This document shows, piece by piece, positions 1 through 64,000 of a DNA stretch of 64,000 bases; positions within the stretch are counted from its first letter, which is position 1; the number at the start of each line of letters is the position of its first letter. The stretch is from Oopsacas minuta. Taxonomy: Eukaryota; Animalia; Porifera. The translations under genes and the position numbers were made by a program. Below the pieces are notes generated by a model. It searched no databases. It was not told where the DNA came from and worked only from the letters and a program-made list of their open reading frames with translations. Location of the stretch: contig JAKMXF010000018.1 in NCBI GenBank assembly GCA_024704765.1, forward strand, positions 30,339 through 94,338, given 5' to 3'.

Positions 1-3000
1 AAAATAATATTTGTTTAAGAGGTGATTGTGTTGACAGAGTTGTTGTCCAATCAGATTCAGGCCTCTATGTGACGAATACTTCACACCTTTTCTACTCGCT
101 TGACTTTTATACAATTCAGACCTGTGTCTGTGAGGACAAGTACATAGGGAAGAGGTGTGAGAGGAGAGTTAATCCTTGTACCGATTATACACCCTGTATG
201 AATCATGGATTCTGTACTTACTATCCAGTAGAAGACGAGTATGTTTGTTTCTGCCAGAAACTATTCACAGGTACCTTTAATTAACACCCCAGGGGATCAT
301 GATATGATAAAAATGTTCCTCTGTGTGCTTATTAGTTATTTAACCATGGATGTCATTTTGAGGACTCCTCGCTTGGTTGGAGTGAGATTTGTATTTACCA
401 TCCATGGTTAATTATCTATAAGGGGCCATTTGTTATTCTTTTAACAATATTCTAGGTTTAAACTGTGAGACACCACTGAGCATATGCGCAAGCAATCCTT
501 GCAATAATGGAGATTGTGTCGATCAGGGTAACACCTTTAGATGCATATGTCCTCCTGGGTATACAGGAGATAGATGTGAAGTATACCTAGGGTTCTGTCC
601 AACTAATGGAGCCAACCCTTGTAACAACGGAGGTACATGTGTGGATGGAGAGGACGGATATAACTGTGTGTGTCCTCACGGATTTGTTGGTGAGTATAAC
701 TTGATATATGTATTGACCTATCAGATTTGAGGGTTCACCCAGATATATATATATATATATTTTGACACTATTTTAGGAGAAATATGTCAAACATCAACAC
801 TCTGCTTCTTACATACTTCTTATGTTCAATATGGAACTAACACCTTATCATCTCTTACAAGTATCCCACACACCCGAGCAGATATACATATATCCTTCAG
901 TATGAAAACTACACAACATTCCGGAATCCTGATCTATCTCCAGGGAGACGATATGTTACTATATTTAGAACTAATAAATAGTTCTATACACTATCTGGGA
1001 AGATCGATACAGGAAACTGATTCTTCAGATTTTGTAGAGATATATCCTACTGTTAACGTGTCAGATGGATTGTGGCATACTGTGACACTAAAGAGCTTTA
1101 TTCATGTAGGTTATATACATATTTTCACACCTTTTCTATTCTATAAGTAGAGAAGCGTGACTATATATTTCAACTGCTAACCAGAGTATTATAAAAATTG
1201 GATAATTCTAGAATATTCCATAGAATTCCTCAATTATAGAGGTGAATAGGAATGTAGGAATGTTTTACCAAATCACAAGCAAAAATTTCGAGATTTTCAC
1301 ACTTTTTGACGTCACAGATTCACATATTTATCACCATTCCCCGCTTATATCTTGTATAGGAAGGTTTCGCATCTCTTACAATTGACAACAATAGCCCTCT
1401 ATCTGGCGCCCAAACTGACTCACTAGATCAGCTGGGATTACGTAGACAAGCTAGACTAGCAACAGAAATGTGAGTTTGGAATGTGTAATATTTGCAATAA
1501 TTAAAATATCCTTTTTCTAGTGTTATCCCGCCTATTTCAATTCCTTTAACAATTGGAGGATTAACCAATCATTTACCAGAGTTATTATATCATCCAGCTG
1601 GTAATCTGAATATGGAATTATCTGGTATTAACACCTATGCTAACTTCCTGTTACGTAACAACTCAGTACTAGATTATACAGGTGCTATACGGAACCTTAG
1701 TGTTAATGGAGTGTTACTGTCTATATCGGGTGCTAGTTCTAGTAGACAGGTGAGAATTATATGGATATACATAGTAGACACTTACACCCAGAGGGGTCTT
1801 GTCATATGATTAATCATATCCTGTACTTTAGGTTATATCATCTGCTAGGGAGACAGGAGAATGTGAGCTAGACAGAGCCTGCTCTCTACCAACACCATGT
1901 TCTGATAGAGGAATATGTGTACAACATGATACTGATCATGTATGTATATGTAATGATGGTTATGGAGGAAAGGAATGTCAAATAGGTGAGGATATCTCAG
2001 GTTCCTATAATGATTATTCAGTTCGTATTGACAGTCAGTTGATGTTTATAATGTACTCAATTTGTTTACATGTATCATATCAATATTTGTTTACATATAT
2101 CATATCAATATTTGTTTACGAATGAATCTTCACACAAATCCTTACTGATACTATTTTTAGAAATAATCCCCATAACTCTGAATGGAAAAGGCGCCATATC
2201 CTACCAGCTGTCTAACTTAACAATTGAATATCACCTCAGGACGCTATCTGATTGGTCGATTATAAACAGAACATTAACACGACAATATGAGTACGGATTA
2301 ACACCTCAGAAAGAGTCTTACGGGAGGAGATTAACACCCAGACAGTATATTGAAGTAGATTTTAGAACCCGGAGTGATGATGGTATTATCTTGACAACCA
2401 GAGATACACTTAACTATGCTATTTTAGAGGTAATTATAATTGTCAGGCAAAGATATACATATGATTAATTTTCACACCTTTTAGGTATCTGGTGGTCATA
2501 TCCGGTTCCGGCTAGGAACTCATATTCCTCCTGAGACCTCCTATATCGATACAACTCTCCCAGAGACTGTAACCAATGCATCGCTATTCACAGTTAACGT
2601 AACCATGACGAGAGAGGGTGTAGAGCTATTTATAGGTTCTGAAGATGGTAATGCTTCTCATTGGGTGGAGTTACCCAATCAGATTGCATGGTTAGAAGCT
2701 AATGCTCCAGTACAGCTGGTTTTAGGCGGGAAATACGATACAGTACTAACTGATTACATTAAGACTTCTCAAAACTTCTATGGTATGTAATTTAGTCTAT
2801 TTTAGAACAGTTCCTATAGGGAACAGTTATAGTACCATCCAGGGGGCGAAATTGGTATACTAGGGTGTTGATATTTACAAAATATAGAGATTTATGTTTA
2901 TTAATTTACAAATAATAAACAAACAAACTAGTAATATATTTGTAGAGGGTAGTTCTCATTATATGACACACTAACTAATCTCCCGTTTGGAGTTATAGCT

Positions 3001-5857
3001 ATTCCTCGGGGTTCAAATAACATTCCTTGTTGGTGTCCCTCTGTTCCTATCGTGTGTAGGAGATTGCCTTCTGGAGAGAATACCCGAATTGAGTGAGAGT
3101 ATCTATCGCTAATAACAAAGTTGTTAAGTGGATCTAGACAGAAGAAGAGAGGGCATAACACATCCATTCCTTCTCCACAAGTAATGAGGGAGTGTAGCTT
3201 GTCTCCCTCTAGGGTTAACACGTGCATACACGGGTTGTTATATGGACACAGTACGTACACGCGGTCACGTGACACTTTAACATCAGATGGTTTTGTCATT
3301 AACTGATGAGTAATGTTACGGAGATGATTCAGGTCTGTGTCGTGTATACTGATTCTGTTGTTACCGGTATCTGCCATAAACACGTGACCAATGGGATCTG
3401 TTGTTAGTTGTCTAGGATAGTTGAATTGTCCGTTGTTTGGTCCCTCACCTCCTATCTTCCTAACAATACTCATGTCAGTTAGTGTGAATTGGTTTATAGT
3501 GCCATCTCTCCAGCAGCTGACATACACATTCTCTCTGTGTATAGCTATACCCCATGGCATATTCAGCTGTCCTACACCCAGCTGATTGAGGTACTCTCCT
3601 GTATCAGAGAATATCTCTACTCTCTTATTGCCAAAATTAGCTACGAATATTTGGTGTGTATATTCATGTATAGCTACACCGCATGGAAAATACAACTCGC
3701 CAGGATCTGAACCTCTCTTCCCAGTAGCAACAGTGGAAGTTTGGAATTTATCATAATCTGGTACTCCTACTGGTACCTGTACGATCTCTCCTAGATGGGA
3801 AATGCTCGTTTCTAGGTCACGTGTGTCACACTTCCACTTTAATTGTGTCTCTACGGGGATATTATTTTGCAGGTCTCGTAATTTGTCCTCCATTTCTTGG
3901 ACAATTCTCTCCTGCATCGATTGGAGGGGATTTTCTCTTAGGTCTCCTTGGACGTGTGCCTGAGCCTCTGTCAGTTGGTCGATCATTTGTTGTCTCGTGA
4001 TCTCTGAGGCTCTCTTCTCCTCACGTATGTTACGGACTTGCTCCAGCAACTGAACTCTGCGGACATTCAGTAGCCCTATGAGACCATCTATTGTGTAGTT
4101 GATGTGTGTCTCTATGGGGTCGACAACTTGAGGGGCTATTGGATATCTTTCTGCCATTTGATTGGTTATTAGAAGAATATTTGAATAGTTGATATAGGAA
4201 TTGGTTGCTAGGGATAATCTTGTGTATTTATGGTTGTGTATGAATTGAGTTTTGTAACAACAAAACAACAATAATAATAAGATGATGTGAGTATATTATT
4301 TACAGAATAAACACGAGGTTATGCAGGTGTATGTTATTGTGTCTCGTTGCTAGGATACTGTAAGGAATGTGGTTGAAAGTTCTTTATCAGTAAACTTATT
4401 TTGTATAATTTACAAGTTTGAATAACAAAAACATTAAATTTCCTATTTTGTTTTCGCTCTGCTGTTCACACCTTTAGAGATTAAGACACCATATTTGGCA
4501 TGTATACTCGTAGTGAGATCTAGTCGTGAACTTGACATTTGAAAAGTTTCTAATGTGTATATTTTCACACCTTTTGATACCTTTGTAATTTATACATATT
4601 TGCATAAAATTAGTTTTGGTAGAGTGTTTGTAATCTAATTAGCTCTGTAATGTATTTGTATTCATGTAGACTGTAATTCTATTATATATATATATATATA
4701 TATATATACACTGATTTATCATATGATTAATCATATTTTCACACCTTTTGGTGAATATCTCAAGTTTATCCTAGAATATTTGGTGTGACTATTATCCCTA
4801 ATTACATTATAGGATGTGTTAATGGTATAAAAGTAGCAGGCAGACAACTACCATTACATGAACCAATCAATGGAGAGTTCGGAATATATTCACAGCTGTT
4901 AGGACAGATAGAAGATAGGTGTGATAATTATGGCATATGTACAGCTACTTCCTGTCCTAGAGAGACTACTTGTATTCCTGTGTGGACTGGTATAAGGTTA
5001 GTTCCATATTCTAACACCTTTTGAGTGGATATACAGTTAACTCGGGTCACATGTCCTTTAGGTGTGAATGTGAGCTTGGTAAGCGTTATGACACTACAAC
5101 AGAGAGCTGTGAAGACATAGATGATTGTCTGGAGTCCTCTGGTGTCCCCTGTTATAACGGGGGTGTATGTATAGACGGAATCAACTCATATACCTGTAGC
5201 TGTAGTATGGTATATACAGGATCTGATTGTTTACATATAAATGGTGTTACTATTATGATAATATTAATTGTGATTATTCTATTCTTTGCTGTTGTTTTGT
5301 TGCCATTTATTCTCTGGTTGTTGTTCAGGCTTATTGCTCAGAGGTTTGTTGTTATTTGTTTTATGATTATACACATTTTTGTTTACTCATTTAGTTCTTT
5401 TAGGAACAAAAACAAACATTCAAAGAGAGATAATTATTCAAAATCAAACAATTCTCAACAACAAATTCAAAAACTTAAAAAACACACACAACAATTTATG
5501 GAAAATATACAATCAAGAATTATGAGAAGAAATAGACCCGCAAGGAACCTCTCTCCTCCCTTGAGGAACACTTCTCCTCCCTTGAGGAACATTTCTCCAC
5601 CCTTGAGGAACATTTCTCCTCCTCTAGCTAACTACCCCCCTGAATACTACGAAATGAATTCTCGATCGAAGTTTCCAGAAACTCGTAGAGCACATACTTT
5701 TCCAAGTTCTAACATTCCTAAGCGTAACCATAGCAATACAATGCCCCCCAGACCTTACAGTCCACCTATATCTAACCCTATGAGTCCTGAGCCTGTGAAT
5801 TCCATTCCTGGAAAACGGTTGATAAGGACATTTAATATCTATGATCAGTTTATATAA
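1..5857 (+). CDS. EGF/laminin-G single-pass membrane protein, 3' part (Fat-like cadherin or Crumbs-type ectodomain); 5' end lies outside the window
   Basis: Spliced exons give several EGF repeats (CxNxGxC...CxCxxGYxGxxC), LamG1 (FSMKTTQHSGILIY...DGLWHTV...LTIGG...YTGAIRNLSVNG), EGF, LamG2 (VDFRTRSDDGIIL...LVLGG...FYG|CVNGIKV), EGFs, a hydrophobic TM (VTIMIILIVIILFFAVVLLPFILWLLF) and a Pro-rich tail ending at 5857. This order matches Fat4-type cadherins, but any cadherin repeats would lie upstream of the window. Confidence 0.8.
325..432. mobile_element. Dispersed MITE-like family C (TTAACCATGGATGG...CCATCCATGGTTAA inverted repeat)
   Basis: tgcttattagttatttaaccatggatg (about 327-353) is the exact reverse complement of catccatggttaaataactaataagca (about 10902-10928). 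Partial copies lie near 10830-10900, 12404-12440, 28060-28125 and 28815-28830. Confidence 0.65.
2928..4157 (-). CDS. Intronless coiled-coil + NHL-repeat beta-propeller protein (TRIM-NHL-like, no RING/B-box), nested antisense in an intron
   Basis: Uninterrupted ORF from ATG 4157 (MAERYP...). It has a coiled-coil segment followed by NHL repeats (LYFPCGVAI...IFVANFGNKRVEIF; FNYPRQLTTD...VFMADTGNNRISI; LFEPRGIAI). It lies inside intron 2784-4811 of the EGF/LamG gene. Confidence 0.9.
   Translation of the reverse strand: MAERYPIAPQVVDPIETHINYTIDGLIGLLNVRRVQLLEQVRNIREEKRASEITRQQMIDQLTEAQAHVQGDLRENPLQSMQERIVQEMEDKLRDLQNNIPVETQLKWKCDTRDLETSISHLGEIVQVPVGVPDYDKFQTSTVATGKRGSDPGELYFPCGVAIHEYTHQIFVANFGNKRVEIFSDTGEYLNQLGVGQLNMPWGIAIHRENVYVSCWRDGTINQFTLTDMSIVRKIGGEGPNNGQFNYPRQLTTDPIGHVFMADTGNNRISIHDTDLNHLRNITHQLMTKPSDVKVSRDRVYVLCPYNNPCMHVLTLEGDKLHSLITCGEGMDVLCPLFFCLDPLNNFVISDRYSHSIRVFSPEGNLLHTIGTEGHQQGMLFEPRGIAITPNGRLVSVSYNENYPLQIYY
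5543..5626 (+). repeat. 4 x 21-bp coding tandem repeat (R-N-x-S-P-P-L)
   Basis: aggaacctctctcctcccttg / aggaacacttctcctcccttg / aggaacatttctccacccttg / aggaacatttctcctcctcta. Confidence 0.95.
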
Positions 5858-6126
5858 ATGTATATATTGCTGTGATGGTTTCTATTTGATTGTAAATTTT
5901 GCTTGAATCAATAAATATCTTACATTCTTAGTAACTCTGGGACCTATTGCCCTTCCACAGAGGACAGCAGGGGTCCACAGGATCTCAAGACTTATATTAC
6001 AGGATATGGGCGGGAGGCTACTCGAACACCTATCATGTACGTTTAATTTACACCTGTAATATAGAGACCTAATTACTCACTAACAGTTATATACACACAC
6101 TAAAGCTAACTAAGATCTGTTCTCTA

Positions 6127-13471
<7,345 letters not shown>

Positions 13472-14344
13472 GTTGCTATATTTAGAACTGAAGATAGGGA
13501 TTAATCATATATTGTTATTTATATAAGCTAAGAGACCATTAAACACCCACAATAAGGGACCAACAGAGGAACCTCGTTAGTGAGAACTTTGGATAAAGCG
13601 AGTAACATATCTAATCTGTTTTATGGAAGTAATTATCACGGACACTTTAGATTATATAATTATCACACATACAATAATATGTGGTGTAAGAGGGAGGCAT
13701 TACTAAAGAGCTGTGTCTATGTAGAAGGGAAAAGATAGTGTTAGTGGATGATAAGATTAATCTTATAATATTCTGACAGTCTCTTAATGAATGGAAAGAC
13801 AAATAAAATAACATCACAACAGAAGGCTAGACCCTGACACAGACTCAAGTACCTCCCTACCCTAACAGACACACAAATAGAATACACATACTATAGATAT
13901 ATTAATATATAAGACTACTATATCGAAATATGATATATCTAGCTGAGATTACCATAGACTATCTTTATAATACATCTATAACTAGACAGGACTATAACCG
14001 AGGCTGTGTCAAACGTGACGTAACGCTACAAGGGAAGCGGGGTGGTATGCAAAGTGTGACACACCCATTTCGGTCTCTAATGGTCCCTTAGTACCCTTAC
14101 TGGTATCAGTTACTATCTAGCAAATAGCAATTTCCTCATAGTATCAGAGTTATGTAACATCATATACAACACCAATGAATGGTAAGCTTGATAGCATAGG
14201 AGATGGGATAGAGTAAGATATGGGTTGTTATTATGATGTATATCACATAGTTATTCATAGGACATAGCAACGAGTATTTGAGAGAGGTATTGGAGCGATG
14301 TCAATATACAGGACCCCAGACTTCACGGGGCTATAACCAACACA

Positions 14345-14415
14345 GGAGGCGGAGGGGTTCGAACCTAGCACTCTCGTGTTCGGCGGCTATGCCGTCACAT
14401 ACCTACATTTATGGC
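14345..14415 (-). mobile_element. tRNA-derived SINE-like remnant
   Basis: The minus strand has a perfect Pol III B-box (GGTTCGAACCC) and a degenerate A-box-like stretch upstream. The acceptor and T stems do not pair, so it is not an intact tRNA. Confidence 0.35.
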
Positions 14416-16407
14416 AAAAACATAACCACACGCTCTTCAATAATTTCTATCAACTAGTTTAGTAATTAACACCCATTATTTGTTAATTATCATATTCGCC
14501 ATCCACAGCATATGTTCTTAGCAACATCTCTGGTATTACAATATGAATAATTAGATTATAAACTAGTTTGTGTGGTGCTTAGGAATGCTATGCACTAGTG
14601 GGTGATAACAAATTGTATAAGAAAGGAGCCTAAGAGGACAGGAAATTAGAGAACTGCTATCACTGGCTTAGTGCCTAGAATATAAATTAACTATCCCCTG
14701 CTCAAACATTTCTAATATTCTATTAAAGCAAATTAGCTAGAATTTGTAAATATATAATAGGTGTCAAAATATGCAGAAGAATCCCAGAATTATGGAAATA
14801 TTTATATAAATATTCAACTACAAACAGACACTGAAACCAGTGTTATTTATCCGTATAAGTATCACACAATGTAGCTGACAGATACCACATTTCTCATATT
14901 ATTATTAGCATATTTACAGAATAGTTGCATATTTTTTACACCTTTTTAGTGACAACAGAAGTTTGCGTAATTGTTTTATTCGATAATTCCATTAAACCCT
15001 ATATACAAATATTCCTAATGAGCTGATGCTTCCAGTAGCTCTCTTCAAGGATGTTAATTTTACCTTAGCAACTCGTTAACCGCATAGGAATGTATACACG
15101 GCTGATTTCTTTGCTGATATTATACAATGTGGCAATAAAGAGTTAACTACATTCCTGGAATATAATGTACATAATCGTTGCTAGGCAACATAATATCATA
15201 AAAGAAATTCATCAAAGGTTCATTTAAGTTACAGGTGATAGTTCCAATTTGATAGCCACAGGGTTATACAACAAATATAATGTTCAGCAATCTAAGATTG
15301 TGAGAAGCTGTAAGGCCCGCGGGTTCCTAAGATATGGGCGGGAAAGTTGTACCAAGGGGGTCACGGATTAATTAGGATAGGAAATGGGACGGTAGGGTCC
15401 AGCCCTCTCCGCAGATGTTATCCTTACTAAATATAATATCTTTATGATCATGTTAGAGTAATTAATAATCTGGGGAAGGATATACACCAAATTACATGAA
15501 TTACAGCTTCTAGGCGTTAAATGAGATTATTCATCTGTGCATGCCATATGATATCTAATTAATAGCGGGTGATTTAATATATTCCTGAGTGAATAGTTCC
15601 ATATAAGATCGTAACTATCTGGGAGAGGAGCCCACCTTGGACGGTGTAGCAGTAATTCAATAATAGCAGATGCAGTATTTGTATCTTTTGATGTTATATT
15701 TGAGGGGCAATGCTCTTCTTATCTAGCGCTGTTCGAATTAGTTCAGAGTTGTACTTTCCTTAAAATATAGCAATAATTATGTATTAGCCCACAGTGTAAT
15801 TGGATGGAATTAGGTCTTTAGAATATTCTAGAACATCTTTCAAGAGCTGGGGCGTTGGATTACACACGTTTTTACTGTAATTGAATAAATAATATCGAAA
15901 GAATTATGATAAGAGAGGTGTTATCTTTATTGTCTAGTCATATTGACTTACAGATAGTAATAATATATTTAGGCGGGGAAACACCTGCTTTCACGCGGGA
16001 AAAATTGATAAAAAATGAAGATTTGAGGCTGGGAAAATGAAAAATTCTGAGATAAAGTTCAGAAAATTTCCTTCTAATCGATTAAGGACAAACGCAGTTG
16101 CTTAAGATGGAAGGTTACATTCCAACTAACAAACGCGGTAACTATAATACTGTATTATTAAACACCTAGTCTGTAAGGTTAATGTTAAACCATCTATTTT
16201 CAATATATTTTCAATTTCGCAGAGACACAGCTAAACTCTAGACAGCATATGTATGTACAACAACAAGAACAACAAGAACAACAAGAACAACGAGAGGACA
16301 CATTAACGTAGTCCAGCTGAACTTTAAACTAAGGTCTATACAGTTAGTCTAAACATAAGGTAAAGTATAAATAGACGAATATACAACATTCAATATTAAT
16401 ATACAAA

Positions 16408-17838
16408 ATGCTATCTGTTAGTGTAATATTTATAATCCAGGTTATTACTGTATGCTGGAGCAGGTCAATACCTGATGCCACACAACCACCCACATTTAAT
16501 CCGCGGGATCTATGGGATATGCTGAATACAGTAGAGGATGAAGAGAGGACAAAGGAGTACTCAAGGTTCGAACCTGTGTCACAAAGATTCGGTACTTCAC
16601 CTTCCTCATTATATCTAATGGAATTCTACAGATTGATTGGTGAGGATCAGCTGATTGATTCTACTATTAGCACATTCAGTGCATCAACATTTGAAGGTGA
16701 TAAATATATAATATATTCTTAGTTTCAGTAGATATATACACTGATTACGGATAAGTGAACGAATATTTACGCATAATCAGTTCCCTACAATGATTATTCA
16801 GTTGGTATTACTCCGGTTAATACAAACATAATTTGAAAGTCTGTTGGTGTTGGTATTAACGAATTTCTACAGTATTTAATATCCCAGAGATTGCGAAAAC
16901 ACCTTTTAAACAACTCCACTTAATCCGGATAAGTTCCCGTAATAAACGTCTCCAATATTCGTATACAGACACAGATATACATAATTCAAATATGATGACT
17001 ATTGTCTGTAGCTTAATTAGACATGTAAGGTTCTGGTAAAAGCTCTCTCAAATACGTTAATTAATTCAGATTACTTATTGTAAGGATTTTAATGGATTCT
17101 GGCGCCGTACTATTGAAATAGATATGTTATGACCAACACGCAACCATACATATTGCTAATTTACAGAATGCAACTGGTTACATTGTGTGTATTGAAATTG
17201 GTTTTAGAATTAGAAAGGCAAATGCGTTACAAGAATATTTGTAAGCAAATAAGATATTCTATTTCCTACAACCAAATTGGACAGCATATGATGTAACGTA
17301 AACATTTATGAATATGTGTCTGAATATTGTAATCGTATTCTCCTTTCTAGATATAAACCAGCTACGATTATCAAGACCTAATTATCAACACCTCTACAGG
17401 ATGGTACTATCTAAATCTGCTATAAAAGAGCACTACACTGAGGGTACAGACACACAACTGTGGATACCTATATACAACCATGAGCTTATCAGACAAATAA
17501 ACAAAACAAAAAATGATAATTTAAGGGTTTGTATAGCTCAGAAAGATAAGAGGAAGACTCAGTATTGCTACTTCCTAGACACAACACAACTCGACTTAAC
17601 TGAACCAAACGGACACTCATGGATAGGCATAGATATAGCTGAACTAACGAGATTAGAAATGGCATCAGGAAATGACAAGAAACACTTGTATTTATACTTC
17701 TCATTGAGTGGGTGTGTGGCAGTGAATGACAGATGTAACTCAGTAAGCCTATTGGATGATAGTTACGTACAAGTATTGAAACTAGCTAATCCACGTGTTC
17801 CTTTTGTCATAATGACAGATGTGATGTCACTTACTTGA
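16408..17838 (+). CDS. Secreted TGF-beta-propeptide-like protein (258 aa, 2 exons) with no detectable mature cystine-knot domain
   Basis: Signal peptide MLSVSVIFIIQVITVCWS, followed by PSSLYLMEFYR (resembles the PxYMxxLY latency motif), HSWIGIDI (WxxFDI-like) and RVPFVIM (PFLVV-like prodomain end). Exons 16408-16696 and 17351-17838 join in phase (G|AT). ATTAAA at 17864. Confidence 0.6.
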
Positions 17839-18065
17839 TTTGTGTTAAATATACGTTTCGTATATTAAACTTTATAAATAATATAACACTTAAAAAGGTG
17901 TGAAAATCCGTATACAGATGGGTCAGAAATGTGAGGGGGGTATAAGGGTTACTCCCTTGGAGGCTAAAAGGGACCCTATAAGGTCTAATAACTAAATTAT
18001 AAGCTAAATACAATAGTTATAACCTGGATAATGTACATACAATTAGAAGCACTAGGATGAGGGGG

Positions 18066-19241
18066 TCATGTAGATCTGTTGGGATTCTCTGGGGATCTCT
18101 CCCACTCCTTCCACACTAACTGTCGTACTTGTGCCAAGCGGAGAGAGGGATGGGCCTGTCGTAAGAGAGGAAGGTGCTCTCTCTCGAACGTAATGTAACC
18201 AACCTGTGATCTCTTATCTGTAGCCTCGTAGTTAGCACCGTTAAGCACGTGTATAGCTTGATCTATCGATCTAGCATCTCCTGACCCAGGGTCTAGTCTA
18301 TACGAATAATAATAAATCTCAAACCGTATGTAAATAATCGTGTTAGACATTTGAAAGTGTCAAAATCGAATTCTACGTCCCTGTTTACCACAAATTAGCA
18401 GGTGGAAGCTAATCTCTATGATAGTTTGTAATATTGATAAAAAGGTGTGATAATATGAATAATCATATGATATATAAACAAAATATGATCACCTGTTAAT
18501 TGTGTGATTGTAGTTCTCCTGGAGAGGAATATCGGTTACTATGGCAACGGGTTGTTTAGGTGTTGCTGAGGTTATATTTGCTTGGATTTGAGCTTGAGTA
18601 ACCTTTTCAGGGTTTGATTTACCTAAACAATTTTCAACCAATAGAATATCAGCCTACACAGCTGATAAATAATCATACAACAGGACAACACATTTTGTCA
18701 CCTTTTCTTCAAAGTATTACGCGACTATAATTAGCGAACAATTGACACCAGATACAGATATAATGTATATCAGCTGATTAGAATTCGGTTAATACGAACA
18801 CCAACGGACTTAACCTGTAATTCGTATTAACGAGCTTCCATTATAAGCCGGTTACTTAATCGAGCACTTATCCAGAAACAGGGACAAGCTAAGCTGGTCC
18901 CCGATTTGATCCTATTAGCGTAGTCCAGTGTATTTGATATCAGCTGTTCAGATACAATATGGTACATATTGGTACTGACCCTTGGGTTTAATTTGACTAT
19001 CCATCAGTTGATTATCCTCAGCTGCTAATCTCTTTAGCTCAGCTTTCTTACTAATATCATCAAGACGTTTAGCCTCCTTATCTGACTTCCTCTGTAATTT
19101 CCTCTGTGATAACTTATCCTCATCTTGCCAGTAAGCATCCATCCTTTCTTTCTCAATAGCTAAAGAGGCAACTGTCTTCTGGGCAGTCTTCCGTTGTTTA
19201 GCTGCCTCTGCTTTAGGATGGTTGTATTTCTGTTTACGCAT
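18066..19241 (-). CDS. CCDC124: Coiled-coil domain-containing protein 124 (Lso2-like ribosome-binding factor)
   Basis: DAYWQDEDK, KVTQAQI, IPLQENYN, DARSIDQAIHVL and LRLAQVRQLVWKEWERSPENPN match the CCDC124 family across 3 exons. Confidence 0.92.
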
Positions 19242-19487
19242 TATATATAATGTGTGCTAATTTTAGAATTTATTAAGTGTAATTAATATTTCACACCTTA
19301 CATGATAATGTAATCACTTGTCTCGAGAGCAGTAGACCCCCGCTGTCGTCCGTGTACCCAGGTTGTAGAATCGGACATACATATATGAAATATACGTGAT
19401 AATGACTGACCAATAGGATGTCAGGGTTATAGAGAACTTCAGCTGCCCTCAGAGTATAAATAGAAGTGTTAACAGAAAAGTGTTAAA

Positions 19488-20649
19488 ATGCATAACTACG
19501 GTTGTATCCTATTGGTATGTATACTGTATATCGGAGGTGTTATGGGGTGTCGGATGCTGGTGGAGGTGGATAGTAACCAGGGATGGAAACTGTTTGGTAA
19601 GTTCATAATACGGGTAGGAGGGAATGAATTCCTAGCGGCTACTTCTGTTGTCAGTGAAAAATTGGTACTCAATGAAGTATCAGGTCCTAAATCTCTTTGG
19701 GTGAGTAATGATTTGTTTATTTGTTTATTTGTTTATTTATTTGTTTATTTATTTGTTTATTTATTTGTTTATTTATTTGTTTATAGTCCTATCGTGACGG
19801 TATGATAACCAACTTATTTCACAAACAAGTCGTAACTGTAGATTCAAATTTCTTAGTTTTAACTGAGCCGGCTGATCCCCCTACACCCTCCCAGGTATTT
19901 GAGTACGTTAACGGGACCCTGTGGAACAGAGAGACAGACCTATATCTCACTGGATGGGGAAAGAATCAGACTGCAACCCTTGAGGAGAAGGGAGGAGGGT
20001 GCAAGCAACGGCAGGTGACATACCTCATGAATGAGCAATGGTCACTAGTTGGTACACAGGTGATGTCTGCACTGACTGGATTAGTCCTTACTAGGAAGGA
20101 GGGAGTATCAGAGGTGTATGCTCTACCTTATAATGCTACTGATAAGTAAGTAAATAACAACAGGATTGTGATTATTCATATTTTGAATAATCACATATTA
20201 CATACCATGAATCATAGCATTCTATACATGAATATATTCACCAGCTCCCCTAACGTACTTCTGTGACGTGTTATATCCCAGTTTCCATGGTTACCTCGTT
20301 GGTATCTGGCTATACACCTCAGTGAGGGAGGGTGTCATACCAGGGGCTAAAATTAATACAGTATATACATATTTTGACACCTTATCAGATATTAATAACT
20401 AAATTACTGTCTAGATCACTTCACCAGGATTGGTATTTTGGATTAGGGAAATTTAGAAATGCAGACTTTATTCTGACAGCTCTACCCTCTGGTCAAGGAG
20501 TTGCAGAAGTCTATGAAATAGGGAAGAATTTTGATCAGCTGTTCTATATGGCTAACGGATTTATACGTAACCTTAAAAGCAAGATGGCTATGTATATTCC
20601 AAAGGACGGTAGCAGTATCCGGTTTAGAAAAGAGCATGTATTCTTTTAA
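19488..20649 (+). CDS. Secreted tandem ricin-B/R-type (beta-trefoil) lectin-like protein
   Basis: Signal peptide followed by six QxW-like repeats over 3 exons: NQGWKLFGKFIIRV, KSLWSYRDGMITNL, SQVFEYVNGTLWNR, NEQWSLVGTQVMSALTGLVLT, HQDWYFGLGKFRN, DQLFYMANGFIRNLKSKM. Confidence 0.6.
20205..20325 (+). repeat. Dispersed intronic repeat family F (about 110 bp)
   Basis: tacataccatgaatcatagcattctat...tctgtgacgtgttatRtcccagtttccatggttacctcgttg is shared with an inverted copy at about 24513-24606. Confidence 0.85.
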
Positions 20650-20731
20650 TTTAGTGTATTTACATCAAAATTATCGAATATACAATCTAGTAGCATATAA
20701 ACAAACACACAATCAAACAAACAAACAATAT

Positions 20732-22181
20732 TTATGTCATATTCCTTCTGTTTGTGAAACAGCATTTACTATTTGATCTTGCTTGGATAATAGCTTTATC
20801 GGGTAAATTTACTTTTATATCCTCTGCGGGCATGAGACCCCCTTCAACACCTCTAAAGTGTCCCTTTTTAATAATGGCATCCCCCAGTTGTTGGAACATC
20901 ATTTGAGTTTTAATAGTATCAGTAGAAGATGTCTCTATGTAAGGAATATTCTTGTTAGTGGAGAATTTGTCTATTTCATCTCTTGGCACCTTTCTGTCTA
21001 AGTCACACTTGTTACCGACGAGTAGCATAACAAAGGTGTCTATAGAGTGTGTATTAATATACGTGGTTAATCAGGTACCCTAGAGGAAGATCTCCAGGGG
21101 ACAGAGGCAAGGGAGGAGGGGCTATGATTATAAATACCCGTACACACTCTTAAGTATTATGTAACCAGCTGTCACGGGAAAAATTGTTCGAATTATTGGG
21201 TATACAAATTTAGAGTTGTTAACTGTATATAGTAGTCAAAAGGTGTAAGAATTATTGTGTATATGAATGGGGTGTAAGGAACATATAGCTTACCTTCTGA
21301 TGTGTTTTCATACACATAGTTTATCCATTCTTCTAACTTCCAGAATGTCTTAGGGTTGTTAAGATCGAACACTAATAAGACCCCTGAAATATTCCTGAAG
21401 TAAGAGCTAGACAGAGAACGGAACCTTTCTTGTCCTGCGGAGTCCCATATATCAACAGCTAGACGGGAGTCTGTTGGTTTAAGTCCTTCTAGCTCATTCT
21501 GTGTAAATATGTGTAGATGATAGTCTATACCTAGATAGAATACGCTAGATAACCAGGGAGGGGGGACAGGATAACTAGATAACCAGGGAGGGGGGGACAG
21601 GTGAACTAGAGAACCAGGGAGGGGGACAGGGGATCTCTAAACAAATGCTACTACAATAGTAACTCTATAATTATACGTGAACAATGTTTGTTTGTGTACA
21701 GAATTGATGGAAGAACTGGAAAGAGCCACATATTTGAAATTTGGTATGAGTGTAGAATATGATATACAAGTTAAGTAGTTTGTATATACCTCACACTGTA
21801 GATTGAATTTATTACATTTGATTCTAACAAATATGAGATTATGCTGTGATTATGTTATACACACCCTCAGGGTACCTCTATACAAGAAGTACCCTCAGGG
21901 TGGAAGTAAGCTTCGATTGACCATTTTAGAACTGAGCCACTAGAATATGTAATATAGTATTAGTCAGCACAGTAAAATTAAAATTTGTTACCTATAGTAG
22001 GACTACACATGGGTTCAAACACCCCTGTAGCCAGCTGTTTAACCAGACTAGTCTTCCCAGTACCAGAATCTCCTATTAGTATAACACGTGCTTTGGGTAT
22101 ATCATGACTTGATGCTATTCCGTCAATGACATTACTCTCCTGTATGTTTGTCCTATCAGATATTGTATTGATCTCTATCAT
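20732..22181 (-). CDS. Rab-family small GTPase (Rab39-like, 3 exons)
   Basis: GDSGTGKT (G1), PTIGIDY (G2), IWDSAGQERFRSL (G3), GNKCD (G4), ETSS (G5). Confidence 0.9.
21545..21632 (+). repeat. G-rich intronic minisatellite, 3 x about 30 bp
   Basis: CTAGA(T/G)AACCAGGGAG(G)5-7ACAGG repeated three times in Rab intron 1. Confidence 0.9.
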
Positions 22182-22530
22182 ATAGCTAGCTGCTATAACT
22201 TAAGGATATGAGGGATCAGTGGTTACTAAACTGGGAACATTGGCCAACTTAAATACTTAGTTAAATAAATCGAGCAACTGCCTGGATACAATAATTCACA
22301 ATAGGAATGTATGAGATAATAGTATTGTAAAATTCCCGCTTATATATCACAAGAAAATCTCAATAATTATATGAATGTTACTAAAAATAGATTGAAAGTA
22401 AAATAATGAATTATTGACACAATCATGCTGTACGTGTTTCAGTAATTGTGTGAGTAATATATACAACAATAAAACAAACAAACAAACAAACTGGAGGAGT
22501 TTATATTAATTAAAATGTAGAATTAATGAA

Positions 22531-24041
22531 TCATGTATTGGTGATATCTTTCGGTATTAAAACATCATCTGTATCAGCTGCATACTCGTTACCAGATTGG
22601 TCGTTATCATCAGAATCTGTCTGTTCGTTATAGTCATAATAAGGATCATCTATGTCCTCCAGGAATTCACAGCCAGAGTCATTCTCCTTGTCTAACAGAC
22701 TGGATTGAGATTCCAGACGAGGCTTAGACATAGCTAGATACTCCTGTAGTGTTAACGGTACCTATATGGTATAATTGAGTTGATGTTACTATTTACCAGT
22801 CTGGTTTTATACTGGATACAGTAAACTCTGGTTATAACGAAGTGCTCGAGGCCTGACCCCGCTTCATTTCGTAATATCGAGAGTTGATTGTATTTTCAAA
22901 TATTGTCCGTTATACAGAGCCCTATCACTTAACTAATAGCATATCAGTCTAGACATAGTCATAACCTTCAAATCTGATAGGTGGACACATTTGTTACCTT
23001 TTCTCAGGAATGTATGAATATTCATATTATTTGTTATAAATCAGATCGCTTTACAAATAATTAACAAATTTGTAGCAAATTCCATTTCTCGAATAAACTA
23101 CACTCAATACATAACTATGTTACCTTCACGTTGTCCTTGATAGCTTCCTGTCTAGAAAGCTCAACCTGTTCCTGTACTATCTTACTGTACTCTTGACTCC
23201 CTTTCTTACCCTCTTTCATCTTACGGTACATCACAGAGGCGTCAACATTCGCAGCTGATGAGGTATTTGGCTCATTCAGTAGAGATTGTACAGAGAGTAG
23301 AATAGTTCGTACTGATTGAGTAGGATTCCATCTAAAATAATAACATACATTCCATTGCAATTATAGTGTAACTATGGATACTGACCTCTCGTTAGGAAGC
23401 TCTCCACTGAGTGGATCCTCTCCCGGGGGATGTAAGATAGAAATACAGACCTCTCCATTCATGTACACGTTAGGATGCCAGAGAGAGGTCTTGAAGGCGA
23501 ACTTAGGGGGCGAGTAAGGATAATCAGGCGGGAAAGTCATCTTAGCTTTGAAGTACCCCCCAGCATAAGGGGTGTCAGGTGGACCAAATATCACTACGTC
23601 CCATTCCAGGATGTTAAGCTCATTAGCCTATTAAATTTAATTCATATATTAGGTGTGAAAGTATTCACATGGATAATCTCACATATGGCCTGGTTTCGCA
23701 GAATACAGTGTATACAGGTTATGAGAACATCCTTGGTAGTATCGATACACATGTTATTATAATCGGTAAATATACAGGAATATAAGAGAACCGGTTTCCA
23801 GAGGATGGTGGTTATAACCGGCATCTACTGTATTTAGAACTGGTCCCTATGGGTCAGCAGTTTCCAACCTTATTCACCCGTCGTGGCCCCCTGCTGTCGT
23901 CCGTGGATCACCTGCAGTAAATACATAACTTACATCAATAATGAATCCTTCTAACGGTTCTTTAACCATTTTGCTTAATTCATTCTGGAGAGTCCTCTGA
24001 CAAATACTTGGTGTTGCCAGGGCAGAGGATATGGATGCCAT
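22531..24041 (-). CDS. CDC34: Ubiquitin-conjugating enzyme CDC34/UBE2R
   Basis: [60 protein letters not shown] (catalytic Cys plus the acidic loop), VPLTLQEY and an acidic tail (22531-22731). Confidence 0.95.
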
Positions 24042-24253
24042 CTAGCTAACACGTCAAAATCATAGAACATATATTAGATATATACATATAGAAGTGTGAT
24101 AAATTAATGTGTGTGTGAAATAAACAAGCAATATGAATAGACATACATATCCTCAGCATAGCAACCAAATACACAAATAAACAACAGCTGTCTGCTGAGG
24201 TGTTAGAAATATAAAAGACATTAAAATATTGATAATGGATAAAATATGTAACT

Positions 24254-25137
24254 TCAATGTATCACTGGTTTAGGCTTAGTTTTGATTGGAGGAGGTTCTG
24301 CATTCCTGACTGGGGATTTGTTTGCTGGGGTGATACTTTTTATCACATTAGTCATACCGAATGTGTCAGATTTCGCGAGTTTGTTTTTAGGTGTTAAATT
24401 CAATTCTATATCTCTTTCTATCTCCGCCAGCATTTTGTATATATCTTGTATAATCACGTCAGATTTTGTTTGAGGTCTAAATAATGAAAAGTAACCTATA
24501 AGTATGGAAATAAAGGTATAGCCAAATAACAACGAGGTAACCATGGAAACTGGGACATAACACGTCACAGAGTTGGTGAATAGAATGCTATGATTCATGG
24601 TATGTAGTCCCCGTCCAATGGTGCTAAAATATGAATAATCACCCCAGCTACTATTCTAGGTGTTAATAAGATAATAGTAACTGACTTTGCTTTCGGCTTA
24701 GGAGCTGTCACTAAATAAAAATTAGAATTATAGTTTTCATAGTAACAGGGTTATTAGATAGGAATGTTATACATACCAGGATGCTTAGCCTCCTCCGCGG
24801 GTATTACATGCAGTAGATCTTCCAGGTCGTTACCTAGTGAGGTATCGTGAGATCTGTTCGGGGGAGGAGGGGGCAAGTCGTCATCCAAAGAGAGAGCTAA
24901 CTCCAGGTCTGATTCCTACAGGTGTTAGAAATAGGATATAGTTACAGAAGGTTCAACTAACTACATACAGAGTAACCTCCACAGACTGGCCCTGTAGAAA
25001 CCGAGTGGAAAATAAATTGAGTGAATTCCTATCACATCTTTTGTCTGGTTACATATATGTGTAATAGGAATGTGTGAAGTTACCTGGGGTACATCTCCCA
25101 GTACAGCTTCCAGAGAGGGTGAGGATGCACGTGCCAT
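24254..25137 (-). CDS. Proline-rich orphan protein of about 145 aa, or alternative 3' exons of the GAB-like gene
   Basis: Phase-compatible exons read MARASSPSLEAVLGDVPQ|ESDLELALSLDDDLPPPPPNRSH...KHP|VTAPKPKA|KPQTKSDVIIQDIYKM...KPVIH*. No recognisable domain. Confidence 0.45.
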
Positions 25138-25843
25138 CTAATTTCTAATATAAAACTAGAGTAAACATAAACAATCACCTCTATAAGAATTACAGATAAA
25201 CAATAAGCCAATTATTAATGCGATAATGAAAATATGGCAGTAGTTCTCAACCTCTGAGGCTCACGGATCTCTCGGCGGTCTATTAAATGTCTTAAAATGG
25301 TACAGGGGGTACAGGGGAGGATCGCTTCTGTAGAGATACTAACAGACACCCAGGGAGATCAGAGGAGGTCTGTAACCCCTGTACTTGAAGTAAGTATAAT
25401 AACCTATACTATGAATATTATTGATTATAGCAGATTAATACTCGAAGAAATGCAGTAGAATCCTTAAATTCTAGAAGAATAGTCTTACAAGAAACCAATT
25501 AGTTAGGATTGATTGAGTGCGTATTTGAAATATCTCCCTAATCAAGTTCTTAAGGGTTAGATGGATTCTGATAGCGGGAATTTGTATAGCTTATAAGATA
25601 ACCGGTTAGAAGACCCGTGCGACCATCGCCGGATAAATAAGAATTTGCTTCCAGCCTGCTCTGTTCTTATAAGCAATAACCTCTCCAGGGTCCGACCCTA
25701 TATGTAACTAAGAATAGCTCTAACTTATGAAATAATAAATCAGGCAATTATAGCTAGGAATTAATTCAAATCGTAAAATATACAAAAATATAAAACAGCT
25801 GTAAAATATAAATCCATGCAAAGAGCATATCTACAATTCAATT

Positions 25844-28006
25844 CTATTTGTATTCAGAACTCAGTCTATCCTCTGTAGGGAGAGACATCTTGTTACGGGG
25901 TTTAGGTTCTACTATCTTAGCGTAGCCAGAGGGGTCCGTTGATTTAGCTAGCTTGCGGACATCAAGGGGACTCCTTGATACCATGACGTAATGTCCATCC
26001 GTGTCCTGTAGAGAATCCTTGGGGTCGAATTTAACATAAGCACCGTCTTCTGGATCGTTAGCATAGATAGGCTCTGCTTCTGGGAAGATCTCTGATCCTC
26101 TAGCTACTGTCTTATATGGAGTAATACTGATAGGAGATATGGGATTGTCAGAGCTGTCCTCATTCTAAATCAATGAATTACAGTATCAGATAGGTGTTAA
26201 GAATAAATATAATATCAGTATGGTTAACTGTAGTTATAAAGGGAGGGAGTACTGTACTTACAATATAAGAGGTAGGTCTCCTGGTTCTTGGTACAGGAGT
26301 AATGTCTTTAACTGTTGTTATGAGCACACTAACAGGAACGCTAGGAGTTATAGCAGCTGCCCTCTTAAGAGGAGATGAGAACTCCTTAGAGAGATCTGGT
26401 AGTATGTCTGTGTTAAGAGTGTTATGTGTAATAGTCTAGAGTAAATATGTGGTAAACAAACAAACAAACAAACGAACAACAAACAAATTACCCTAGCTTG
26501 TCGTGTAGACACAGACTTCCTTTCCTTAGGTTTGGGTCTGTCGCCAGAAAAAGGAGGAGGATATCTCGGGGCTACTAATCTCTTCTGAGAGCTCAACCGT
26601 CTAGGGGGGACAGGGAAATTAAAGTCTAGCTCCTCTGGGTACAGCTGTTCATGTCTGTGAGGAGGTATAGAGGGGAACGTGTCCTCTGGAGAGAGAGGGA
26701 GAGAAGAGAGGGAGGGAAGGGAGGGAAGGGAGGGGAGGGATGGGAGAGATGCACAAGAGTTCTGTTTCGTAGCTATTGGAGGTTTGGAGCTGTTCGTATA
26801 GACATGTTGCTACAAAAGACACAAAAGCATACCAGTTATAAGTAGAATACATGTTCTTATAACCGGTATAAATATAAAGGAATATATGAGAACCGGTTTC
26901 CACGGGATGGTGCTTATATCTGGTATTAACTTTAATAGTACATCTTTCGTTGTATGTACCTTAATGTTTGGATTTGGAGATTTGGGTCTCATGACCCTGT
27001 CAGGACGTGTGAACTCCTCCTCATCTGACCCTGAGTCCTCTCCCAGTGATACAGCTATCTCTGTAATATCTGCCTGTTGCATACCGTATACTCCATATGA
27101 GTCTCCGACCTGAGTGCCTATTGAGTTACATACCATAACCCTCATTCAGTAACTAGGGTATCCTAACTACGCTATAGGTTAAGAGGAATGTCACACACTT
27201 ACGTACTCTGAGATAACTCTGTGTCTCTGTTGTATGTACCGTATTCACAGGTATGTCCTGTCTCAGGATTAAAGGAGTAAGCTAGTCCTCTCTTGTCTCC
27301 CTCTTCCTTCTCTATAGCTGTCTTACGTCTGGCTGACATGTAGTTCTCATCTCCCTGAGTAGAGTCAGCAGCCACTATACAAATAAATACAGTGTAACTT
27401 AAATAAGAGAATTCGTAGTCCAATATAAATGAACCTCCACAAACAGGCTAGCAACCATTAGTATGCATAGATATTTACCATTATTCTTCCTGGCTAGAAG
27501 TAGGCCTGCCACATCACAAATATTCCTATGCCAGTTCTCCATCTCCTCTCTGCTGTCCGCTAGTAAGTAGTAGATCCTGTCTATACCCCCAGCCTCCCCT
27601 GGTTTTCCTGTATCATCTAGTGACCCCTTGACATCTAAGCTAATTATATTAGACTGAGCCCTGCATATATACACATCTAGTAACACCTATAAACAATAAT
27701 ATAGAGACATGAAAGAAATATAGGGAAAGCCCTGTTTTGGTATAAATTACTTAGAATAGTAAGTAAATAATAATAAAGCTGACCTCTTGTACTTTCTCTA
27801 AATCTATGATACCTTTCTGTTCTCCGTTAAACTTAGAGAAATACAGCAGTTTCTTGTGCTGGGTTAACACGAAGTAACGTCTCTGCCATCTTCTATTCTG
27901 AGAGAATGTTAGAACGAGAAAAGTATAAATAAGAGTAACTCACCATTTTTGGAGGAGATTTGGTAAGGAAACCCTCGTAGATTGATTCCTGATACATCTT
28001 CGACAT
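25844..28006 (-). CDS. GAB/DOS-like PH-domain docking protein
   Basis: PH domain EGFLTKSPP|RRWQRRYFVL...KGIIDL|DRIYYLLADSREEMENWHRNICDV closely parallels GAB1. It is followed by Pro-rich segments and Tyr motifs (YAND, YVKF, YVMV, YAKI). Confidence 0.8.
26831..26925. mobile_element. Dispersed intronic repeat family A (about 100-150 bp, MITE-like)
   Basis: The core AATACATGTTCTTATAACCGGTATAAATATACAGGAATATATGAGAACCGGTTTCCA and the flanking ACAGTGTATACAGGTTATGAGAAC recur at about 23703-23830, 35950-36050, 37880-37955 and, inverted, 47210-47272. Confidence 0.75.
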
Positions 28007-28181
28007 CTCAGCTAATCATAAACAATAAACAAACAAACACAAATAAATAAATCCAGAATACTCATCCATGGTTTATAGTATATTATTAAAGCAACACATA
28101 AGCTAAATTTAGAATTATGAACCATGGATAATAGCCAACAGTTCGATATACGAGACATATACACACACAATTGTAAAAACT

Positions 28182-28664
28182 CTAATCATCATCCTCAACC
28201 ATTGACCGTCTAGCCATCTCCCGGGCCTGCTTCATGAAGGCACCCTCGTTGTAGTGTAGTTGACGTTTTTTCTTGAATATTTCATGCTTAGCCTTCTCCT
28301 CGGGGGTCATTGTCTCTTCGTCCGACCCGCTGTCCATGTCGATGCAGGGAGGGGGAGGTTCTTTATACACAAATGCAGTCGGATCGCTCTCTACTCTATC
28401 CGCTAATTCTTTGACTACTGACTTCTCTGCACCAGCAGGTTCATGACCTGGATCGTGTTCATACGGAGTTTTAGGCTCGACTATTTTCATGTGTCCGTAA
28501 TCCTTATCTTTAGGATGCAAGGTTGCTATAATATTCATTTCGTCCCACTGGAGACCCCCTGTCTCTTTCTTGGCGTCCTTGGTCCGTTTGAGGATTGAAG
28601 CCGGCCTGGTAGACCTTGATGCTTTGAGCTTATCAGCTGATGTAGCCGTGACAGCTTCTGCCAT
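28182..28664 (-). CDS. PPP1R2: Protein phosphatase 1 inhibitor-2 (single exon)
   Basis: SILK motif, QWDEMNIIATLHPKDKDYGHMKIVEPKTPY and KRQLHYNEG. Confidence 0.95.
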   Translation of the reverse strand: MAEAVTATSADKLKASRSTRPASILKRTKDAKKETGGLQWDEMNIIATLHPKDKDYGHMKIVEPKTPYEHDPGHEPAGAEKSVVKELADRVESDPTAFVYKEPPPPCIDMDSGSDEETMTPEEKAKHEIFKKKRQLHYNEGAFMKQAREMARRSMVEDDD

Positions 28665-29691
28665 ATAAATACGCTAATTATTACCTGTAATATAGTTATC
28701 AATTAAAGGAAAGTTCAAGTTCCATTTTGTGTGATCAACAGATTTTACTTGTAATATATAGCTAATATAGGGGTGTTATAATAACAAACATAATTGAGAT
28801 AGGCTCAAATAGTTATAATCCATGGTTTATAGTACCCACTATTCTATTAATATAATTGTGGGTGTTCTTTATAAGCTGTTACCACCCACATATTTGTCTT
28901 ATTGGGCGGTTGCTATGCTGTAATACAATAAAGTATATTGATAATGAATTGTAGTGCTTATATGTAATATTATATTATACAATATTCAGGAATATACCTC
29001 CCTTCGTATTGTTATTATTTGTTATTGATATCCAGCATAGTAACGCTATCTGTCATATGGTATTCACCATATAATATATTACGTCACATGCGGTTCCTTA
29101 ATATTATAGGCTCTTATTATTCCTCCCATCTACTTCAATACTAATACACAGATATTCAAGTTTATACATTTCTAATTAGTTTTTATTTGCATTACTTTCT
29201 GGAACAGATTTTAGCTTAGAAGTGAGTTAGTTTAATTTGTATTATTTGTCTCAGGGCTTGAGTATTGGATTGTACTGACCTAAGGGGTATATTTCTATGG
29301 GAGAGGGGTCCGTTACATCAGCGGTTCCAACGCTGGGTCCATGTACCTCTTAGTGGTCCACATGATCTCAATATTTGTATTACTGCTACTCTACATATAC
29401 CCAAATGTATATGAATTGCTTGAAAGCTCTGGTATATCTCAGCTACACATATTACACGTATTTATTGCAATAATAGCTATATTCTTCTATAATAAATAAC
29501 TCATAACAGAATATAATATAGGATTATACCCCAGCTTATAAATATACACAGATATAGTATAGGTCATAATATCAGGACTATAGTTCTTGTTACGTGAGGC
29601 AGGGCTTATATTAATCTGTATTAGTTATATGAGGTTGTGACCATGGATATTTGTAAATATTTTCTCTGTTTGTTTACTTATTTTATAAGAC

Positions 29692-32600
29692 ATGAGGAGA
29701 CAATCTACTTTTCAAGAAGATCCAGGTGAAATAGTTTCTAGAGTTAGAGAGTGGATACAGGTATGACATGTAAATAACAACAAATCTGTTATATTATTGT
29801 TATTATTCTTTACAGGACGTTACTGGCAAAGAATTGGGACTAGATCTAAGAGAATCTCTCCAGAACGGAGTAGTGTTATGCGAGTAAGTTATTTTTAATC
29901 ATAGTTACACACTCTGGTCTAAGGAATCTTATTAAACCCTATGCATAGATTGATGGCTAAGATTAGACCAGGTTCCATACAACGTGTGAACAAGTTAAAC
30001 TCTCCTATAGCTCATCTGGATAACATAAGATCATTCCTGCAGGCTTGCAGAGTACATTTCATGCTTAATGAAGCTCAAATTTTTGACGTCACAGATCTAC
30101 AAGACCCGGAACAGCGTAGTGGAGCCTTCACCTCTATGGGAGCTAAGGGATGGAACGCAGAGAAAAGACTTAAGAACGTTTGTGTGACTTTATACTGGAT
30201 GGGACGGATATTAGCTGAGGAGCGGACCTATCAGGGACCTCTCCCAGACCTGTCAGTATTCCATCCTGTACTCCCTGGACAATCTGTATGTATTATAAGT
30301 AGAATTTATTTATATCAATATTTTAACACCTCTGTTAGATGTCAGTTCCTATACCAGAGGAACCAGAGGACCAAGTCCTGTCTCCTGGACCCAGGCCCCT
30401 AGAGAATACGCGTCCAGTCCCCAAGCCTATGAGTCCTCCTGTCGTCCCTTCCCGTCCCGATCCTAAGCTAGTCTCACAGATTACCAAACAAGAAGCTGTC
30501 TCTAATAGTGTAAGTGATATTCCTAGTTACCAATATGTGAAATAGGTATTTATAAATATTTGTAGAGTGAATCAGATAATGACGTCATGAAGGATAAAAT
30601 AGAGATACATGTAGTTCCTATTAATGGGAGTTTTGGATTCCATCTACTGTCTAGAGCTGTACCCGGAAGTAACAAGTTTCTATCCACAGTACATTCAGTA
30701 CTGGAAGGTGAGTGTTGTTACTGTCTAACACCTCCTGATTGCCCTTTTCTAGAAGTTACAGTGTATTATTATTATTATTATTATTACTTGTTTACAGATA
30801 GTTCTGCGGGTAGAGCAGGGTTACAGAGAGGAGATGAGTTACTAACGGTTAACGGAATGGATACTAGCTATTTCTCCCATCAACAGATAGTTAAGCTAAT
30901 CAAAGATTCTATAATTGCTCAATCGCTTACATTAGTGATACAGCGGAAACAAGCCGTCGTTATTAATGGTAATGATACACTATATTATATTCATAAATTC
31001 ACACCTCTGCTTGTGTAGATATAGCTCCAGAGACAATAGAGGAGGTTAGACCCCAGACCTCCCCTCAAGAGCCTGTACCCCCTTCAAAAGAGGAACATCC
31101 TCCTGTCCCTGAACCAATCCAACAATCTAGTAATTCTCAGCTGACCAACTCAGCTGATATCTCTCAGAAAGAAGGCGCCATAAATCCGACCCATTATGTG
31201 GTCGATACAGAGGAGACAAAGTACCGACCTGTCCCCCCTATACCCTCTACCCCCCAGGAACCTATCTACGTCAATCAGACCTCCCTGGAACGAGAGCTGA
31301 CAGCTAGCAAGGAACCTGCTCCCAAACAGAAATCCTCTCCTAAGGTTTGTTAGATAATTATATTATTACAGATGTTGACATTCCTTGTTTAGGATCGGTC
31401 TCCTAGAAACAAGAAGAGGGACAAAGAACGTGGTAATCCAGATGGTAACTTGGACATTAAGGAACAGACCATGGGTGCTAAAATACCTCGATCTCAGATG
31501 CCACTCCCTCCTCCTCCCCAGAAGGAGATTCCTCAAGCTCCTAATTCCGAACCAACACGTCGCCGGTTCTTCTCCAAGAAGAGCGGGGACAGCTCTCCCA
31601 CCAAGAGATCCTCCTGGAAGTCTGGATGGAAAGAGGCTATAGTGCAGACAGTGGATATAACCTCTCCCCCAGCTAGACTGGAGAGTGTAAGGTGAGTTAT
31701 TCATGATGTATGTATGATAACTTATTTGAAAACAAGCTAGCTAGCTAAAATATTTGAATTAATCTTACGGATAGATTATACTCATGTGTGTAGATTGGAC
31801 CCATCGGAGGACTCAGGAGAGGACCTGCTAGACACGAACAGACGGGAGCTAGTAGCTAAGGATAGGAACAATAGAGTTAGCATGACAGATCCCTTCAAAG
31901 GTATTCTACCGGTATCCGATGGAAGGAGTCTCTTGGATGAAATATTTCCTGACGGAGAGGATCTACAGCTGGGAACTATTCTCAAAGGTTTAATACATTC
32001 CATTTGTTATGTATTCTTGTTATGTTATTGTTTACAGATGACAGTCCCCTGAAGACACCTCCCCAACAGAGACAACAGCCTAGCAAGGAGTATTTTGCTA
32101 AAATATTGAATCCTCAGATATCCCAGCAGGACACATACCAACCTCCCGTACCCTTAACTAAGGACGTGCGGCTGAGAGAGAGGGAGCCAGAGATGCAGAC
32201 ATATACTTCCAACAGATCATCTTCCTCCTCTGAGCGACACTCCGCTAAACTTGTAGGATCTCTCCTGGCCTCTTCTGGTGCTCAAGTAACACCTGTTAAC
32301 AGCGACAGGTTAGTTATGAGTTAGTAAGAATGGAATGTTATAGTTTTATTAACTTATATAATTCTGTTAGGAAAAATGAAAGGAGGGAGACTCATCAACA
32401 ACCGCCAGTTATAAACTCTAACGGACATCAACAACAACAAGGTTTGTCACTATAGATTATACAGCTTAGAAACCATAAATACCATTAGTTATGTGTATTA
32501 CAGATCCTGTAATGTCTACACACAGTCTACCTGTATCTACAAGACCTATACAGGTTCCTCCTGCCTCTAACAGCTCTGTGTGTAGCTCTCCTCCTAGACA

Positions 32601-33498
32601 GACATATACCAAACAGCAGGTAGGATTAAGCATAACATACTATTACATTATTTATACACACATTCCTTAGTTACCAAGCGATCACCAAGGATATTCCAAG
32701 ATATCTAGAGCTAAATCTTTTACGGGTAGTCATCAGTCTCGAGAGTCTAGTGATGAAAGGAACTTTACTCGCCTAATGAATAGAGGTTATCCTGGTAGTG
32801 ATTATTCTCAGGGACAGGGCAACAAGATTGCTTATCCTCAGGATTGGAGTCAGGGAGGTAGGTATGACGTTATGTTACCATGGTAACATAAGCTATGCTG
32901 TGTTCTAGGTTATCTCCAGAGAGGTCAGTCTCTAAGACAAGATCCAGGCTTTTATAAATCCCCAAACCGTCCTACCATGCAAATGGTGCCTCATTATGGA
33001 CATAGGGATCAAAGAATTGGTCCCTACATGTACCCACAGAACCAGTATAACCAGGGATACCCTCAGGTCCAATCGTACCCTTCTGTACAAACAGGTGTTA
33101 GACCCCAAAGACCAGCTGAACCTCAGAGCCCTAGAGACGGACAATACTCTTCTAAGGTTTGTATACATTGTTATTTTTGTTTATTTTGTCTGTTTATCTT
33201 TGTTTACAGATTTTTAGAATAAACCAGACAAACGCATCGATCCCTTGCACCTCTTGTAAGATACCTCTGGGGGTAGGCCCTGCTGCAGGTATACACGGTC
33301 TCCCTAACATATATCATCCACCCTGCTTCCTGTGTGAGGTATGCGGAGGTCAGCTGTTCGAGACAACTTTCGTAATCCGCGGCAAACTGCACTGCAAATG
33401 TTGTGAAGACAGCAAGGATGGTAGGTTATTAGTTCCAGTTCAATATGGGACTATCTTATAAGTGTTATCCTGTAGGCAATCCCTCCACCGTGTGCTGA
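29692..33498 (+). CDS. LMO7: CH-PDZ-LIM protein, LMO7/LIMCH1 family
   Basis: CH domain with DNIRSFLQAC...AQIFDVTDLQD...RLKNVCVTLYWMGR. PDZ domain GFHLL...SSAGRAGLQRGDELLTVNG. C-terminal LIM domain CTSC...HPPCFLCEVC...HCKCC. Ends GNPSTVC*. Confidence 0.85.
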
Positions 33499-33633
33499 AC
33501 AGCTGATCCCTATATATGCTCTATACGAATGTTAATACCTATGTTATATGTAATGACGTCATTCATTAATTTATTCACTGATGCAATTATAATACATTAT
33601 CCTAGCAACAGCAATTCATACAGAAATGTGATG

Positions 33634-34326
33634 TTAAATTTGGATTTCCGGTTTGATAACACCTCTATACCATGCGACCTGTAGTAACACCATGAGGTCT
33701 AGAGTAACCTGTGTGCCTCCACAGACCAGGAACTGTATAGGTGTCTCTCTGATTATGAAATAACTGGTTTTATAGATGTCCCCGAATAGCCACATCATCA
33801 CCATGGAAACGGACATTCCTTGTGTCGATTTAGAACTCCAGTTGCCTAGTAACTGAGGTAGTCCCATTCCGGACTCCGTAACCAAGGCAACGTAACCTAG
33901 TACTGTGTAGTAACCATCTGTGTTTATGAGGAATGTTAAGAATGTTAAGAATGTGATTAATCCAATAGTGAAGGTAAGATAGTCTATGAACCTTGTCCAT
34001 CTCCAGAAGTGTTTATATAACCCTCTCCCCCAGATCCTCCTCTCCTCTCTCTCCCCCTCAGCACGTACACACACCCACATAACACCTAGCATAACTAGAA
34101 ACATGAAAATACTCTGGGCCAGTAACTGAGACTCAAATCTGACTCCATACCAGAAGAATAGTCTCACTGTATTTGCTATTAATAGTATCATGCAGGTTAA
34201 TGTTGAGAATCCCTTAGCACTCCCTCGCGTGTAGATCTTATAAGTCTGTGGAATGTAAGCCAATCCTCCGCCGAATATAATAAACGCAGAGCTGAGGTAT
34301 AACCCGGCACTCTTAATAACTTCCAT
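33634..34326 (-). CDS. SLC66A2: PQ-loop membrane protein (PQLC1/SLC66A2-like), single exon
   Basis: Two PQ loops (YIPQTYKIY, GLPQLLGNW), GFSTLTC, GMSVSMVMMWLFGDIYKT and multiple TM helices. Confidence 0.88.
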   Translation of the reverse strand: MEVIKSAGLYLSSAFIIFGGGLAYIPQTYKIYTRGSAKGFSTLTCMILLIANTVRLFFWYGVRFESQLLAQSIFMFLVMLGVMWVCVRAEGEREERRIWGRGLYKHFWRWTRFIDYLTFTIGLITFLTFLTFLINTDGYYTVLGYVALVTESGMGLPQLLGNWSSKSTQGMSVSMVMMWLFGDIYKTSYFIIRETPIQFLVCGGTQVTLDLMVLLQVAWYRGVIKPEIQI

Positions 34327-34547
34327 TATATCTTATTAATTCGTATTATTTGGTTTATATGAGTACTAATTCAATTTCTGTGCATATATTATGTGCTAGC
34401 TACTATCACTGAAGCGATCTATTAGCCAGTTATATAAGATAGATGAGAGGTGTTACTATAGTAATACACAGCTGGGTTATTGAGTGCGTCATAATGTATT
34501 ACAGAGTGTAATATTCGTTAGAGAAAGATGCGGCAGATAGCTGCTAT

Positions 34548-34583
34548 CTGATTGGCTGAGAGGAGGGAGGACAGGTATAAATA
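34548..34583 (+). promoter_or_regulatory. Inverted CCAAT box and TATA box upstream of the CAP-Gly gene (divergent from PQLC1)
   Basis: CTGATTGGCTG at 34548-34558 and TATAAATA at 34576-34583, 28 nt before ATG 34611. Confidence 0.55.
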
Positions 34584-34610
34584 GGAGGAGAGATAGGCTT
34601 TAGAACTGAA

Positions 34611-37600
34611 ATGAAACTCAATTCTTCTGCCAACAAACATCAGTGGAAATCAGTCCTAGCCTTTAGAGTATGTTTACTTTATTGTTTGTTTGTAAACAAT
34701 TTATTGTTGTTTATTTGTAGGAACCAAGTGGAATCCCCTCCCTACAACACCTTACTCATAACAGCTGTTCTTGTTCAAACTGCAAGCTGGCTACCAAGAA
34801 GTTAAGTAGAGGGAGTCCTCATAATGGAGGGCAGTGTCTGTCCAGACGAGCTGAGATTAACCTCAGACTGGGAGATCGTGTAGCATTTAAGGGTAAGACA
34901 GGTGAGTATCCTGTCCTGTGTGTCTATGACTAGTAATTGAGTTAATGCATTATTATAGGAATAGTGAGATATATGGGAGTAATGGATTCTAAGTTTGAGG
35001 ATGGAGATTTATTTGCTGGAATTAAGCTAGATGATCCTCTAGGGGATCATGATGGTGTTGTTAAGGGTAAGAGGTACTTCTCCTGTCCTGACAAGCATGG
35101 TATCATGGTACCAGCTGCTAGTGTAGCTATGTTACTACCTAGAGAGGTGAGAACCATTATATAATGTATTATTTTTATTATTATTATTATTGTAATTAGA
35201 TGAAGCAGAAGACTCAGGACGGATTGAACCTTCTTCCAAAAGACAAACAGTCTAAAGTTAGGTAATAACACCTTATAAATCAGCTGATAGATCAGCTGTT
35301 TTATTAATAATTTATTTGTAGCGCTACTCAGACTTCACCTATTTCCCCTCACGGTAGAAAGGGTGTTCCTACTAAACCCTCTCTGACCAACAGACTCCTA
35401 GCAGAGCTCCCAGACTCCAGATTCTATAGGTCTCCCTCTCCTGATTCAGAGCTAAAGGAACTCAGTGAGATATCCGACTGGGCAGCTAGTTGGGGAGGGG
35501 ATCATCAGGCCTGGGCTATGGCCGGGACTCTTGAGAGACTTAAGAGGGCTAATAGACGGGGTGCACAGGAACAGAACTGGCAGAGAGTACTGTTGTATTT
35601 GGAGCAGGAAATGCCTGATGAGTTGAGAGGAGAGCTAGAGACTATTCAGCAGCTCAGGGCTCAAATAGGAATAGTTAGAGAGGAGAGAGAGGTTATAGAG
35701 AGGGAAGGTAAAGATTCTCATATTGTTATCAGTAAGCAGGATATGTCACAGGAAATCGCTGATATTAACAATAAGATTCAAGTAAGTATATACTATTGTA
35801 TGTACAGTTATACTGTGTATTCTATCTGTATACTGTATGTAGGAAGAGATGCATAAATTCTCATTGCTACAGACAGCTATAGAAGAAGAGAAAAGGCTTA
35901 GAGAGAGTATTAAGGTATTTTAACTCTTAATAGTATTAGCTTATACTTGTACAGTGTATACCGGTTATAAGAAGTAGTAATACATGTTCTTAACACCGGT
36001 ATAAATATACAGGAATATATGGTAACAAGTTTGCAGAGGCATACACTGTATTCCCAGGACTGTTAATCTGTATATCTGACCTATAACCAAGAGAATATTT
36101 ATAGTCTTCTAATTAATCGTTAAAGTAATCTTAGAATTATCCAGGATACTTCTGTAGGAGCAGAGCTTAAAGAAGATGAGTACAGAGGAGCTAGACATAC
36201 TGGAGAGACAGCTAGCTCAACCTGTACACTGATATACTATATTATTGTGCTGTTATATATATGTAATGTTATCGCTATTAAACATGTATATGAGTTACAG
36301 TTATATCTAACACAGATGCATAGAAATGCCCTTTAGCATCGATTAACGGTAGTTAAGTGTATATGATTAATCATATGTGTAATCTTAACACATATAGCTA
36401 AATAGAGAGATGACAGACATAGACTTAGGTAATTACAATGATGACGAGCTAGAAGTACTAATGAAGAGGATAGCAATTGCTAAACAAAGGAAAGAGAAAA
36501 GAACTCCAGAGCCTTCATCTCCCCCTCTTATGAGAGGTAATCATACTCCAGAGACCTATGTAGAGGAATCTACAAACTATAATCACAGAGATAGAGATGA
36601 AAGTGTTAACTACAGACCAGATCCTGTAGAATACGTAGATAATAGCTATACACGTGATCACTATACTAAGGATAAAATCACTACCATAGAAGGTATGTAA
36701 TTGTAGAGGATTACTACTGGGAACATGTTCTCACTATTTTAATGCGTAGATAGTGATTCAGATGATTTAGAGAGTTTAGAGTCTTTCATTAATCAGAACT
36801 TAAGACCGGAACTATCAAATGAAGAATGGTAACTATAATTATTTGTTAATCAGTTGATCTTGTTAAATAATTCACATTCCAATCCAGGTTATTCGTATCT
36901 GCGTTATCTCATAAAACAGATCAAAGTAGGAAATGTAAAGTATCTGATTGGTTAAATATAGGATCAGAAGATCAGTTCGATGACATGCCGGATTATAAAC
37001 CTACAAGGAGAACCGGTATATTATATTATAAAAATATCTAATTTGATTAACACTAACATTCCATAATTACTGTAGTCCCCCCATAGATACGAACTTGTAC
37101 AGTAGGTATTCATTTATACCTTGTAGTCCACCTTCTCTCCCTATCCCACTTTCCTTAACACCTCCGAATGGTGTCCAGACTGAGCTAATCATCCCCTCAT
37201 TAACTCCAATCAGTCCATATTGTAGTTGTGGCGTCACTCTGTGTATCTGCCTGTAGTCTGTAGTCATGACGTAAGCAGCTAATCCCTCTTTGACCTAATA
37301 CGTTAGTATAATACACTAATTATTAATTAACTCCCAATAAAGTTAAATTGACTGTAATTACATTGTTAGCTAGATGAATAGCCTCTTCCTCTGTATCAAA
37401 TGCTCTCACAGGTATCACAGGTCCAAATGTCTCTTCATTCCATATATCCATATCCTCAGTTAGTCCTGATAAGAGAGTAGGTTGATAGAAATGTCCGTTA
37501 CCTATCTTATCCCCTCCCACTAGCACCTCTCCTCCTTTTTCTACACCGTCTGTAATGTGACGTGTTACCTTATCAACAGCTGATTGGTTTATGAGAGGAC

Positions 37601-40600
37601 CTAGCTCTGCCCCTTCTTCTAGTCCGTCTGCTACCCTCTTACCCTTAATCAGGTCTACACACCTCTCTAACACCTCTTCTATCCGGCTGGTGTGTACTAG
37701 TACTCTATTAGCACTGATACAGGTCTGTCCGTTGTTACGGAACTTAGTTGTGTTGATAGCACGCATGACTACCTCAATATCAGCTGATGGGAATATTATA
37801 AAGGGGGCATTACCGCCTAATTCTAAGGTTACCTTCTTAACAGTACTGCTACACAACTTGTATAGCTTCTTACCAACAACACAGCTCCCTACAGTGTATG
37901 CAGGTTATGAGAACACCCTTGAGAGCAGCAATACATGATCTTATAACCAGTATCTACTGTATTACCTGTAAATGATAGTCCCTGTATGTCTGGGTTGGTA
38001 CACATCTCCTCTCCCACTGCCGGGGTGCTAGACTTGTCTGACGTCACTACGTTAAACACCCCTCTAGGAATCCCTGCCCTATCTCCCAGCTCCGCTAGTG
38101 CCAGGGCAGACAGAGGGGTCTCTTCAGAAGGTTTGAGTACCACCGTGCATCCGGCTGCCAGAGCAGCAGCTGTCTTTCTCAGAGGTAGCAATACAGGGAA
38201 GTTCCATGAGGTTATGAAGGCACAGGCTCCTATAGGCTCTCTGTATAGTAAGCTTTGCGTCATGCCGGATTGTGTCGGTATAATTTCTCCGTATATACGC
38301 CTAGCTGCTTCGGAATACCACTATAATACACAGCAAATAATACAATACAGTAAATGCTACCACAATTGTGGAGACTACACAGTATATAAATTTTATATGA
38401 CACATTACCTCGAGGTAAGAGGCCCCGTAGTCAACCTCCCCTAGACCTTCCTTTAGGACCTTCCCTGATTCTAGCGTTATTAGTGTCCCCAGTGCATTCC
38501 TATGCTCCATAACCGTATCTAACCAGCGTCTCAACAACTGTCCTCTCTCATTTCCACTCTTTAGCCTCCAACCCAGCTGAGCAGTCCTAGCACAAGCTAT
38601 AGCATCCCTGATATCTGATTGGTTCATATCAGGTACTGATCCTATCTTCTCTAGGGTAGACGGATTAATGACGTCATATGATTTAGAGGATTTGATCCAT
38701 TCTCCATTCACATACGCCTGAGACTTTAATAGATGTGATACTGAGCCTAATGCACGCTGCATTCCTATTACACAACCTGGTTGCTAGGTTAATAACACTA
38801 TAATTATAGATTATCGCAGAACTCCTTCTCCATTGTCACGATACGCTCGTGTACCCAGAGCTCAATCCCCCCTCTTCAGCTCCAGGGGGCAGGACATGGA
38901 TACAGGAGGTCTATTTAAGATATCATCAGGTCCCAGTAGGTATCTGGAGAGGGTAGAGAAGAGGAGTCTCGCCTCACCACCCCTCCATGACCCCTCAGAT
39001 ATAAATAGTAAGTTATTATAATATTCTCATTAGTTATACCATAAGCTCTGGCTATATATACGAAATTATTGTTATAGGAGATTATGTAGCGGACACATCT
39101 CCGATAGACTCACCCATTAGACAGTCTCCTGACTGGGAGAGAGAGATCACCTCTTCCCCCAGGACAATAGACCAGATGACAGGACACAGATACTCCCCAC
39201 AGGTGTCATTATATAATTAGATTATACAATCATAAATTATAATCACATACCATATAGCGTTGTGAGATAAGTAACACCCGAGTTACCTAGTAGACGGCAG
39301 GAATGTGTCTACTTTTAGCTTGTTAATATTATTACACAATTTCTCTCATAATTACTCTTGTCTGCAATCATCTATTTTAAAATATAAAACCATTCTAGAA
39401 TCTACAGCGATTATAACACATATAACCTAGCTAGCCATAATCTTATAAATCCTTACAAATGTAAATATCTGACATAGATTAGACTCAATTCTTGTGAGTA
39501 AATAGCAGTTATACATTTATTAGAATTATGGTTAAGTTAATACACTCAATATATAAGTACTGTGTTAGGCTGTATTTAACTTGTACAATACAAATTGAAT
39601 TAGAATCAAACTGGACCACCCAGAGCATACACAGGTCCCTGAGGACCAGATCTCTAGCTTCCAGCAGTCTAGTGTATTCTTAACTTCCTTGCCTTATTGG
39701 CCATTATTACAGACTCAATTAAAGGAACATTTTACGATAATAAAGCAAGCTATATTACACGCAATACAATGCGAGGCTACAGACACTATTGGAATAATTG
39801 TGTCAGATATTCTGTTCTATGTCAGACGGTATAAGAAGTATTTCTCTAAACAAGATCATATAATGCTTATAGAAATCCTATACGATATGGTATGTAGGGA
39901 CCCCCTTCCTCCTCACGGTCTATCCGCCTGTCTAGTTGCACTCATCGACCTGCTCCTCCCCCAGAGACTGATCACCAGATCTGACCTCACTCTACGCTGG
40001 CGTCCCCTATACGATCTGTACCTCCGTATAAAGAAGGAGTCCATAACTAGAATGCACCCCTCTCTATGGGGGCTACTAGACCCCATCGTACAGCTAGCCG
40101 CCCTGGCATCCTCCTACTTCCCTGAAGAAGCTACAGCAGAGATCCTGAGAGAGCTATACCCCCAGATCCACCCCTCCCTCTCCTCTAACACATATATGCT
40201 TGTACTAACTCTACTGACCGCATTCCTACCCGTAGATGTACCTCCTCATGTATGGGGACTATGGTTTAATGACGTCACTAAGTTATGGTTAGGCTCTGGG
40301 GTTATACTACCTAAGGGGGAGTGTAGAGTCCTGTATCTCCTCTCTCGTCTGGCTCCTCGTACTGTCGGGAGAGTAGATTGGTCGCCACACTTGCATCAGC
40401 TGTTTGATCAGCTGTTGAGGAGTGTACACATTCCTGTAGGACCACTTAAATTCACATTCAAGTCTCGTACAGTTCTTCCTATACAGAAGTTCTCTAAGAT
40501 AATAGTGTTCTCAATATATCAGGGATCACAGACCCTATCTCATCTCAAACAGTTGATGCTTGCTTTAGAAACATTCTTCCATCCTTCTAATGACGGGAGA

Positions 40601-43600
40601 CATCTTAAGAATCTTATAACGCTAGTCACTACTCTGGTATCAGATTTTATGGTTCGTATAACCAGAGAGTCAGGGGTAAAACCTGTTCCTGCCTCTTTGC
40701 AGATACCCCCTGAGTTCCGATTGACCGAGGGGGATATCGATCAGTTCGTGACAACTGTCCTACCTTCTTTGAGACTAGCTCTCTTCACCAAGGAGGAGAG
40801 GTACCAGTTCCAAATAGCTGGGTGTCTGGGCCCCCTAAGCACAATAAGACCCCGTATGTTTGTTCCTGAAATGATTGAGGAGTGTAAGGAGGCTCTTGTC
40901 TCAGTGACAGAGCCCCATAGACTGACGTCACTGCTCAGCTGTTTATATTCTGTATCAGCTTGTCTTACTACAGGTCTGCCTGATTTCCCAGAGGGTCGCA
41001 CTTACGTCATCCCGTTACTACACGCTATACTACCTGGTATAGACGTTAATGACGCGTTTAAGACTGCTCTATCTCTCAAAGTAATCACCCAGCTGATCTC
41101 TGGAATACCATTGGTTGACTGTTCTAAGTCTCCGCCTATGAATAGCATCGGAAGAGAACTAGCAGCTCAGACCGCTCTTTTTGAGGATTTTATTCTGGAA
41201 TTTATTTCTAAAATGTTTCATTTCTTGCAGTGTGCTACCACTTCTGTAACTCTAGGAGAGCTGGAAGGAATGCAGACAGGTCCTCATATACATTCCATTG
41301 ATATAGGTATGTCGTTACAATCAAATATAGTGTTACTGTTCCCTGTTAGTCTATCAGTGGTCCTATCTTCTTGCCCTCTCTCCCTCTACGAGAGAGCTGT
41401 TTCTAAGATATTCCAGCTGACCTGTGGAATGTTTGCCTCTGTTGATAAGCCAGGCACCAGTCCCTATCCTGTAATACTATCCCATCTGACAGCTTGCCAA
41501 CACGGGAGTGATACAGCCCGTATGTTCTTTTCTCATTGTCTGCAGTGTATCAAGCGTGTAGCTTCTGAAATACAGCTGGAAAAGGAGGAGAGAGGGGATC
41601 CTGAGATTAAATGGAATCTGGAGCTTCTCTCCTCGGTGGTACAGTACGGGGCTAGACACGCCCTCTCTCATCTCTCTGACATAAGAGAGGTGTTAAGACT
41701 TACTCGATACTCTAAATGTAAGGAGATATACCAGATGTCCTCAGGACTACTTTGTGACGTAATCACTTGTCTCAGCGGTGTATACATTCTCCCTAAATAC
41801 CAATTCGGTGTAGATCTAGACCTCTCCCCCTCAGACAGGGACTATCTAGAGGATTGGGGTACATACTTCCAGAAGAATGAGGTCAGAGCTCAATGGCATA
41901 TTCCTAGCATCGAGGAAATAGAAGGAGTGGAGTCTCTATTACAAGAATTCTTGTTACCTGAATTATTAAAGATAAGAGAATTTGTATCAGGTTCTATAGA
42001 GCTATCACGTGATGAGTTACAGAATATATTAACACTTATAGAGTCAGGATTCCTTGCTTCAGCCTTTAGATTCATAGAAGTTACTGACCCTCCTCTCTCT
42101 GAATATGATCAGTTAATTACTGAGGATCTTGTGTACCTAACAAGACACATTATAACATGTAACAGGCCTGTGTACAGGTTAGAATCCTATAAAATGGATG
42201 AATTATGTCCTCTCATACATTCTCTGTCTGTTAAGCTGTTTGCAGAGAGACAGCATGAGACAGAATCCATGAGACTCCTGGTGTCTATCATTCAATCACT
42301 CCTATCTCCCTCTCAGACCGTGTCCTGCTGGAGTCAGCTGAGATTATTCAAGATAGATAAACACATCATGTCAGTCAGGACAGCTCATAAACGCCTCTAC
42401 TCTCAGCTATACTTACTCTACCGTCTGGAGTCTACACACGATTGTGTAGGCTTAGAAGATCACGTTGACATCGTAACTGTTTCTAAGGAATGTCTGCTTA
42501 TTGACTTGTTTAACCTAGCCACCTCTGAGTACGTCATAACCCGTCAGTATGCTCAGTACCAACTGGACAAGTGCTTCACACGGTACCTGTTTAGTAGGAG
42601 GTTCATGTTCCCACATATACTGCCCCTTCTAGGAGGAGACACACCCAGAGAGAGACTCAAGGGGGCACTCCGCACCCTCCTCTACAACAAGAATCTATTT
42701 TTAGAATACATATGTTGTAGACCTGATCTCATATCACAACTAATTCCATCTCTCCTATCCTGTAACCATACAGACAAGCAGCCTATTATAGATCTCCTAT
42801 ACTCCGTATTTGGTGTTATACGACAGCTGGTCGGTCTCCTGGACCCTGAACTAACCAGATTCTCAACTGAGACACAGAGGACTGCCCTGGAGAGGTTGGG
42901 TGTTCCTCTCCCAAGTGAGACCCTCGTAAGAGTCATGTCAGTCCGTGATAGCAAGCGTGATAGTGATATGAAGGCTTACCTGGTATTTGTGTCCGATCTG
43001 ATTAAATTCATCAAGGCCCCCTCTTCCTCTCTCTTCTTTGAGTTTGCTGTCTCCATTCTCTCTTCCCTTCCTCACCCGACCCTCCCTCGTCCTCCTGAGC
43101 TAATTCCTACCCTCCTCCCCCTCTTGGTACACGATACAGTTAGTGTCAGATACACAGCTATGTCTATCCTTGAGAGTATTTTAAAGTTTAAGAGGAATTC
43201 TTACAAGAAAATACTGCTGGTAACGATTGAACAGGTAATGGATAGTGTAGCATCTCTCAAACTGGAGCCAAGCAACACTAGTGTGAAATTGGAATTCGGA
43301 GAATGTGAAGAGAACAGATGGCTCTGTATTATGGAGGATGACCTGACAAGAGAAGCTATGTCGCAATCAGAATGGAATGCTATTACATTTGTAGATAAGA
43401 TGTACGTCGGTTACGTCAGACCCTGGCCTAGCGACTTACAAATATTTGCACCAGCTAAGGACCAGAGCATCAGTACAGATTATGATAGAGAGGACAGACA
43501 TATCATCAGCTGGTTCCAGGATGAGAAAAACGCTAAGACCCTGATTACATTCCTCTCGTTGGAAGAGAGGAAGAATGCAGAGGAATTCCGTATACATGTA

Positions 43601-45711
43601 GAAGAGGTATTCAAGGCTTTGGCTAAGAACTACGGAGCTGAATCAGTGAGATTATTCAGTGATCAACTGACTAAACTTATGACGTCACAACAGGAGACTG
43701 AGCAGAGATTAGGCTTAGAACTAGCAGCTGGTATTCTCATGGGGTCTAAGCACTGGCGGTGGGAACAAGTCTCAGAGCTTGAGAAGATTTTGGCACCAGC
43801 GTTCTTCCAGGGCATAAAGGTAATAAGTAAGGAGACCTCTCCTAATTGGGCTACATTCCTGAGCCGTATTTTATTCAAGAGAGATCCTAGACGCTTCTTC
43901 TGGCTGTGGAATGGTCTGTTAAAGGACCTGATGGATCCATCAGATTCCTGTTTCACTAATGCTATGAGATTACTGCTATGTGATTGTGCTGTATTTTACG
44001 GTTCTTGGAGAATACCCGGTTTTAAGCACGCTCTGTTAAAGAGATTAATTCCTCATCTATCTAGTCCCTACCAGATGCTGCGATCTAGGATTGCTAGATT
44101 TCTGGTCACCGTGTTCTCGGAAGAGGGTCCTCTTGCTGTTTCCCTCTACTCCCCCTCTAGACAGCTGTTCCTCTCCAAGTTAGAGGTACTCTCCCTATCT
44201 CAGGGTAAATTATCATCTCTAGACACTCCTGATAGAGACAGAGTGTTATGTGAAATTAAGGTGGTAGCTGAATTCCTGACTAGGACAGCTAAACTACTCA
44301 GATTCGCACCAGAGCTGCTGTTGCTAGGGGAGACCATTCTGACACATAGGAATGCTATAGAAGAGGATGAATTAACTCACATACTGGACTCCCTTGCTCA
44401 CTCCTTATCTCTCCTAGAAATACCGCATCAAGCAGTACCTACACTAATTGCTGTATTCCAGAAAATGCCATATGAAGAGAATTGGCAGACTAAACTAGGC
44501 AAGCTGTACCTCTTCCAAGTTCTGACATTTGGGAATTTATTTACTGTGCTGTCACACGGGGCCCTGGTTGTATCAGCTATTAGAAATGTACTCCTGTCTC
44601 TGCTGGGAGATCAAAGGGTAGAGGTTAGGGACCAGGCGGCTGAGTCTCTATCCGGATTGGTTCGATGCGGATTCTACTCCAATGATGACGTCATATCGTT
44701 TGTACAGGATTTCACTGAGCAGTTGGGGCCCCCGCCTCAAGGGCGCAGAGCTCGGAAGCGTATAGAGTCTGACCTACTGGCTAAGAAGCACTCTGGACTA
44801 TTGGGACTGGGTGCTATAGTCCTCGCTTATCCCTACTCGATCCCTCAGTTCCTCCCGACAGTCCTCATGCTCGTGGGAGCATTCCTACAAGCGACACCTC
44901 CCCTCCAAGGGTCCGCTAAACATGTCCTCTCAGAATTCAAGCGGACACATTGGGACCAGTGGGAGGTACACAGGGTTGCCTTCTCTGACGCTCAGCTGGC
45001 TGACCTACGGGGGATGTTGGTATCTCCAACTTACTATGTTTGATTTTGTGAGATTAGTTTTGTAATTTAATTAAAATCTCTGTTGTATTTGTTATTCATT
45101 CATTAATGGTAGTATACTGCTTATTATATACATTCCTAATGACTATTGTCGTTACTAGGCTCCTGTCATCAGCTCCTCCCTCCGTCACGGTAACGCTCTC
45201 CCTCTTAGACAGACCCCTTCCCCTAAGTTTTCTTCTGGACAGATTGCTAGTCCCCTCGAGAGGGTATCCTCTCCAGGGTACCAGTTGCCCCCTCATAGAC
45301 ACATGACACCTACTCATGATGATCCTACACAGGTACCTATCCGTGTTTAGTGTAACGATTACTGTACTCAGTGTTTGTATTTACTTGTTTGTTTAGGAAT
45401 TAGTTTCATCAAGGGAGAGACCAGTAGCAGAGCCTAGAGTAAGCTATACAGATACTACAATACGTATTAGTATGTTATAGTTATAATATAGATATCAATG
45501 ATACAGCAGAGAAGTATAGCTAGTCCACAGACCAGAATGCCTGTAAGACAGAATATAGCTAGACCTCAAATCCGCACTCCACAAGGTTTGTTTGTTTGTT
45601 TGTTTGTTGTGTATATATAAATTGTTGTTATTCACAGCTCTGAGCGGCAGAACACCCCGTTCCTTACAAGCTCCCTCTCCTATCAGAGCCCGCTCAAGCA
45701 GAGACAGCTGA
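34611..45711 (+). CDS. CAP-Gly + coiled-coil protein with long S/P/R-rich tail; host gene for two nested genes
   Basis: CAP-Gly motif [31 protein letters not shown] and coiled-coil exons. The 3' exon chain is phase-compatible: 36750-36828, 36888-37015, 38810-39007, 39078-39202, 45159-45332, 45397-45438, 45492-45585, 45638-45711. Confidence 0.7.
37067..38762 (-). CDS. ALDH5A1: Succinate-semialdehyde dehydrogenase (NAD+), nested antisense
   Basis: [23 protein letters not shown], catalytic ELGGNAPF and [30 protein letters not shown]. Confidence 0.93.
39528..45043 (+). CDS. PSME4: Proteasome activator PA200/Blm10; essentially one 5.4-kb exon
   Basis: 1784-codon ORF with [70 protein letters not shown] and the C-terminal proteasome-gating motif SPTYYV. 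The start is inferred from a micro-exon ATG GTT AA (39528-39535) spliced to 39604; this start is uncertain. Confidence 0.93.
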
Positions 45712-45844
45712 TTAAACAGCTGTGTATATAGGATGTAACATTTTGTGCTGAATTGTTTTTATTTTGGTGTTTTTATATATGTGATACATTCAAAATATGT
45801 TTATTAAATTAATCAATCTTCTGTTTATACTTTTGTGAGTTAGC

Positions 45845-47424
45845 ATGTCAGCTGATTGGAGTATAGACGGGAGGGCAGAGGTGTTAGCTATCAGGAACAG
45901 GATAAGAGAGGTGGTGGAGTATATGAAGTTTGAGTTATGTCCGGGGAAAGAGCTGATTGAGCTGACGTTAGGTGACCCTACCTGCTGTGGTATACTGCCT
46001 CCTCATCCCGATGTTCTTAAGGCAGTCTCTGACTCGGTCCTATCCGGTCTGCATAACGGGTACAAAATGTCTAAAGGGTCTGAGGAGGCACGGCAGGCTC
46101 TGGCAGATAAGTACAGTTCTCCAGGCTCTGTCCTATCACCAGATGATGTGTATCTAACTCATGGATGCTCTGGTAAGTTACAGTTAACCTCGTTAATAAG
46201 GACATTGTATGACAGTCTGTTGGTTTTCGTAATAACGAGGTTATGTTATGAGTATAGGAGCGATACAGTTCGCTTTCCAGGCTCTCCTGTCTCCCGGACA
46301 GAATGTGTTAACACCTCGTCCAGGATTCAGTGTATATAACACAATGTGTAGTTCCTTACAGATAGAGAATAGACTGTATAGGCTAGATCCTGCCAGGACA
46401 TACGAGGCTGATCTGACAGATTTGGAGAGTAAAATAGACTCAAATACCGGCGCTATTGTAGTGAATAATCCATCTAATCCTTGCGGTAGTGTATACTCCC
46501 ATCAACACCTCATGGATATACTCACGGTAAGTATAGTAATCAGCTGATTAGCATATGTTAGTACAGTTCTGTTAGTTAGCTGAGAAGTACAGACTTCCTA
46601 TAATAGCAGATGAAGTATACGGTAATATGACATACAGTGGTAACAAGTTCTATCAGCTGGGATCTATCTCTGAATCAGTGCCTGTACTCTCTTGTAGCTC
46701 TCTAGCTAAGATATGGTTAGTTCCTGGCTGGAGACTAGGCTGGCTTGTTATACATAACAAGAAAGGAATATTAAGACAGTCTGTTTATGATTCTTTTAAT
46801 AAGCTGAGTACTCTAACGCTTGGTCCCTGCTCACTCATACAAGGTAAGCTACTGTGTTACGTCATCAGGACAACTGATTATGTTATTATTAGGCGCCCTC
46901 CCTAAGATACTGTCAGTTCCACAGAGCTGGCATGATGACGTCACTAGGCATATTGAGTGTACTGCTCTCACTTGCTACAATTCTCTACAGAAAGCTCCTG
47001 GCTTAACTCCTATAAAACCACAGGTAAGCTTGATACAGTAGTGTATATGCAACTTATGTGACGTCATATGTATAGGGAGCTATGTACATTATGATAGAGA
47101 TAGATTTCTCAAAGTTTCCTGATATTCCTAACATATCAGAATTCGTGCAACTACTCTGTAAGGAAACTTCTGTCAAACTCATGCCTGGATCTGTAAGTAT
47201 CTATCATTTATACCGGTTATAAGATCATGTATTGCTGCTCCTGAGAGTGTTTCTATAACCTGTGTACACTGTATTAATTATTATTATTATTATTATTATT
47301 ATTGCATGATTAGTGCTTTGAGACGAACACAGCCATCAGGATTGTAACAGTAGACAAGAAAGAGAAGATGCAAGAGGCCTGTGACAGGATCTGTGAGTTC
47401 TGTAGCAATCACTTCAAACCTTAA
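45845..47424 (+). CDS. TAT: Tyrosine aminotransferase
   Basis: LGDPT, NGYKMSKG, PRPGFSVY, NNPSNPCGSVY, IADEVY, PLP-lysine motif SLAKIWLVPGWRLGW and C-terminal ACDRICEFC. Confidence 0.93.
46179..46243. mobile_element. About 65-bp hairpin MITE family B (Tc1/pogo-like ends) filling TAT intron 1
   Basis: Inverted repeat TAACCTCGTTA (46185-46195) / TAACGAGGTTA (46233-46243). Related copies with the TTAATACGAACACCAACGGAC core lie at about 16810-16872, 18780-18835 and 54833-54890. Confidence 0.7.
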
Positions 47425-47513
47425 TTAATTTCAACGAATTTCGTAATTAGAGTTACTCACAATTCAATTATACTTATTTGTTAATAATTTGATAATAATA
47501 AATATTTATAAAA

Positions 47514-49099
47514 TCAGTCCACCAGGTCTAGAGAGTCCATGTATGCTCTGCCAGATGATACCCCTCCGTCCTCTGTTTGTGCTCCTTTAGATCTCACTAG
47601 ATATCCTGCCGTGACGTCATGTGATAGTTTATCCCCCCTGGCTATATAGAATCCAAATACTCCTATTTCCTGGATAGTGTTAGTCAGTTCTAGACAATCC
47701 TTATTATGTCTGGGGGATATTAAGTAATTGGGAGTAAGGGGGGCTCTTAGACGCTCCATCAGGATATAAGCACCTCTCTCCTCCTTCCCTTCTAATCTCC
47801 TAGCATTACATTAGTATTATATTATATTGTAAGAATATTGGTTTACTTACTTTAGCATGTCAACCAGTTCTTGTCCGAAGTAGTTATTACCGCCTCCTTC
47901 TCTCTGAGGCTTCAGGACCCATAGGTCCGGATGTGTGATCCCGTCTTTAGCCATCTGATCTCCCTCTGGAGAGTTACACAAGGAGAATTGTTTGGCGAAT
48001 AAGTTCATGAGTTTATTCCTTTCCTCTTTGCTAGAGTCCCATAAGAATTTGTCTAATGTTTCAGGGTCAGTTAGTCGTTGCTGCATTCTTTTGGTACCAC
48101 ACAGTTGCATAGCAACGTCTGGTATTTGCAGAGCCTTACTTCCCTCTAACATAGCTCGTACTCTCCAGACATCTTCTGAGTAGTGTGAGGGGTCATAGCC
48201 TATTCTGTAGTAGCAGACACTTATCTATTAATAGCCCTCACTTAAACAGTAATATATATACAAGTTATCCGTTATGTTACCTCTGTATCGCCAATGAATA
48301 TTCTCCTGTCTACTACTCGCATACATCTAACTAACTCTTCCAAATCCTTACGTATAACAGGCAAATGCTGTTCAGACTGCAGGAGAGCCATCATGTAATT
48401 CTGATCGTAGAAATTAGTATCATTTTCTGTGACTACTATTAATATGCTGGTGGTCTGTGCCTCCGGTACTGTATGTATATACTCTAGGTTAGCTAACGCC
48501 AGGAGGTCGGCTGTACGCTCTGCTGCTTGATTGAGTGGCGGAGCTGGTGTTCTCTTGAAAACAGCTGATATGTGTTTGTGTGCTATCTGTACTCTCTGAC
48601 TCATGGTGGCTAGGGACACGGATATTGTATTAACCTCTACCTGCTTCATGCTACACTCATGTCCCGAGCAATGTAGCATGTAATCACTACGTAGCAAACC
48701 TGGAATACAAATCGTAACAACAAATTACATACATAGGAATGTGTAATTACCAACAGCTGATCTGGTGTTACGAGCTGCCTGTGTATGTACACATATCTCC
48801 CATAATCTCTTTATGAACTCATCTCCTAGTACAGATTGGAGGGTACTCTCCAGAAACATATAGTCTCTGGATACCCGGCGATACAGCGTGTTTATCATAG
48901 GTTGCATGTCTAGTACGGACTTGTAGTGAGTACTAGAGAGAGGAGAGGGGAAGAGGGTACACGGGATCTGTCTCTGACTTTCCCCCACTGGTGCTGCTGG
49001 GTCTAAAAATAGCACTCCCTCTCTTGCCAGCATTGTATGTCCCATGCGGTATACGCTAGCTGGTCCGTCTGGGAATAGAGATAAGTCTAACGAAGACAT
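47514..49099 (-). CDS. GSS: Glutathione synthetase (eukaryotic type)
   Basis: PCTLFPS, RSDYM, KQVEVNTIS, CGTKRMQQ, VLKPQREGGGNN, MERLRAP, ELGVFG-like EIGVFG, GYLVRSK...GGVSSG..YMDS. Confidence 0.95.
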
Positions 49100-49277
49100 T
49101 TGAAATTACACAGGCCTATCTGTATTTATAGTAGCTAATGGAATGTAACACATTTCTAACTCAGTAGGGCAGATAAATTAGTCTATAATCACTCTAAGGT
49201 CATAAATAGATGGAATCATTCTATATAGCGAATAGCAGCAAACAAATTAATCATATGAATAACTCGAATAACTAGCT

Positions 49278-52200
49278 ATGTCAATTGTTAAGAGTCTCGA
49301 GCAATTGAAAGCATTCCCTGACTACGCTAACAAGAGCTATCCCATACATCTAGCAGCAGCAAGAGGGGACATAGCATTCCTGCAAACCCTCAAGAATAAT
49401 TTGGATTTGAATACAATCAAAATGAAGGATGGTTTGGGAGCTACTCCGTTACACGTAGCAACACGTGAGGGTAAAATGGAATGCTTAGAATGGTTGCTGG
49501 TTAACACAAGTAAGTTATGTATGTTATATTCCGAGCTGAGTAATTATTTAATTTATAGATTTGTCAGTTACGGATAAAGCGACAGCAGGAGAGACACCAC
49601 TCCATGTGGCGGGGGCTAGAGGTCACGTGTCTATCCTACAGCTGTTAGTTCGACACACTCCCTCAGACACCTCAGAGGATAGAGCAGCTGTTCTACTGGT
49701 GAGGGATAACAACGATCTAACAGTTCTCCATCTAGCAGCCCTGAAAGGTCACCAGTCAGTAGTCAACTGGATAGTGATGGAGTATAAGACATACATTACT
49801 CCAGTTAGTTATACAAGTAATCATTCTAGTTATGTGTTACTACCCCTATTTATAGTTGATGGAGACCGGATACGTAACACCAGCACATCTAGCTGCATCA
49901 GTCGGACACCTTGAGATCCTCCGGACCCTCCTTTCCTCTGCCAATCGGTTCAACGGATGGGCAGATGCCCGAGACACCGAGGGCACCCCTATCGCTTACT
50001 TTGCCGCCCAAGAGGGTAGATTGGAATGTTTGAAGTTTCTATTAGAGGAGTTGAGCGCTGATCCTAAGGCTGCCTCTACTGACGGAATGACAGCTATGCA
50101 CGCTGCTGCTCAATCTGGGAATGACGTCATAATTAGGTATGTGATTGCTTAATAAAATGAATTCCTTATCTAATCTGTGTTACTACAGATATTATGTGGA
50201 GAGATTAGGTAGTGACGTAATCACATGGAGAACTGGGGATAGAGCTATTCCTTTACACTTCGCAGCCGCTTTAGGACATTCCAGCACGGTTACTCTGTTA
50301 CTAGGATACGACAAGACAGGAATGAGCGTATCTGCTACAGATGACAAGTTAGGTGAGTATTGCATACAATAATAGTATAGTCTATTTTTACGTCATAATG
50401 TGTAGTGACACCTCTGCATGAGACTCTACAGCTGGGACAGACTGAATCCGCGCGTATTTTAATAGAGGGGGGTGCTGACGTCACTGCTAAAGACTCTCAG
50501 GGCAGATCTGCTCTCTCTGTTGTTACTCAGGATGCATTCCATCCATGCCATGCCGTTGTCATGCAAGCTGTTAAAGGTTCTGTGAGTAATGAGAGTGATG
50601 AAGAGTCGGTTAGGAATAGAATTCCAAAGGCTCGAGGTGATAACAAGGATGTCGTGTCAGAAGCTATGATAGAAATTCCTGAATCTGACCAATCATTAGT
50701 CAGCGAGAAAATTGAATCTTTGGATTCTACGGAATTTGTTGTAGTGTCTTCACATTCTAGCGAGACTACTCCGTTACTAAGCAACAGTTCACAGGATCAA
50801 AATGCAGACAGAAGGAAGAGTCTAGCCGAGCAGTCCTACTCTCTGTCCCCCTTACTAACTGACCCCTCTCCTCCTGTCGACAAGTTCCTGGCGGGGATGG
50901 GCCGCAGGACAGCGAGAAGGCAACTAAGATGGCTGTCACGGCCAGTAGAGGTTCCTACCCAATCAGTTCCCGATGTTCCTGCTGTCCCTATGGAACCTGT
51001 CACCTTCCATGAGGAAATACAGCTAGCCTCTCAGCGCATACAGCCTGTCTTAGAGACACACAAGAGACAGGTCAGTAGCTTTGTGCAAGAGAGAATGAAT
51101 CTACTAACTAATCATCCCAGCAGTACCGACCCCAATCATCAGGTCCAGTTGTCTCCTGTCCTCGAGGATACCCCTGTAACACCTCCAGATGATATACCAG
51201 CTGATTTACCAGTTAGTGCTGAGCGACAATTCTTCTACGGCAGAGAGAGTGATGACGTAACTCAGTCTCACTCAGAGAGTACTCTCTTATCGGAGCATAC
51301 TTCTACTCCTGGTGCTGCCTCTGATCCTCAAGCAGAGGAACATACGACACAGGTGTCACTAACAGCTGACGAACACTCCCCTACTGACCAATCAGATTCC
51401 TCTCTGAGTGATGAAGTAGAAGCTCTACTGTGTGATGACGTAATAACGGATCCATGCCCCACCCTCGGACTCCCAGACCCGAAGATTATGGATACTGACC
51501 TAACCGAGGATAAGCCCAAGAAGTACCGCTTCTCAGGGCTCAGACGGATCGGACGTCTTCTGGGTAGAAAGGACAGAGAGGTTACGAGAGACAGTGCTGC
51601 AGCGTTTGAAGCTATTATGCAAAGGAATCTGATAATTCAGGAACAGATACGGTCTGCTCCCTTCCCATCGATACCCCCGGGGATTCTAGGCCCTGTTGCT
51701 ACAAGTACCGCTGTCAGGCAGCCAGTTAGTCCGCCTATCTGGCATCCGGGACAGCTCCAGTCAGAGGAACAGAGTACAGCCAGTCCTGAGCACCCTAGTT
51801 CCACCACGGACACATCTCCCCAAGTAACAGCTAGACGGATCCGTCCTTCTGTCGGACAAGCTCGTCCTATCTCCACTACAATTGCTATTGATACTGCTGT
51901 ACCACACGAACTAACTGAACTACCTTCCTTGCCTTTCACAGGTCAGAATACTCACGTCACGTCAACACCCCCGGTTACACATGACCCAGAGACAGCTTTG
52001 GAGGTTAGACAGAGAGCTGAGAAGATTAGCGATAGAATAGCTGACCTAACTCAGTCATTGCTAGGAGCAGGTGCTCCAGTAACTCACTCTTACACCCCAC
52101 ACATGGTATACAAGCCCTCTAGTCCAATCCTACCCTCTAAACCAATCCTGCCCTCTAAACCAATTCAGCCCTCTAAACCAATTCAGCCCTCTAAACCAAT

Positions 52201-53011
52201 CCTGCCCTCTAAACCAATTCAGCCCTCTAAACCAGTCCTGCCCTCTATCCCAGTTGTCGTACCAGCTGCTACAGTATTAACAGAGCATAATACACAAGAT
52301 AAGGTACCAGTGACGTCACACTGTGTGACCACTAGCTATGACGTACCTAGCTGGTCGGAGGCCCGGGAGTATCTGAGACGTGTTACTGCTAGACAGAGAC
52401 AGACACCTCAGGACGAAGAGGAGGAACCAACATTTAGCGACTTATCAGTCACGAATGAAGGAGAGAGAGAACCAGCTCCTACCTCACTAGATATCTCCGT
52501 TGTTACTACCGATCCGATAAAAGAGGCAGACAGCTCACCTGCTCCCCAAGAGCTGATCCGCCCAGCCTCTACCGATCCTTCCCAGGAGTCTAACGTGTCC
52601 AGACTGAGAGAAATGTTCAAGGAAAGCGGTTCCATCCATCCCCAACACCTCAGGGAGTCTGCACTCAGATATGGGGCCTTACAATCCCCGCCAAATCCAG
52701 GAAAGACATTCCAGACTCGTCTAGAGGCTCTCCCCAGTCCGACAAGACCTGTTAAGAACTCAAAGGCAGTAAAGAAACTGCCGATAGTGCGGGAAGAAGT
52801 TAGGAGCGCTTCTGAGCTGCTTAAAGACATGTTCCTGTCCAGAGGGGTACAGCAGAGAAATGTTACCCCCTCTAAACCTGACTCCCCTCCCTCTCCCACT
52901 GATCAGGAGGTCTGGGCAGGAGGGAGACATAGTCTTAGGACAGAGGTACAGGTGTTAAGTCTTAGCGGACAAGTCAGAGATAGAATGAAACGATTCAATC
53001 CAGTAAATTGA
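49278..53011 (+). CDS. Espin/forked-like ankyrin-repeat protein with long disordered C-terminus
   Basis: About 9 ankyrin repeats. AYFAAQEGRLECLKFLLEELSADPKAASTDGMTAMHAAAQSG...IPLHFAAALGH closely parallels espin repeats. A 2.6-kb low-complexity last exon follows. Confidence 0.7.
52124..52249 (+). repeat. 7 x 18-bp coding tandem repeat (P-I-L/Q-P-S-K)
   Basis: ccaatcctRccctctaaa / ccaattcagccctctaaa units encode PILPSKPILPSKPIQPSKPIQPSKPILPSKPIQPSKPVLPSI. Confidence 0.95.
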
Positions 53012-53059
53012 TTTATATTTATTCTAACATATTTCTATTTCATTTTATAATTAACAAGC

Positions 53060-54323
53060 ATGTTGAGTAGAATGCTCACTAAGTTACCATGGCAACCAAT
53101 CCCCTCGTTTAGAATGGCATCTTCAATTGAACAGCTGAAGGTGTGTCTGGTCGGTTCTGGGAACTGGGGTAGCGCAGTGGCGAAGATAATCGGGAATAAT
53201 GTGACACGGTTAGAGGGGTTCTCTCGTGACGTCACTATGTATGTCTATGAAGAGATAGTGGATGGAGAGAAACTTAGCGAAGTTATAAACTCACGTCATG
53301 AGAATGTTAAGTATCTCCCTGGGATAAAGCTACCGACTAACGTACGTGCGGAGCCTGACCTCGTCTCCTCGGCCAGTAACGCAGACATCTTGGTATTTGT
53401 AGTTCCACACCAATTCGTTCCGGGAATATGCGCAAAGCTGAAAGGTAGCATTAAGCCAGGGGCTGTGGGGGTGTCACTGATTAAGGGATTAGATGCGAAT
53501 GTTGGGGGCAAATTGGAACTGGTCTCAGAGACAATTGCGAGTTCTCTGCAGATTCCAATGAGTGTGCTTATGGGAGCTAACATAGCAACCGAGGTTGCTC
53601 AGGAATGTCATTGCGAGGCAACCCTTGGATGCAAGAACAGTGCGCAAGGTATGTGTATCATGACGTCACGACATATCAACTTAGCACAAATATATTTATT
53701 AGGTTCTATGCTGAAGAGAATTTTCAGTACTGATTACTTCAAGATAGAAGTAGTGGATGACCTGGAGGCCGTAGAGATGTGTGGGGCGCTTAAGAATGTT
53801 GTAGCTTGTGCTGCTGGGTTTGCAGATGGAATGGATTTAGGTTCCAATACCAAAGCAGCAATAATCAGAATAGGTAAGTAATACTAATAAATTGATAATT
53901 CACGATAACACCTCGCATTATTCCCTGGATACCTGGATGGGGGTAGGAATGTAATTATACTTCATTAAAGGTCTAGTTGAGATGATGAGCATCATAAAGA
54001 GTTTGTTTCCTGATTCAAAGAAGAAAACATACTTTCAGTCATGCGGCGTTGCTGACCTAATCACAACCTGCTTCGGAGGGAGGAACAGACGAATTTCTGA
54101 GGCATTTGTCAGGACTGGTAAGTCCCTGGCTGTACTTGAAGCAGAAATGCTGAACGGACAGAAACTACAGGGACCAGCCACCGCACAGCTGATTTATAAG
54201 ATTTTAGAGAAAGAGGCGTTCAAGATAGAAGTCCCACTATTCGTGAAAGTCTACCAAATTTGTTTTGAGGGAATCTCCCCTCGCTCCCTTTTAGAAATAT
54301 TTAGTATAGTTTCTAATCTCTGA
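53060..54323 (+). CDS. GPD1: NAD-dependent glycerol-3-phosphate dehydrogenase
   Basis: GSGNWGSAVA, ENVKYLPG, FVVPHQF, SLIKG, GANIATEVA, GALKNVVACAAGF, GSNTKAAIIRIG, SCGVADLITTCFGGRNRR, GQKLQG. Confidence 0.96.
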
Positions 54324-54500
54324 AGTATAAACATTACGAAGTGTGAAATTTGAAGTTTCTAAATATTCTGAGTTATTTATTTATTTATTATTAACACATC
54401 AAACAGCTGATTATTTCTAATACGAACTAATACCTAACATATACCACAAACAATCTCTAAACTAATCACTGCAGTAACTGGTAATAACTAGTGGGGTCTG

Positions 54501-55708
54501 TTACTGATCTCCTGTTACTTCTTCAGTATTCTCAGCTAAACAAACAAGCAATAAATTATAAATTATAGTTGTTATGTGATAAATAAGTTCAATTAAGCTA
54601 CTCACCATCCTGCATGTCAGATGTCCATAGAGTTAGATTATCTCTCAACAGCTGCATGATCAGGGTAGAGTCCTTGTAGGAATCCTCGCTCAGATTGTCT
54701 AGCTCTGCGATTGCGTCATCAAACGCTTTCTTGGCCAGTTTGCATGCTTCATCGGGCTGGTTGCGGATCTCGTAGTAGAAAACTGAGTAGTTAAGAGCTA
54801 GCCTGTGAGAGATGAGATGTAAGTACAACTTGTAACCTCGTTAATACGATAACTAACGGACGGCGACAAAATCTGTTTGCTTTATACGGAATAATACAAA
54901 TTGAATAACTATTGTAGGGACATGATTATGTGTAAATATTTGGTCATTAATAACTTACCCGAGTCTGATTGGATGAGTGGACGGAAGACCCATCTTCGTG
55001 TCACAGTCACCTGGCTGTGTAGCTATTTCTTGAGCCTTCTGGTAGGAATCTGCGGCCCTTTTAGTTATTTCATCGCGCGGTTGCCCCATCTTGTATTCAG
55101 CCATGTATCGACAGTAATCTCCTTCCCTGTAACACAACTTTAACGCTAACGAACAGTTTTAGATAGAAATGCAAAACTCACATTTTTCGGTAAAATACTT
55201 GACATTCCGGAGTCTCTGTTTCGCCGTCGAATTCTTGGTCAATCAGGTTATTCTTCAGTACGTCTAGGATTTTATTACATATGTTGTCAAGCTCTTCCTC
55301 TACAGTTTCCTTATATTTCTGTAGATATACACATAAATAATGGGTGAATATTTATCCAGTAATACCTTACCTTTATTATATCCAGTTTCTGAGTCGAGTC
55401 TGACTTTGATCGGCTATTCTCCTTCTGTTCGATTGAGCTAATAATCCTCCAGGCTGCCCTCCTGCTGCCGATTACGTTCTTGTACGCTACGGAAAGTAAA
55501 TTCCTTTCTTCTGTCGTTAGAACTTTCTTTTTATCATGTTTCTGCTCAACTACTTTTTCCATTGCTTTCACCATTTCTACATAAAACACACAAATTGAAA
55601 TCTCAACACGCATAAACTTATAAATTACTCACCATCATATCGTTCCGCCTGCTCGGCCAGCTTGGCTTCAAACACTAGAGGGTGAAATTCTTTGGAATCT
55701 TCGGACAT
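54501..55708 (-). CDS. 14-3-3 protein
   Basis: [98 protein letters not shown]. The isoform cannot be assigned. Confidence 0.97.
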
Positions 55709-56186
55709 ATTGCTTGGGCCTTTTGGTTACTAGATTGAGTGCAGATAATAATATAATTCTGCTCTAACACAATCCTATATATTGGTGAATCTACTCTCTC
55801 TTGACGTCCATAGCAACCATAGCAACTGTATTATAACTACTCCTATTACGTAAACCAGTCTACTCTAATACAAATCCAACATTGAGGGCAATTTGATATC
55901 ACTGAAGGATATTCTATTTCTATTATTACACAAATTTGATTAACCATTTGACATAATTATTATGTTACGGATAGCTCTATGTTCTGTATTTGCATACTAA
56001 TTCTCAAAGTATATAGCTTATTATTTTTAGAGGTATACTGGCTAACTATCCCAGGAGTTAATGAGAAATTCAGGGAAAGTTTCGTCGTAATGTCAACCAT
56101 TTATCTTCATTATTTATAGCCCTTCTTATTCCGATAATCTAATCCCTCTGTCTAACTAACTGATAGTTCATGGTTAGCTTTATTTT

Positions 56187-56501
56187 ATGGGAAAAGAAGT
56201 GAAAAGAGGGAAATTCAAATCAGGACGGATTTGGAAGGAGCCTCGTGCTCCAGCTGTGAGACGAATACTCTCAAAGTCTCTGAAGACTAAATGGCAGACA
56301 AAGATGTCTCTCAAAGCTTCCATGATTCAAATCAAGCTTATAGAGAAGGATATGAAGCTAGCTAGACAGGAGAAAATACGGATTGAGTGTCAGCGCCTCG
56401 CAGCTCGCAAGAAACAGAAAGAGGAAAATCGATTGAAAGAATTGGCTCTGGCGAAAACTCTAAACACATATTCAAGAAATAACTCAAGAAAACAGAAATA
56501 A
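56187..56501 (+). CDS. CCDC86: Coiled-coil domain-containing protein 86 (Cgr1-like)
   Basis: GKFKSGRIWK...LKTKWQTKM...RQEK...KEENRLK matches the CCDC86/Cgr1 pattern. Confidence 0.75.
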   Translation: MGKEVKRGKFKSGRIWKEPRAPAVRRILSKSLKTKWQTKMSLKASMIQIKLIEKDMKLARQEKIRIECQRLAARKKQKEENRLKELALAKTLNTYSRNNSRKQK

Positions 56502-56619
56502 ATAAATAAATTCATTGGAATTATCAAACAATAGCGTTTGTCAACAAAATATATAGAAATTTAGAAATATTCGTGTTAGTGCATGTGTGTACAGCTTAGC
56601 AACCGTTCTCAATCAAAAT

Positions 56620-58022
56620 ATTCGCTCTTTCAGGCTATCAAGTCGACTTTCTCCCTAAATAAATATACACAGTAAACTCCCATTAAAGGAAATGAAACCG
56701 GGCAAGAATATAAATATGATTCTTAACATTTCTGTGTAGTTACCTGTTGCATGATGTGTGTGTTTGTACCCAGAGAACAGACTGGGTCGTCTCTTAATTT
56801 CCTGCTTACTGTACTCAGGTCCTACTAGCACTCAGATAACACCCTCAATAATATTATATATGTATGGAATTGCTTCATAAACTCACCAATCAGTGGGATT
56901 TGAGTGTTATCAGGAGTGATTGTGTATTCTTTCAGCTAATAAATTCTTAATAATAATTATAGCATTTTGTATATTTATTATTTTATTCCTACCTTGGCGC
57001 CTAGCAGAGTTTTGTGATCTCTGACTTTGAAAAGTTCTGGAGGAACTATTCCATTCCTAGGCAGACTAATTGACTGGTCGATTGATCGCTTCGGGCTGGA
57101 GGTTCGTGTTAGAAAGGACCCTGTTTGTCTGCCGTGATATCTCCTCTCCTCTGTGAGAGACTGCGTAAATGCAAATCTGGTGGAGCTCTGTCTAAAAATA
57201 GAAATGAAAGTATTTATGTAAGATTAATTGAGTGATTACCTTTGTGACACAATCGCTTCATTCTTGTCTGGGACGTGTATCGGCGTGCAATAATGTTTCT
57301 TGGATAATCTACAATGGGAGTAAGGTATGTATCCGCCTTCTCCGCCCTTTAGTTCTGCCCATAACCAATCTCCGAGTTTGTATAGTACTCGTACCTGTTA
57401 TTAAATTCTAGTATTAATCCTTTCAGTGATCAAATCCAGTTACTTACTCTTTGTCCTCGTCTTACTGATATGTTATCAGGACCAGTTGCTTGGAAATCTT
57501 TCACGACTGTCATCCGTAAACTAGCTGGGTTGTCCGGTGTGGATGAGAGCAGAGCTTTCTTGGCTTCTTGATAGCTCTCTGAGAACTCATTATTCCTCTG
57601 TGAGTGTAAGGACTTACTAAATCCTTTGTCTATTGTGTGTTTATCTTTCCCTCTACTTTGTTCTTGCCATGACCAGCTACGACACCTCGCGTCCTAACTC
57701 AATAGATAATCTATATTATATACAATGAATACCGGATATAAGTACCATCCTCTGGAAAATAATCCTGTATTTTTATGCTGGTTATAATAACACGTATACA
57801 CTGTACAAGTAAATAGCTACCTACCGTGACTGTGTTGCTCTCCCGAATAGAGTTTGCTACTGGCTCCCCAGGGCAATATTTATAGGGGATCGGAGCTGAA
57901 ATAAGGGGGGCTGTTATTGGAGAAATAATCGGAGAGATGATGCTCTCTAGGTCTGAATCTAGAGAGTGCTTCGCTCCTAAAATATTGTATCTAGAATTAA
58001 TTTTTATTGTTTGAGATTTCAA
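56620..58022 (-). CDS. Single-SH3-domain protein (3' end approximate)
   Basis: Spliced exons give TVVKDFQATGPDNISVRRGQR|VRVLYKLGDWLWAELKGGEGGYIPYSHC, flanked by low-complexity exons. Confidence 0.7.
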
Positions 58023-58315
58023 TGAACAACTAACTTCTTCTTGGTTTCCTTGTGAGATCTCCTGAAGTATTCGAGGAACACAAAAATGAGAAAAGTGACA
58101 TTTGTAACTGCAACTTATTGCCTCGCTATTTATATGAATGGAACTGTCCGCATAATCTTACAAGTGCAGAGATCTAATTAAAATAATTTTTAAGGCTGCG
58201 AGTACAATCTTACGGCCTATTTGAAACCAGGAAACTTAGAATGGTTGAAATATTCAAAATATTCTGTTTACTTCTTCTCTTTAGCAACTAACTAGTAACA
58301 TTATAGTTATCTGAG

Positions 58316-58750
58316 ATGAGTGAGATACCAAAGAGGAAACGACCATTCCGAAAATTCACGTACAGAGGTGTTGACCTCGATCAGCTGCTTGACATGAACA
58401 ATGAAGAGCTGATCAAGCTAGTGCACGCTAGGGCGAGACGCCGATTTATTCGCGGGCTAAGACGAAAGCCGATGGCTCTGATAAAACGCCTCCGCAAAGC
58501 CAAGAAGGACGCAGTTGAGCAGGAGAAGCCGGCATGCGTGAAGACTCATCTTCGTAACATGATAGTAGTCCCTGAGATGATCGGGAATCTGGTCGGTGTT
58601 CATAACGGGAAGACCTGTAACCAGGTTGAAATCAAGCCAGACATGCTAGGACATTATCTCGGAGAGTTTTCTATCACCTACAAGCCTGTACAGCACGGAC
58701 GACCGGGAATAGGTGCTACTCACTCGTCTAGGTTTATTCCGCTAAAGTAG
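58316..58750 (+). CDS. RPS15: 40S ribosomal protein S15 (uS19), intronless
   Basis: [16 protein letters not shown]...[16 protein letters not shown]...[23 protein letters not shown]. Confidence 0.98.
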
Positions 58751-58906
58751 ATGGATACATTAGTTTCATTAGTTTTGTGATAAATGAATATTAGAGAATT
58801 CTTAATTATATTATATAGTAACGCTCGTCGCAATGTACAATGTATATATTTTCTAAGAACCATACTCTTGTATAATTCACGTCGGTTATAAGAACATAGC
58901 GAATGG

Positions 58907-61367
58907 ATGAAGACTGCTTGGCGCTATCCCGCCCAGACAGATCTGACTAAATGGAGACTAAGCTGCGATAGAGGCAGACAGATTTGGAATTATTGTCCGA
59001 ATCCAGCAGAGCCTCAAACCTTCTTTGAGCGCTATGCTCTCGGACTTACAGACAAACAGCCGAAATCAGTTGACACGAGTGTAGCCGAGGGTCTTAGACT
59101 GGGATCCGAGTTCTATTGTAAGCTGCAAAGCTCTGACGGACACTGGGCAGGGGACTACGGGGGTCCTTTGTTCCTTCTTCCTGGCCTGTTGATAGTCTGC
59201 TATGTGTGTTCTATCCCCCTGAGCTGTGAAGAGAGAGAGGAGATGGTGCGCTATCTGAGGAACTCACAGCACTCGGATGGAGGATGGGGGTTACACACCA
59301 GTGATAAATCCACAATGTTTGGGACAGTTCTTAACTATATTTCTATGAGAATTCTAGGTACAAACAATACTTATACCTTATAATGTAAGATTATTCGCTA
59401 CCTGTAGGTGTGCCAGCTACTGACCCTGATTCTATAAGAGCCAGAGAGCTGTTTCTATCCTGGGGTGGTGCCCTCTCTATCCCGTCCTGGGGGAAGTTTT
59501 GGCTGTGTGTCCTTAACGTGTACTCCTGGGAGGGCACAAACTGTATCCTCCCAGAGTTATGGATAATGCCGACATCTTTGCCAGTACATCCTTCTAGAAT
59601 GTGGTGTCATTGCAGACAAGTAAGTATAAAATTTATCTCCATAATTAACAATTATTATTTGTCCTCTGTAGGTTTATTTACCGATGGGTTACTGCTACGC
59701 TCGTCGTCTCTCCCACCTCCAATCTGATCCCCTTGTACAGTCTTTGAGATGTGAACTCTACCTACAACCATACGATACTATATTCTGGCCGTCTCACAGG
59801 ACTAACATCTGCTCTAGGGATATTTATACACCCCACCATCCAGCTCTTATCTTTCTCTTAAGAATTCTTAATCGGTACGAGGCTACTCATACTCACTGGG
59901 TTAGAGAACTAGCGGTTACAGAAATCCTTAGACAGATTAAAGCAGACGATGAGTTCTCAGACTTTATTTCAATTGGTCCTATCTCTAAGGTATATTATCC
60001 TTTTGATTAGTTTATTTATTATATAATTATACAAAAATTCAGGTAATACAGACTCTGGTTACTTGGCATTCTGAAGGAGCTGAGTCTAACAGATTCCATA
60101 AACACGTGACTAGACTGAGGGACTATTTGTGGATGGGAACTGACGGTTTGAAGATGCAGGGGACCAATGGCTCTCAGCTCTGGGATACTGCATTAGCTGT
60201 ACAGTCTCTTGTAGCATCAATTAATGCTGGTGGATTATCTGATGACGTCAGACATACCCTCAAAAATGCTCACGCCTGGCTAAGAGAAACACAGATACAG
60301 GACAATCCGCCAGATTATGGAAAGTTCTACCGACAAGCTAACAAAGGAGCATTTCCATTCAGGTTGTATAGTATAACCTATACGTAAATAGTTTGTTATT
60401 AGTGAATTGTTTATTAGTACTCATGACTGCGGTTGGATTGTGTCAGATTGTACGGCAGAAGGTTTAAAAGCGCTGCTGATTCTAGAAACGGAACCTATGC
60501 TTAGGAATTCGATATCTGATATGACACCTTCCCAACAGCTGTTTGACGGTGTAGACATTCTCCTACAGATGCAGAATAGTGATGGAGGCTACGCTTCTTA
60601 TGAGCAGAAGCGCGGTGGAGTATTCCTAGAGGTGAGTCTGTAACACTACCTATATAGCTCTTTACATATTCGATACAGGCTCTTAATCCCTCAGAAGTGT
60701 TTGGAGATATCATGATAGATTATTCATACACAGAGTGTACATCTGCTGTCATACAGGCTCTGTCTTTATTCTCACAGTCCTATCCTGATCACAGAGCTGG
60801 AGCGATAACACGAGCACTGGGAAAAATGGAAAATTTCGTGAGAGAGAAGCAGAGACCGGATGGATCGTGGGTAGGGAGTTGGGGAGTTTGCTTCACTTAT
60901 GGGACTTGGTTCGGATTAGAAGCTCTGGCAGCTATGGGACACTTCTCCTCTGACTCTGCTGTAAGGAAAGGCTGTGAATTTTTGCTGGAGAGACAGAGGC
61001 CAGACGGAGGATGGGGAGAAGATTTTGAATCTTGTACTAAGGGTCGGTATGTGATTCTTCTTAAATTCACACTTTCCTATGTTCTCTTTATTAATTGATT
61101 TACTTCAGATATATACAGCATGATAGGAGCCAGGTCGTAAACACAAGCTGGGCGTTAATGGCGCTGATGGCTGTAGAATGGCCGGATAGAATTGTTTTGG
61201 AAAAAGGTGTGAAATTCCTGTTAAGTCAACAGCTGATAGATGGAGATTGGTCAGAAGAAGAGATTAAAGGAGTTTTCAATAAATCATGTGCAATTGTGTA
61301 TTCTTCCTATAAGAACATTTTCCCGATTTGGGCATTATCGAAATGGCAGTTACTAGTTAATAAATAA
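58907..61367 (+). CDS. LSS: Oxidosqualene cyclase, lanosterol synthase type
   Basis: [14 protein letters not shown] repeats, [60 protein letters not shown]. Confidence 0.96.
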
Positions 61368-61974
61368 AATTCGATTATATTTTGACAGGAATTGAGATAT
61401 GACAGAATATCCATTATACCCATCGATATACTGTTATACTTTAGGACAATTACCCAGCACATACAAATTGTAATACATCTAAAGTGGGAAGAATATGTGA
61501 TACAATGAAGTATATTGTATACCCTGATGATATATTACTCCGCTACTATTTTACTCCACAATCTATGCCCATTGTATTTTTATTAATTATGATACAAATG
61601 CTTAGGTTCTAGCCAATTATTGTTAGATATCATAAGCAGGTATGTTATGTAATTTCTTAATAATTCTAAACAGAGTATGTGTTACAAATAAGAACAAAGT
61701 ATAGGAATAACTCTGTTGTAATTGCTCAGGGATGCAGCCTAGTAATTTGGTTGTAAATTGACACGTCTGACACACTTCGTAATTTTCCACCACATCACGA
61801 ACTTCAAGGTTGCTATCAAATGCAGCAATTGCCCTGGTTAGCCTCAAACTAAGGAAAAGAGAAGAGAAACTTATAATTATTATGTTCAATTCTGATCGTA
61901 TATATAGTTGTTGGCGAATTGCAGGTGTCACAACATGTTTAGTATAAACTATCCAATTTCCGTAGTTACCACAT

Positions 61975-62376
61975 CAGGCTTGGACCGGGTCACGAATAAA
62001 CCGGGTCACTATTTTCAATAAATTTCCGGGTCTGAACCGGGTCACTGATTTTAACTTGACCCGGTTTATATCTTTATGGATAATTAAATTATAACGGTTT
62101 GTAAATCATAAAGATTCAGTCAATATTAGTTACACGTTTCATTTTCATGAATCATTAGTATTTTTACTAAACTTGTTTGGTATCATTACTACTGTATAAT
62201 TATATACTCTTATGTACGTATATAGATATGTAATATAGAAAATTAATATTTTGAAAACCGGGTCAAATAACGAAACCGGGTCACCGGGTCAGAAATTTCA
62301 ACCTGGTCTACCGAGTCAGAAAATACCGGGTCAGTCGGGTCACCGGGTCAGGATATCAAGACCCGGTCCAAGCCTG
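61975..62376. mobile_element. 402-bp non-autonomous TIR element (hAT-like MITE)
   Basis: Perfect 17-bp TIRs CAGGCTTGGACCGGGTC (61975-61991) and GACCCGGTCCAAGCCTG (62360-62376). About 10 subterminal (A)CCGGGTCA repeats flank an AT-rich centre. No matching TSD. Confidence 0.85.
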
Positions 62377-62380
62377 GCTG

Positions 62381-64000
62381 GGTTATGGAGTGTCTTCTGC
62401 GTATTATAGATAATCAACAACCATGATGGATAATGAAGGACCTAATGGATACTGTAACCAAATGCATAGCAGTGAAGGATTTTGATGTGATTGTAGAAGA
62501 ATCTGGATAGCAGTGAAGGATTGATGCGTTTTGATTCAAAGCTAGGTTATGGAGTGTCTTCTGCGTATTATAGAAGTAACCAAATGATTCAAATGGATAG
62601 CAGTGAAGGATTTTGATTTGATTGTACTATTTTTGGATCTGTATAAAGCTGTGGGTGGATGAGAGTATATAGAACTGGCTAAGAAGATGTTAAGATGTTA
62701 GACTATGGGCTTTGCCATGATTATCTAGCCTCGGTTTGCTCAAGGGGGGGAAACAGTGTATTTGAGTAGACTTTGTGGATAGCAGTGAAGGATTTTGATG
62801 TGATTGTAGAAGAATCTGGATAGCAGTGAAGGATTGATGCGTTTTGATTCAAAGCTAGGTTATGGAGTGTCTTCTGCGTATTATAGAAGTAACCAAATGA
62901 TTCAAATGGATAGCAGTGAAGGATTTTGATTTGATTGTACTATTTTTGGATCTGTATAAAGCTGTGGGTGGATGAGAGTATATAGAACTGGCTAAGAAGA
63001 TGTTAAGATGTTAGACTATGGGCTTTGCCATGATTATCTAGCCTCGGTTTGCTCAAGGGGGGGAAACAGTGTATTTGAGTAGACTTTGTGGATAGCAGTG
63101 AAGGATTTTGATGTGATTGTAGAAGAATCTGGATAGCAGTGAAGGATTGATGCGTTTTGATTCAAAGCTAGGTTATGGAGTGTCTTCTGCGTATTATAGA
63201 AGTAACCAAATGATTCAAATGGATAGCAGTGAAGGATTTTGATTTGATTGTACTATTTTTGGATCTGTATAAAGCTGTGGGTGGATGAGAGTATATAGAA
63301 CTGGCTAAGAAGATGTTAAGATGTTAGACTATGGGCTTTGCCATGATTATCTAGCCTCGGTTTGCTCAAGGGGGGGAAACAGTGTATTTGAGTAGACTTT
63401 GTGGATAGCAGTGAAGGATTTTGATGTGATTGTAGAAGAATCTGGATAGCAGTGAAGGATTGATGCGTTTTGATTCAAAGCTAGGTTATGGAGTGTCTTC
63501 TGCGTATTATAGAAGTAACCAAATGATTCAAATGGATAGCAGTGAAGGATTTTGATTTGATTGTACTATTTTTGGATCTGTATAAAGCTGTGGGTGGATG
63601 AGAGTATATAGAACTGGCTAAGAAGATGTTAAGATGTTAGACTATGGGCTTTGCCATGATTATCTAGCCTCGGTTTGCTCAAGGGGGGAAACAGTGTATT
63701 TGAGTAGACTTTGTGGATAGCAGTGAAGGATTTTGATGTGATTGTAGAAGAATCTGGATAGCAGTGAAGGATTGATGCGTTTTGATTCAAAGCTAGGTTA
63801 TGGAGTGTCTTCTGCGTATTATAGAAGTAACCAAATGATTCAAATGGATAGCAGTGAAGGATTTTGATTTGATTGTACTATTTTTGGATCTGTATAAAGC
63901 TGTGGGTGGATGAGAGTATATAGAACTGGCTAAGAAGATGTTAAGATGTTAGACTATGGGCTTTGCCATGATTATCTAGCCTCGGTTTGCTCAAGGGGGG
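62381..64000. repeat. 313-bp tandem satellite, about 5 near-identical units, running off the window end
   Basis: The marker TTGATGCG recurs at 62521, 62834, 63147, 63460 and 63772 (period 313, once 312 through a G7 to G6 slip). Each unit has three copies of GGATAGCAGTGAAGGATT. Confidence 0.97.

Follow-up and report, generated by a model that had tools for sequence, protein, structure and literature searches.

In TGF-beta/BMP precursors, the prodomain folds the ligand, keeps it silent and serves in its storage and targeting; prodomains are hardly known outside such precursors. A locus in the genome of the glass sponge Oopsacas minuta raises the question of whether such a domain can also be encoded by a gene of its own. 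In a window of 64,000 nucleotides of contig JAKMXF010000018.1 (the whole stretch of DNA analysed here), an initial annotation described a 258-residue protein with three prodomain-like motifs, PSSLYLMEFYR, WIGIDI and PFVIM, in the expected order, and with a stop codon at the point from which a ligand precursor should go on to its furin site and cystine knot. Is this gene complete, is its product a member of the prodomain family, and what might a prodomain do when it is made apart from a ligand?

Gene structure, transcripts and orthologs

The open reading frame obtained by splicing 16408-16696 to 17351-17838 encodes 258 residues and is letter-identical to O. minuta LOD99_10100 (P0001), which is annotated in the database as a 'hypothetical protein'. 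The features of the locus, numbered from the start of the window, are as follows.

16408..16696, + strand: exon 1, encoding residues 1-96 and the first base of codon 97
16697..17350, + strand: phase-1 intron (GT..AG, 654 nt), with loose ends of RNA contigs at 16696 and 17349
17351..17835, + strand: coding part of exon 2 (residues 97-258), the predicted arm-domain beta-sandwich of the prodomain fold
17500..17508, + strand: N-glycosylation sequon N147-K-T, found as N-[KH]-[ST] in five of five species
17836..17838, + strand: TGA stop codon, with no conserved RxxR ahead of it
17864..17869, + strand: ATTAAA, a candidate polyadenylation signal read from the sequence, 26 nt past the stop, where the initial annotation had placed it
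18066..19241, - strand: CCDC124, the convergent neighbour, recognized from ORFs here and from PF06244 at the same place in two orthologous loci (L006 and L008)

All three motifs of the initial annotation are present in this protein, and they are conserved in five species. Residues 1-19 form a hydrophobic N-terminus, which by sequence alone is a probable signal peptide, and a hydrophobic N-terminus of ~18 residues recurs in all five orthologs. Exon 1 further encodes an alpha1-like block, PRxLWxxLxT (residues 32-42), a lasso/alpha2 block, EYxRxxPxSxxxGxSPSxLYLxExYR (residues 51-77), and a beta1-like FSA block. Exon 2 supplies the WIG[IL]D strand and the last strand, VPFVIM (residues 246-251), together with the cysteines, three of which (Cys157, Cys169 and Cys218) are invariant in the five species and one of which (Cys225) is present in four; a basic loop, K-[DE]-[KR]-R-[KR], is located between two conserved cysteines. 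Secretion of the 258-residue protein is suggested by its N-terminus and by the sequon, and the protein is probably N-glycosylated.

Four public sequencing runs from one study cover the locus; three of them are DNA-like with flat depth, and the fourth (X4) is RNA-like. The depth of X4 is high over the exons, low over the intron and zero upstream of the start codon of the neighbouring gene. Contigs assembled from X4 break at 16696 and 17349; the loose letters at the first break are those that open exon 2, and the ones at the second are those that close exon 1. Since each loose end matches the partner exon, the splice 16696/17351 is confirmed. An X4 joint also confirms the intron of CCDC124 (18297->18493, CT..AC). 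A minor X4 joint, 16359|16441 (GT..AG), would delete the start codon, and there is no in-frame ATG upstream; we read it as a rare or aberrant form of the transcript. The LOD99_10100 intron contains a dispersed repeat of ~135 nt (roughly 16743-16880), for which at least 40 scored copies were found elsewhere in the genome at 72-92% identity. No repeat of 25 nt or longer is common to this intron and that of CCDC124.

The orthologous gene was rebuilt from four other sponge assemblies (ENA), giving five species with O. minuta, and further assemblies yield fragments of it. The orthologous loci share the gene order clathrin heavy chain (-), gene (+), CCDC124 (-), with a Ras/Roc GTPase (-) next in the three loci where it was called (L006, L007 and L008); the end of CCDC124 lies 120-230 nt downstream in each of the five species in which this gene was called or read. 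Each of the four rebuilt models has two exons and a phase-1 intron of 59-353 nt at the same codon as in O. minuta, with products of 253-261 residues that end 2-7 codons past PRVPF[VL]I[ML]. Synonymous differences between species are saturated (pS 0.65-0.90), while pN is 0.15-0.35 and dN/dS is 0.10-0.16 where computable. Residues invariant in the five species make up 52-55% of the alpha1-like, lasso/alpha2 and beta1 blocks and 31-39% of the arm core. Purifying selection has maintained the gene in five or more genomes of the glass-sponge type.

These data bear on two explanations in which LOD99_10100 would be less than a whole gene. The first is that the model is truncated, as the initial annotation itself had cautioned: a weak phase-0 donor candidate, GAT|GTGATG at 17820|17821, places a GT in phase 0 after codon 253 (D253), from which transcripts might continue to a distant third exon with a furin site and a growth factor. 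A single X4 contig of 417 nt is collinear with the genome from 17665 to 18081 and spans 17820/17821, the stop codon, the 3' region and the end of CCDC124. Assembled RNA contigs cannot reveal the poly(A) site or the RNA ends; they do break at real splice sites, and this one is unbroken over 17821 and the stop. None of the four orthologs has a GT at the corresponding place, and all of them stop within the 2-7 codons given above. In addition, the stop of the convergent CCDC124 is only 228 nt from that of LOD99_10100, so that a third exon close by would not fit, and the contig carries no TGF_beta domain, the four of the genome being accounted for elsewhere. On these grounds the third exon was rejected, and we consider it very improbable.

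The second explanation is that the locus is a pseudogene, the decaying remnant of a duplicated ligand gene that has lost its 3' half; the architecture does resemble that of a ligand precursor cut at the furin site. However, the frames are intact in five species despite saturated synonymous divergence, dN/dS is ~0.1-0.16 and there is one copy of the gene in the O. minuta genome, which together exclude a pseudogene and indicate that the early stop is old and selected. The saturation also excludes the orthologs being recent copies. Moreover, the sequon, the cysteines and the intron are conserved, and the gene is transcribed and spliced. This reading was rejected as well and is hardly credible. 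LOD99_10100 is a complete, single-copy, expressed gene.

Sequence profiles and predicted fold

The prodomain identity of the product cannot be established from sequence alone. Pfam returned no match for LOD99_10100, either with the full protein (E<=10) or with each exon separately. The ortholog P0003 matched the propeptide profile PF00688 at 15.1 bits (E 0.019). This match is in register, over positions 132-221 of the profile, and lies below the gathering score of 25.8 bits, so the profile search that the initial annotation had proposed as a check did not reach the threshold. When 1.84 billion proteins (representatives) were searched exhaustively with a HMMER profile, only the orthologs and their exon fragments were retrieved. 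Comparison with the ligands of the same animals gave similar results: an HMM of the orthologs, run on the six-frame ORFs from the loci of the four O. minuta ligands, scored ~5 bits, which is not significant, and hhalign against the glass-sponge TGF-beta-like family gave a probability of 0.6%, the aligned stretch being the beta1 region. The only match of the ortholog-alignment profile among PDB sequences was a chance one to a ribosomal protein (E 0.53). A word search with the TGF-beta-like precursor for canonical prodomains returned only glass-sponge orthologs.

This negative result counts for little, because PF00688 also fails to detect bona fide ligands of glass sponges. The genuine TGF-beta-like precursor of O. 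minuta (P0009) has only PF00019 in precomputed Pfam. A survey from 2017 likewise left the propeptide undetected in most glass-sponge ligands (PMC5684314).

LOD99_10100 and the BMP-like prodomain exons of O. minuta have a motif order in common, P-x-x-h-h-x-x-h-Y ... h-x-x-F ... L-W-I ... W-h-x-h-D ... P-F-h-h. The three BMP-like ligand genes also have an apparent phase-1 junction, placed 2-6 residues past the beta1 motif; in splice models predicted from the genomic sequence, this junction is the sole consistent splice in one gene (L009), while in the other two (L010 and L012) several donor/acceptor pairs are free of stops and this one was preferred. The TGF-beta-like ligand gene, unlike the three BMP-like genes, splices ahead of beta1. 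The motif series and the apparently common phase-1 intron would fit descent from a ligand-type gene.

Two AlphaFold models were used for structural comparison. Model 1, calculated with the ortholog alignment, has a mean pLDDT of 61.6, with values of 66-85 across residues 110-230. Model 2, of residues 62-258 alone (pLDDT 56.6), was no better in confidence and gave the same match list. Both models contain an arm-domain beta-sandwich preceded by an alpha2 helix and a beta1 strand, and they place PSSLYLMEFYR in the alpha2 helix, WIGIDI in a mid-arm strand and PFVIM in the last arm strand. Model 1 has helices at residues 32-40 and 65-77. The straitjacket region, which comprises the first of these helices and a Pro-containing linker, is strongly conserved; its pLDDT is below 50, and few structural alignments extend before residue 59.

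TGF-beta-family prodomains top the searches with both models. In Foldseek searches of the PDB, the top 33 entries for model 1 (best E 2e-5) and the top 36 for model 2 (best E 2.4e-6) are all prodomains of this family, those for model 1 coming from TGF-beta1, TGF-beta2, BMP9, BMP10, activin A or myostatin. VIA-align superposes the model on the BMP10 prodomain with a Z of 9.7 and an rmsd of 3.4 Å over 130/143 residues, starting from model residue 64/65 in alpha2. When 48,161 representative chains were scanned independently of Foldseek, prodomains of the family took six of the top seven ranks (BMP10, two entries of activin A, TGF-beta1, myostatin and TGF-beta2); the seventh was a carbohydrate-binding module (CBM) with a Z of 8.1. 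The shape search of the ESM Atlas ranked inhibin beta C and TGF-beta1 first, and the Atlas clusters closest to the protein in language-model features contain PF00688 (scores of 0.95, 0.95 and 0.93, with 197, 193 and 179 shared features). A look-up in the Atlas with the exon-2 fragment of an ortholog gave no usable match. TM-scores are 0.35-0.55, and the quality of the model is poor in its N-terminal third.

A different view of the same data would be that LOD99_10100 has no kinship with prodomains and is a lineage-specific secreted jelly-roll of the CBM type, whose likeness to prodomains is convergent or a modelling bias. This would agree with the lack of significant sequence similarity to any ligand prodomain, with the modest confidence of the models (mean pLDDT 57-62) and with the carbohydrate-binding matches, namely the chondroitin-sulfate-binding CBM at Z 8.1, many further CBMs at Z 4-6 and a CBM96 cluster listed by the ESM Atlas at 0.84. 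Nevertheless, every distinct prodomain representative of the PDB stands at the top of an unbiased chain scan, and Foldseek lists purely prodomains down to rank 33-36. The alignment is also not confined to the sandwich, since it takes in the alpha2 helix ahead of it, from model residue 64/65. At the level of sequence, the motif order is that of the sponge BMP-like prodomains, the phase-1 intron is apparently common to both (with two of the three ligand splices resting on a preferred choice), and the sole weak Pfam match is to PF00688, in register. We therefore regard the absence of kinship as distinctly unlikely.

The prodomain reading of the initial annotation thus gains support from the fold searches, the language-model neighbours and the weak in-register PF00688 match of an ortholog. 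According to the models, LOD99_10100 is very probably a free-standing TGF-beta-family prodomain with the latency-associated-peptide fold; owing to the middling absolute scores and the poorly modelled N-terminal third, we do not put this more strongly.

The missing growth factor and the four ligand genes

In the window, a local growth-factor HMM, built from the four TGF_beta domains of the genome, and a regular expression for the cystine knot were applied to all 1345 ORFs and gave nothing significant, the best match to the HMM (E 0.15) being on the minus strand. This agrees with the initial statement that no + strand ORF of the window has a cystine-knot pattern, and no such domain lies on the contig either. 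A Pfam TGF_beta scan of the whole O. minuta genome (61.46 Mb, 365 contigs; PMC10280926) yielded four TGF_beta domains, every one on a contig other than that of LOD99_10100, and this count equals the four TGF-beta-family ligands reported for the species (PMC5684314). Each of the four ligand loci has upstream prodomain exons of its own. Since all four ligands keep their own prodomains, LOD99_10100 counts as a fifth prodomain and not as the lost part of a ligand split in two.

The combination of RxxR and cystine knot that characterizes a PF00688 + PF00019 ligand precursor is absent from the LOD99_10100 gene, and there is no C-terminal RxxR in any of the five orthologs. In the structural alignments, model residue 258 corresponds to TGF-beta1 238 and residue 256 to activin A 300. 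The stop of LOD99_10100 thus falls at the final arm strand, ~10 residues ahead of the furin sites of TGF-beta1 and activin A, in agreement with the initial description of a protein that ends where the furin site and the knot should begin.

Possible function and origin of a free-standing prodomain

In the solved pro-complexes of pro-TGF-beta1, pro-activin A and BMP9/10, it is the alpha1, lasso/alpha2 and beta1 segments that contact the growth factor. The corresponding blocks are the best-conserved parts of LOD99_10100, and it is on this correspondence that we base a proposal for its function. The secreted protein would bind, in trans, mature TGF-beta/BMP-like dimers produced from the four ligand genes of the sponge, using the straitjacket elements that prodomains use in cis (alpha1, lasso, alpha2 and beta1). 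Upon capture, the receptor sites of the ligand would be masked, resulting in latency or antagonism, or the ligand may be carried; the initial annotation had likewise inferred an antagonist or carrier. Non-covalent capture of growth-factor dimers through these four elements would be a mode of action in common with cleaved prodomains that act in trans, such as the myostatin propeptide and ligand-bound BMP prodomains. The difference is that those are products of the precursor of their own ligand, whereas the putative binder described here comes from a separate gene.

The alpha1-like, lasso/alpha2 and beta1 segments have low AlphaFold confidence when folded alone, as would be expected if they become ordered on a partner. 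A co-folding prediction of residues 20-258 with the TGF-beta-like growth-factor domain (a monomer of one of the four ligands, without ortholog alignments) scored 0.00, which the tool rates as neither for nor against binding. The retention of prodomains by all four ligands counts against the proposal, since it leaves none of them with an evident need for one in trans. We therefore hold ligand binding in trans as a tentative reading, which we place somewhat short of an even chance.

A function independent of the ligands is a serious rival. Here, LOD99_10100 would be a prodomain homolog with another job, acting as a secreted signal in its own right or as a binder of the matrix or cell surface, and not through TGF-beta ligands. 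The four ligands with their own prodomains are in line with this, and the basic loop between conserved cysteines could be a glycosaminoglycan site. A further argument comes from choanoflagellates, which were reported by Richter et al. (2018) to encode a TGFb_propeptide domain alone, without a TGF_beta domain (PMC6040629), so that the fold can function without a ligand. A comparable case may be Anachronism of arthropods, a secreted glial factor with a propeptide-only cluster, which may work in this manner; the ESM Atlas cluster named 'protein anachronism' has PF00688 in 56% of its members, with PF00019 unlisted. What stands against the rival is that the straitjacket-equivalent blocks, which hold the growth factor in known members, are the best-conserved parts of the protein. 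On balance, we consider a ligand-independent job rather unlikely. Taken as a whole, the explanation that we favour by a modest degree is a conserved, expressed stand-alone prodomain that most likely binds ligand dimers in trans.

The prodomains of TGF-beta1, BMP9/10, activin A and myostatin (PF00688) have the same secreted layout of alpha2, beta1 and arm beta-sandwich as that predicted for LOD99_10100. Apart from the missing furin site and cystine-knot growth factor, there are distinguishable differences. The similarity to ligand prodomains lies below profile thresholds, and the model has a short alpha1 region of low confidence. In comparison with the TGF-beta1 latency-associated peptide (LAP), the protein also lacks the N-terminal cysteine after the signal peptide that forms the link to LTBP or GARP.

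The nearest neighbour of LOD99_10100 by language-model features is the arthropod 'protein anachronism' cluster (0.95, 197/256 shared), which stands for a secreted protein of comparable size (352 aa) and takes its name and its propeptide assignment from automatic annotation. Drosophila ana is a secreted glial glycoprotein. A profile search detected no sequence similarity between Anachronism and LOD99_10100, and a literature search returned no relevant report of 'prodomain-only' TGF-beta proteins or of Anachronism with a propeptide domain. The choanoflagellate proteins resemble LOD99_10100 in having a propeptide domain and no TGF_beta domain, a likeness drawn from architecture alone (PMC6040629). 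They differ in that no TGF_beta domain exists in choanoflagellates, so that propeptides predate the ligand there, whereas LOD99_10100 coexists with four complete ligands.

The initial annotation had suggested a class of regulator unfamiliar from early-branching animals. This suggestion has to be softened in view of the choanoflagellate and arthropod cases with PF00688 only, and free-standing propeptides as such have already been reported. For sponges, our literature search found no report of a prodomain-only gene of this sort; what is new is that an early-branching animal with complete ligands also has a conserved prodomain gene without one.

The finding has a practical consequence for comparative work: because glass-sponge prodomains escape Pfam, counts of pathway members in early-branching animals that are based on PF00688 miss such genes. 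A separate prodomain gene, conserved and expressed in animals that have only four ligands and lack a Wnt pathway, would offer a simple natural system in which to examine regulation of ligands in trans. The gene also bears on the origin of the ligand precursor: choanoflagellates have the propeptide by itself, animals have it fused, and here a stand-alone form exists beside the fused one. LOD99_10100 might be a survivor of an older, pre-fusion lineage of stand-alone LAP-domain proteins, as in choanoflagellates, rather than a ligand gene minus its growth factor; we consider this unlikely. If it were true, glass sponges would keep the ancestral stand-alone prodomain together with the fused ligands, and the partnership between prodomain and growth factor may have begun in trans, between two separate secreted proteins.

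Start codon and intron of the prodomain gene

Two repeat features lie at or near the 5' part of the two-exon prodomain gene LOD99_10100:
16253–16296: imperfect (AACAACAAG)n-like microsatellite, some 110 nt 5' of the start codon
16743–16880: dispersed repeat of about 135 nt, inside the intron

Read contigs are seemingly cut at the microsatellite. In one RNA contig, a GT..AG joint (16359|16441) removes positions 16360–16440, and the start codon with them. No in-frame ATG was found in the exon upstream of this joint; thus, its product would be without the predicted signal peptide. We take the form joined in this way to be a minor or aberrant isoform.

The intron measures 654 nt in O. minuta versus 59–353 nt in the orthologs, a difference for which the dispersed repeat accounts in part. 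At least 40 scored copies of this element (107 candidates), with identities of 72–92%, are spread over many contigs of the O. minuta genome, among them one at 9916–9976 of the window and one at the BMP-like ligand locus on contig C11.

The 3' end of the gene and its convergent neighbour

The gene downstream faces the prodomain gene:
18066–19241 (-): CCDC124, convergent with the prodomain gene

Its intron (18298–18492) was verified by an RNA joint. In the DNA runs, a repeat at about 18330–18440 produces a spike in depth, together with numerous loose ends. The palindromic, CRE-like nonamer TGACGTCAC was counted 16 times over the 64 kb window, versus 0.2 expected. In all four orthologous sponge loci (L005–L008) a copy of it, followed by CTCACTTA, lies 0–12 nt 3' of the prodomain-gene stop codon, and in O. 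minuta the last codons of the gene form a degenerate copy, GATGTCACTTAC (17822–17834). The site at the gene 3' end sits between two convergent genes.

Cysteines and prodomain detection

At the position of the fourth cysteine, Cys225 of O. minuta, the ortholog at L008 (8001–8405) carries a tyrosine, a substitution that would leave the Cys218 equivalent unpaired or available for an intermolecular bond.

O. minuta has four TGF-beta family ligand genes in assembly G000:
L009–L012: on contigs C142, C300, C111 and C11

Prodomain exons were recognizable in all four by motif (P-x-F-h-x-x-h-Y, beta1, the AELR-type strand and W-x-x-F-D-I-T). Pfam detected a propeptide in few of these genes, if any. Since Pfam misses prodomains that are recognizable by motif, domain-based inventories undercount prodomains in glass sponges.

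What the first reader, a model, noticed from the sequence alone, without database searches (positions are those of the whole stretch)
34611..45711. Russian-doll locus: an 11-kb CAP-Gly gene appears to host two essential housekeeping genes in its introns
Seen: exons at 38810-39202 and 45159-45711 begin with splice acceptors, have no start codon of their own and encode similar S/P/R-rich sequence. They join the CAP-Gly exons with every phase compatible: 37015 G|AT 38810, then 39202 CAG|GCT 45159. Intron 37016-38809 then contains the whole ALDH5A1 CDS antisense, with only about 50 nt spare at each side. Its start (38762) is so close to host exon 38810 that the SSADH promoter/5'UTR probably overlaps host coding sequence. 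Inference: one transcription unit encloses two unrelated genes, which requires coordinated transcription and splicing.
Basis: partly seen in the sequence, partly recalled or inferred. Interest (0 to 1): 0.85.

Follow-up and report, generated by a model that had tools for sequence, protein, structure and literature searches.

The report
Two genes nested in sponge orphan gene
In the glass sponge Oopsacas minuta, RNA shows a small orphan gene (not its CAP-Gly neighbour) spliced across two long introns that each hold a complete gene, an arrangement kept in four related sponges but of a kind already reported for glass sponges.

Summary
An RNA run of this organism (Oopsacas minuta) has one contig joining 36888-37015 to 38810-39007. 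Another runs from 39202 into a 15-mer found only at 45160. So one spliced transcript skips the antisense SSADH/ALDH5A1 gene (intron 37016-38809) and the same-strand, single-exon PA200/PSME4 gene (intron 39203-45158).

The host is probably not the CAP-Gly gene:
- The CAP-Gly ORF (364 aa) ends at a stop at 36230-32. That stop, after '..VH', is kept in all five glass sponges compared.
- The host ORF starts at ATG 36410. It has 9 exons and encodes a 398-aa S/R/P-rich orphan protein. An AG lies 0-4 nt before its ATG in all five species.
- CAP-Gly exons have roughly 10-40 times the RNA depth of host exons.

Every host exon lies in the same order around both guests in four related sponge contigs, with conserved splice sites, although synonymous sites are saturated.

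The public annotation misses the nesting. It truncates the host to 171 aa and fuses host exons to PSME4.

Nested genes are already reported as abundant in glass sponges (Francis et al. 2023), and this scan noted a similar case on other DNA of this genome. This is a new, well-supported member of a known kind.

Side finding: PA200 has CTG where three relatives have the start ATG.

The parts
34611..36232 (+). Upstream neighbour, not the host: CAP-Gly gene, 7 exons, 364 aa. Exons are 34611-34667, 34721-34901, 34959-35146, 35200-35261, 35322-35781, 35843-35914 and 36158-36232. The stop TGA is at 36230-32.
   Evidence: Pfam CAP_GLY, E = 1.7e-16. The model translates to 364 aa, equal to the NCBI model at the same coordinates. 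The C-terminus '..VH' plus stop is conserved in L002-L005.
36410..37015 (+). Host gene exons 1-3: 36410-36692, 36750-36828 and 36888-37015. The start ATG is at 36410, preceded by the acceptor-like sequence atatag/aaatag.
   Evidence: RNA joints 36690>36748, 36827>36887 and 37014>38809. The NCBI 171-aa model P0017 covers these exons but reads on to a stop at 37039-41. The donor CG|GTA is conserved in 4 species.
37016..38809 (+). Host intron 3, 1794 nt, GT..AG. It contains the whole antisense SSADH gene.
   Evidence: It is skipped in the X4 RNA contig record 26, depth 955, with 128 nt on the shorter side.
37067..38762 (-). Guest 1: succinate-semialdehyde dehydrogenase (ALDH5A1-like). It has 4 exons and 487 aa in the NCBI model. 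An AATAG acceptor lies 2 nt before its ATG.
   Evidence: Pfam Aldedh. The best NCBIfam match is TIGR01780 SSADH. RNA joints CT..AC at 37292>37360, 37887>37965 and 38320>38409.
38810..39202 (+). Host exons 4 and 5: 38810-39007 and 39078-39202. They are S/P/R-rich.
   Evidence: The junction 39007|39078 is fixed by two RNA overhangs and is in frame. tblastn finds them between ALDH and PA200 in L002-L005. The donor CAG|GT and the RQSPDWE motif are conserved.
39203..45158 (+). Host intron 5, 5956 nt, GT..AG. It contains the whole same-strand PA200 gene.
   Evidence: The RNA loose end at 39203 continues with a 15-mer that is unique at 45160. The acceptor CTAG|GC and the upstream CTAAT-like element are conserved in 4 species.
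39586..39603 (+). Conserved 18-nt element CAATACAAATTGAATTAG ending in an AG. It is the presumed (trans-)splice acceptor of PA200.
   Evidence: It is identical or near-identical in L002 and L003 and partly kept in L004. The exact form occurs once in the window; counting up to 3 mismatches there are 3 matches against 0.17 expected by chance. X4 depth rises from 147 to 1206 at the 39600 bin edge.
39604..45043 (+). Guest 2: proteasome activator PA200/Blm10 (PSME4), a single exon. The frame is open from 39599, with CTG at 39611-13 where relatives have the start ATG. The stop is at 45041-43 and the C-terminus is ..YYV.
   Evidence: Pfam HEAT_PSME4_mid, HEAT_PSME4 and PSME4_C. Human PSME4 residue 56 aligns with ORF residue 19. 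Relatives are 77-81% identical.
45069..45074 (+). ATTAAA, the presumed PA200 poly(A) signal. It lies inside the host intron, about 85 nt before the host acceptor.
   Evidence: ATTAAA is conserved at the same place after the PA200 stop in L002-L004. Its function is inferred.
45159..45711 (+). Host exons 6-9: 45159-45332, 45397-45438, 45492-45585 and 45638-45711. The stop TGA is at 45709-11.
   Evidence: The start of exon 6 is fixed by the RNA overhang. The full 9-exon CDS is 1197 nt, in frame, 398 aa, with all introns GT..AG. Exon 6 is found in L002-L005 and exons 8-9 in L004. The donor CCACAAG|GT is conserved in 4 species.

Best explanation
The locus is a host/nested-gene arrangement in the glass sponge Oopsacas minuta.

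The host is a 9-exon gene at 36410-45711 on the + strand. It encodes a 398-aa, serine/arginine/proline-rich, probably disordered protein that is known only from close glass-sponge relatives. It lies 177 nt downstream of a separate, far more abundantly expressed CAP-Gly gene. Six host introns are 52-70 nt long. The other two are 1794 nt and 5956 nt, and each holds a complete gene: SSADH/ALDH5A1 on the opposite strand, and single-exon PA200/PSME4 on the same strand.

Shown:
- The host mRNA is cis-spliced across both guests.
- SSADH is spliced as its own antisense mRNA.

Inferred:
- PA200 mRNA starts at the conserved AATTAG acceptor at 39603, probably by receiving a spliced leader.
- PA200 mRNA ends at the conserved ATTAAA at 45069.
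- If so, a precursor running through intron 5 is processed either into host mRNA (intron removed whole) or into PA200 mRNA. PA200 may also have its own promoter in the 400-nt AT-rich stretch 39203-39600.
- SSADH is transcribed from its own promoter near host exon 4, and its 5' end is trimmed at an acceptor 2 nt before its ATG.
For: RNA:
- Run X4 is RNA, and one contig carries 36827>36887, 37014>38809 and 39007>39078 at depth 955.
- That depth accounts for essentially all coverage of 38800-38999 (bin depth 917).
- The loose end at 39203 matches the unique 15-mer at 45160.
- There is no joint from 39202 into the PA200 ORF.

Coding:
- The nine exons give one 1197-nt ORF with GT..AG introns throughout.

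Conservation:
- All host exons are found by tblastn in the same order around ALDH and PA200 in four other sponge contigs, L002-L005.
- The donors after exons 3, 5 and 8 and the acceptor before exon 6 are conserved.
- pN is 0.22-0.38 against pS of 0.49-0.89, mostly 0.6-0.87, so synonymous sites are near saturation.

Separation from the CAP-Gly gene:
- The stop after '..VH' is conserved in 5 of 5 species, with TAA in L005.
- The host ATG has an AG 0-4 nt upstream in 5 of 5 species.
- NCBI models these as separate genes.
- X4 depth is 20-46k over 34600-35800 and about 0.7-2.7k over host exons.

Guests:
- Pfam, NCBIfam and PDB matches identify both.
- SSADH has its own CT..AC joints.
- PA200 depth steps up at 39600.

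Context: nested genes and a spliced leader are reported for glass sponges (PMC10282587).
Against: - The second long junction rests on a 15-nt overhang of one contig, because the single reads call could not span 39202-45159.
- Exons 7-9 have no RNA evidence here.
- Contig word depths are a poor measure of expression, and some real joints were listed only through minor contigs. For example, 34899>34957 appears at depth 12. The weak 35912>36156 joint (depth 19) therefore does not prove that the CAP-Gly and host mRNAs are separate.
- A donor (GT of the Val codon) and an in-frame acceptor that would fuse the CAP-Gly and host ORFs exist in the window and, by inspection, in L002 and L003.
- No spliced leader was seen on PA200, SSADH or the host in the output shown.
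- The host protein has no known domain or distant homologue, so its translation is inferred from frame conservation only.
Confidence: 0.8

Rival explanations
1. A single 11-kb CAP-Gly gene (34611-45711) is the host. An intron at 36224-36398 removes the stop at 36230, so the CAP-Gly domain and the S/P/R-rich tail form one protein.
For: - A GT at 36224 and an AG at 36397-98 would join the frames (..AQP|LNREM..).
- Joint 35912>36156 shows that transcripts carrying CAP-Gly exons reach 36158 and beyond.
- The two genes are co-directional and only 177 nt apart.
Against: - No RNA contig shows this joint, and depth over 36200-36399 (1081) equals exon depth.
- Val-His-stop is conserved in 5 of 5 species, with a different stop codon in one. 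This argues that the stop is read.
- By inspection of the sequence shown, L004 has no stop-free in-frame acceptor.
- Depth differs 10-40 fold between the two parts.
- NCBI models two genes.
Confidence: 0.1
2. The deposited annotation is right and there is no nesting. On this view the 171-aa gene ends at 37041, exons 38896-39202 are the 5' coding exons of PSME4 (a 1994-aa product), and 45159-45711 is a PSME4 tail or UTR.
For: - NCBI gene calls on JAKMXF010000018.1.
- PA200 has no in-frame ATG before residue 85, so a predictor needs an upstream ATG.
- Several in-frame AGs lie between 39626 and 39668.
Against: - The RNA contig joins 37014>38809, and the 39203 loose end goes to 45160.
- No joint from 39202 to 396xx is listed, although both sides lie inside the laid stretch.
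- Relatives L002, L003 and L005 have their own ATG at the head of PA200, just after a conserved acceptor.
- Human PSME4 aligns from the start of the ORF and has no such extension.
Confidence: 0.03
3. The long junctions are real, but the distal exons are non-coding. They would be by-products of read-through in an operon-type, trans-splicing genome. The functional product would be the 171-aa protein, or the distal exons would act as a UTR.
For: - The distal part is low-complexity with no domain.
- It evolves fast: 40-66% amino-acid identity, against 76-92% for most of the CAP-Gly gene (its short exons 6-7 are 39-75%).
Against: - The frame stays open over 233 codons in six exons, and all four RNA-defined junctions keep phase.
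- pN is well below pS.
- Splice sites and motifs such as RQSPDWE, GHRYSPQ and IARPQIRxPQ are conserved despite saturated synonymous sites.
- The spliced contig accounts for nearly all depth over exon 4.
Confidence: 0.05

Closest known systems
Nested (intronic) genes of glass sponges, as counted in Aphrocallistes vastus (Francis et al. 2023, PMC10282587)
   Same: Complete, often single-exon genes sit inside introns of other genes in a very compact hexactinellid genome. The paper reports 2432 such genes (12.4%), many of them conserved between A. vastus and O. minuta. It notes that only 83 were identified in the O. minuta annotation and that the count depends heavily on the annotation method.
   Different: This particular locus is not described there as far as I could read. 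One small orphan host carries two guests on opposite strands in two different introns. The public O. minuta models get it wrong: the host is truncated and host exons are fused to PSME4.
Host/nested gene pairs of mammals and flies (e.g. PMC11694760, PMC3192792)
   Same: A guest gene lies wholly inside a host intron, and the host is spliced across it. Same-strand guests bring an internal poly(A) site that can compete with host splicing.
   Different: Here the host introns are otherwise 52-70 nt, so the guests make up nearly all of the long introns, with only 47-51 nt spare around SSADH. The genome also uses spliced-leader trans-splicing, so a same-strand guest could be cut out of the host precursor rather than needing its own promoter.
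Spliced-leader trans-spliced operons (nematodes, tunicates). Within this scan, the 'three-gene train inside the ARMH1 intron' on another piece of the same genome (s1-242589)
   Same: Co-directional genes have short spacers: 177 nt between the CAP-Gly stop and the host ATG, and about 85 nt from the PA200 ATTAAA to the next acceptor. AG acceptors abut the start codons.
   Different: A classical operon is a linear train. Here the 'downstream cistron' (PA200) lies inside an intron of the gene that flanks it on both sides. No leader was seen on these genes in the output available to me.

Membership tests
Host/nested gene pair (gene within an intron) | The guest's whole coding sequence lies inside a single intron of the host. 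| tested here: met
   The SSADH CDS 37067-38762 lies inside intron 37016-38809. The PA200 frame 39599-45043 lies inside intron 39203-45158.
Host/nested gene pair (gene within an intron) | The host exons on both sides of the guest are joined in mature RNA. | tested here: met
   The X4 contig has joint 37014>38809 at depth 955. The loose end at 39203 matches the unique 15-mer at 45160. The second junction rests on a 15-nt overhang only.
Host/nested gene pair (gene within an intron) | The guest is expressed as an mRNA of its own, not as host exons. | tested here: inconclusive
   SSADH meets this, with its own antisense CT..AC joints at depth 1700-2300. For PA200, depth steps from 147 to 1206 at 39600 and no joint to host exons is listed, but its 5' end and any leader were not seen.
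   The CAP-Gly ORF stops at 36230-32 and the stop is conserved in 5 of 5 species. No RNA joint removes it.
Spliced-leader trans-spliced operon | A spliced leader is added at the acceptor in front of the downstream cistron. | not testable with these tools
   The single read-laying run showed only 24 of 186 loose ends, and none lay at 36405, 39604 or 38764. AG acceptors abutting start codons are present and conserved.
Spliced-leader trans-spliced operon | Co-directional genes are separated by short spacers and share one precursor. | tested here: inconclusive
   The spacers are 177 nt and about 85 nt. An unspliced contig covers 39174-39631 at depth 147, and RNA depth is continuous over 36200-36400. 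A shared precursor is not proven.
PA200/Blm10 (PSME4) proteasome activator | PSME4 mid, HEAT and C-terminal domains over about 1800 aa, with a C-terminal Tyr-Tyr-X tail. | tested here: met
   Pfam PF16507 (2.7e-59), PF23096 (8.3e-47) and PF11919 (1.3e-25). phmmer matches human PSME4 structures at 1.6e-19 for the first 200 aa. The ORF ends ..PTYYV.
Succinate-semialdehyde dehydrogenase (ALDH5A1) | The best match within the aldehyde dehydrogenase superfamily is the SSADH subfamily. | tested here: met
   TIGR01780 SSADH is the top hit for both exon pieces tested (190 and 133 bits). Whole-protein cut-offs cannot be reached by exon pieces.

The most novel reading that the evidence does not exclude
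Intron 5 works as a 'nested operon'. PA200 has no promoter of its own and is cut out of the host's precursor by spliced-leader addition at the conserved AATTAG acceptor and cleavage at ATTAAA. Each precursor molecule would then yield either the orphan host mRNA or PA200 mRNA, coupling proteasome-activator output to splicing of the host. In addition, PA200 in O. minuta and one relative starts translation at a CUG in good context (AAACUGG), or at an AUG donated by the leader, because the ancestral ATG has been lost.
Probability: 0.3. Interest if true: 0.55.

Novelty: new member of a known kind. Interest (0 to 1): 0.3.

Why it matters
- It corrects three public gene models of O. minuta. The host is truncated to 171 aa, PSME4 is inflated to 1994 aa with foreign exons, and the nesting is missed.
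- It gives a concrete, RNA-supported example of the under-annotated nesting that Francis et al. suspected for this genome.
- It shows that such nesting can persist across lineages whose synonymous sites are saturated, even when the host is a fast-evolving orphan.
- The same-strand guest has an internal poly(A) signal 85 nt before the host acceptor. This makes a convenient test case for how a trans-splicing animal chooses between cis-splicing over a gene and releasing that gene.
- For specialists the general phenomenon is not surprising.

Tried and rejected
- A word-indexed homologue search with host exon 1 found nothing. The 171-aa public model falls just outside the tool's length window.
- A profile of exon 1 from four species, searched against 1.84 billion representatives, found only the public 171-aa model and one close relative. 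The other hits were repeat matches. The host therefore could not be assigned to a family, and no transcript-derived full-length orthologue was available.
- Looking up ORF 53060-53878 to see the public annotation right of 44326 failed. How the 1994-aa PSME4 model is built beyond its start at 38896 remains a guess.
- My brute-force enumeration of distal splice sites was uninformative and had an off-by-one in the acceptor index. It was replaced by a model based on phase, intron size and conservation.
- The bacterial promoter/terminator scan of 39150-39700 is irrelevant to a eukaryote.
- I rejected treating contig depths as expression levels beyond order of magnitude. I also rejected the weak 35912>36156 joint as proof that the CAP-Gly and host mRNAs are separate, because another obligatory joint (34899>34957) was likewise listed only at depth 12.
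Only a low-complexity stretch, 35161-35202, was skipped.
Full report
**What the window is.** An exact-protein look-up of the PQ-loop ORF at 33637-34326 places the window on contig JAKMXF010000018.1 of assembly GCA_024704765.1. Earlier notes of this scan name that genome as the glass sponge Oopsacas minuta. The window is compact, about 40% G+C, and has introns of 50-70 nt. In the finding's span, Pfam finds a CAP-Gly domain (34964-35164, +). It also finds an aldehyde dehydrogenase on the minus strand (37323-38762) and a 1784-codon single ORF with all three PSME4/PA200 domains (39689-45040, +). The dehydrogenase matches the SSADH subfamily TIGR01780 best. The first 200 residues of the PA200 ORF match human PSME4 structures, with ORF residue 19 aligned to human residue 56.

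**RNA test of the two long junctions.** Four runs of one sample hold the stretch. When laid on 34400-40399, X1-X3 behave as DNA, giving unspliced contigs. X4 behaves as RNA, giving eleven canonical joints: GT..AG for + strand genes and CT..AC for the antisense dehydrogenase.
- One 390-nt X4 contig (record 26, depth 955) carries three junctions. These are 36827>36887, 37014>38809 (skipping 1794 nt, with 128 nt on the shorter side) and an overhang that fixes 39007|39078.
- The bin depth over 38800-38999 is 917. This spliced contig therefore accounts for essentially all RNA over exon 38810-39007.
- A loose end at 39203 continues CTCCTGTCATCAGCT. That 15-mer occurs exactly once in the 64-kb window, at 45160.
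- No joint from 39202 to anywhere in 39203-40399 is listed.

The first rests on a long contig and the second on a 15-nt overhang. A stretch spanning both ends of the 5956-nt intron with useful anchors would have exceeded the 6000-letter limit.

**The gene model.** With the RNA-defined boundaries, the following exons read as one frame with no stop: 36410-36692, 36750-36828, 36888-37015, 38810-39007, 39078-39202 and 45159-45332. Phase, the local intron size (52-64 nt) and conservation give three more exons: 45397-45438, 45492-45585 and 45638-45711. The total is a 1197-nt CDS of 398 aa, with GT..AG at all eight introns.

The protein is 13% Ser, 11% Arg and 11% Pro (16, 13 and 14% in the distal 233 residues). 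It has no Pfam or NCBIfam domain. BLASTP gives E = 0.11, with only R[RQ]TPSP and LERV shared.

**Is the CAP-Gly gene the host?** Probably not.
- The RNA-supported CAP-Gly exons, ending with the splice 35914>36158, translate to 364 aa. They stop at TGA 36230-32 after ..RQLAQPVH.
- The deposited annotation has the same 364-aa gene at 34611-36232, and a separate 171-aa gene at 36410-37041.
No X4 contig shows that joint. Depth over 36200-36399 is 1081, the same level as the exons downstream.
- In four related sponge contigs the CAP-Gly ORF also ends ..VH-stop, once with TAA instead of TGA. The next ORF starts with an ATG that has an AG 0-4 nt upstream, and the spacer varies from about 110 to about 500 nt.
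- X4 depth is 20-46k over 34600-35800, against about 0.7-2.7k over 36200-37000 and 0.9k over 38800-39200.

Depth from contigs is crude. One obligatory CAP-Gly joint (34899>34957) was listed only at depth 12, so I do not lean on the weak 35912>36156 joint (depth 19). A minor fused isoform cannot be excluded. By inspection, an in-frame donor/acceptor pair exists in the window, L002 and L003, but not in L004. I put about 0.1 on the fused reading.

**Comparative evidence.** The PA200 ORF found four proteins of 77-81% identity in ENA assemblies. Their contigs (L002-L005) share the gene order PQ-loop (-), CAP-Gly (+), aldehyde dehydrogenase (-), PA200 (+), aminotransferase (+), glutathione synthetase (-).
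- tblastn places host exons 1-3 before the dehydrogenase, exons 4-5 between it and PA200, and exon 6 just after PA200 in all four. Exons 8-9 follow in L004.
- The donor after exon 3 (CG|GTA) and the donor after exon 5 (CAG|GT, preceded by a conserved ..GHRYSPQ) are conserved. So are the acceptor before exon 6 (CTAG|GC with a CTAAT-like element upstream) and the donor CCACAAG|GT after exon 8. Flanking intron sequence is not conserved.
- Synonymous sites are near saturation (pS 0.49-0.89, mostly 0.6-0.87). pN is 0.22-0.38 for host exons and 0.08-0.13 for the CAP-Gly gene. These values carry the upward bias of alignments chosen by protein similarity.

The dehydrogenase lies in the same host intron in all five species. 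In O. minuta and L004 it is packed to within about 50 nt on both sides. The nesting is therefore old and maintained, and the host frame is under constraint.

**Host identity.** Exon 1 has a conserved 45-residue head followed by variable YRQEQP-like repeats in two relatives. A profile of it, searched against 1.84 billion representatives, found only the public 171-aa model (P0017) and one close relative. The host is a lineage-restricted orphan.

**The guests.** SSADH has three introns confirmed by RNA. On its own strand an AATAG acceptor lies 2 nt before the ATG. If a leader is added there, the mature 5'UTR need not overlap host exon 4, although the promoter or outron probably does.

PA200:
- Its frame opens at 39599, just inside a conserved 18-nt element ending in AATTAG at 39603. 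The exact form is unique in the window.
- RNA depth steps from 147 (an unspliced contig covering 39174-39631) to 1206 at the 39600 bin edge.
- Where L002, L003 and L005 have the start ATG a few bases after that acceptor, O. minuta and L004 have CTG (39611-13, context AAACTGG).
- The next two ATGs are out of frame. The first in-frame ATG (39863) would remove 84 conserved residues. The three DNA runs and the RNA run show no variant there.
- This missing ATG probably explains why the public model starts PSME4 at ATG 38896, inside host exon 4, and reaches 1994 aa.
- After the PA200 stop an ATTAAA is conserved in all species compared, about 85 nt before the host acceptor.

**Mechanism.**
- Shown: the host is cis-spliced over both guests, and SSADH is an independent antisense mRNA.
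- Inferred: PA200 mRNA begins at the 39603 acceptor and ends after ATTAAA, inside the host intron and on the host strand. A precursor running through intron 5 can then give either host mRNA or PA200 mRNA, but not both. PA200 may instead, or also, have a promoter in 39203-39600.

I could not see a spliced leader here. Glass-sponge leaders are reported by Francis et al.. Another follow-up in this scan reports a leader on same-strand intronic guests elsewhere in this genome (s1-242589), which I did not test.

**Comparison with what is known.** Francis et al. 2023 (PMC10282587) count 2432 nested genes (12.4%) in Aphrocallistes vastus and call many of them conserved. They list only 83 for O. minuta and stress that the annotation method strongly affects such counts. 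The O. minuta genome paper does not mention nesting. Host/nested pairs are also well described in mammals.

This locus is therefore a new, well-documented member of a known kind, not a new kind. Its particular points are:
- two guests of opposite orientation in one small orphan host;
- conservation across saturated divergence;
- an internal same-strand poly(A) signal close to the host acceptor;
- the lost ATG of PA200;
- wrong public gene models.

**Verdict.** Interest is modest, at 0.3.

Noticed in passing
window 39604-39863: PA200/PSME4 has no AUG at its head. CTG at 39611-13 (context AAACTGG) sits where three related sponges have the start ATG, and one close relative (L004) also has CTG. 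The first two downstream ATGs are out of frame, and the first in-frame ATG is 84 codons in. This suggests CUG initiation or an AUG donated by a spliced leader.
   Followed up: partly
window 36410-37041 and 38896-45043 (L001 7286-7917 and 1-5431): The public gene models disagree with the RNA. The host is truncated to 171 aa by reading through the donor at 37015. PSME4 is modelled as 1994 aa starting at ATG 38896, inside host exon 4.
   Followed up: partly
window 34600-36200: The CAP-Gly gene has about 10-40 times the RNA contig depth of the host gene 177 nt downstream. Its last intron (35915-36157, 243 nt) is retained in a depth-87 contig, which would end the protein early (..RESIKVF). In relative L004 the same intron is only about 48 nt.
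   Followed up: partly
window 35995-36021, also near 36317, 36378 and 37923-37962: Short stretches have many-fold excess depth and alternative continuations in the DNA runs. For example, 31-mers reach depth 1450-1850 against a baseline of 91-362. These are interspersed repeat fragments inside the CAP-Gly last intron, the spacer and an SSADH intron. They may be related to the introner-like elements noted elsewhere in this genome.
   Followed up: no
window 34400-34646: An RNA contig of the minus-strand PQ-loop gene (1258 nt, depth 432) runs up to 34646. That is 320 nt beyond its ATG and into the first exon of the CAP-Gly gene, so the two divergent genes overlap at their 5' ends, or the contig is precursor RNA.
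   Followed up: no
L002 4482-5108 and L003 6527-6970: Host exon 1 carries expanded tandem YRQEQP-like repeats in two relatives. These are absent from O. minuta and L004.
   Followed up: no
window 34807: The assembly has T where two of the three DNA runs have C, while the third DNA run and the RNA run agree with the assembly. This is probably a polymorphism within the sample.
   Followed up: no

What the first reader, a model, noticed from the sequence alone, without database searches (positions are those of the whole stretch)
39204..45158. PA200/PSME4 as one 5.4-kb exon nested on the SAME strand inside a host intron
Seen: the 1784-codon ORF has no introns, although neighbours such as clathrin are intron-dense and vertebrate PSME4 has dozens of exons. 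An in-frame stop at 39596-39598 and no ATG before the conserved LPYW region mean it needs a tiny 5' exon; TTATTAG|AATT-ATG-GTT-AA|GT at 39517-39537 fits. Same-strand nesting is rare because the host must ignore the guest's poly(A) signal (ATTAAA near 45070). Inference: either a retrocopy that replaced the parental gene, or a mutually exclusive product of the host pre-mRNA, for example trans-splicing at 39523 plus early polyadenylation.
Basis: partly seen in the sequence, partly recalled or inferred. Interest (0 to 1): 0.8.

Follow-up and report, generated by a model that had tools for sequence, protein, structure and literature searches.

The report
PA200 gene nested in sponge intron
A complete, expressed proteasome-activator gene (PA200/PSME4) sits as one uninterrupted exon, on the same strand, inside an intron of a CAP-Gly gene in a glass sponge. 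The layout is real and conserved, but it is ordinary for glass-sponge genomes.

Summary
An open frame at 39599-45043 encodes a full-length PA200/PSME4. It has no in-frame ATG before the conserved N-terminus. It lies on the same strand inside a 5,956-nt GT..AG intron (39203-45158) of a CAP-Gly gene (34611-45711). One RNA-like run holds the host junction 39202^45159, and shows no joint inside the guest.

Four other glass-sponge-like assemblies keep the same nest, the same single-exon PSME4 and the same signals. These are the host donor, a TTAG|A acceptor 7-20 nt before the start position, ATTAAA 12-27 nt after the stop, and the host acceptor 82-89 nt further on.

It is not conserved, and an RNA contig runs unbroken across its donor. 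The RNA graph branches instead at the conserved acceptor 39603|39604, most likely through spliced-leader addition. The leader itself was not displayed.

In the window and its closest relative, the start codon that the other three genomes have as ATG is CTG.

The retrocopy idea and the "cut out of the host transcript" idea are neither shown nor excluded.

Nested genes, single-exon genes and leader trans-splicing are published for glass sponges. This scan has already reported same-strand nests elsewhere in this genome.

The parts
34611..45711 (+). Host gene: CAP-Gly domain protein, about 15 exons, ATG 34611, stop TGA 45709-45711. Ordinary introns are 50-75 nt, three are about 160-250 nt, and the two long ones each hold a nested gene.
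   Evidence: Pfam CAP_GLY on 34964-35164. Every exon core is conserved as protein in L001-L003. The GT..AG chain is frame-consistent throughout.
38810..39007 (+). Host exon (Ser/Pro-rich), two exons before the guest.
   Evidence: tblastn conservation in L001 and L002. Phase-1 acceptor matches the phase-1 donor at 37015.
39078..39202 (+). Host exon immediately before the guest. It ends ...CCCCACAG|GT in phase 0.
   Evidence: Conserved with its donor CAG|GT in L001-L004. X4 contig leaves the genome at 39203 for 45160-45174.
39203..45158 (+). Host intron of 5,956 nt (GT..AG) that contains the whole PSME4 gene.
   Evidence: Only one in-frame solution. The junction is seen in X4.
39444..39449 (+). 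TATAAA, candidate guest promoter element. Others are at 39383 and TATATAAG at 39550. This is a weak call in the window.
   Evidence: All four relatives keep TATAAATAG once in the same donor-to-acceptor interval, against 1-2 copies per 20-25 kb locus. The 9-mer itself is absent in the window.
39524..39535 (+). It is present as sequence but not supported as an exon.
   Evidence: Not conserved. X4 contig 16 is collinear across its donor.
39586..39603 (+). Conserved acceptor tract CAATACAAATTGAATTAG| of the guest. Probable spliced-leader acceptor.
   Evidence: CTGCAATACAAACTGAATTAG|A in L001 and L003, AATTAG|A in L002, CTGCATAGAACTAGTTAG|A in L004. X4 contig 16 ends at 39631, so its end node is 39602-39631.
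39604..45043 (+). PSME4/PA200 exon from the acceptor to the stop codon. There are no introns.
   Evidence: Open frame. Pfam PF16507, PF23096, PF11919. E about 3e-196 to human PA200 chains, one stretch. No joints in RNA contigs. Collinear with four orthologues, with no gap of 8 aa or more outside the variable extreme N-terminus.
39611..39613 (+). CTG at the codon that is ATG in L001, L003 and L004. A at -3 and G at +4. Candidate non-AUG start.
   Evidence: No other letters in the DNA or RNA contigs. L002 also has CTG.
45070..45075 (+). ATTAAA poly(A) signal of the guest, 27 nt after the stop and 89 nt before the next host exon.
   Evidence: ATTAAA is kept in all five genomes, 12-27 nt after the stop. 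Spacing to the host exon is 82-89 nt.
45136..45140 (+). CTAAT, branch-point-like motif of the host acceptor.
   Evidence: The block CAT.C.TAA.G.CT....GTT.CTAG|GC is conserved in L001-L003.
45159..45332 (+). Host exon immediately after the guest (Ser/Pro-rich), phase 0, donor CAG|GTACCT.
   Evidence: Conserved as protein in L001-L004. Joined to 39202 in X4. X4 contig 23 ends at 45186, so its end node is 45157-45186.
45638..45711 (+). Last coding host exon with stop TGA 45709-45711.
   Evidence: Conserved acceptor, and coding block conserved in L002.
37067..38762 (-). Aldehyde dehydrogenase gene nested antisense in the preceding host intron 37016-38809.
   Evidence: Pfam Aldedh on three exons. 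Same place in L001-L004. Single in-frame host solution 37015^38810.

Best explanation
This is the sponge's ordinary, intact PA200/PSME4 gene.

Shown:
- It is encoded by one exon of about 5.4 kb.
- It lies on the same strand inside a 5,956-nt intron of a CAP-Gly gene.
- The host splices across it (39202^45159).
- The guest RNA is collinear with the genome.
- The whole arrangement and its signals are kept in four other glass-sponge-like genomes.

Inferred:
- The guest is its own transcription unit, started from a TATA-type promoter inside the host intron.
- Its 5' outron is removed at the conserved acceptor 39603|39604 by addition of the spliced leader known from glass sponges.
- It ends at ATTAAA 45070, about 60-90 nt before the host's 3' splice site.
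- Translation starts at CUG 39611 (A at -3, G at +4), the codon that is AUG in three relatives, or at an AUG supplied by the leader.

My odds for each step:
- Nesting: 0.95.
- One exon: 0.97.
- Acceptor used: 0.75.
- Partner is the leader: 0.6.
- Own promoter: 0.6.
- CUG start: 0.5.
For: - Identity: Pfam PSME4 domains. One-stretch match to human PA200 29-1842, E about 3e-196. C-terminus SPTYYV identical in five genomes.
- Host: the exon chain is phase-consistent, with a single solution for each long intron, and its exons are conserved as protein.
- RNA junction: X4 has a loose end at 39203, CTCCTGTCATCAGCT, which equals 45160-45174 and is unique in the window. X1-X3 are DNA-like and show no such end.
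- No joints over 39121-45120.
- Acceptor: X4 contig 16 (depth 147) is collinear over 39174-39631. Contigs of these runs overlap by exactly 30 letters at branch points, as seen in X2 and X3. So there are branches at 39203|39204 and 39601|39602. The bin 39321-39520 has depth 147 only, against 750-900 in the gene body.
- The acceptor, ATTAAA, host donor and host acceptor are conserved in all four relatives.
- TATAAATAG occurs once in the donor-to-acceptor interval of each of the four relatives.
- Start: ATG in L001, L003 and L004; CTG in the window and L002. The 64-84 codons before the first in-frame ATG are constrained: dN 0.27-0.34 with dS saturated.
- Background: nested genes, single-exon genes and a trans-spliced leader in glass sponges (PMC10282587; PMC7986045).
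Against: - The leader was not seen. The table of loose ends was cut (29 not shown), and only one read-laying run was allowed.
- The branch at 39602 could also come from adaptor read-through at a fixed 5' end.
- The host junction rests on one contig with 15 loose letters, in one run whose kind is not on record.
- The window lacks the TATAAATAG 9-mer of its relatives.
- RNA covers the whole interval 39204-39601 at about a fifth of the guest's depth. That is what a host-derived precursor would also give.
- The link from the CAP-Gly exons (up to 37015) to exon 38810 rests on phase and conservation only.
Confidence: 0.6

Rival explanations
1. The guest has no promoter of its own. PSME4 mRNA would be cut out of the host pre-mRNA by leader trans-splicing at 39604 and polyadenylation near 45090. 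Each host transcript would then yield either the CAP-Gly mRNA or the PSME4 mRNA, an operon inside an intron.
For: - RNA is collinear from the host exon through 39204-39631 at depth 147.
- The acceptor lies right before the start position in all five genomes.
- The poly(A) signal and the host 3' splice site are kept 82-89 nt apart.
- Leader trans-splicing is known in the clade.
Against: - A TATAAATAG box is conserved in the interval in all four relatives.
- Unspliced host pre-mRNA explains the depth-147 contig equally well.
- An earlier follow-up on this genome (s1-205311) found nothing showing that intronic genes are cut out of host transcripts.
- Contigs cannot show single molecules.
Confidence: 0.2
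2. There is no splicing at the 5' end. The conserved block 39586-39604 would be the guest's initiator, transcription would start at about 39600, and the branch in the RNA graph would be adaptor read-through at a fixed 5' end.
For: - TATA-like strings lie 35-50 nt upstream of the block in four of five genomes (TATATAAG at 39550).
- Adaptor loose ends exist in X4.
Against: - The block ends in a typical TAG| acceptor like the host's own acceptors.
- The 5' UTR would be only 7-20 nt.
- The conserved TATAAATAG lies at a variable 117-258 nt upstream, which fits an outron rather than a fixed start.
- Other follow-ups report leader-joined RNA at such acceptors in this genome (s1-201567, s1-211781).
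Confidence: 0.15
3. One reading: a tiny ATG-bearing exon (39524-39535, or a first exon ending at 39535) is cis-spliced to 39604 and supplies Met-Val-Lys.
For: The joined reading ATG GTT AA|A ATC AAA CTG is in frame, with GT at 39536 and a 68-nt intron of typical size.
Against: - Not conserved. L001 has ATA, and L002 and L003 have no counterpart.
- L002 needs a start as much as the window does, yet has no in-frame ATG exon.
- X4 contig 16 is unbroken across 39535|39536, although the spliced path would be the deeper one.
- The entering path ends in ..AG, not ..AA.
Confidence: 0.03
4. Origin by retroposition: PSME4 would be an old retrocopy that landed in the CAP-Gly intron and replaced an intron-rich parent.
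For: - The gene is intronless over 5.4 kb and lies inside an intron.
- Human PSME4 has dozens of exons (general knowledge).
Against: - The same state and place occur in five genomes whose synonymous sites are saturated, so any such event is old.
- About 60% of transcripts in two glass sponges are single-exon (PMC10282587), so clade-wide intron loss suffices.
- There is no A-run after the 3' end.
- The neighbouring nested gene has introns.
Confidence: 0.12
5. Not nested: the exons on either side would belong to separate small genes.
For: This was my own first reading from the minus-strand aldehyde dehydrogenase upstream and the aminotransferase ATG at 45845.
Against: - The RNA junction 39202^45159.
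- Exon 45159 begins at an acceptor without a start codon.
- Phases match along the whole chain.
Confidence: 0.03

Closest known systems
Human PSME4/PA200 (PDB 6KWX, 6REY, 7NAQ, 8CVS) and yeast Blm10
   Same: - Same length class and same Pfam domains.
- One-stretch alignment over residues 29-1842 of the human protein.
- A C-terminal Tyr-Tyr-X tail, YYV here.
   Different: - One exon here, against dozens of exons in vertebrates (general knowledge).
- No AUG at the start position in this species.
- 26% or lower identity to non-sponge homologues.
Nested single-exon genes of glass sponges, such as glassin in Aphrocallistes vastus and Oopsacas minuta (PMC10282587)
   Same: - A single-exon gene inside an intron of another gene, with the arrangement conserved between glass sponges.
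- The clade has about 12% nested genes and about 60% single-exon transcripts.
   Different: - This pair (PSME4 in a CAP-Gly gene) is not described there.
- The paper does not give strand statistics.
- Here the guest is 5.4 kb and makes up over 90% of the intron.
Spliced-leader trans-splicing in hexactinellid sponges (Douris 2010 as cited in PMC7986045; A. vastus leader in PMC10282587)
   Same: A TAG| acceptor a few bases before the start position, kept in five genomes, with a branch in the RNA graph at that acceptor.
   Different: The leader joined to this gene was not displayed. Operons are not reported for the clade.
Same-strand nests reported earlier in this scan for the same genome (s1-201553, three genes in an AGAP intron)
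   Same: The host splices across same-strand guests, and guests carry leader acceptors.
   Different: Different locus. That report says the leader was seen in RNA, which I could not show here.

Membership tests
PA200/PSME4/Blm10 proteasome activators | PSME4 mid HEAT region, HEAT-like repeat region and PSME4 C-terminal domain | tested here: met
   PF16507 at 2.9e-59, PF23096 at 8e-47, PF11919 at 1.4e-25.
PA200/PSME4/Blm10 proteasome activators | Full-length collinearity with a solved PA200 | tested here: met
   Query residues 18-1809 align to human residues 29-1842 of 1843 in one stretch, E about 3e-196.
PA200/PSME4/Blm10 proteasome activators | C-terminal hydrophobic-Tyr-X tail that docks into the 20S alpha ring (general knowledge) | tested here: met
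   The protein ends SPTYYV in all five genomes. Docking itself was not tested.
PA200/PSME4/Blm10 proteasome activators | Binds and opens the 20S proteasome | not testable with these tools
   Needs biochemistry.
Same-strand nested (intronic) gene | Guest lies wholly between a donor and an acceptor that the host joins in RNA | tested here: met
   X4 contig joins 39202/3 to 45159/60. The guest occupies about 39604-45095.
Same-strand nested (intronic) gene | Flanking exons belong to one host gene that also has exons further away | tested here: inconclusive
   Phase-consistent chain 34611-45711 with conserved exons. RNA was seen for one junction only.
Spliced-leader trans-spliced gene | 3' splice acceptor just upstream of the start codon | tested here: met
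   TTAG|A lies 7-20 nt before the start position in five genomes.
Spliced-leader trans-spliced gene | Common foreign leader joined at that acceptor in RNA | tested here: inconclusive
   A graph branch at 39601|39602 is inferred from the end of contig 16. The loose letters were not shown.
Retrogene | Lacks the parent's introns | tested here: met
   Uninterrupted frame and no RNA joints.
Retrogene | Poly(A) remnant or target-site duplications | tested here: not met
   No A-run after 45075. None would be expected after long divergence.
Retrogene | Intron-bearing parental copy, or a non-syntenic position in relatives | tested here: not met
   Same syntenic place and single-exon state in L001-L004. 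A second copy in this genome could not be searched for.
Operon-type co-transcription with the host | No promoter between the upstream unit and the guest | tested here: inconclusive
   TATAAATAG is conserved in the relatives' interval, which argues against. Collinear RNA across the interval is neutral.

The most novel reading that the evidence does not exclude
Host and guest would be alternative products of one transcription unit. Each CAP-Gly pre-mRNA would follow one of two fates: spliced across the intron, or leader-trans-spliced at 39604 and polyadenylated about 60-90 nt before the host 3' splice site to give PSME4 mRNA. That mRNA would then be translated without a genomic AUG, from CUG 39611 or from an AUG in the leader. 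The conserved 82-89 nt spacing between ATTAAA and the host acceptor would be the switch.
Probability: 0.15. Interest if true: 0.55.

Novelty: new member of a known kind. Interest (0 to 1): 0.27.

Why it matters
It gives a clean, conserved example of how compact glass-sponge genomes pack an essential 5.4-kb gene into another gene's intron on the same strand. The guest's poly(A) signal lies under 90 nt from the host's 3' splice site.

It could serve as a test locus for how a host transcript reads through a guest's poly(A) signal, and for whether leader trans-splicing frees intronic genes.

The one point that goes beyond the published picture is small. In two of five genomes a conserved PA200 has CTG where its relatives have the ATG start.

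Tried and rejected
- My first reading was two independent flanking genes: aldehyde dehydrogenase on the minus strand and the aminotransferase ATG at 45845. Conserved in-phase exons and the RNA junction overturned it.
- The look-up of sequencing runs listed no run on record as RNA. X4 was taken as RNA-like from its behaviour.
- I could not cover both sides of the 5,956-nt intron with long anchors or list all loose ends. I chose 39121-45120, so the acceptor side is seen only as loose letters.
- The leader sequence was not in the papers I could reach. Douris 2010 is not held, and two leader-tool papers say nothing on glass sponges.
- Pfam gave nothing beyond CAP-Gly for the host exons.
- A search of 1.84 billion representatives with host exon 35320-35799 found only unnamed fragments and one unnamed 394-aa CAP-Gly protein. 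The host's orthology stays open.
- The species of L001-L004 could not be established.
- dS between the window and L002 is saturated, so no exact dN/dS could be given.
- A 21-nt A-rich replacement in X4 at 41821-41841 was judged a sequencing artefact.
Full report
**Observation**

The + strand frame is open from 39599 to the TGA at 45041-45043. The ORF listing reports 39689-45043 (1784 aa) from a TTG.

The product carries the three PSME4 Pfam domains. It aligns in one stretch (residues 18-1809) with residues 29-1842 of human PA200, E about 3e-196. The first in-frame ATG is at 39863, 84 codons after the start position, and two out-of-frame ATGs come before it.

**Surroundings**

At first sight the neighbours look independent. 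An aldehyde dehydrogenase lies on the minus strand (37067-38762) and an aminotransferase starts at 45845.

- **Exons.** Stop-to-stop segments of the + strand were searched one by one against three related loci. Fourteen exon cores on both sides of PSME4 are conserved as protein, and the two exons nearest the guest also in a fourth locus.
- **Splice chain.** A script listed all GT..AG pairs that keep the frame between neighbouring cores. The whole chain is consistent. Ordinary introns are 50-75 nt and three are about 160-250 nt. Each of the two long introns has exactly one solution, 37015^38810 and 39202^45159.
- **What I did not do.** Neighbouring exons were joined only inside that script, to test the frame. 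Exons were searched apart, by reference.

**RNA**

No run is on record as RNA. I laid the four runs offered on 39121-45120, which is 6,000 letters.

- **X1-X3 look like DNA.** Their contigs are collinear and their ends carry Nextera adaptor.
- **X4 behaves as RNA.** It gives 142 small contigs of uneven depth with TruSeq adaptor ends.
- **Host junction.** One X4 contig follows the host exon to 39203 and goes on with CTCCTGTCATCAGCT. That is window 45160-45174 and occurs once in the window. It is the predicted host junction; the G at 39203 equals the G at 45159.
- **No introns in the guest.** No joint was reported anywhere in the stretch, so the guest RNA has no introns.

**Reading the contig ends**

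In X2 and X3, neighbouring contigs overlap by exactly 30 letters at every break. Contig ends therefore mark branch points of a k=31 graph.

- X4 contig 16 (458 nt, depth 147) is collinear from 39174 to 39631.
- Its left end node, 39174-39203, is the host donor branch.
- Its right end node, 39602-39631, means that another path enters the guest exon. That path's last two letters are AG, and the letter before them is not T.
- This places the entry at the acceptor 39603|39604.
- Contig 16 is also unbroken across 39535|39536, the mini-exon's donor, although a spliced path there would be the deeper one.
- The bin 39321-39520 has depth 147 only, against 750-900 in the gene body. So no well-expressed exon lies there.
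- X4 contig 23 behaves the same way at the host acceptor, ending at node 45157-45186.

Limits:
- The loose letters at 39602 were among 29 rows not shown, so the partner was not seen.
- Adaptor read-through at a fixed 5' end could make the same branch.
- Contigs show neither starts nor single molecules.

**Relatives**

Four ENA assemblies hold PSME4 proteins 76-81% identical to this one. L002's record name suggests a sponge metagenome; the species of these assemblies were not established.

- **Synteny.** They share PQ-loop (-), CAP-Gly (+), aldehyde dehydrogenase (-), PSME4 (+), aminotransferase (+) and glutathione synthase (-).
- **One exon everywhere.** In all of them PSME4 is one open frame of 1810-1834 codons. 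It has no gap of 8 residues or more outside the variable extreme N-terminus, and it ends SPTYYV.
- **Conserved signals**:
  - the host donor CAG|GT;
  - the guest tract CTGCAATACAAACTGAATTAG|A and its variants;
  - ATTAAA 12-27 nt after the stop;
  - a CTAA-type branch motif;
  - the host acceptor CTAG|GC, 82-89 nt after ATTAAA.
- **Possible promoter.** Each of the four relatives has TATAAATAG once between the host donor and the guest acceptor, 117-258 nt before the acceptor. That 9-mer occurs only 1-2 times per 20-25 kb locus. This points to a promoter of the guest's own followed by an outron of variable length. The window lacks the 9-mer and has only TATAAA at 39383 and 39444 and TATATAAG at 39550.

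**Start codon**

- L001, L003 and L004 have ATG 8-20 nt after the acceptor. The window and L002 have CTG at the homologous codon, 7 nt after the acceptor, with a purine at -3 and G at +4.
- The window and L002 are each other's closest relatives (80.7% identity).
- DNA and RNA contigs show no other letter at that codon.
- The 64-84 codons between this CTG and the first in-frame ATG are conserved between the window and L002. dN is 0.27-0.34 with synonymous sites saturated, and the stretch [13 protein letters not shown] is nearly invariant. They are therefore translated.
- L002 offers no in-frame ATG exon in its 209-nt interval.
- Translation therefore starts either at the CUG or at an AUG in whatever is spliced on.

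**How it most likely works**

- **Shown:** a full-length PA200 gene in one exon sits in a host intron on the same strand. The host splices across it. The layout is conserved.
- **Inferred:** the guest is transcribed from its own promoter, receives the spliced leader at 39604, ends at the ATTAAA just before the host's branch point, and starts translation at CUG 39611.
- **Main rival:** the precursor is the host pre-mRNA itself. The depth-147 RNA across 39204-39601 fits either reading.

**Comparison with what is known**

Francis et al. 2023 (PMC10282587) report:
- 2,432 nested genes (12.4%) in A. vastus;
- 12,409 of 19,578 single-exon transcripts in A. vastus and 9,872 of 16,340 in O. minuta;
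- conserved nested single-exon genes such as glassin;
- a trans-spliced leader of about 37 bp.

PMC7986045 lists hexactinellid sponges among leader-using groups without reported operons.

Earlier follow-ups of this scan on other pieces of the same genome report leader-joined RNA at acceptors before start codons (s1-201567, s1-211781, s1-309850). They also report a same-strand three-gene nest in an AGAP intron (s1-201553), and no evidence that intronic genes are cut from host transcripts (s1-205311). I did not re-test those claims.

This locus is therefore a new, well-documented member of a known kind. The retrocopy idea is not needed, because intron loss is clade-wide and the state is old and syntenic. 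It cannot be excluded as the ancient origin.

**Verdict**

- The nesting is supported.
- The mini-exon is rejected.
- Trans-splicing is plausible but at 39603|39604.
- The shared-precursor and retrocopy readings remain open.
- Interest is modest. The missing AUG and the tight spacing between the poly(A) signal and the host splice site are the only points a specialist might follow up.

Noticed in passing
window 37067-38762 (-), host intron 37016-38809: An aldehyde dehydrogenase gene (succinate-semialdehyde dehydrogenase-like) with its own introns is nested antisense in the preceding intron of the same CAP-Gly host. Its ATG lies 48 nt from the host acceptor and has TAG|GA just before it on the minus strand.
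   Followed up: partly
window 45734-45778: A block TGTAACATTTTGT...TTTTGGTGTTTTTAT after the host stop is almost identical in L001-L003, far above the surrounding non-coding DNA. It could be a host 3'UTR element or the promoter of the aminotransferase gene (ATG 45845).
   Followed up: no
window about 34902-34958; L001 2288-2497; L002 5827-6036: The window has a short intron splitting the CAP-Gly exon (KGKTG | IVRYMGVMD). L001 and L002 lack it and read straight through. This is an intron presence/absence difference between glass sponges.
   Followed up: no
L001 about 16130-16440: A tandem array of a unit of about 38 nt (GAATATAAGAACTTGTTCTTAGAGAATATACTG...) fills the host intron after the CACAAG|GT donor in L001 only.
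   Followed up: no
window 41821-41841: X4 contigs carry a same-length 21-nt replacement rich in A (ACTAACCCCATAAAAAAAAAA), and the local summed depth is high (2767). It looks like a sequencing artefact rather than editing.
   Followed up: partly
window 45070-45159 and the same place in L001-L004: The distance from the guest's ATTAAA to the first base of the next host exon is 82-89 nt in all five genomes. The guest's 3' UTR before the signal is only 12-27 nt.
   Followed up: partly
window 35320-35799: The host's most conserved exon ([29 protein letters not shown]...) matches only unnamed proteins in 1.84 billion representatives. One is a 394-aa CAP-Gly protein. The host family has no name in Pfam beyond CAP-Gly.
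   Followed up: partly
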